In this document: piece after piece, positions 1 through 4,705 of the stretch
How the letters are laid out: each line of letters begins with the position of its first letter
Numbering within the stretch: position 1 is the stretch's first letter
IMG/VR virus record: IMGVR_UViG_2529292834_000011
Length of the DNA stretch: 4,705 nt
Strand: one strand, 5' to 3'
Source of the DNA: a virus
Taxonomy: Duplodnaviria > Heunggongvirae > Uroviricota > Caudoviricetes
The notes under the pieces: model-generated
The model's database searches: none
What the model was told of the DNA's origin: nothing
What the model saw: only the letters and a program-made list of their open reading frames with translations
Made by a program: the position numbers and the translations under genes

Positions 1-1
1 T

Positions 2-349
2 GGAATAACCCAGGCTTATTTTGAGTTGGGTATGACGTTCCCAGAACTGTATGACGACAGCCATCCGGAAGCCCTGGCTCGCAATACCCAGAAAATTTTC
101 CGCTGGATAGAGAAAGACACCCCTGATGCAGTTGAAAAAATTCAGGCGTTGTTACCAGCGATCGAAAAGGCAATGCCACCTTTGCTGGTGGCCAGAATGC
201 GCAGCCACAGTTCAGCTTATTTTCGGGAGCTGGTGGAGACGCGGGAGCGACTGGTGAGAGACGCTGATGATTTTGTCGCAGTGGCAATCGCCGGTTTCAA
301 TCAGATGAACCGTGGTGGCCCGGCAGGAAATGCTGTGGCAGTGCATTGA
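2..349 (+). CDS. 3' portion of a prophage early-region protein; N-terminus lies upstream of the window (cII-position gene, possibly YdaT-like)
   Basis: The reading frame is open from position 2 with no stop until TGA at 347-349, so the ATG at 26 is probably internal. It lies directly upstream of the replication-initiator gene, the position cII occupies in lambdoid phages. The family name is recalled, not verified. Confidence 0.6.
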   Translation, partial: GITQAYFELGMTFPELYDDSHPEALARNTQKIFRWIEKDTPDAVEKIQALLPAIEKAMPPLLVARMRSHSSAYFRELVETRERLVRDADDFVAVAIAGFNQMNRGGPAGNAVAVH

Positions 350-420
350 GTGATAATAGCCATATCGAATCACTTCCGGCAACTCGTGAGTAAAAAGATT
401 CGGTATCAGAAGAGGTGAGT

Positions 421-1491
421 ATGGCTAACGCCTGGCTCAGATTATGGCATGACATGCCAAATGACCCTAAGTGGCGAACAATTGCCAGGGTGTCAGGGCA
501 GTCAATTGCAACAGTGATGGCAGTGTATATCCACCTCCTGGTGAGCGCGTCACGAAATGTCACGCGAGGTCACATTGATGTCACGACAGAAGATTTGGCA
601 AGTGCGCTCGACGTGACAGAAGAGGTAATTGATTCAATTTTGCAGACGATGCAGGGGCGGGTACTTGATGGTGATTTAATCACTGGATGGGAAAAACGCC
701 AGGTGCTTAAAGAGGACAACGGCAATATTTCGCAAACCGCAAAATCTCCTGCAGAGCGCAAGAGGGCGCAGCGAGAGAGGGAAAGAAAGCGGGAACAAAA
801 TGGCGATTGTCACGGCGCGTCACGAAATGTCACGCACATGTCACGACGAGTCACGACAGATAAAGATACAGATAAAGATACAGATCAAGAAGATCAAAAC
901 ACTATGGTCCATGGCGTAAAAAACGCCACGAACCAGGCAGGGGATGTTCAGACCGTCAATCTTGGTCAGCCAGCAGGCACGACACCGGAAGCCGATTCAG
1001 CGTATGCGCTGAAAGCCGATTCGGGCGCTGTGCAGCAGGTGATGACCGCAAGGCCGGAGCAATCACACCAACTGCAGCAGCCTGAAGCCGATTCCGCCAT
1101 TCAGCGGGAAGCCGATCGGGTAGTCACGGAAAACACCGGGCAGCCTGTGAGACGAGTGGATTATCCGGATGTGTTCGAACAGGTCTGGCGGGAATACCCG
1201 TTGCGTGCTGGGGCAAACCCGAAGAAATCCGCTTTCAGTGCCTGGAAGGCCAGATTACGCGAGGGGGTGTCACCAGAGGCCATGCTGGATGGCGTGAGGC
1301 GTTACGCAAGATACCTTGCGGCTACCGGGAAAACGGGAACGGAATTTGTTCAGCGAGCGACGACGTTTTTTGGACCGGACCGGAATTTTGAAAACCCCTG
1401 GCTGCTCCCGGTAAGCGGCACGAACAACCAGCGTTGTGTGAATCATATTTCTGAACCGGATACCGAAATTCCACCGGGCTTCAGGGGGTAA
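421..1491 (+). CDS. phage replisome organizer / replication initiator (O-like), with embedded iterons
   Basis: ATG at 421 has a Shine-Dalgarno AAGAGGTG at 410-417 with a 5-nt spacer; the ORF track starts at GTG 415, which is too close to the SD. The N-terminus (ANAWLRLWHDMPNDPKWRTIA...) resembles the phage replisome-organizer N-terminal DNA-binding domain. A low-complexity acidic/polar linker (DKDTDKDTDQEDQ, Q/P/A-rich) is followed by a distinct C-terminal domain (FEQVWREYP...WKARL...YARYL...). Its own coding sequence contains iteron clusters, as in lambda O. Confidence 0.7.
   Translation: MANAWLRLWHDMPNDPKWRTIARVSGQSIATVMAVYIHLLVSASRNVTRGHIDVTTEDLASALDVTEEVIDSILQTMQGRVLDGDLITGWEKRQVLKEDNGNISQTAKSPAERKRAQRERERKREQNGDCHGASRNVTHMSRRVTTDKDTDKDTDQEDQNTMVHGVKNATNQAGDVQTVNLGQPAGTTPEADSAYALKADSGAVQQVMTARPEQSHQLQQPEADSAIQREADRVVTENTGQPVRRVDYPDVFEQVWREYPLRAGANPKKSAFSAWKARLREGVSPEAMLDGVRRYARYLAATGKTGTEFVQRATTFFGPDRNFENPWLLPVSGTNNQRCVNHISEPDTEIPPGFRG
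545..590. repeat. iteron cluster A: four GTCAC(G/A) hexamers at 10-11 bp phasing
   Basis: Hexamers at 549-554, 559-564, 569-574 (GTCACA) and 580-585. The 21-bp block 545-565 is identical to 815-835, and both clusters end in GTCACGACAGA. Confidence 0.65.
805..860. repeat. iteron cluster B: five GTCACG hexamers at 10-11 bp phasing
   Basis: Hexamers at 809-814, 819-824, 829-834, 840-845 and 850-855. Spacing matches one helical turn, and the cluster is followed immediately by an AT/purine-rich tract. Confidence 0.65.
857..900. repeat. AT-rich, purine-biased tract with 12-bp tandem repeat (CAGATAAAGATA x2 plus a degenerate third copy)
   Basis: Positions 857-868 and 869-880 are identical, followed by cagatcaagaagatcaaaac. 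It sits directly 3' of iteron cluster B and encodes the DKDTDKDTDQEDQ linker of the initiator. Confidence 0.6.
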
Positions 1492-1531
1492 GTGTTGATT
1501 TCTGGTCATGAGGTAATTTTCAGGAGGACTT

Positions 1532-1954
1532 GTGGCAAAAGTTTTTACACAAGAAGAGCGGGAAAAAATTAAAGGGCAGGTTGTTGAACTCGTACGCCAG
1601 AGTGGGCGCGAGACGTTACGACAACTGGAAACTAAAACTGGGGCAACAAGATATCTGATGAGCGTTCTGGCCAGAGAGCTGGTTGCCAGTGGCGATGTAT
1701 ACAACTCTGGTTACGGGTTATTCCCGTCTGAACAGGCGCGTAAGGACTGGCAAAATGCCCGTAAAAAGCTCTCAAGGGCAAAGCTGAAGAAACCATCTGC
1801 GGTTGATCCGGACCTTATCTGGTCATTACCTGACGGAGAAATACGTCGCTACGACAGGCGTCAGAACATAATCTGTCGCGAGTGCCGGAAGAGTGAGGTT
1901 ATGCAGCGAGTGCTGGCGTTTTATCAGGGTAATTTTCAGGAGGTGATGGCGTGA
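1532..1954 (+). CDS. hypothetical prophage protein, possible winged-helix DNA-binding fold
   Basis: GTG start at 1532 with SD CAGGAGGA at 1521-1528; 140 aa ending at TGA 1952-1954. No Walker A motif, so it is not a DnaC/P-type helicase loader despite occupying that position. Confidence 0.6.
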   Translation: MAKVFTQEEREKIKGQVVELVRQSGRETLRQLETKTGATRYLMSVLARELVASGDVYNSGYGLFPSEQARKDWQNARKKLSRAKLKKPSAVDPDLIWSLPDGEIRRYDRRQNIICRECRKSEVMQRVLAFYQGNFQEVMA

Positions 1955-2246
1955 GAGTGAGAGTCTATATCGCCGGTCCAATGACCGGGTATAAAAATTT
2001 CAACCGTGAGGCGTTTCACAATGCGGAAGAGGAACTGAAACGGGAAGGGCATACCGTTTTAAATCCGGCTGTGCTTCCGGATGGGCTGACACAGCCGCAC
2101 TACATGGATATTGCATGGCAATGATTCGTTGTGTGGATGCGATTTACATGCTGAAAGGCTGGCAGCGGTCAGCAGGTGCTAAGGCAGAACTGGCGCTGGC
2201 GGAGAAACTGGGGCATGCAGTTATTTTCCAGGAGGAGGTACAGTGA
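1951..2246 (+). pseudogene. DUF4406 / nucleoside 2-deoxyribosyltransferase-like gene, split by an apparent 1-nt frameshift
   Basis: The frame from GTG 1951 encodes MRVRVYIAGPMTGYKNF...HTVLNPAVLPDGL...YMDIAWQ and stops at TGA 2122-2124. A second frame (2115/2121 to TGA 2244-2246) encodes MAMIRCVDAIYMLKGWQRSAGAKAELALAEKLGHAVIF. Together they make one DUF4406-like domain (YIAGP...NP...CDAIYML.GW) if a single base is restored near 2113-2118. SD GGAGGTGA at 1940-1947. Confidence 0.5.
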
Positions 2247-2518
2247 ATATCGACGCAACAATGACGATTGGTACGGCCCTCAATACGGGGCTGGCGCTTC
2301 TTGGTTGGTGCTACATCATGTTCTGCTCATGGCGGTGGCTGTCACTGATGTTACTGAAAGAATGGAATAAACGCTGTAAACAGACGCAGCGGCAGAAGGC
2401 AATGAATGCGTTTTTTGAGACCTTCGATATTGACAGTATAGAACCAGGAGAGCCAGCTCGCGTGATTAGCAGAGGTGACGTTGTAATTCTTGTATACCGG
2501 AGTGAAGAGAAAGCATAA
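2243..2518 (+). CDS. small single-pass membrane protein, function unknown
   Basis: GTG at 2243 overlaps the preceding stop (GTGA), with SD GGAGGAGG at 2231-2238. It has an N-terminal hydrophobic helix (TIGTALNTGLALLGWCYIMFCSW) and a basic, charged C-terminus. Confidence 0.5.
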   Translation: MNIDATMTIGTALNTGLALLGWCYIMFCSWRWLSLMLLKEWNKRCKQTQRQKAMNAFFETFDIDSIEPGEPARVISRGDVVILVYRSEEKA

Positions 2519-2604
2519 TCCAAATCTGAATAATTAAATCCAGCACTGTAAATAAAATTTAATCCTTAACCGGAGGGATTTCTGCACCCTCAGAACATCA
2601 GGAG

Positions 2605-2622
2605 GCCGCCCGAAAGGGCGGT
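2605..2622. other. GC-rich hairpin (7-bp stem with GAAA tetraloop) at the left edge of the AT-rich island, immediately 5' of the next gene's RBS
   Basis: Positions 2605-2611 GCCGCCC pair with 2616-2622 GGGCGGT (one G-U pair), loop GAAA 2612-2615. No U-tract follows on either strand, so it is not a canonical intrinsic terminator. Confidence 0.35.
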
Positions 2623-2632
2623 GGAGATAATA

Positions 2633-2887
2633 ATGGAAATAACTAAAGAACGATTATTGGAAATAGCAAATCTTAGTGAAAGGGCATTAAGTGATGGGAG
2701 GATTATTTCTCCTGATGCTTATGAATCAGTTACAAGTATAGAAATAATAACGATGGCCAGGATGCTTCTTGGTTGCCTCAAAAAAGAATATAAAAAAAAG
2801 GTGGATAGCAATGCTAATATATATGATATTTTGGACAGTTGGGGGGCTTGGGCTGCAGCTGGAAATAGTTCTATCAACTGGCAGTAA
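2633..2887 (+). CDS. hypothetical protein; possibly the N-terminal part of a gene interrupted by an in-frame TAA
   Basis: ATG at 2633 with SD GGAG at 2623-2626 and a 6-nt spacer. AT-rich codon usage. The frame ends at TAA 2885-2887 and continues in the same frame into the next ORF. Confidence 0.45.
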   Translation: MEITKERLLEIANLSERALSDGRIISPDAYESVTSIEIITMARMLLGCLKKEYKKKVDSNANIYDILDSWGAWAAAGNSSINWQ

Positions 2888-3157
2888 GTGGCTGATAAAT
2901 ATAAAGATGTAGTACCTCATGGTAAGAAATTACGCCGTCAGTGTGGCAACGATGAAGGTCGTATGATTGATACCTGCATGTTGAAGCTTAAACAATATAG
3001 AATAGATGACTATGAGTTAATTATCGCTCATTTTGTTATAGGTATATCTTTGCGTACAATAGCACGAAGGTACAAATGTTCAGATGGAACAATAAGAAAG
3101 AATATACAACTTACAATGGGAGTATTGTTAGGATTGTCTTTTTATGTGCAATTATAG
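2888..3157 (+). CDS. helix-turn-helix protein with a sigma-70 region-4-like motif; may be the C-terminal part of the preceding ORF
   Basis: GTG at 2888 immediately follows TAA in the same frame, with no convincing SD. The motif YELIIAHFVIGISLRTIARRYKCSDGTIRKNI matches the sigma-70 region-4 / LuxR-type HTH pattern, followed by a hydrophobic tail. Confidence 0.45.
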   Translation: MADKYKDVVPHGKKLRRQCGNDEGRMIDTCMLKLKQYRIDDYELIIAHFVIGISLRTIARRYKCSDGTIRKNIQLTMGVLLGLSFYVQL

Positions 3158-3162
3158 ATATA

Positions 3163-3642
3163 TCACATGAGCCTTGTTATGTCCTTTAGACGCGACCAGG
3201 TAGTATAAAATTTTTTAAATGTAATAAGCAGGAAAAAAATTCCCACTTGGAGTAATAGTTGGGCATATGTGTGCTCGTCGGCATCTTTTACTAGTGGGAA
3301 TTTAAACTTTAGTGTATCAGGGAAAAATAATAAAATGATAAAAATAATACAAACTGATAGTAACCATCCCATAGTGGAGTGCATTTCTTCGGTCAGTTTT
3401 TTCAAATAACCAGTTTTTCCTATATTTCTAATTAGCGTATTATCTCTAGCTGAAGCAATCAAGGTAAGCGAACCTAAAACAAAGCCAAATAATATCCCAG
3501 AAAATGTAGAAACGGCCGAAGCGATTGGCTGAATTTGTGCAAAATTTAGCTTTGCAGAAAGAGGCCATGCGATGATACAAAAAACAACAGAGGCTAAATT
3601 ATAACCATAACTGTACAAAGTTATCAATTTCCCCTTTTTCAT
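3163..3642 (-). CDS. small integral membrane protein with four predicted transmembrane helices; candidate effector of a two-gene module
   Basis: ATG (revcomp of 3640-3642) is preceded by SD GGAG (3653-3650) with a 7-nt spacer, 15 nt after the upstream gene's TAA. Four hydrophobic segments of about 17-25 aa (approx. residues 16-30, 39-63, 90-107, 126-142). Confidence 0.6.
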   Translation of the reverse strand: MKKGKLITLYSYGYNLASVVFCIIAWPLSAKLNFAQIQPIASAVSTFSGILFGFVLGSLTLIASARDNTLIRNIGKTGYLKKLTEEMHSTMGWLLSVCIIFIILLFFPDTLKFKFPLVKDADEHTYAQLLLQVGIFFLLITFKKFYTTWSRLKDITRLM

Positions 3643-3657
3643 ACCATCGCTCCAAAA

Positions 3658-4407
3658 TTAATCAACTCTTTGATTGGCTACTCCAAAGTATGCCTTCAAT
3701 TCATCATCTTTACTATCTTTTGCAAGAGTTAAGGCGCTCCAAATGCTGCCAACTAATGGATACCTACCTCCAAGTTCAACATCTGTGTAGTAGACTAATT
3801 TGTCTGCTACAAGATCGATAGGATGCTGTACACCGGTCTCAATGTCTTGGGTTTCTAGTTTAAGTTTTTCAACCTCAAAAGTCTCTAGTGTTTCTTTAAA
3901 GGCTCTTTTTAGTTGAGAACCTAGATAGCGAGATTCAGGATCTTCAGAACGACTATCCCCACGTAATGTAAGATTTACTTTGGCAGAATTAGTACCATTT
4001 AGAGTGGCTATCAATGCATTGTTGAAGTTATGTTCAACATCCTCATATAGTTGCACATTCTTTGGCCGAGCGATACCGATTTCTAGAGTTTTGATTCGAA
4101 CTTCATTACGCATCAACCACTTTAAACTACTGGTCTGAATGATGGGATTAACAGTTGTATTTTGTGAACTGTTGGAAAGATATTTACTTAATAACACCCA
4201 GCCATAACAGAGTCTGTTTCGTTGAATTATTAAAACTGAGTCTTGGGTATAAAAATGAAAATAAGCTTTTTCTAATAAGTTTTCATTGATTTCAAGTTTA
4301 ATTTCTCTTTCTTCACCTCCGGCTACAGCAACATGAGGGAGATTATTGGTTCTGTGTTTTCCTATAACTCCCCTGAAACCATAGTCGGTTCTTTCCATGA
4401 AGCGCAT
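3658..4407 (-). CDS. soluble protein of unrecognised family, upstream gene of the two-gene module; 5' end probably truncated or displaced by IS1
   Basis: The open frame runs from the IS1 junction to TAA (revcomp of 3658-3660). The first native ATG (4407-4405) has no usable SD (AGGAAA is 15 nt away), and the frame stays open upstream into the IS1 end. The TTG start at 4446 on the ORF track is IS1-derived. No catalytic motif recognised. Confidence 0.5.
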   Translation of the reverse strand: MRFMERTDYGFRGVIGKHRTNNLPHVAVAGGEEREIKLEINENLLEKAYFHFYTQDSVLIIQRNRLCYGWVLLSKYLSNSSQNTTVNPIIQTSSLKWLMRNEVRIKTLEIGIARPKNVQLYEDVEHNFNNALIATLNGTNSAKVNLTLRGDSRSEDPESRYLGSQLKRAFKETLETFEVEKLKLETQDIETGVQHPIDLVADKLVYYTDVELGGRYPLVGSIWSALTLAKDSKDDELKAYFGVANQRVD

Positions 4408-4432
4408 TTCAACTAGTTTATTTCCTATTTTA

Positions 4433-4455
4433 GGTGATGCTGCCAACTTACTGAT
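4433..4455 (+). repeat. IS1 left terminal inverted repeat (IRL)
   Basis: GGTGATGCTGCCAACTTACTGAT, the characteristic 23-bp IS1 terminal repeat. Confidence 0.9.
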
Positions 4456-4487
4456 TTAGTGTATGATGGTGTTTTTGAGGTGCTCCA

Positions 4488-4705
4488 GTGGCTTCTGTTT
4501 CTATCAGCTGTCCCTCCTGTTCAGCTACTGACGGGGTGGTGCGTAACGGCAAAAGCACTGCCGGACATCAGCGCTATCTCTGCTCTCACTGCCGTAAAAC
4601 ATGGCAACTGCAGTTCACTTACACCGCTTCTCAACCCGGTACGCACCAGAAAATCATTGATATGGCCATGAATGGCGTTGGATGCCGGGCAACTGCCCGC
4701 ATTAT
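4488..4705 (+). CDS. insA: IS1 InsA transposition regulator, 5' partial
   Basis: GTG at 4488 begins (M)[71 protein letters not shown], the InsA zinc-finger N-terminus. The frame runs off the window. The ORF-track entry 4459..4671 is a different, spurious frame. Confidence 0.9.

Follow-up and report, generated by a model that had tools for sequence, protein, structure and literature searches.

Helically phased hexamer arrays inside a prophage initiator gene as a probable lambda-style replication origin

The replication initiator gene of a lambdoid E. coli prophage contains nine direct copies of the hexamer GTCAC(G/A) in two clusters, which raises the question of whether these repeats act as DNA, as the binding sites of an origin would, or only follow from the peptides that they encode. 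From the comparisons presented here, we consider it probable (about 0.8) that the arrays, together with the AT-rich tract beside them, form a prophage replication origin inside the gene of its own initiator, in the style of lambda and SPP1. A sequence-only reading of the locus had proposed this ori-lambda logic, and the proposal fits the computational tests: selection at the DNA level, a joint change of the word in both clusters, and the identity of the initiator by PHROG match, fold and gene neighbors. The computation establishes the anatomy of the arrays, DNA-level selection, covariation, the uniqueness of the clusters, the low stability of the tract and the replication-module context.

Anatomy of the arrays and of the initiator

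The window, by which we mean the whole 4,705-nt stretch that was analyzed (IMGVR_UViG_2529292834_000011), is a segment of a lambdoid E. coli prophage integrated beside potC. It matches the ATCC 43896 chromosome at 99.9% identity, and its initiator gene is 99.6% identical to that of the deposited phage genome Tritos. The prophage in the window shows marks of decay (a nonsense mutation in Q, a frameshifted gene and an IS1 insertion), and the origin may therefore be idle here. The features are listed below in window coordinates.

26–349: 3′ part of a YdaT/CII-like gene, upstream of the initiator gene
421–1491, plus strand: replication initiator gene (356 aa), preceded by cro and the YdaT/CII-like gene
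421–705 (aa 1–95): winged-helix N-terminal domain
aa 107–130: basic helix
aa 130–165: disordered linker (pLDDT <50)
After the linker ending at aa 165: C-terminal domain
549–585, plus strand: cluster 1, four GTCAC(G/A) direct repeats, with starts at 549, 559, 569 and 580 (spacing 10, 10, 11), encoding aa 43–55, which form the end of helix 1 of the winged helix and the loop that precedes helix 2
545–565 and 815–835, plus strand: exact 21-bp block holding two iterons and their spacers
612–617, minus strand: inverted hexamer (CGTGAC on the plus strand), 32 bp past the last direct copy of cluster 1
809–855, plus strand: cluster 2, five GTCACG direct repeats, with starts at 809, 819, 829, 840 and 850 (spacing 10, 10, 11, 10), encoding part of the disordered linker
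856–900, plus strand: purine-rich AT tract, a predicted DNA-unwinding element (71% AT and 73% purine; the gene as a whole has 54% GC)
856–890, plus strand: 12-bp tandem repeat, 2.9 copies (Tandem Repeats Finder)
883 and 892: GATC sites in the AT tract
905–935: inverted repeat (hairpin), ΔG −8.7, z −2.9, 1 of 200 shuffles as good
1420–1488, plus strand: C-terminal tail (..RCVNHISEPDTEIPPGFRG) that copies the extreme C-terminus of host DnaT
1532–1954: DUF977 gene, directly after the initiator gene
Beyond DUF977, in order: a frameshifted DUF4406 gene, DUF4752, the Q antiterminator, two minus-strand genes and IS1

The sequence-only reading had placed nine hexamers in two clusters at 10- to 11-bp spacing, and every position was reproduced, as was the exact identity of 545–565 with 815–835, which stops at the ends of the block. 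The 12-bp tandem repeat is likewise present, with the span of 857–880 given for it slightly short of the 856–890 returned by Tandem Repeats Finder. The inverted copy at 612–617 was absent from the earlier list. The two clusters lie ~260 bp apart, and the iteron has a 6-bp core with weakly conserved flanks in a position matrix; no palindromic iterons were found in the window. The count of GTCACR in the window is 11, where 3.1 ± 1.8 would be expected; none of 200 shuffles reached it. One extra isolated copy, at 1123, is absent from a 99%-identical relative (L005) and was treated as outside the feature.

When the codons of the gene were shuffled synonymously with the protein held fixed, the shuffled genes held 2.7 hexamers on average and never more than 9, compared with the 10 observed, and since none of 20,000 shuffles attained 10, the hexamers are not forced by the protein sequence. 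They fall in all three reading frames (G-TCA-CG, GTC-ACG and GGT-CAC-A), so that a single DNA word encodes Ser-Arg, Val-Thr or Gly-His. The peptides encoded by the repeats are SRNVT (twice), DVTT/RVTT and DKDTDKDT; the translation of ORF 421–1491 bears out the earlier observation of SRNVT, RVTT and the acidic DKDTDKDT. Cluster 1 thus encodes the end of helix 1 and a loop, and cluster 2 with the AT tract encodes the disordered linker.

The 356-aa protein matches phrog_3729, 'replication initiation protein', from end to end (E 1.5e-255). Scans of the initiator against Pfam and NCBIfam gave no family above threshold: PF09681 (Phage_rep_org_N) scored 16.1 bits against a cut-off of 23.3, in a colinear alignment of aa 5–123 with profile positions 1–119 of 121, and TIGR01714 scored 16.2 against a cut-off of 49.8. 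None of the 65 family members passed for Phage_rep_org_N at E ≤ 0.01. The initiator is probably a remote relative of Phage_rep_org_N that lies below the curated threshold. An AlphaFold2 model built from 65 homologues, confident for about residues 11–95, runs through three helices, a loop (aa 46–55), two helices and a β hairpin that completes the winged helix, after which come the basic helix (aa 110–130 in the model) and the disordered segment. The modeled N-domain is closest in rmsd to the N-terminal domain of DnaD, whose winged helix serves mainly for oligomerisation; a Foldseek search against the PDB gave only E > 0.1, and solved structures searched with a profile of the N-domain alignment yielded no match. 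In the model, the helix that occupies the place of a canonical recognition helix (aa 67–77, EEVIDSILQTM) is acidic and hydrophobic. The loop at aa 43–56 adjoins the wing of the winged helix. At the other end of the protein, the tail peptide SEPDTEIPPGFRG matches DnaT in PDB entries 6aep_A, 2ru8_A and 9zbt_D (in the last at residues 158–179), and also matches NF002770 at positions 156–179. The tail is a candidate handle for host replication proteins; no role for the DnaT C-terminal tail was found in the 2026 preprimosome paper. The N-domain occurs in at least 951 protein clusters, with hosts that include E. coli (O157 among them), Shigella, Enterobacter, Pseudomonas, Aeromonas, Bordetella and others. 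NCBI gives relatives of the window protein the label 'phage replisome organizer'.

Conservation and covariation of the word

The homologues of the N-terminal domain compared here come from complete phages, viral contigs and 39 bacterial genomes that span many genera. Among 64 non-redundant genes, 37 repeat GTCACG, 12 CGAACGC and 8 GTAACG; a clear repeated word is absent from 5–7. In 25 non-redundant genes of the GTCACG class, which have 58–69% DNA identity to the window, normalised codon entropy was 0.11 within the hexamers versus 0.83 outside them (Mann-Whitney p = 2e-8), a contrast to be read with the caveat that the class was itself chosen by the presence of the hexamer. Several hexamer codons are invariant across the 25 genes (GTC for Val, GGT for Gly50, ACG for Thr48, CAC for His and TCA for Ser141), and Thr55 and Thr145 are mostly ACG; at conserved residues outside the hexamers nearly every synonymous codon is in use, and synonymous sites beyond the hexamers are close to saturated across genera. 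The sequence-only reading would have been contradicted by homologues that keep the protein and lose the hexamers through synonymous changes. The opposite was found, with hexamer codons frozen across genera and, among the homologues compared, none that retains the peptide and breaks the word.

The arrangement of the copies is conserved with their sequence. The cluster-1 positions within the gene (nt 129, 139, 149 and 160) and their frames recur in 37 of the 64 non-redundant homologues. Neighboring copies in the 37 GTCACG-class genes lie 10 bp apart 155 times and 11 bp apart 50 times, that is, 10 or 11 bp in 205 of 223 pairs. In Pseudomonas phage phita81A and Aeromonas phage pAEv1818, which have ~65% DNA identity to the window over the N-domain and C-terminal domains unrelated to that of the window, GTCAC stands at nt 129, 139, 149 and 160 and at about 388–418 of the gene, in the frames seen in the window. 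The inverted copy recurs at gene nt 193–194 in about 20 of 27 GTCAC-class loci. At shorter distance, 82 close relatives (51 alleles) keep the nine-hexamer layout unchanged, and all six SNPs inside the clusters fall in spacers, leaving the 54 hexamer bases untouched.

Cluster 2 has three or four iterons in most homologues and five in the window and its closest relatives, where an insertion of 21 bp (7 codons) at aa 134–140 accounts for the extra copies. These residues are present in only 3 of 27 homologues, and the exact 21-bp block has its second copy at this insertion. A locus from E. albertii (L006) has likewise gained 21 bp, in cluster 1. These cases suggest that iterons are gained as in-frame pairs: one 10-bp and one 11-bp step make 21 bp and keep the frame, which explains both the alternation of 10- and 11-bp spacing and the exact duplicate. 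From the last copy of cluster 1 to the first of cluster 2, homologues have gaps of 229, 227, 247, 278 and 319 bp, so that helical phase is not kept between the clusters. The earlier reading had called two separated clusters less usual than a single array; on these comparisons, the two-cluster layout is conserved across the initiator family and is not peculiar to the window.

Between classes the word switches jointly in both clusters, with similar copy number and phasing in all three; GTAACG(C) and CGAACGC occupy the same two places as GTCACG, at 10- to 11-bp spacing and in three frames. One 5-mer occurs at least three times in the cluster-1 zone and in the cluster-2 zone of 56 of the 64 non-redundant genes, compared with 4 of 64 and 1 of 52 for control zones. 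In the GTAACG class the Val-Thr pair of cluster 1 is encoded by GTA-AC(G/A/C/T), not by GTC-ACG, and so matches the cluster-2 word of the same genes; at an Enterobacter locus of this class (L030), the inverted site reads GTTAC at the same position. Judged from these alignments, the GTC-to-GTA switch in Val-Thr is a synonymous change that tracks the DNA word and not the protein. Because the word changes jointly in both clusters, the same sequence-specific factor most likely binds both.

The purine-rich AT tract lies directly after cluster 2, as the sequence-only reading had it, and its 40-mer at 859–899 is the least stable of the early operon (nt 1–2520), at −44.7 versus a mean of −57.4 kcal/mol by nearest-neighbor calculation (z 3.75 within the gene). 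In nearly all homologues with a word class, cluster 2 is immediately followed by a (C)CAGATAAAGA-type tract. At most loci it is 67–83% AT and 73–97% purine, including genes of 60–68% GC such as those from Castellaniella, Pseudothauera and Chromobacterium, and its codons in homologues are GAT for Asp and AAA for Lys almost throughout. The 12-bp unit is present in 1, 2 or 3 copies among close alleles. Beyond the tract, a GC-rich inverted repeat is found at the place of the 905–935 hairpin in many homologues, a recurrence that catches the eye but is weak statistically, with a mean z of only −1.0 (33 genes); the hairpin may be part of the origin, an assignment that we regard as uncertain.

The factor reading the arrays and competing explanations

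Within ±2.5 kb of 39 diverse loci, the N-domain is the sole shared gene (39 of 39), an association that is partly trivial because the arrays lie inside the N-domain gene. A comparison of three complete genomes, Tritos (E. coli), phita81A (P. aeruginosa) and pAEv1818 (Aeromonas), found three or more GTCAC within 45 nt only at the two cluster places in each genome. The proteins common to these phages are lambda-like tail proteins, a distant integrase (23–38% identity) and the initiator N-domain (62–70%); no regulator or terminase was common to them at BLASTP E ≤ 1e-4. DnaA-box-like matches numbered 13 versus 10.9 expected, with none adjoining the arrays, and IHF consensus matches were not enriched around the arrays. 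We infer, by elimination and from the analogy with known origins, that the factor binding the arrays would be the initiator N-domain.

Since that link is drawn by elimination only, the arrays might bind another factor, such as a CII/YdaT-like regulator, a terminase at a pac-like site or a conserved host protein. Lambda CII-type activators offer a parallel, as they bind direct repeats 10 bp apart within coding DNA, and so does the P1 pac site, which has two hexamer clusters. Homologues of the neighboring genes are scarce at the 39 loci (YdaT-like at 4, DUF977 at 2 and the window-type C-domain at 4, against 39 for the N-domain), the three phages with identical words share neither a regulator nor a terminase at BLASTP E ≤ 1e-4, and neither DnaA boxes nor IHF consensus sites are in excess near the arrays. 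A conserved host factor is further disfavored by words that differ among related enterobacterial hosts (GTAACG at the Enterobacter locus L030, GTCACG in E. coli). We regard binding by any such factor as very unlikely; sites for a neighboring regulator or a host factor were rejected for want of a regulator common to the three phages and on account of the different words in related hosts. Less probable again is that the arrays are minus-strand transcription signals, with GTGACA resembling a −35 hexamer and driving an antisense RNA across the initiator gene. One weak minus-strand match at 833–806, itself iteron sequence, agrees at 9 of 12 positions, but the two matches found compare with 0.9 ± 1.0 expected, other hexamer copies have no accompanying −10 element, CGAACGC and GTAACG are unlike −35 hexamers, and an Rfam scan returned no match. 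With matches near expectation and other word classes unlike the −35 element, a promoter array was rejected. Hardly credible at all is the view that the repeats do nothing as DNA and simply result from a repetitive peptide or from neutral slippage in a disordered linker. Such a source would suit cluster 2 and the DKDT tract, which encode a disordered segment (pLDDT <50 over aa 130–165), as well as the variable copy number of the 12-bp unit among alleles, and the gene does contain another repeat, PEADSA/GAAGCCGAT, in four copies that are purely in-frame. The hexamers, however, lie in three frames and so encode different peptides, their synonymous sites are frozen across genera in a gene otherwise near saturation, the SNPs among 51 alleles miss all 54 hexamer bases, and the Val-Thr codons, GTC-ACG or GTA-ACG, follow the word of the other cluster. 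Repeats driven by the peptide were rejected as contradicted by the synonymous-site data.

More serious, though still on the unlikely side, is the proposal that cluster 2 and the AT tract are the origin proper and that cluster 1 is a separate control element for the same initiator, which could act by titration or handcuffing for copy control, by gene repression or as a fork barrier. The low-stability tract follows cluster 2 only, the inverted copy belongs to cluster 1 alone, and the distance between the clusters is out of helical phase among homologues (229, 227, 247, 278 and 319 bp). Several plasmids have a second iteron cluster for control, and the second iteron sets of the P1 and F plasmids, together with SPP1 oriR, are precedents. 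In SPP1, G38P has a distant second site, oriR, that is proposed to stall forks (PMC6316719). Against a division of labor, both clusters are kept in each of the three word classes, and their copy number and phasing stay similar. The computation does not separate a positive from a negative role for cluster 1, and the proposal is a refinement of the origin reading, not an exclusive rival to it.

Route of initiation and comparison with known origins

On the reading that both arrays and the tract form the origin, initiator binding, melting at the tract and the route of helicase loading are steps that we infer. Prophage induction would start rightward early transcription through cro, the YdaT/CII-like gene and the initiator gene, yielding the 356-aa initiator, whose winged-helix N-domain would bind the GTCACG sites, four plus one inverted in cluster 1 and five in cluster 2. 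Because the direct repeats come once per helical turn, the bound proteins would align on one face of the DNA. The resulting nucleoprotein complex, possibly bridging the clusters ~260 bp apart, would act with negative supercoiling to open the tract at 856–900; this segment is a rather likely site of melting, with somewhat less confidence than for the origin itself. The variable C-terminal domain would recruit the replicative helicase. A helicase or loader gene was found neither in the window nor in the complete Tritos genome, and because the phage has none of its own, it would draw on host DnaB(-DnaC), perhaps by way of the DnaT-like tail of the initiator. The downstream neighbors of homologues include a primase-helicase, a lambda-P-like protein, a DnaB helicase or a DnaC/IstB-like loader, which is the usual layout of a phage replication module; the P-like neighbor is present only in some homologues (e.g., L007).

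We also entertain, as quite unlikely, the idea that cluster 1 is a self-referential module, whose nucleotides would be at once sites for the initiator and the code for the loop (aa 43–56) that reads the word. A change of the iteron word would then rewrite reader and site in one step, and this would account for the joint switch of the loop peptide and both clusters among GTCACG, GTAACG and CGAACGC. A related possibility, of the same unlikely kind, is that one small protein with a tail copied from DnaT loads the host helicase and needs no loader from the phage. Outside the iteron-encoded loop, the alignment was gappy and uninformative as to class-discriminating residues.

In full-text literature, no paper was found that describes the initiator family or its origin; the Eru replication-type paper on Stx phages makes no mention of origins or iterons, and searches for GTCACG with iteron and for phage Tritos gave nothing on the initiator family. 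The design of the origin is familiar from lambda, and the widespread initiator family has apparently not been described before. The finding leaves the current understanding of how phage origins function unchanged. If the reading is correct, it shows where, in a large and uncharacterised family of prophage replication modules, the origin and the determinants of specificity lie, and it provides three natural specificity classes for studies of initiator/origin co-evolution. It would also define a compact single-gene replicon, an initiator with an internal origin, testable as a vector, and give a basis for predicting cross-activation and incompatibility of co-resident prophages.

The closest comparison is ori-lambda, in which four iterons and a 39- to 40-bp AT-rich region lie in gene O and are opened by O on supercoiled DNA (PMC6022878, PMC5043065). 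Both origins lie within the initiator gene of a rightward early operon, after cro and a cII-like gene, and in both an AT-rich, purine-skewed tract of roughly 40 bp lies to one side of the repeat array, a likeness that for the window holds at the level of sequence. The division into an N-domain for origin specificity and a C-domain for partner specificity, exchanged as modules, is also shared (PMC5043065, PMC6022878). The likeness to lambda drawn in the sequence-only reading is therefore sound as to an origin within its initiator gene but does not extend to the sites, which are not 18- to 19-bp palindromes, or to the protein, which is not a homologue of lambda O. Lambda has a single cluster of four 18- to 19-bp inverted repeats bound by O dimers, whereas the window has direct repeats with a 6-bp core every 10–11 bp, in two clusters with one inverted copy; the initiator has no Pfam match to the lambda O family, and the gene that follows in the window phage is DUF977 instead of a P-like loader.

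SPP1 oriL, with G38P-bound repeats and a DUE inside gene 38, suffices for theta replication in vitro (PMC5737612, PMC6316719). [quoted passage not shown] Unlike those of the window, which are 260 bp apart, the SPP1 sites are about 13 kb apart, and SPP1 has its own loader and helicase (G39P and G40P), neither of which occurs in the window phage; hhalign of the family profile against G38P gave a probability of 0.1%. In iteron plasmids, helix-phased direct repeats are thought to bind initiator monomers and to open an AT-rich neighbor (PMC5043065). The theta plasmids P1, F, RK2, pSC101 and R6K share with the window helix-phased direct repeats beside an AT-rich region, but their iterons are about 17–22 bp, some two helical turns apart and outside the rep gene, their Rep proteins contain two Rep_3-type winged-helix domains, to which the initiator has no match, and the DnaA boxes usual there are not in excess in the window. 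Given no homology to O, G38P or Rep_3, the initiator would work like those of these origins from outside their protein families. Short words of 6–8 bp in two separated sets, read by the element's own initiator, occur at P4 ori/crr and at SaPI/PICI origins, and the window is like them in this respect. The initiators there are a helicase or primase-helicase, with sites outside or beside the gene, in contrast to the small winged-helix initiator of the window, which has both sets inside its coding sequence.

Repeats and flanking elements within the initiator gene

The replication initiator gene carries a second repeat in addition to the iterons, the GTCAC(G/A) hexamers proposed as origin sites, and further elements lie in and just beyond the predicted unwinding tract that follows the second iteron cluster.

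883-886 and 892-895: GATC (Dam) sites within the predicted unwinding tract
905-935: inverted repeat (hairpin) directly 3′ of the AT tract; DNA dG -8.7, z -2.9
985-1116: second repeat of the initiator gene, GAAGCCGAT/AAAGCCGAT, with copies at 988, 1012, 1084 and 1108

The second repeat encodes the peptide PEADSA/KAD/EAD. Counted from the gene start, all four of its copies share one reading frame, whereas the iterons of the same gene fall in all three frames, and for this reason the GAAGCCGAT/AAAGCCGAT repeat appears to be a duplication at the peptide level within the initiator linker. At the place equivalent to that of the hairpin, many initiator homologues carry an inverted repeat rich in GC (CCCCCC...GGGGG, which encodes PPxPPxG), and across 33 genes the hairpin after the AT tract has a mean z of -1.0, which is weak statistical support. 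The two Dam sites within the tract are 2 of the 7 in the window.

Homologues without a clear repeated word

A minority of the homologues of the initiator N-domain (L032, L035, L040, L141, L039 and L042) have no clear repeated word in the cluster 1 zone. These homologues carry either the loop peptide S(I/L)(A/S)EERG or an inserted domain, and several of them keep a (GATAAA)n tract with AACGCAAGTGAAC just before it. Their origins may be degenerate or consist of a single cluster.

A DnaT-like tail on the initiator

1420-1488: DnaT-like tail of the initiator (aa 334-356), assigned by its match to the DnaT C-terminus

In its final 23 residues (..RCVNHISEPDTEIPPGFRG) the initiator is a close match to the very C-terminal end of DnaT, a primosomal protein of the host, as represented in PDB entries 6aep_A, 2ru8_A and 9zbt_D (residues 158-179), and the same tail also terminates initiator homologues whose middle domains differ. 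A role for this tail of DnaT was sought in the DnaT preprimosome paper and was not found there. In the complete 46-kb genome of Tritos (L284), a deposited phage with a near-identical initiator gene, the initiator is the sole annotated replication gene, and no helicase, loader or primase gene is present. Judged from the sequence match, the initiator tail looks like mimicry of a short host motif in a phage that lacks its own helicase loader.

Decay of the prophage

The prophage of the window is decaying. Relative to the near-identical prophage of E. coli strain ATCC 43896, the Q antiterminator gene (2633-3157) has a CAA to TAA nonsense change at 2885 that divides it into two ORFs. The DUF4406 gene (1951-2246) is frameshifted into two ORFs (1951-2124 and 2115-2246), and the annotation of ATCC 43896 likewise lists it as a pseudogene with a frameshift. 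The DUF6731 gene encodes 262 aa in the window, compared with 915 bp (about 304 codons) in ATCC 43896. Similarity to the ATCC 43896 prophage ends at 4435, and the sequence at ~4436-4705, highly multicopy across E. coli genomes, reads like the beginning of IS1 (insA).

Follow-up and report, generated by a model that had tools for sequence, protein, structure and literature searches.

An AT-rich mosaic block with a putative RexAB-type cassette, interrupted by IS1, in a cryptic prophage

Composition and gene content of the locus

The window (the whole stretch of 4,705 nucleotides that was analysed) consists of three segments of different base composition, with GC contents of 51.4 per cent at positions 1–2518, 36.0 per cent at positions 2519–4432 and 51.3 per cent at positions 4433–4705, the last of which is IS1 sequence. 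In 200-nt windows across 2519–4432, GC content ranges from 30.5 to 40.5 per cent. When the window is modelled as three segments rather than as one of uniform composition, the log-likelihood rises by 58 units, and the optimal breaks fall at 2483 and 4476. The left break is only loosely constrained, as positions from about 2340 to 2620 are all within 2 log-likelihood units of the best one. The following features were recognized (strand in parentheses):

2519–2620 (no strand): conserved intergenic linker, 44 per cent GC, at the left mosaic joint
2633–3157 (+): antiterminator Q-family gene, GC about 35 per cent, a pseudogene in this strain
2885–2887 (+): in-frame TAA (CAA to TAA, Gln85 to stop), with T2885 in the window versus C in the intact locus L001
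3128–4432 (−): retained part of a swappable cargo cassette, delimited by homology breakpoints against other prophages
3163–3642 (−): gene of a 159-aa membrane protein, apparently intact, a candidate RexB-like partner
3658–4432 (−): 3' part (codons 48–304) of a gene for a DUF6731, RexA-like protein, cut off by IS1
4433–4705 (+): left end of IS1 (terminal inverted repeat GGTGATGCTGCC..., start of insA); the contig stops inside it

A preliminary description of this DNA had placed a fall in GC content from about 50–55 to about 30 per cent at about position 2519, with low GC persisting up to IS1. The step is real and the inferred change points are near 2519 and 4433, but the level was put too low, given the segment mean of 36.0 per cent. 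The stretch at 3301–3360, described as about 20 per cent GC, has exactly 20 per cent, and the AT-rich codon usage ascribed to the open reading frames (ORFs) of the block is seen in their GC3 of 0.27–0.31, compared to 0.50–0.55 in the flanking genes. The count of four ORFs, on the other hand, has to be reduced to three genes, because those at 2621–2887 and 2888–3157 are the two halves of one Q-family gene.

An intact Escherichia coli locus (L001) is 99.91 per cent identical to the window over 4435 nt, with only four differences, one of which creates the TAA at position 2885; the junction with IS1 also sets the window apart. The annotated gene order in this locus is Q family, hypothetical, DUF6731 and hokD. 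The same block is intact and followed by hokD in 19 complete E. coli genomes, which are co-linear with window positions 1–4432 at 99.9 per cent identity. In such uninterrupted relatives, the low-GC block extends over about 2.4 kb to a point some 200 nt short of hokD. E. coli ATCC 43896, for example, carries an intact cassette as genes CS031_RS13170–13175 at positions 2485288–2486697 of NZ_CP024278. The entire window was also scanned against Rfam, with no match at E ≤ 0.1. A consensus scan of the intact locus for promoters and terminators did not rise above the shuffled expectation and is therefore uninformative.

The Q-family gene and its upstream linker

The intact Q copy in L001 encodes 174 aa, is named 'antiterminator Q family protein' in RefSeq, and matches both PF06530 (Phage_antitermQ; E = 2.6e-30) and phrog_79. 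In the window allele, the frame is broken at codon 85 by the TAA, which is specific to this strain and divides the gene into the two ORFs mentioned above. Because of this stop, only fragments of Q can be made (the PF06530 domain spans residues 62–168 of the intact allele). Within the phage collection, only the 3' half of the gene finds matches, at 65–69 per cent, in Q genes of Stx1 and Stx2 phages, mEp460 and Klebsiella phages, and no copy of the adjoining cassette was found there at the DNA level.

The cargo had previously been taken to begin at position 2519. Its first 100 nt (2519–2620) are instead an intergenic element that is both conserved and widespread. Of 5426 E. coli genomes, about 2500 have a match to the first 104 nt of the block, whereas 68 have one to the Q gene proper. 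A hairpin with a 6-bp GC stem and a GAAA loop, read from the sequence at 2606–2621, is located directly before the Q ribosome-binding site. The genes to the left of Q are variable (DUF4752, DUF977, ead/Ea22-like and others), and in prophages with other left neighbours the homology to the Q module begins at window positions of about 2501–2522.

The IS1 junction

GGTGATGCTGCCAACTTACTGAT begins at position 4433 and is followed by insA; we take the string GGTGATGCTGCC at this position to be the IS1 terminal inverted repeat. The products called on positions 4433–4705 are Zn_ribbon_InsA and HTH_Tnp_IS1, and the IS1 part of the query has thousands of E. coli matches, with the matching piece annotated as IS1A in locus L005. 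The sequence 5' of DUF6731 codon 48, including the promoter side, is replaced by IS1, through either a simple insertion or an IS1-mediated deletion. As a result, the gene, which encodes 304 aa when intact, has lost its first 46 codons, and with them D9 and F10, both invariant, as well as the N-terminal strand and helix of the protein model. The 262-aa ORF in the window is this truncated gene, and its apparent TTG start falls within the IS1 terminal repeat. Look-ups with two alternative start-site versions of the truncated ORF returned nothing.

The exact IS1 junction was not found in species-representative genomes or in complete E. coli genomes. This, together with the fact that the window is an entire 4705-bp draft contig of GCA_000356225.2 with an end inside IS1, could mean that the junction is an artefact of a chimeric draft assembly, or, more broadly, that the composition step arose by chance. 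We consider either artefact very improbable. The 58-unit likelihood gain excludes chance as the source of the step, positions 1–4432 are co-linear with the 19 complete genomes, and the break coincides precisely with base 1 of the IS1 terminal repeat. In this strain, Q has been inactivated by the nonsense mutation and the DUF6731 gene by IS1, which the preliminary description overlooked, and the cassette is, to judge from its sequence, dead or crippled. Because the window copy is truncated, no function can be claimed for this strain, in which the locus is a decayed remnant and an example of prophage erosion rather than of active function.

An exchange slot between the Q-family gene and hok

Rac-like relatives of the prophage retain the Q module and hok and carry other minus-strand cassettes in between. 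Homology with these other-cargo prophages stops at L001 positions 6722–6728 (window positions 3121–3127), within the 3' end of Q, and restarts some 180 nt ahead of hokD, at L001 positions 8437–8443. Between the Q-family gene and hok, at least four types of cassette are found, with joints in common. The GC content of all these cassettes is 33–37 per cent, and that of the flanks is about 50 per cent. In E. coli Rac-like prophages, Q is followed by a convergent cassette and then by hokD, DUF968, rusA and a second Q-like gene (DUF1133) ahead of the late region. The stretch from the Q-family gene to hok is a short exchange slot with clear borders, present in cryptic prophages that are common in E. 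coli.

The comparison that had been suggested with related prophages accordingly revealed differing cassettes between the same flanks of about 50 per cent GC, and not uniformly low GC across the region. Of the proposed single cargo island, the mosaic joints at the composition step are upheld, but its left third is the phage regulatory Q gene (PF06530) rather than cargo. Its placement 'after the replication block' can be narrowed to the Q-to-hok slot in E. coli, and to the interval between Q and holin/lysozyme in Klebsiella.

A continuous low-GC stretch with similar GC3 in all ORFs could also be explained by a single foreign insertion of four cargo genes that spans the whole 1.9-kb block. This scenario is hard to reconcile with the mosaic structure, and we give it little credence. 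The Q part retains 83–91 per cent DNA identity beside differing cargo while the rest is replaced, the joint falls in the 3'-terminal part of Q, the genes to the left of Q vary as well, and two of the four ORFs are one split gene. Because Q is kept while the cargo changes, the island is better described as two independently exchanging low-GC modules. A single cargo operon comprising the four ORFs was likewise rejected, because they are on opposite strands and two of them derive from the split Q.

In lambdoid phages, a slot for morons exists 3' of Q, as exemplified by the stx genes between Q and the lysis cassette. The E. coli slot is similar in that AT-rich accessory genes are situated immediately downstream of a Q-family gene, but it differs in that hokD, and not the lysis genes directly, comes after the cargo, and in that the cargo is convergent to Q.

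Among the alternative cassettes, the one in L002 matches the NCBIfam models DS1_1 and DS1_2_antiphage (E = 6e-29 and 4e-30). Because the scores of 105 and 101 bits are below the equivalog cut-offs of 315 and 330, the L002 genes are relatives of DS-1 and not DS-1 itself. DS-1, which consists of a YejK/NA37-like protein and a partner, is a validated defence system, named and marked as replicated in the DefensePredictor study (PMC13092281). Its relatives share the slot, strand and low GC with the DUF6731 cassette in sister prophages, and their second protein has C-terminal hydrophobic segments, but the first belongs to the NA37 family, unlike DUF6731. The L008 cassette encodes a 309-aa protein and a 182-aa membrane protein, and the L010/L011 cassette encodes a trio of 363, 142 and 197 aa (L011 comes from a construct derived from EPEC E2348/69); neither type has an informative family match. 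Candidate defence cassettes in the slot are one DS-1-like and one putative RexAB-like type, next to these two. Three of the four cassette types may combine a cytoplasmic with a membrane protein, namely a RexA-like with a four-helix protein, an NA37/YejK-like protein with a C-terminally hydrophobic partner, and the 309-aa and 182-aa proteins of L008.

The DUF6731 protein and its relationship to RexA

The protein encoded by the intact DUF6731 copy matches PF20505 with 47.6 bits, above the gathering cut-off of 27, and the shortened 262-aa product called on this contig likewise has a recorded PF20505 assignment. The family comprises about 790 clusters at 50 per cent identity, and 80 of 90 diverse relatives match PF20505. 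In a Foldseek search, the top match of the DUF6731 protein is RdgC, followed by CENP-L/N and Iml3-Chl4, which are the structural neighbours reported for RexA (PMC11077077). [quoted passage not shown]

Sequence comparisons reach RexA less directly. BLASTP of the DUF6731 protein against lambda RexA found nothing, three RexA models (Pfam RexA, Pfam DUF4747 and PADLOC RexA) did not match the E. coli protein at E ≤ 0.1, and Pfam and PADLOC scans of 90 diverse family members yielded no RexA match at E ≤ 0.01. Alignment of the DUF6731 profile to lambda RexA with hhalign reached only E = 0.03–0.7. The only indirect sequence-model link between DUF6731 and RexA is a protein labelled 'RexAB~RexA', in the manner of DefenseFinder, which matches PF20505 with 99.8 per cent HHblits probability (Table S5 of PMC13092281). 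In addition, one homolog of the DUF6731 protein carries the UniRef name DUF4747, a motif reported to be common to RexA and Sbash gp30 (PMC6426596). No defence HMM recognizes the DUF6731 protein, and PADLOC v2 misses the family; the name 'DUF6731' is absent from the main texts of the literature searched. One profile search of PDB sequences with the DUF6731 alignment returned nothing, and PDB profile matches to eIF2-alpha (E of about 0.004 over 80 residues) are weak and were regarded as spurious.

The membrane protein and its relationship to RexB

The gene of the 159-aa membrane protein begins 15 nt after the DUF6731 stop codon on the same strand, and the gap between lambda rexA and rexB is also 15 nt. 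In Klebsiella, Rahnella, Photobacterium, Vibrio and Marinobacterium, it always comes straight after the DUF6731 gene. The prophage settings of the pair vary: it is found between Q and holin/lysozyme in Klebsiella, in a Mu-like prophage in Marinobacterium, and beside an integrase in Vibrio.

In the AF2 model of the protein (pLDDT 78.8), long helices span residues 3–24, 34–64, 79–106 and 126–158. Three segments reach a KD hydropathy of at least 1.6, and the last helix remains below this cut-off. The most conserved block of the protein is the loop between helices 2 and 3, with the sequence ASAKDNTL...TGYL. The PADLOC RexB HMM matches with E = 0.0015, and there is also a match to phrog_8552. The hhalign comparison with the RexB family profile is in register with E = 0.02, but with a probability of 2.4 per cent, and pairs the conserved loop with the corresponding RexB segment. 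Pfam RexB did not match the protein, BLASTP against RexB found nothing, and lambda RexB is not among the top 50 BFVD structural matches of the model. The relationship of the 159-aa protein to RexB is therefore weak.

A RexAB-type cassette as the probable explanation

We propose that two mosaic modules probably make up the low-GC block of this decaying Rac/Qin-like cryptic prophage, and that one of them is an abortive-infection cassette of the RexAB type that is inactivated here. Module 1 (approximately 2501–3127) comprises the Q-family antiterminator gene and its upstream linker. Module 2, which in intact relatives extends from 3128 to about 180 nt before hokD, contains two genes convergent to Q, for a 304-aa cytoplasmic DUF6731 protein with the predicted fold of lambda RexA and for a 159-aa membrane protein, predicted to form four long helices, in the putative role of RexB. 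The interval between the Q-family gene and hok serves as a recombination slot for alternative AT-rich minus-strand cassettes, DS-1 relatives among them. In this strain, the RexA-like gene has lost its promoter side and 46 codons to IS1, in addition to the nonsense mutation in Q.

Three described systems bear on this proposal. Compared to lambda RexA (PDB 8twq) and RexB, the cassette has no detectable sequence similarity to the former and marginal similarity to the latter. Pseudomonas putida RexABpp (PP_5643/PP_5644) has experimental support that includes DNA binding and RexB-dependent toxicity (PMC12894663). Mycobacteriophage Sbash (gp30/gp31) and Gordonia phage CarolAnn (gp44/gp43) likewise have two genes, for a sensor and a four-TM protein, and the central cytoplasmic loop of their Rex-like membrane protein is reported to be conserved and functionally important (PMC6426596). 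The helix 2–3 loop of the cassette's membrane protein is similarly its most conserved part, and the structural matches of the model include a Sbash protein of 165 aa. The hosts of Sbash and CarolAnn, however, are those of actinobacteriophages, and the likeness is one of arrangement. We consider the best reading to be that the DUF6731 cassette is distantly related to lambda RexA/RexB.

By analogy with lambda RexAB, Sbash gp30/gp31 and P. putida RexABpp, the soluble DUF6731 protein may be a dimeric DNA-binding sensor. Upon infection, this sensor would activate its membrane partner, and the ensuing depolarization would abort the infection. DUF6731 thereby gains a testable candidate function, as a RexA-like sensor of RexAB-type abortive infection. 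An interpretation of the two genes as a toxin–antitoxin pair was rejected, as there are no matches to TA families, and the protein sizes and fold fit Rex.

Alternatively, the pair could be a moron that serves the prophage otherwise than through abortive infection, either in its own lysis–lysogeny switch or in membrane-level superinfection exclusion. RexA is known to act in the lambda bistable switch independently of RexB (PMC11077077), the cassette adjoins the regulatory Q gene and is next to lysis genes in Klebsiella and Marinobacterium, and the DUF6731 protein is matched by no defence HMM, all of which would agree with such a role. We nevertheless regard it as unlikely: among the loci sampled, DS-1-like defence genes occupy the same slot, and the pair occurs across unrelated phage types (lambdoid, Mu-like and integrase-adjacent), a distribution that fits a host-protecting moron better than a regulator of one phage.

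The cassettes of the Q-to-hok slot that lack a family assignment are a possible source of new defence systems. More tentatively, the Rac/Qin-like Q-to-hok interval could be a previously undescribed defence hotspot, in which the L008 and L010/L011 cassettes would be new anti-phage systems and DUF6731 with its partner would represent a large RexAB branch missed by PADLOC.

Lambda rexAB is situated in the immunity operon next to cI, whereas the AT-rich cassette described here, flanked by a Q-family gene and hok, lies outside of the immunity region, at a distance of about 3 kb from repressor/cro in E. coli. Some actinophages likewise have their Rex-like genes elsewhere (PMC11077077), and a position within the immunity region is therefore not universal.

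A compositional island with three genes

GC content falls from 51.4 per cent (1–2518) to 36.0 per cent (2519–4432) and returns to 51.3 per cent in the IS1 part of the window (4433–4705). A three-segment composition model gains 58 log-likelihood units over a single composition, with best change points at 2483 and 4476, the left of which is poorly resolved (positions from approximately 2340 to 2620 all lie within 2 log-likelihood units). The compositional step reported near 2519 in the preliminary description is thus borne out, with change points near 2519 and the IS1 end, as are its figure of about 20 per cent GC for 3301–3360 (computed: 20 per cent) and the unusual codon use of the island ORFs (GC3 of 0.27–0.31 versus 0.50–0.55 in flanking genes). 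The size of the drop was exaggerated: the island, described as about 30 per cent GC, has a mean of 36 per cent, with 200-nt windows ranging from 30.5 to 40.5 per cent and the first 100 nt past the stop codon at 44 per cent.

Positions 1–4435 align to the uninterrupted locus of E. coli ATCC 43896 (L001) with 99.91 per cent identity, 4 mismatches, and no gaps, and the same block is present in 18 further complete E. coli genomes. In RefSeq, the gene order of L001, with window positions of the island genes, is:

DUF4752 gene
antiterminator Q family protein, 174 aa (2633–3157, plus strand)
hypothetical protein, 159 aa, opposite strand (3163–3642, minus strand)
DUF6731 family protein, 304 aa, opposite strand (remnant at 3658–4432, minus strand)
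hokD

The four ORFs counted earlier are three genes, as 2621–2887 and 2888–3157 are one Q-family gene cut by TAA. At position 2885, the window has T and L001 has C, which changes CAA to TAA; the intact Q allele matches Pfam Phage_antitermQ (E = 2.6e-30).

An exchange slot between the Q-family gene and hok

AT-rich cargo beside Q is a familiar pattern in lambdoid prophages. Sequence comparison with related Rac/Qin-like prophages indicates that the island consists of two adjacent low-GC mosaic modules, a stable phage regulatory gene and a swappable cargo cassette. Four kinds of cassette, all on the minus strand, were found in the Q-to-hok slot:

DUF6731 protein + 159-aa membrane protein: L001, L006, and L007
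NA37/YejK-like 'nucleoid-associated' protein + 406-aa or 477-aa partner: L002, L004, and L009
309-aa protein + 182-aa membrane protein: L008, 2112–3576
proteins of 363, 142, and 197 aa: L010, 5130–7280, and L011 (a construct derived from EPEC E2348/69), 5095–7245

In carriers of different cassettes, homology stops at L001 6722–6728 (window 3121–3127, the last ~30 nt of Q) and restarts at L001 8437–8443, about 180 nt upstream of hokD. Every cassette has 33–37 per cent GC and every Q allele 35–37 per cent, within prophage DNA that is mostly ~50 per cent GC (45–57 per cent in sampled stretches) rather than uniformly low across the relatives. The idea of shared flanks around differing cargo holds for the right two-thirds of the island and fails for the Q part, which is retained. 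Instead of a single inserted cargo island, a Q module with its own left joint stays in place while the cassette changes. This joint lies at window ~2501–2522, and the left neighbors of the Q module vary among prophages (DUF4752, DUF977, ead/Ea22-like, and others). Of 5426 complete E. coli genomes, 68 carry the module and about 2500 the 104-nt linker before Q.

The L002 cassette matches the NCBIfam models DS1_1_antiphage (E = 6e-29) and DS1_2_antiphage (E = 4e-30), both under equivalog cut-offs. The DefensePredictor study (PMC13092281) lists DS-1, which has a YejK domain, with its named and replicated systems. In sister prophages, the slot thus carries DS-1-like defense genes, and the DUF6731 cassette occupies this same cargo slot. 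The partner proteins at L002 5759–6979 and L004 5183–6616 have hydrophobic segments near their C-termini; like RexAB, the DS-1-like cassettes pair a cytoplasmic protein, here NA37/YejK-like, with a membrane protein. Searches of Pfam, NCBIfam, and PADLOC gave no informative family for either the L008 pair or the L010/L011 trio, and both are candidates for new defense systems. The 309-aa protein of L008 shows a weak, co-linear alignment to the DUF6731 profile over 208 columns (hhalign E = 0.015). The analysis adds the delimitation of this exchange slot, with its two unannotated cassettes.

Several further features of the Q module were observed. The intergenic linker (2519–2622; ~100 nt, 44 per cent GC) is 89–97 per cent conserved in the roughly 2500 genomes that have it, often without an annotated gene there, and is far commoner than the Q gene. 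Its last part, just 5' of the Q ribosome-binding site, is a GC stem of 6 bp capped by a GAAA loop (2606–2621). It has no Rfam match and resembles a 'linker' of lambdoid type placed where mosaic segments meet. In the Q-family protein, the last ~55 residues (HTH-like; window ~3000–3157) vary with the type of downstream cassette: they are identical in L010 and L011, differ by one substitution between L004 and L009, and are distinct in each of L002 and L008. This covariation could reflect either a recombination joint inside Q or functional coupling. The convergent 3' ends of the Q and membrane-protein genes are separated by 5 nt in the window and overlap by 8 nt in Klebsiella. A second Q-like antiterminator candidate, DUF1133 (L001 10649–11191; L002 10475–10728), occupies the canonical place past rusA and before the late genes, and the low-GC Q-family gene by the slot is therefore an extra copy.

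A proposed RexAB-type assignment for the DUF6731 cassette

RexAB-type systems are already known. The DUF6731 protein matches PF20505 (47.6 bits), its family comprises 789 clusters at 50 per cent identity (E ≤ 1e-3), and both cassette proteins fall in PHROG families of unknown function. We built an alignment of 36 homologs and predicted a structure (AF2) for P0001, a protein 99 per cent identical to the intact E. coli DUF6731 protein. The model (pLDDT 73.6, pTM 0.66; central part of low confidence) retrieved RdgC first in Foldseek, followed by CENP-L/N and Iml3-Chl4, which are the structural relatives given for RexA by Adams et al. (PMC11077077). The modeled fold of the soluble DUF6731 protein is thus related to RexA. 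Two labels agree with this assignment: a protein designated 'RexAB~RexA' (a DefenseFinder-style label) matches PF20505 with 99.8 per cent HHblits probability (Table S5 of PMC13092281), and one Photobacterium homolog carries the UniRef name DUF4747, a motif reported to be common to RexA and Sbash gp30 (PMC6426596). PADLOC gave no match for the DUF6731 protein, and no sequence-level bridge to RexA was found by BLASTP or hhalign against lambda RexA, or by Pfam and PADLOC scans of 90 family members.

The 159-aa partner has four long helices in its predicted structure, and three segments, not including the last helix, pass a hydropathy cut-off of KD ≥ 1.6. It has weak PADLOC matches to RexB (E = 0.0015) and the candidate PDC-M18B. 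Its best-conserved block, the loop joining helix 2 to helix 3, aligns weakly with the corresponding part of RexB (profile–profile E = 0.02), and the relationship to RexB is marginal. In Sbash gp31, the functionally critical region is the central cytoplasmic loop (PMC6426596). The membrane-protein gene begins 15 nt past the DUF6731 stop codon, a spacing identical to that of lambda rexA-rexB. Lambda RexAB sits in the immunity region, whereas the DUF6731 cassette is located between the Q-family gene and hok. The pairing is conserved across several taxa in differing prophage contexts:

Klebsiella lambdoid prophage: between Q and holin/lysozyme genes
Marinobacterium Mu-like prophage: ahead of lysis genes
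Vibrio: adjoining an integrase
Rahnella and Photobacterium: genes adjacent

We propose that DUF6731 and its partner belong to the RexAB type. This assignment makes explicit a link previously only implicit, in a supplementary table (PMC13092281), and the term 'DUF6731' was absent from the main texts searched.

Decay of the prophage in this strain

Homology to L001 ends at 4432, and from 4433 the window continues with the terminal repeat of IS1 and then insA; we take the 5' string at 4433 to be the terminal inverted repeat of IS1. The DUF6731 gene consequently lacks its first 46 codons and upstream promoter region. Its native promoter side is now IS1, and the TTG 'start' of the 262-aa fourth ORF sits within IS1. 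The lost N-terminus holds D9 and F10, invariant in the 36-homolog alignment, as well as the strand and helix with which the model begins. Two of the three island genes, Q-family and DUF6731, are thus inactivated in this strain, and the predicted RexAB-type system is almost certainly non-functional. The exact IS1 junction was absent from the 5426 complete E. coli genomes and from species-representative genomes. The window is a whole 4705-bp draft contig (APXF01000115.1, from GCA_000356225.2), which accounts for its end inside IS1; its left end, also a contig end, cuts a YdaT-family gene.

The prophage is cryptic and in decay. The DUF4406 gene at 1951–2246 is frameshifted into overlapping ORFs (1951–2124 and 2115–2246), a lesion also annotated as 'frameshifted' in L001 and L007, where a cro/cI-family gene is frameshifted as well. 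Within the 358-aa replisome-organizer-like ORF (415–1491), an imperfect ~46-nt direct repeat (545–590 and 815–860) has 85 per cent identity, and the product of this region also contains charged stretches and low-complexity DKDTDKDTD sequence.

Follow-up and report, generated by a model that had tools for sequence, protein, structure and literature searches.

A probable RexAB-type exclusion module in a lambdoid prophage: a DUF6731 protein and its four-helix membrane partner, with the sensor gene of this copy cut by IS1

The stretch of viral DNA analysed here, a window of 4,705 nucleotides from the caudoviral record IMGVR_UViG_2529292834_000011, is part of a lambdoid prophage, and it raises the question of what two adjoining genes encoded against the direction of the surrounding phage genes might do. 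A preliminary description, made from the letters alone, had pointed out these two co-oriented minus-strand genes, separated by 15 nt and with a Shine-Dalgarno sequence only on the downstream one, and had compared them to lambda RexA and RexB. Both open reading frames (3163-3642 and 3658-4446) and the GGAG Shine-Dalgarno sequence of the downstream one were recovered in our analysis. Since homologs of the two frames, 42 and 29 in number, could be found down to about 40% identity, both represent real genes, which are here termed A (upstream, soluble) and B (downstream, membrane). On the evidence laid out below we regard the A-B pair as quite probably a remote RexAB-type system by which a prophage causes abortive infection of, or excludes, other phages.

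The setting of the pair is best understood from a prophage of the ETEC strain 504838 (locus L001), to which positions 1-4432 of the window are 99.91% identical, with four substitutions. The plus strand encodes, in this order, an O-like replication gene, a DUF977 gene, a frameshifted DUF4406 gene, a DUF4752 gene and a Q-family antiterminator gene, and the A-B pair on the minus strand converges on the last of these. The O-like frame (415-1491, 358 aa, plus strand) gives a weak replisome-organiser match. Within the same frame there are clusters of a GTCACG motif with a spacing of approximately 10 nt, at 549-587 and 809-857, followed by a perfect tandem of two copies of ACAGATAAAGAT at 856-879; judged by their sequence, these elements look like origin iterons embedded in the replication gene. 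The DUF4406 gene (1951-2246, plus strand) is split into the overlapping frames 1951-2124 and 2115-2246, a lesion older than the IS1 insertion described below, as the annotation of the ETEC prophage lists a frameshift in this gene too. An AT-rich block at 2550-4432, with a GC content of 0.32-0.41 as against 0.46-0.59 in the rest of the window, is made up of the Q-like gene and the A-B pair. In the window the Q-like gene (2621-3157, plus strand) is a pseudogene, in which a C-to-T change at 2885 converts a CAA codon to TAA (stop at 2885-2887); its ETEC counterpart is intact and codes for 174 aa. Given that the intact ETEC prophage has an additional DUF1133 gene farther downstream, this AT-rich gene might have come in with the cargo and not be the working Q of the prophage. 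The pair itself is antisense cargo beside this gene, in keeping with the location in prophage cargo that had been proposed for it. Megablast searches with the pair against sequenced phages and tblastn searches against plasmids returned no match.

The copy of gene A in the window is incomplete. The match to the intact E. coli locus ends at base 4432, and from 4433 (GGTGATGCTGCC...) to 4705 follows the left end of an IS1 element on the plus strand, comprising the terminal inverted repeat and the first part of insA. E. coli genomes contain about 77,000 matches to this portion of the query, one of which (H20) is annotated as 'IS1-like element IS1A family transposase'. The true start of gene A lies outside the window, its 5' end having been displaced by IS1. 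Thus, of the upstream product of 249 or more residues that had initially been proposed, the gene is real and its start is not: the frame 3658-4446 on the minus strand amounts to 262 aa only when counted from an artefactual TTG within IS1. What is retained is the 3' part of the gene at 3658..4432 on the minus strand, comprising codons 48-304 and one base of codon 47 and differing from the intact copy by one residue. Missing are codons 1-46, two bases of codon 47, the Shine-Dalgarno sequence, the promoter region and all upstream DNA. In the intact product of 304 aa the lost segment holds the first long β-strand and helix of the predicted structure, together with the invariant residues D9 and F10. 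Most of the query is carried by 19 of 5,426 complete E. coli genomes, and these 19 have intact 304-aa copies of A; the IS1 junction is absent from all 5,426. With its nonsense mutation and frameshift in addition, the prophage may come from a lineage rich in IS1 and in pseudogenes, such as Shigella. The AT-rich block noted earlier is genuine, but the IS1 is an insertion into the A-B module rather than the flank of an island. Given that A is left without start and promoter, the window copy very probably no longer works as a two-component module, and it represents a decaying remnant in which the putative sensor gene is cut by IS1 and the adjoining Q-like gene has a nonsense mutation.

The intact A protein matches the Pfam family DUF6731 (PF20505) over residues 1-268 with 47.6 bits (E 2.2e-12; gathering threshold 27 bits), and even the fragment encoded by the window scores 40 bits. 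The same family is matched by all 27 close homologs of A, which also belongs to phrog_7651, a group with no function assigned. An exhaustive profile search recovered representatives of 784 clusters with E <= 1e-3, of which 312 reach E <= 1e-10, the clusters being defined at 50% identity and spread over several phyla. When 93 diverse members of this family were examined, 84 matched DUF6731, none matched RexA or any other informative family, and PADLOC returned nothing consistent. A itself has no match in PADLOC or NCBIfam, nor does any PDB chain match it in sequence, and DUF6731 is mentioned in no paper of the literature searched. At the level of predicted structure, A has the two-domain (RdgC-like) fold of RexA, and by analogy with RexA we consider it to be probably a cytoplasmic protein that binds DNA as a dimer. 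A kinship with eIF2-alpha was also considered, for positions 209-289 of the broad DUF6731 profile match PDB chains of that protein with E of about 0.005, and was set aside as probably spurious; the matching region lies around a conserved 'PIDLIADR' stretch.

The B gene (3163..3642, minus strand, ATG start) is intact in the window and its product of 159 aa is identical to that of the intact ETEC locus. The intact proteins of the pair bear the accessions WP_000157319.1 and WP_000715488.1. It is preceded by the 15-nt spacer (3643..3657, minus strand), which reads TAA-TTTTGGAGCGATGGT-ATG and provides the GGAG ribosome-binding site for B. The protein had been described as having four hydrophobic helices, and this was borne out: a Kyte-Doolittle plot shows four hydrophobic segments, three of them strong and the last one weaker, and the AlphaFold model (pLDDT 79) has long helices at 3-30, 34-64, 79-105 and 126-158 with a short helix in the central loop. 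From hydropathy and charge, both termini are predicted to face the cytoplasm, as is a basic central loop (66-88) with five lysine and arginine residues. Conservation in the B family peaks in this loop and the second helix, which include an invariant or near-invariant T-G-Y-L motif (TGY at 77-79). B matches phrog_8552 with E 1.7e-68. The PADLOC RexB model detects it at E 0.0015 and matches 22 of 25 family members, at best with E 5e-6, and a RexB HMM that we built gives the family up to 17.2 bits, with 14 of the 25 members scoring above the maximum of 7.9 bits attained by 500 shuffled sequences (3.7 bits for reversed ones). Comparison of B to RexB by hhalign gave a probability of only 2% (E 0.02), and the Pfam RexB model gave no match. 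A Foldseek search with B against viral models found, as its fifth hit, a 165-aa protein of mycobacteriophage Sbash (probability 0.98, TM 0.56). No holin family of Pfam or PHROGs matches B. Taken together, these features suggest that B is a RexB-like four-helix inner-membrane protein and the putative effector of the pair.

As to expression, scans found no convincing promoter for the B gene in the window, and scans upstream of the intact A gene (L001:10074-10300) likewise found no convincing or comparable site. A sigma-70-like site (TTGATA-18-TATAAT) that agrees with the consensus at 11 of 12 positions was observed at 3598-3627 on the minus strand, within the first 15 codons of B. In the window copy B might be transcribed from elsewhere. 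RexB of lambda is active in its own right when expressed by itself, so that an orphan B gene is not necessarily inert.

The two genes are tightly linked. Conserved adjacency of the pair in other genomes, whose lack would have spoken against the original proposal, is clearly present: all 8 of the genome loci retrieved, which come from three phyla, have B directly after A and in the same orientation (Photobacterium, Aeromonas, two of Pseudoalteromonas, Endozoicomonas, Marinobacterium, a Saprospiraceae MAG and Geomonas). The same A-then-B arrangement is seen in 11 of 11 distinct viral contigs, scanned with a narrower A alignment, in which A falls to as little as 24% identity, and also in every genomic context that we looked up.

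These contexts bear directly on what the pair does, and we considered against them not only exclusion but also a pure switch regulator, a holin and a toxin-antitoxin module, all three of which rank low. At least four of the phage contexts have the pair in the gene string on the side of the repressor. Pseudomonas phage AUS531phi has, in order, a divergent Cro-like gene and a CI-family repressor gene, followed by a homolog of A scoring 327 bits against the family profile and a homolog of B scoring 40 bits (E 1e-14). In L039, which is a Mu-like phage, the gene for a repressor that combines HTH_3 and Peptidase_S24 domains faces a Ner-like gene and ends 19 nt before A, and in two further loci (L041 and L044) HTH repressor-like genes stand at the head of the string holding the pair. 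Such placement is what might be expected if the pair chiefly served the lysis-lysogeny decision of its own prophage, with the RexA-fold protein binding DNA or the repressor and biasing the switch to the lytic side; indeed, RexA has been reported to bind DNA non-specifically and to modulate the bistable switch without RexB (PMC11077077). The copies in E. coli, Klebsiella, several Vibrio species and Endozoicomonas lie at a distance from any repressor, so that tuning of a switch makes little sense there; these copies have Q and lysis genes as neighbors, are borne on small mobilisable elements, belong to defence islands or are inserted in a tct operon. Further, strict co-inheritance with a membrane partner points to a membrane effector function. 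Regulation of the switch is hence improbable as the chief role of the pair, but it is compatible with exclusion and the two are not mutually exclusive.

The loci away from repressors are informative in their own right. The neighbors of the pair in Endozoicomonas are genes for an AAA_15/AAA_21 ATPase and HNH pair, which we read as Septu-like, a Mrr-type nuclease and a NERD protein, and in another locus (L037) they are SIR2-like and KAP NTPase genes. Vibrio vulnificus (L046) and V. parahaemolyticus (L047) carry the pair on a small element (7195-15653) with a serine recombinase, a Mob_Pre relaxase and a DprA-like gene, which adjoins a truncated ChlI/Mg-chelatase-type gene that we take to be possibly comM; the V. 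parahaemolyticus element additionally encodes a fused methylase-Eco57I-type protein of 1050 aa. In V. europaeus the pair adjoins the integrase of a small prophage. V. lentus has it as a bare two-gene insertion (L045:8001-9398) between tctB and tctA of the tricarboxylate transporter operon, with no recombinase near the insertion, pointing to a mobile unit of very small size or to what remains of one. In E. coli and Klebsiella the pair is antisense cargo adjoining the Q gene. Taken together, this is the distribution that would be expected, going by gene neighborhoods, of a mobile anti-phage module.

Some of the same neighborhoods call to mind lysis. In Klebsiella the pair lies between Q and holin/lysozyme genes, beside the holin and endolysin genes, and in a Mu-like prophage of Marinobacterium it is on the same strand as the holin and just upstream of it, as might be the case if B were a holin-like or lysis-timing protein with A as its regulator and the pair belonged to the prophage lysis cassette. 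In both E. coli and Klebsiella, however, the pair is on the strand opposite to the Q and lysis (late) genes, the prophages in question carry holins of their own and many copies occur outside any prophage. These observations, the lack of a holin match for B in the searches described above and the RexA fold predicted for its soluble partner make a place in the lysis cassette very unlikely. We consider it just as doubtful that the pair is an addiction module of the toxin-antitoxin style, with B as toxin and A as neutraliser and without phage sensing, to which the two-gene operon with a small membrane protein, its carriage by many kinds of mobile element and the proximity of hokD to the intact E. 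coli locus lend some color, because the window has a destroyed A next to an intact B identical to the ETEC copy, a combination that a cell expressing B could not survive were A an essential antitoxin, and because the RexA fold and the RexB-like signal point to a Rex mechanism.

The Rex model is the best-supported mechanism for the pair: the fold of A resembles that of RexA, B has the topology of the RexB partner, the genes form an operon-like A-then-B unit and they are carried by prophages and defence islands. The further steps are modeled on lambda RexAB, Sbash gp30/31, Sucellos and RexABpp, both for sensing, activation and channel formation and for the defence phenotype. By this analogy the intact 304-aa A would sense a cue made by the infecting phage and would then activate the 159-aa B in the inner membrane. 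B would then open a channel or pore, such that the membrane would depolarise and ATP would be lost, and the infected cell would stop growing or die before the phage cycle could be completed.

This proposal offers a functional hypothesis for Pfam DUF6731 and for its unnamed partner family. It also flags defence loci that annotation in the style of PADLOC would not fully detect, PADLOC v2.0.0 missing the A component, and it adds to recent evidence that sensor-plus-channel modules of the RexAB type are more widespread and more diverse in sequence than the lambda family suggests. For the window itself the practical message is smaller, its copy being only a remnant, whereas the intact copies of ETEC and Klebsiella could readily be cloned and put to a direct test in E. 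coli.

The comparison with lambda is instructive both in its parallels and in its limits. Lambda RexA and RexB correspond to Pfam PF15969, with PDB 8TWQ as the RexA structure, and PF15968, respectively. Neither A nor any of its 93 diverse relatives matches the RexA models of Pfam (PF15969) or PADLOC; A against lambda RexA gives E above 5 in BLASTP and E 0.015 in hhalign, and no pairwise or profile-to-sequence similarity to the pair was found for lambda RexA and RexB. In architecture the two pairs are alike. Lambda RexB, with 144 aa as compared to the 159 of B, is predicted to adopt the same topology; its central loop (68-83) is basic as well and contains five lysine and arginine residues, just as does loop 66-88 of B, and its conserved Y-G-Y-M motif is in the position equivalent to T-G-Y-L. 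The spacer between lambda rexA and rexB is likewise of 15 nt with a GGAG. The lambda layout of cro facing cI-rexA-rexB is shared by AUS531phi, with its Cro-like gene, CI-type repressor, A and B, and a repressor-side position like that of rexAB is also found in L039, L041 and L044. The E. coli prophage of the window and Klebsiella differ in this respect: in the window prophage the place in the immunity region is not occupied by the pair, which lies antisense beside the Q-like gene. The fold shared by RdgC, IML3-CHL4 and CENP-N is named among the closest known relatives.

Counterparts might also be sought among Rex-like pairs outside the lambda family, such as gp30/gp31 of Sbash and gp44/gp43 of Gordonia phage CarolAnn (PMC6426596), the hosts of both phages being Actinobacteria. 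Sbash gp31 is a validated RexB-like effector, in which the substitutions R70A and D73A in the central cytoplasmic loop abolish defence (PMC6426596); in gene 31, which codes for 165 aa, the length also of the Sbash protein found as a fold match to B, we find R70 and D73 as published. B has no sequence similarity to gp31, and the central loop essential to gp31 has its parallel in B, where the central loop is likewise the most conserved part of the family. Sbash gp30, at 372 aa, is longer than A.

Sucellos (SclA/SclB), a defence system from an integron cassette of Vibrio cholerae, requires both genes, acts by abortive infection, has in SclB a predicted transmembrane pore, is found in prophages and is said to be frequent in those of Salmonella (bioRxiv 10.1101/2024.07.02.601686). 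Later papers report it as a DefenseFinder call. Its tags are presumably V. cholerae VCA0367-0368, as inferred from primer names. By description, which is the level at which the two were compared, Sucellos and the A-B pair have in common predicted structures like those of RexAB without a match to the RexAB Pfam models, two genes, and carriage on mobile elements and prophages; thus, the computational features of Sucellos all apply to the pair, being descriptive features that do not by themselves establish family identity. The four Vibrio loci of the A-B family (V. europaeus, V. lentus, V. vulnificus and V. parahaemolyticus) include no integron array, and no Salmonella relative surfaced in the homolog search, which leans slightly against identity with Sucellos. 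A further experimentally validated Rex-like pair is RexABpp of Pseudomonas putida (PP_5643/PP_5644; PMC12894663), to which the A-B pair, here known from sequence and models, is again likened by description.

Sucellos, RexABpp and the actinophage pairs are remote pairs of the RexAB kind, missed by the RexA and RexB models of Pfam, that have already been validated by experiment. Hence the preliminary description was right about the architecture and the analogy to RexA/RexB, and went too far in presenting the module as a candidate undescribed one, since it is not new in kind and the copy at hand is broken. What could be new is the breadth of the family. We tentatively suggest, as a possibility that falls a little short of our favoring it, that DUF6731 and its four-helix partner constitute a large unannotated branch of the Rex superfamily, distinct in sequence from lambda RexAB, Sucellos and RexABpp and with a trigger specificity of its own. 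If so, given that lambdoid, Pseudomonas and Mu-like phages repeatedly have the pair right behind a repressor gene, the Rex-type sensor-plus-channel pair would be an ancient and widely shared passenger of the immunity operons of temperate phages rather than a peculiarity of lambda.

What the first reader, a model, noticed from the sequence alone, without database searches (positions are those of the whole stretch)
4396..4460. IS1 left end abuts and probably truncates the 5' end of the module's upstream gene; possible IS-derived hybrid promoter
IS1 begins at 4433, only 25 bp upstream of the first native ATG (4407-4405) of the - strand gene. That ATG lacks a usable SD and the frame stays open up to the junction, so IS1 most likely landed inside the gene, leaving a 5'-truncated copy, or at least cut it off from its promoter. 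Read outward on the - strand, the IRL carries TTGGCA (revcomp of 4441-4446), a near-consensus -35 that could form a hybrid promoter with AT-rich host sequence (TAAAAT, TAAACT). The downstream membrane gene could therefore still be expressed, or mis-expressed.
Basis: partly seen in the sequence, partly recalled or inferred. Interest (0 to 1): 0.6.

Follow-up and report, generated by a model that had tools for sequence, protein, structure and literature searches.

The report
IS1 truncates a prophage rexA-like gene
A copy of the common jumping gene IS1 has landed inside codon 47 of a 304-codon prophage gene, which appears to be the RexA-like half of a two-gene phage-exclusion module, so the gene is almost certainly dead; this is an ordinary insertional knockout, and the suggested new promoter is poorly supported.

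Summary
IS1 starts at 4433, and the - strand ORF stays open across the junction. The ATGs at 4407 and 4398 have no usable ribosome-binding site.

The main interpretation is right. Nineteen complete E. coli genomes and a near-identical sister draft carry the same prophage without IS1. They match the window base for base up to 4432. In them the gene (Pfam DUF6731) is 915 nt / 304 aa and starts 140 nt beyond the junction. IS1 therefore splits codon 47. Homologues in many bacteria are also about 304 aa, with a conserved N-terminus, so 4407 and 4398 are internal Met56 and Met59.

The hybrid-promoter idea is weak. TTGGCA is a real, documented outward -35 of IS1. However, TAAAAT lies 8 nt from it and TAAACT 20 nt. 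The only hexamer at 16-18 nt is AATAAA.

The window is a whole 4705-bp draft contig (E. coli 2741950) that ends inside IS1. The right end, the target duplication and the fate of the 5' fragment could not be checked.

Interest is low.

The parts
4433..4705 (+). Left 273 bp of an IS1 element. The contig ends inside it. insA starts at GTG 4488 and runs off the end.
   Evidence: 271/273 identical to K-12 IS1A from its first base. The gene call hits Zn_ribbon_InsA and HTH_Tnp_IS1. IS1's own promoter-like site CTGCCA-16-TATGAT lies at 4440-4467 on the + strand and points away from the module.
4433..4455 (+). IS1 left terminal inverted repeat (IRL), GGTGATGCTGCCAACTTACTGAT.
   Evidence: Sequence. Identical to the IRL of K-12 IS1A. 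The 23-bp length of the repeat is from my own knowledge of IS1.
4441..4446 (-). Outward-facing -35-like hexamer TTGGCA (5/6 match to TTGACA) inside the IRL, 8 nt from the IS1 tip. The same six bases supply the in-frame TTG that opens the 262-aa fusion ORF.
   Evidence: The literature states that IS1 carries an outward -35 box in its inverted repeat (PMC8764528).
4424..4432 (.). Target-site bases CCTATTTTA next to the IRL. This is the expected left copy of a 9-bp IS1 target duplication. The duplication itself was not verified.
   Evidence: Sequence. The IS1-free allele reads CCTATTTTA|CGTACAG. The K-12 yrhA::IS1 control shows a 9-bp duplication, GACATTAAA.
3658..4432 (-). The 3' 775 nt of the DUF6731 (RexA-fold) gene: the third base of codon 47, codons 48-304 and the stop. 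The first 140 nt are missing from the window.
   Evidence: Ungapped alignment to IS1-free alleles, where the CDS is 915 nt. Pfam DUF6731 covers profile positions 75-269 here and 1-269 in the intact protein.
4396..4407 (-). Two internal methionine codons, Met56 (4407-4405) and Met59 (4398-4396) of the intact protein. They are not native starts.
   Evidence: Translation of the intact and truncated alleles. Alignment of 26 homologues. No SD.
3163..3642 (-). Downstream 159-aa membrane protein with about four hydrophobic segments, the RexB-like partner. It starts 15 nt after the DUF6731 stop and has its own GGAG SD.
   Evidence: PADLOC RexB E=0.0015. Six of 8 homologues hit the RexB HMM, best E=9.5e-5. 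A homologue lies immediately downstream of DUF6731 in 8 of 8 loci from other species.

Best explanation
An IS1 element sits inside codon 47 (CG|T) of a 304-codon DUF6731 gene in a lambdoid prophage of E. coli 2741950. The window keeps only codons 48-304. The native start codon, ribosome-binding site, promoter region and the first 140 nt are either displaced to the far side of IS1 or lost.

The missing 47 residues form the first long beta-strand and the first helices of the protein, so any product would probably not fold. No product is likely anyway. The in-frame starts that remain (TTG in the IS1 repeat, Met56, Met59) lack ribosome-binding sites.

IS1 faces away from the module, so its own promoter does not read into it. 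The outward -35 in the IS1 end has no properly spaced -10 in the flank. The upstream gene is therefore a null allele. The downstream membrane gene has probably lost most of its transcription; this step is inferred.

The module itself is best read as a RexA/RexB-like phage-exclusion pair, a cytoplasmic RexA-fold protein plus a small 4-TM partner. The practical consequence is probably loss of that prophage-encoded defence.

Shown: the junction, the truncation, the conservation of the lost part and the promoter spacing. Inferred: loss of function, polarity and the Rex-like mechanism.
For: - **Collinearity with IS1-free alleles.** Window 1-4432 aligns without gaps to an IS1-free complete genome with 4 mismatches. 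It aligns to a sister draft contig with 2 mismatches within 1-4432. Identity ends exactly at the first IS1 base.
- **Gene length.** All 19 complete genomes with this locus match the window without IS1. The three I inspected, plus two draft contigs, annotate a 915-nt gene starting 140 nt beyond the junction. None of 5426 complete genomes has the IS1 junction.
- **Homologues.** Of the 42 homologues found, nearly all are 302-306 aa and cover 98-100% of the query. They come from Klebsiella, Rahnella, Vibrio, Photobacterium, Shewanella, Endozoicomonas and Marinobacterium.
- **Conserved N-terminus.** D9 and F10 are invariant. K4, F8, C13 and V46 are at least 90% conserved.
- **Pfam coverage.** The match drops from profile positions 1-269 to 75-269.
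- **Structure.** In the AlphaFold model (pLDDT 74.7) residues 3-17 are a strand and 27-45 are helices, with block pLDDT 81-94.
- **Translation signals.** The remaining in-frame starts have no usable SD.
- **Promoter.** Spacing analysis and the promoter scan find no acceptable - strand promoter at the junction. A full IS1 copy has no consensus promoter reading out through the IRL.
Against: - The window is an entire draft contig that ends inside IS1. The IS1 right end, the 9-bp duplication and the 5' gene fragment were never seen. A simple insertion cannot be told apart from an IS1-mediated deletion or inversion.
- Predicted N-terminal fragment ORFs for duplications of 7-14 bp are absent from the protein collection. 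This is uninformative rather than negative.
- No expression data exist. AATAAA at 18 nt from TTGGCA gives 9 of 12 matches overall and could support weak transcription.
- The membrane gene has its own SD and could be translated from any read-through transcript.
- The Rex-like assignment rests on a predicted structure of moderate confidence and on weak profile hits. Sequence profiles do not link DUF6731 to RexA. Foldseek did not list RexA among its 50 best hits.
Confidence: 0.85

Rival explanations
1. Functional hybrid promoter. The outward TTGGCA in the IS1 inverted repeat combines with AT-rich flank sequence to transcribe the truncated gene and, more importantly, the downstream RexB-like membrane gene. 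That gene would then be expressed, or mis-expressed, without its partner.
For: TTGGCA matches the -35 consensus at 5 of 6 positions and lies 8 nt from the IS1 tip. IS1 hybrid promoters are documented (PMC8764528; Prentki 1986 and the acrEF and blaTEM examples listed in PMC9330008). The flank is AT-rich. AATAAA at 18 nt gives 9 of 12 matches in all. The membrane gene keeps its own SD.
Against: TAAAAT is at spacer 8 and TAAACT at spacer 20. The hexamers at 16-18 nt (GAAATA, AAATAA, AATAAA) all lack the -7 T, and none has an extended TG. The scanner, which requires A2 and T6, reports nothing on the - strand at the junction. The cited study stresses that activation occurs only when the -10 is optimally placed. 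It saw decreased transcription at one of three IS1 insertions and no change at another (PMC8764528).
Confidence: 0.15
2. IS1-mediated adjacent deletion or inversion rather than a simple insertion. The 5' 140 nt of the gene, and possibly hokD and the late-gene side of the prophage, are gone or relocated, and no target duplication exists.
For: The contig stops inside IS1, so nothing beyond it is known. IS1 is known to generate adjacent deletions that lack direct repeats (PMC9330008, section 5.2.1). The prophage shows other decay: a Q85stop unique to this strain and a frameshifted DUF4406 gene. The predicted N-terminal fragment ORFs were not found.
Against: Draft contigs routinely break in multicopy IS1, so the break says nothing in itself. 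The junction is at the exact IS1 terminus, next to an AT-rich 9-mer, which fits a primary insertion equally well. Short ORFs at contig edges are rarely recorded, so one search carries no weight.
Confidence: 0.2
3. The gene really starts at ATG 4407 (or 4398), and IS1 only separated it from its promoter.
For: 4407 is the first ATG in host sequence, and nothing upstream of 4432 can be read in this window.
Against: The IS1-free alleles I inspected annotate a 304-aa protein that starts 140 nt further upstream. Nearly all homologues from distant genera are 302-306 aa with a conserved N-terminal motif. Pfam profile positions 1-74 are matched only by the intact form. ATG 4407 has no SD.
Confidence: 0.01
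4. Assembly artefact. The IS1 sequence was joined to this prophage contig by mis-assembly of a repeat, and the gene is intact in the real genome.
For: The source is a 2013 short-read draft, and the contig ends in a multicopy repeat.
Against: The join falls exactly at the first base of the IS1 inverted repeat, not inside shared sequence. A chimera needs shared sequence, and the host side has none in common with IS1. The 262-aa fusion ORF was deposited by the submitters as ENA83274.1.
Confidence: 0.03

Closest known systems
IS1 insertional inactivation and polarity (classic IS1 insertions such as those in gal and lac, and K-12 yrhA::IS1)
   Same: It has the same element (271/273 identical to K-12 IS1A), an insertion at its exact terminus into AT-rich DNA, disruption of a reading frame, and expected polarity on the distal gene of the operon. 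Polarity is from general knowledge of IS1 and was not tested here.
   Different: Only the left junction is visible. The 9-bp duplication seen at K-12 yrhA::IS1 could not be verified here. The target is a prophage accessory gene that has not been characterised before.
IS1 fusion (hybrid) promoters (Prentki et al. 1986 blaTEM; acrEF activation; afaA in ST131, PMC8764528)
   Same: The same outward -35 box in the IS1 inverted repeat faces the flanking gene.
   Different: In the documented cases a good -10 sits at the correct distance, and the insertion lies upstream of an intact gene. Here the insertion is inside the gene. The good -10-like hexamers are 8 and 20 nt away.
Bacteriophage lambda RexA/RexB exclusion system
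   Different: There is no detectable sequence relationship to RexA. The module does not lie in the immunity region next to cI. It sits between a Q-like antiterminator gene and hokD, convergent with the Q-like gene. No exclusion phenotype is known. Related modules also occur outside prophages, in apparent defence islands.
Pfam DUF6731 (PF20505)
   Same: The intact allele matches above the gathering score over profile positions 1-269.
   Different: The window copy lacks the part matching profile positions 1-74. The family has no assigned function, and no paper in the searched library mentions it.

Membership tests
IS1 insertion sequence | Terminal inverted repeat GGTGATGCTGCCAACTTACTGAT at the element's end | tested here: met
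   Window 4433-4455 is identical to the K-12 IS1A IRL. Overall identity is 271/273 over 4433-4705.
IS1 insertion sequence | insA reading frame (zinc ribbon plus HTH) directly inside the IRL | tested here: met
   The gene call at window 4488-4705 hits PF03811 Zn_ribbon_InsA and PF12759 HTH_Tnp_IS1.
IS1 insertion sequence | Complete 768-bp element with insB and a right inverted repeat | not testable with these tools
   The window is the whole contig and ends 273 bp into IS1.
IS1 insertion sequence | 8-9 bp direct duplication of the target site | not testable with these tools
   The right junction is absent from the window. Pattern scans of the GTDB representatives (left junction) and of IMG/VR (both junctions) found nothing. 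Predicted fragment ORFs are not in the protein collection.
IS1 hybrid (fusion) promoter | Outward -35 hexamer in the inverted repeat | tested here: met
   TTGGCA at 4446-4441 on the - strand, a 5/6 match. Documented for IS1 (PMC8764528).
IS1 hybrid (fusion) promoter | -10 hexamer in the flank at 16-18 nt with the conserved A at position 2 and T at position 6 | tested here: not met
   Spacers 16, 17 and 18 give GAAATA, AAATAA and AATAAA. TAAAAT is at 8 nt and TAAACT at 20 nt. The scanner finds none.
IS1 hybrid (fusion) promoter | Transcript starting just outside the IS end | not testable with these tools
   No transcript data are available.
Pfam DUF6731 (PF20505) | HMM score above the gathering threshold (27 bits) | tested here: met
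   The intact allele scores 47.6 bits and the window's truncated ORF 40 bits. All 26 aligned homologues match.
Pfam DUF6731 (PF20505) | Full-length domain (profile from position 1) | tested here: not met
   The window copy matches only profile positions 75-269. The intact allele matches 1-269.
Lambda RexA/RexB exclusion system | Sequence membership of the upstream protein in the RexA family | tested here: not met
   PADLOC returns no family at E up to 10. hhalign against lambda RexA gives E 0.58. There is no Pfam hit other than DUF6731.
Lambda RexA/RexB exclusion system | RexA-type fold (split globular domain plus dimerisation domain, RdgC-like) | tested here: inconclusive
   [not shown]
Lambda RexA/RexB exclusion system | Small multi-pass membrane partner (RexB) encoded immediately downstream | tested here: inconclusive
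   Gene order, the 15-nt gap and the hydrophobic segments match, and the partner is present in 8 of 8 loci. The RexB HMM hits are weak: E 0.0015 here, best 9.5e-5, in 6 of 8 homologues. hhalign gives E 0.015-0.064.
Lambda RexA/RexB exclusion system | Location in the immunity region, co-transcribed with the cI repressor | tested here: not met
   In IS1-free alleles the module lies between a Q-like antiterminator gene and hokD, about 3.5 kb from the repressor/cro region.
Lambda RexA/RexB exclusion system | Exclusion of superinfecting phage through membrane depolarisation | not testable with these tools
   This needs experiments.

The most novel reading that the evidence does not exclude
The IS1 insertion uncouples the two halves of a previously unrecognised Rex-like module. 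The RexA-like gene is destroyed, while the RexB-like membrane gene is still transcribed at a low level from the IS1-flank junction or an internal promoter. This would mimic lambda's RexB-only expression from PLIT and give the lysogen a RexB-only phenotype rather than plain loss of function. The statement about PLIT is from my own knowledge.
Probability: 0.08. Interest if true: 0.45.

Novelty: new member of a known kind. Interest (0 to 1): 0.22.

Why it matters
For this strain it means one prophage accessory module, probably an anti-phage exclusion system, is inactivated. The GenBank 262-aa 'hypothetical protein' (ENA83274.1) is an IS1-fusion artefact of a 304-aa gene and should be annotated as a pseudogene.

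As biology it is a routine example of IS1-driven prophage decay. The same prophage also carries a strain-specific nonsense mutation in a Q-like gene.

The more useful by-product is the link between DUF6731 plus its invariably adjacent 4-TM partner and lambda RexA/RexB. If the intact cassette were confirmed by experiment, it would give a function to an uncharacterised family found in Proteobacteria and beyond. It would also widen the known range of Rex-like systems.

Tried and rejected
**Attempts to extend the sequence**
- I tried to find the IS1 right end and target duplication. The window proved to be the entire contig APXF01000115.1.
- No complete E. coli genome has the junction.
- Scans of the GTDB representatives for the left junction and of IMG/VR for both junctions were empty.
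- Exact look-up of six predicted N-terminal fragment ORFs (7-11 bp duplications, plus the 9-bp case read into an IRL-type end) found none.
- I could not search the other contigs of the same assembly.

**Leads that turned out to be uninformative**
- A BLAST hit at K-12 yrhA::IS1 appeared to extend 29 nt into the flank. It is only a chance 9-mer (GCATTTCAA) and not homology.
- Partial DUF6731 proteins exist in other draft assemblies (P0051-P0055). I checked whether they mark further IS insertions. The two contigs I examined simply end inside native gene sequence.

**Sequence and fold comparisons with Rex proteins**
- hhalign and PADLOC do not link DUF6731 to RexA.
- Pfam gives nothing for the membrane partner.

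**Literature**
- Searches for the exact IS1 -35 sequence returned only primer tables.
- The sigma-54 paper that came up does not mention IS1.
- Olliver 2005 is not held in the library.

**Promoters**
- The simple scan found no native promoter on the - strand upstream of the intact gene. The promoter that IS1 displaced therefore remains unidentified.

Full report
**1. What the window is**

The 4705-bp window is the complete contig APXF01000115.1 of the draft assembly GCA_000356225.2. The strain is Escherichia coli 2741950. The submitters annotated the ORF at issue as ENA83274.1, 'hypothetical protein EC2741950_1400', 262 aa.

The contig carries the early-right region of a lambdoid prophage. On the + strand these are:
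- a YdaT-family gene;
- a replication gene with GTCACG iteron-like repeats;
- DUF977, DUF4406 and DUF4752 genes;
- a Q-like antiterminator gene.

Next come two convergent - strand genes at 3658-4432 and 3163-3642, and then the left 273 bp of IS1, where the contig stops. Short-read contigs usually break in multicopy IS1, so the break itself carries no information.

**2. Check of the observation**

- Window 4433-4705 matches a K-12 IS1A copy from its first base at 271 of 273 positions. It encodes the InsA zinc-ribbon/HTH N-terminus.
- The nine bases to the left of IS1 are CCTATTTTA (4424-4432).
- ATG 4407-4405 lies 25 bases from the IS1 tip.
- The - strand frame stays open across the junction to a TTG at 4446-4444 inside the inverted repeat.
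- The remaining in-frame starts have no usable Shine-Dalgarno sequence. The AGGA before ATG 4407 ends 15 nt away. TTG 4446 and ATG 4398 have nothing.
- TTGGCA is the reverse complement of 4441-4446.

**3. Where the gene really starts**

The host part of the window (3100-4432) matches 19 of 5426 complete E. coli genomes at 99.3-99.8% identity, and all of them lack IS1 there.

In the three loci I inspected, the upstream gene is annotated 'DUF6731 family protein', 915 nt / 304 aa. Window 1-4432 aligns without a single gap to one of them, with 4 mismatches. It also aligns to a sister draft contig, APXE01000112.1, with only 2 mismatches.

Identity ends exactly at 4432:
- window: ...TTTCCTATTTTA|GGTGATGC
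- IS1-free: ...TTTCCTATTTTA|CGTACAGT

The intact start codon lies 140 nt beyond the junction. IS1 therefore splits codon 47: CG is lost and T is retained.

The intact N-terminus reads MASKRFFFDFYQCHTISTDTNAGVNSPEAVFSKIFESYSEGRDKTVR|KIGNKLVEMRFMERTDYGF. The ATGs at 4407 and 4398 are therefore internal Met56 and Met59.

**4. Whether the lost part matters**

- Of the 42 homologues found, nearly all are 302-306 aa and cover 98-100% of the query. They come from Klebsiella, Rahnella, Photobacterium, Vibrio, Shewanella, Endozoicomonas and Marinobacterium.
- In a 26-sequence alignment D9 and F10 are invariant. K4, F8, C13 and V46 are at least 90% conserved.
- Pfam DUF6731 matches profile positions 1-269 in the intact protein but only 75-269 in the window copy.
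- An AlphaFold model (mean pLDDT 74.7) places a long beta-strand at residues 3-17 and helices at 27-45, with block pLDDT 81-94.

Losing these elements removes an edge-to-core strand and the first helices of the N-terminal domain. A stable product is unlikely; this is an inference. With no ribosome-binding site at any remaining start, the copy is best called a pseudogene.

**5. The hybrid-promoter idea**

The literature confirms that IS1 carries an outward -35 box in its inverted repeat. It also shows that a hybrid promoter arises only when a -10 lies at the correct distance. In ST131 strains, three IS1 insertions gave three different outcomes: one raised transcription of the adjacent gene, one lowered it and one left it unchanged (PMC8764528). 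The original work is Prentki et al. 1986, cited in PMC9330008.

Here TTGGCA sits 8 nt from the IS1 tip.

| Candidate -10 | Spacer from TTGGCA | Comment |
|---|---|---|
| GAAATA | 16 nt | lacks the -7 T |
| AAATAA | 17 nt | lacks the -7 T |
| AATAAA | 18 nt | 4/6 match, lacks the -7 T |

The consensus scanner finds no - strand promoter at the junction. Its only hit there is IS1's own + strand promoter, which points away from the module.

A complete IS1 copy shows no consensus promoter reading out through the IRL. It does show a terminator-like hairpin on that strand about 125 nt inside the element, although the window's copy has one base change in the stem.

I therefore rate a functional hybrid promoter at about 15%. 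Even if it fired, only the membrane gene, which has its own GGAG, could be translated efficiently.

**6. What could not be settled**

The contig ends in IS1, so three things are unknown: the right end, the target duplication, and whether the 5' 140 nt and the hokD side of the prophage are still adjacent.
- No complete E. coli genome has the junction.
- Scans of the GTDB representatives and of IMG/VR were empty.
- Predicted N-terminal fragment ORFs were not in the protein collection.

A simple insertion with a 9-bp duplication is the default; K-12 yrhA::IS1 shows one. An IS1-mediated adjacent deletion remains possible, at about 20%.

**7. What the module is**

- **Partner gene.** The 159-aa downstream protein has about four hydrophobic segments. 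It is conserved immediately downstream of DUF6731 in Photobacterium (53% identity) and Endozoicomonas (39%). The same holds for all 8 species-representative loci found, including a Saprospiraceae MAG and Geomonas. In Endozoicomonas the pair sits among genes with AAA_15/AAA_21, HNH (faint), Mrr_cat and NERD domain hits, which looks like a defence island.
- **RexB signal.** The partner weakly matches the PADLOC RexB profile (E 0.0015). Six of 8 homologues match it, best E 9.5e-5. The hhalign alignment to lambda RexB is collinear but not significant.
- **Architecture.** Gene order, sizes and the 15-nt intergenic gap parallel rexA-rexB.
- **Against membership.** Sequence profiles do not connect DUF6731 to RexA. 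Foldseek did not list RexA among its 50 best hits. The module is not in the immunity region.

My reading is that it probably works like a Rex system, with a cytoplasmic partner gating a small membrane effector, but that it is not a demonstrable member of the RexA/RexB sequence families. No paper in the searched library mentions DUF6731.

**8. Verdict**

The finding is a real IS1 insertion that truncates a gene.

The event is strain-specific. It is absent from all complete genomes searched and from the near-identical sister draft. It sits in a prophage that also carries a strain-specific Q85stop in a Q-like gene and a frameshifted DUF4406 gene. This fits neutral prophage decay.

As an IS1 knockout it is ordinary, so interest is low. 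The Rex-like nature of the DUF6731 module is the more interesting by-product and deserves its own follow-up.

Noticed in passing
[not shown]
   Followed up: partly
window 2885 (Q-like antiterminator gene 2633-3157, + strand): A C>T change turns codon 85 (CAA, Gln) into TAA. It splits the 174-aa Q-like antiterminator into the 88- and 89-aa ORFs listed. The change is absent from both the IS1-free complete genome and the sister draft, so it is a second strain-specific inactivating mutation in this prophage.
   Followed up: partly
window 1951-2246 (+ strand): The DUF4406 gene is split into two overlapping ORFs (1951-2124 and 2115-2246). RefSeq marks the same gene 'frameshifted' in CP025856, and the sister draft has the same 57- and 41-aa split. 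This defect is older and shared within the lineage.
   Followed up: no
window 549-587 and 809-857 (inside the 415-1491 replication-gene ORF): Clusters of GTCACG-containing repeats with roughly 10-nt spacing (GTCACGAAATGTCACG...), plus a tandem ACAGATAAAGAT x2 at 856-879. They look like origin iterons embedded in the replication-initiator gene, as in lambda O.
   Followed up: no
window 4559-4573 (- strand); L005 1656-1670: In the K-12 IS1 copy the scanner finds a terminator-like hairpin with a T-run on the strand that reads toward the IRL, about 125 nt inside the element. The window's IS1 has one base change in the stem and is not called. This could add to the polarity of transcripts crossing IS1.
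   Followed up: no
L001 5474-6077 (beyond the window): In IS1-free alleles the DUF6731 start is followed by a 450-bp AT-rich spacer and a divergent hokD type I toxin locus. The simple scan found no consensus - strand promoter for the DUF6731 operon there.
   Followed up: partly
proteins P0051-P0055 (other E. coli draft assemblies); L012, L013: Several other draft genomes carry 'partial' DUF6731 proteins of 64, 187, 195 and 238 aa at contig ends. The two contigs I examined stop inside native gene sequence with no IS sequence. It remains open whether they mark further repeat insertions.
   Followed up: partly
window 3598-3627 (- strand): The best promoter-like match in the region (TTGATA-18-TATAAT, 11 of 12) lies just inside the membrane gene's coding sequence, downstream of its start codon. 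It is probably a chance match in AT-rich DNA and cannot express the full-length membrane protein.
   Followed up: no
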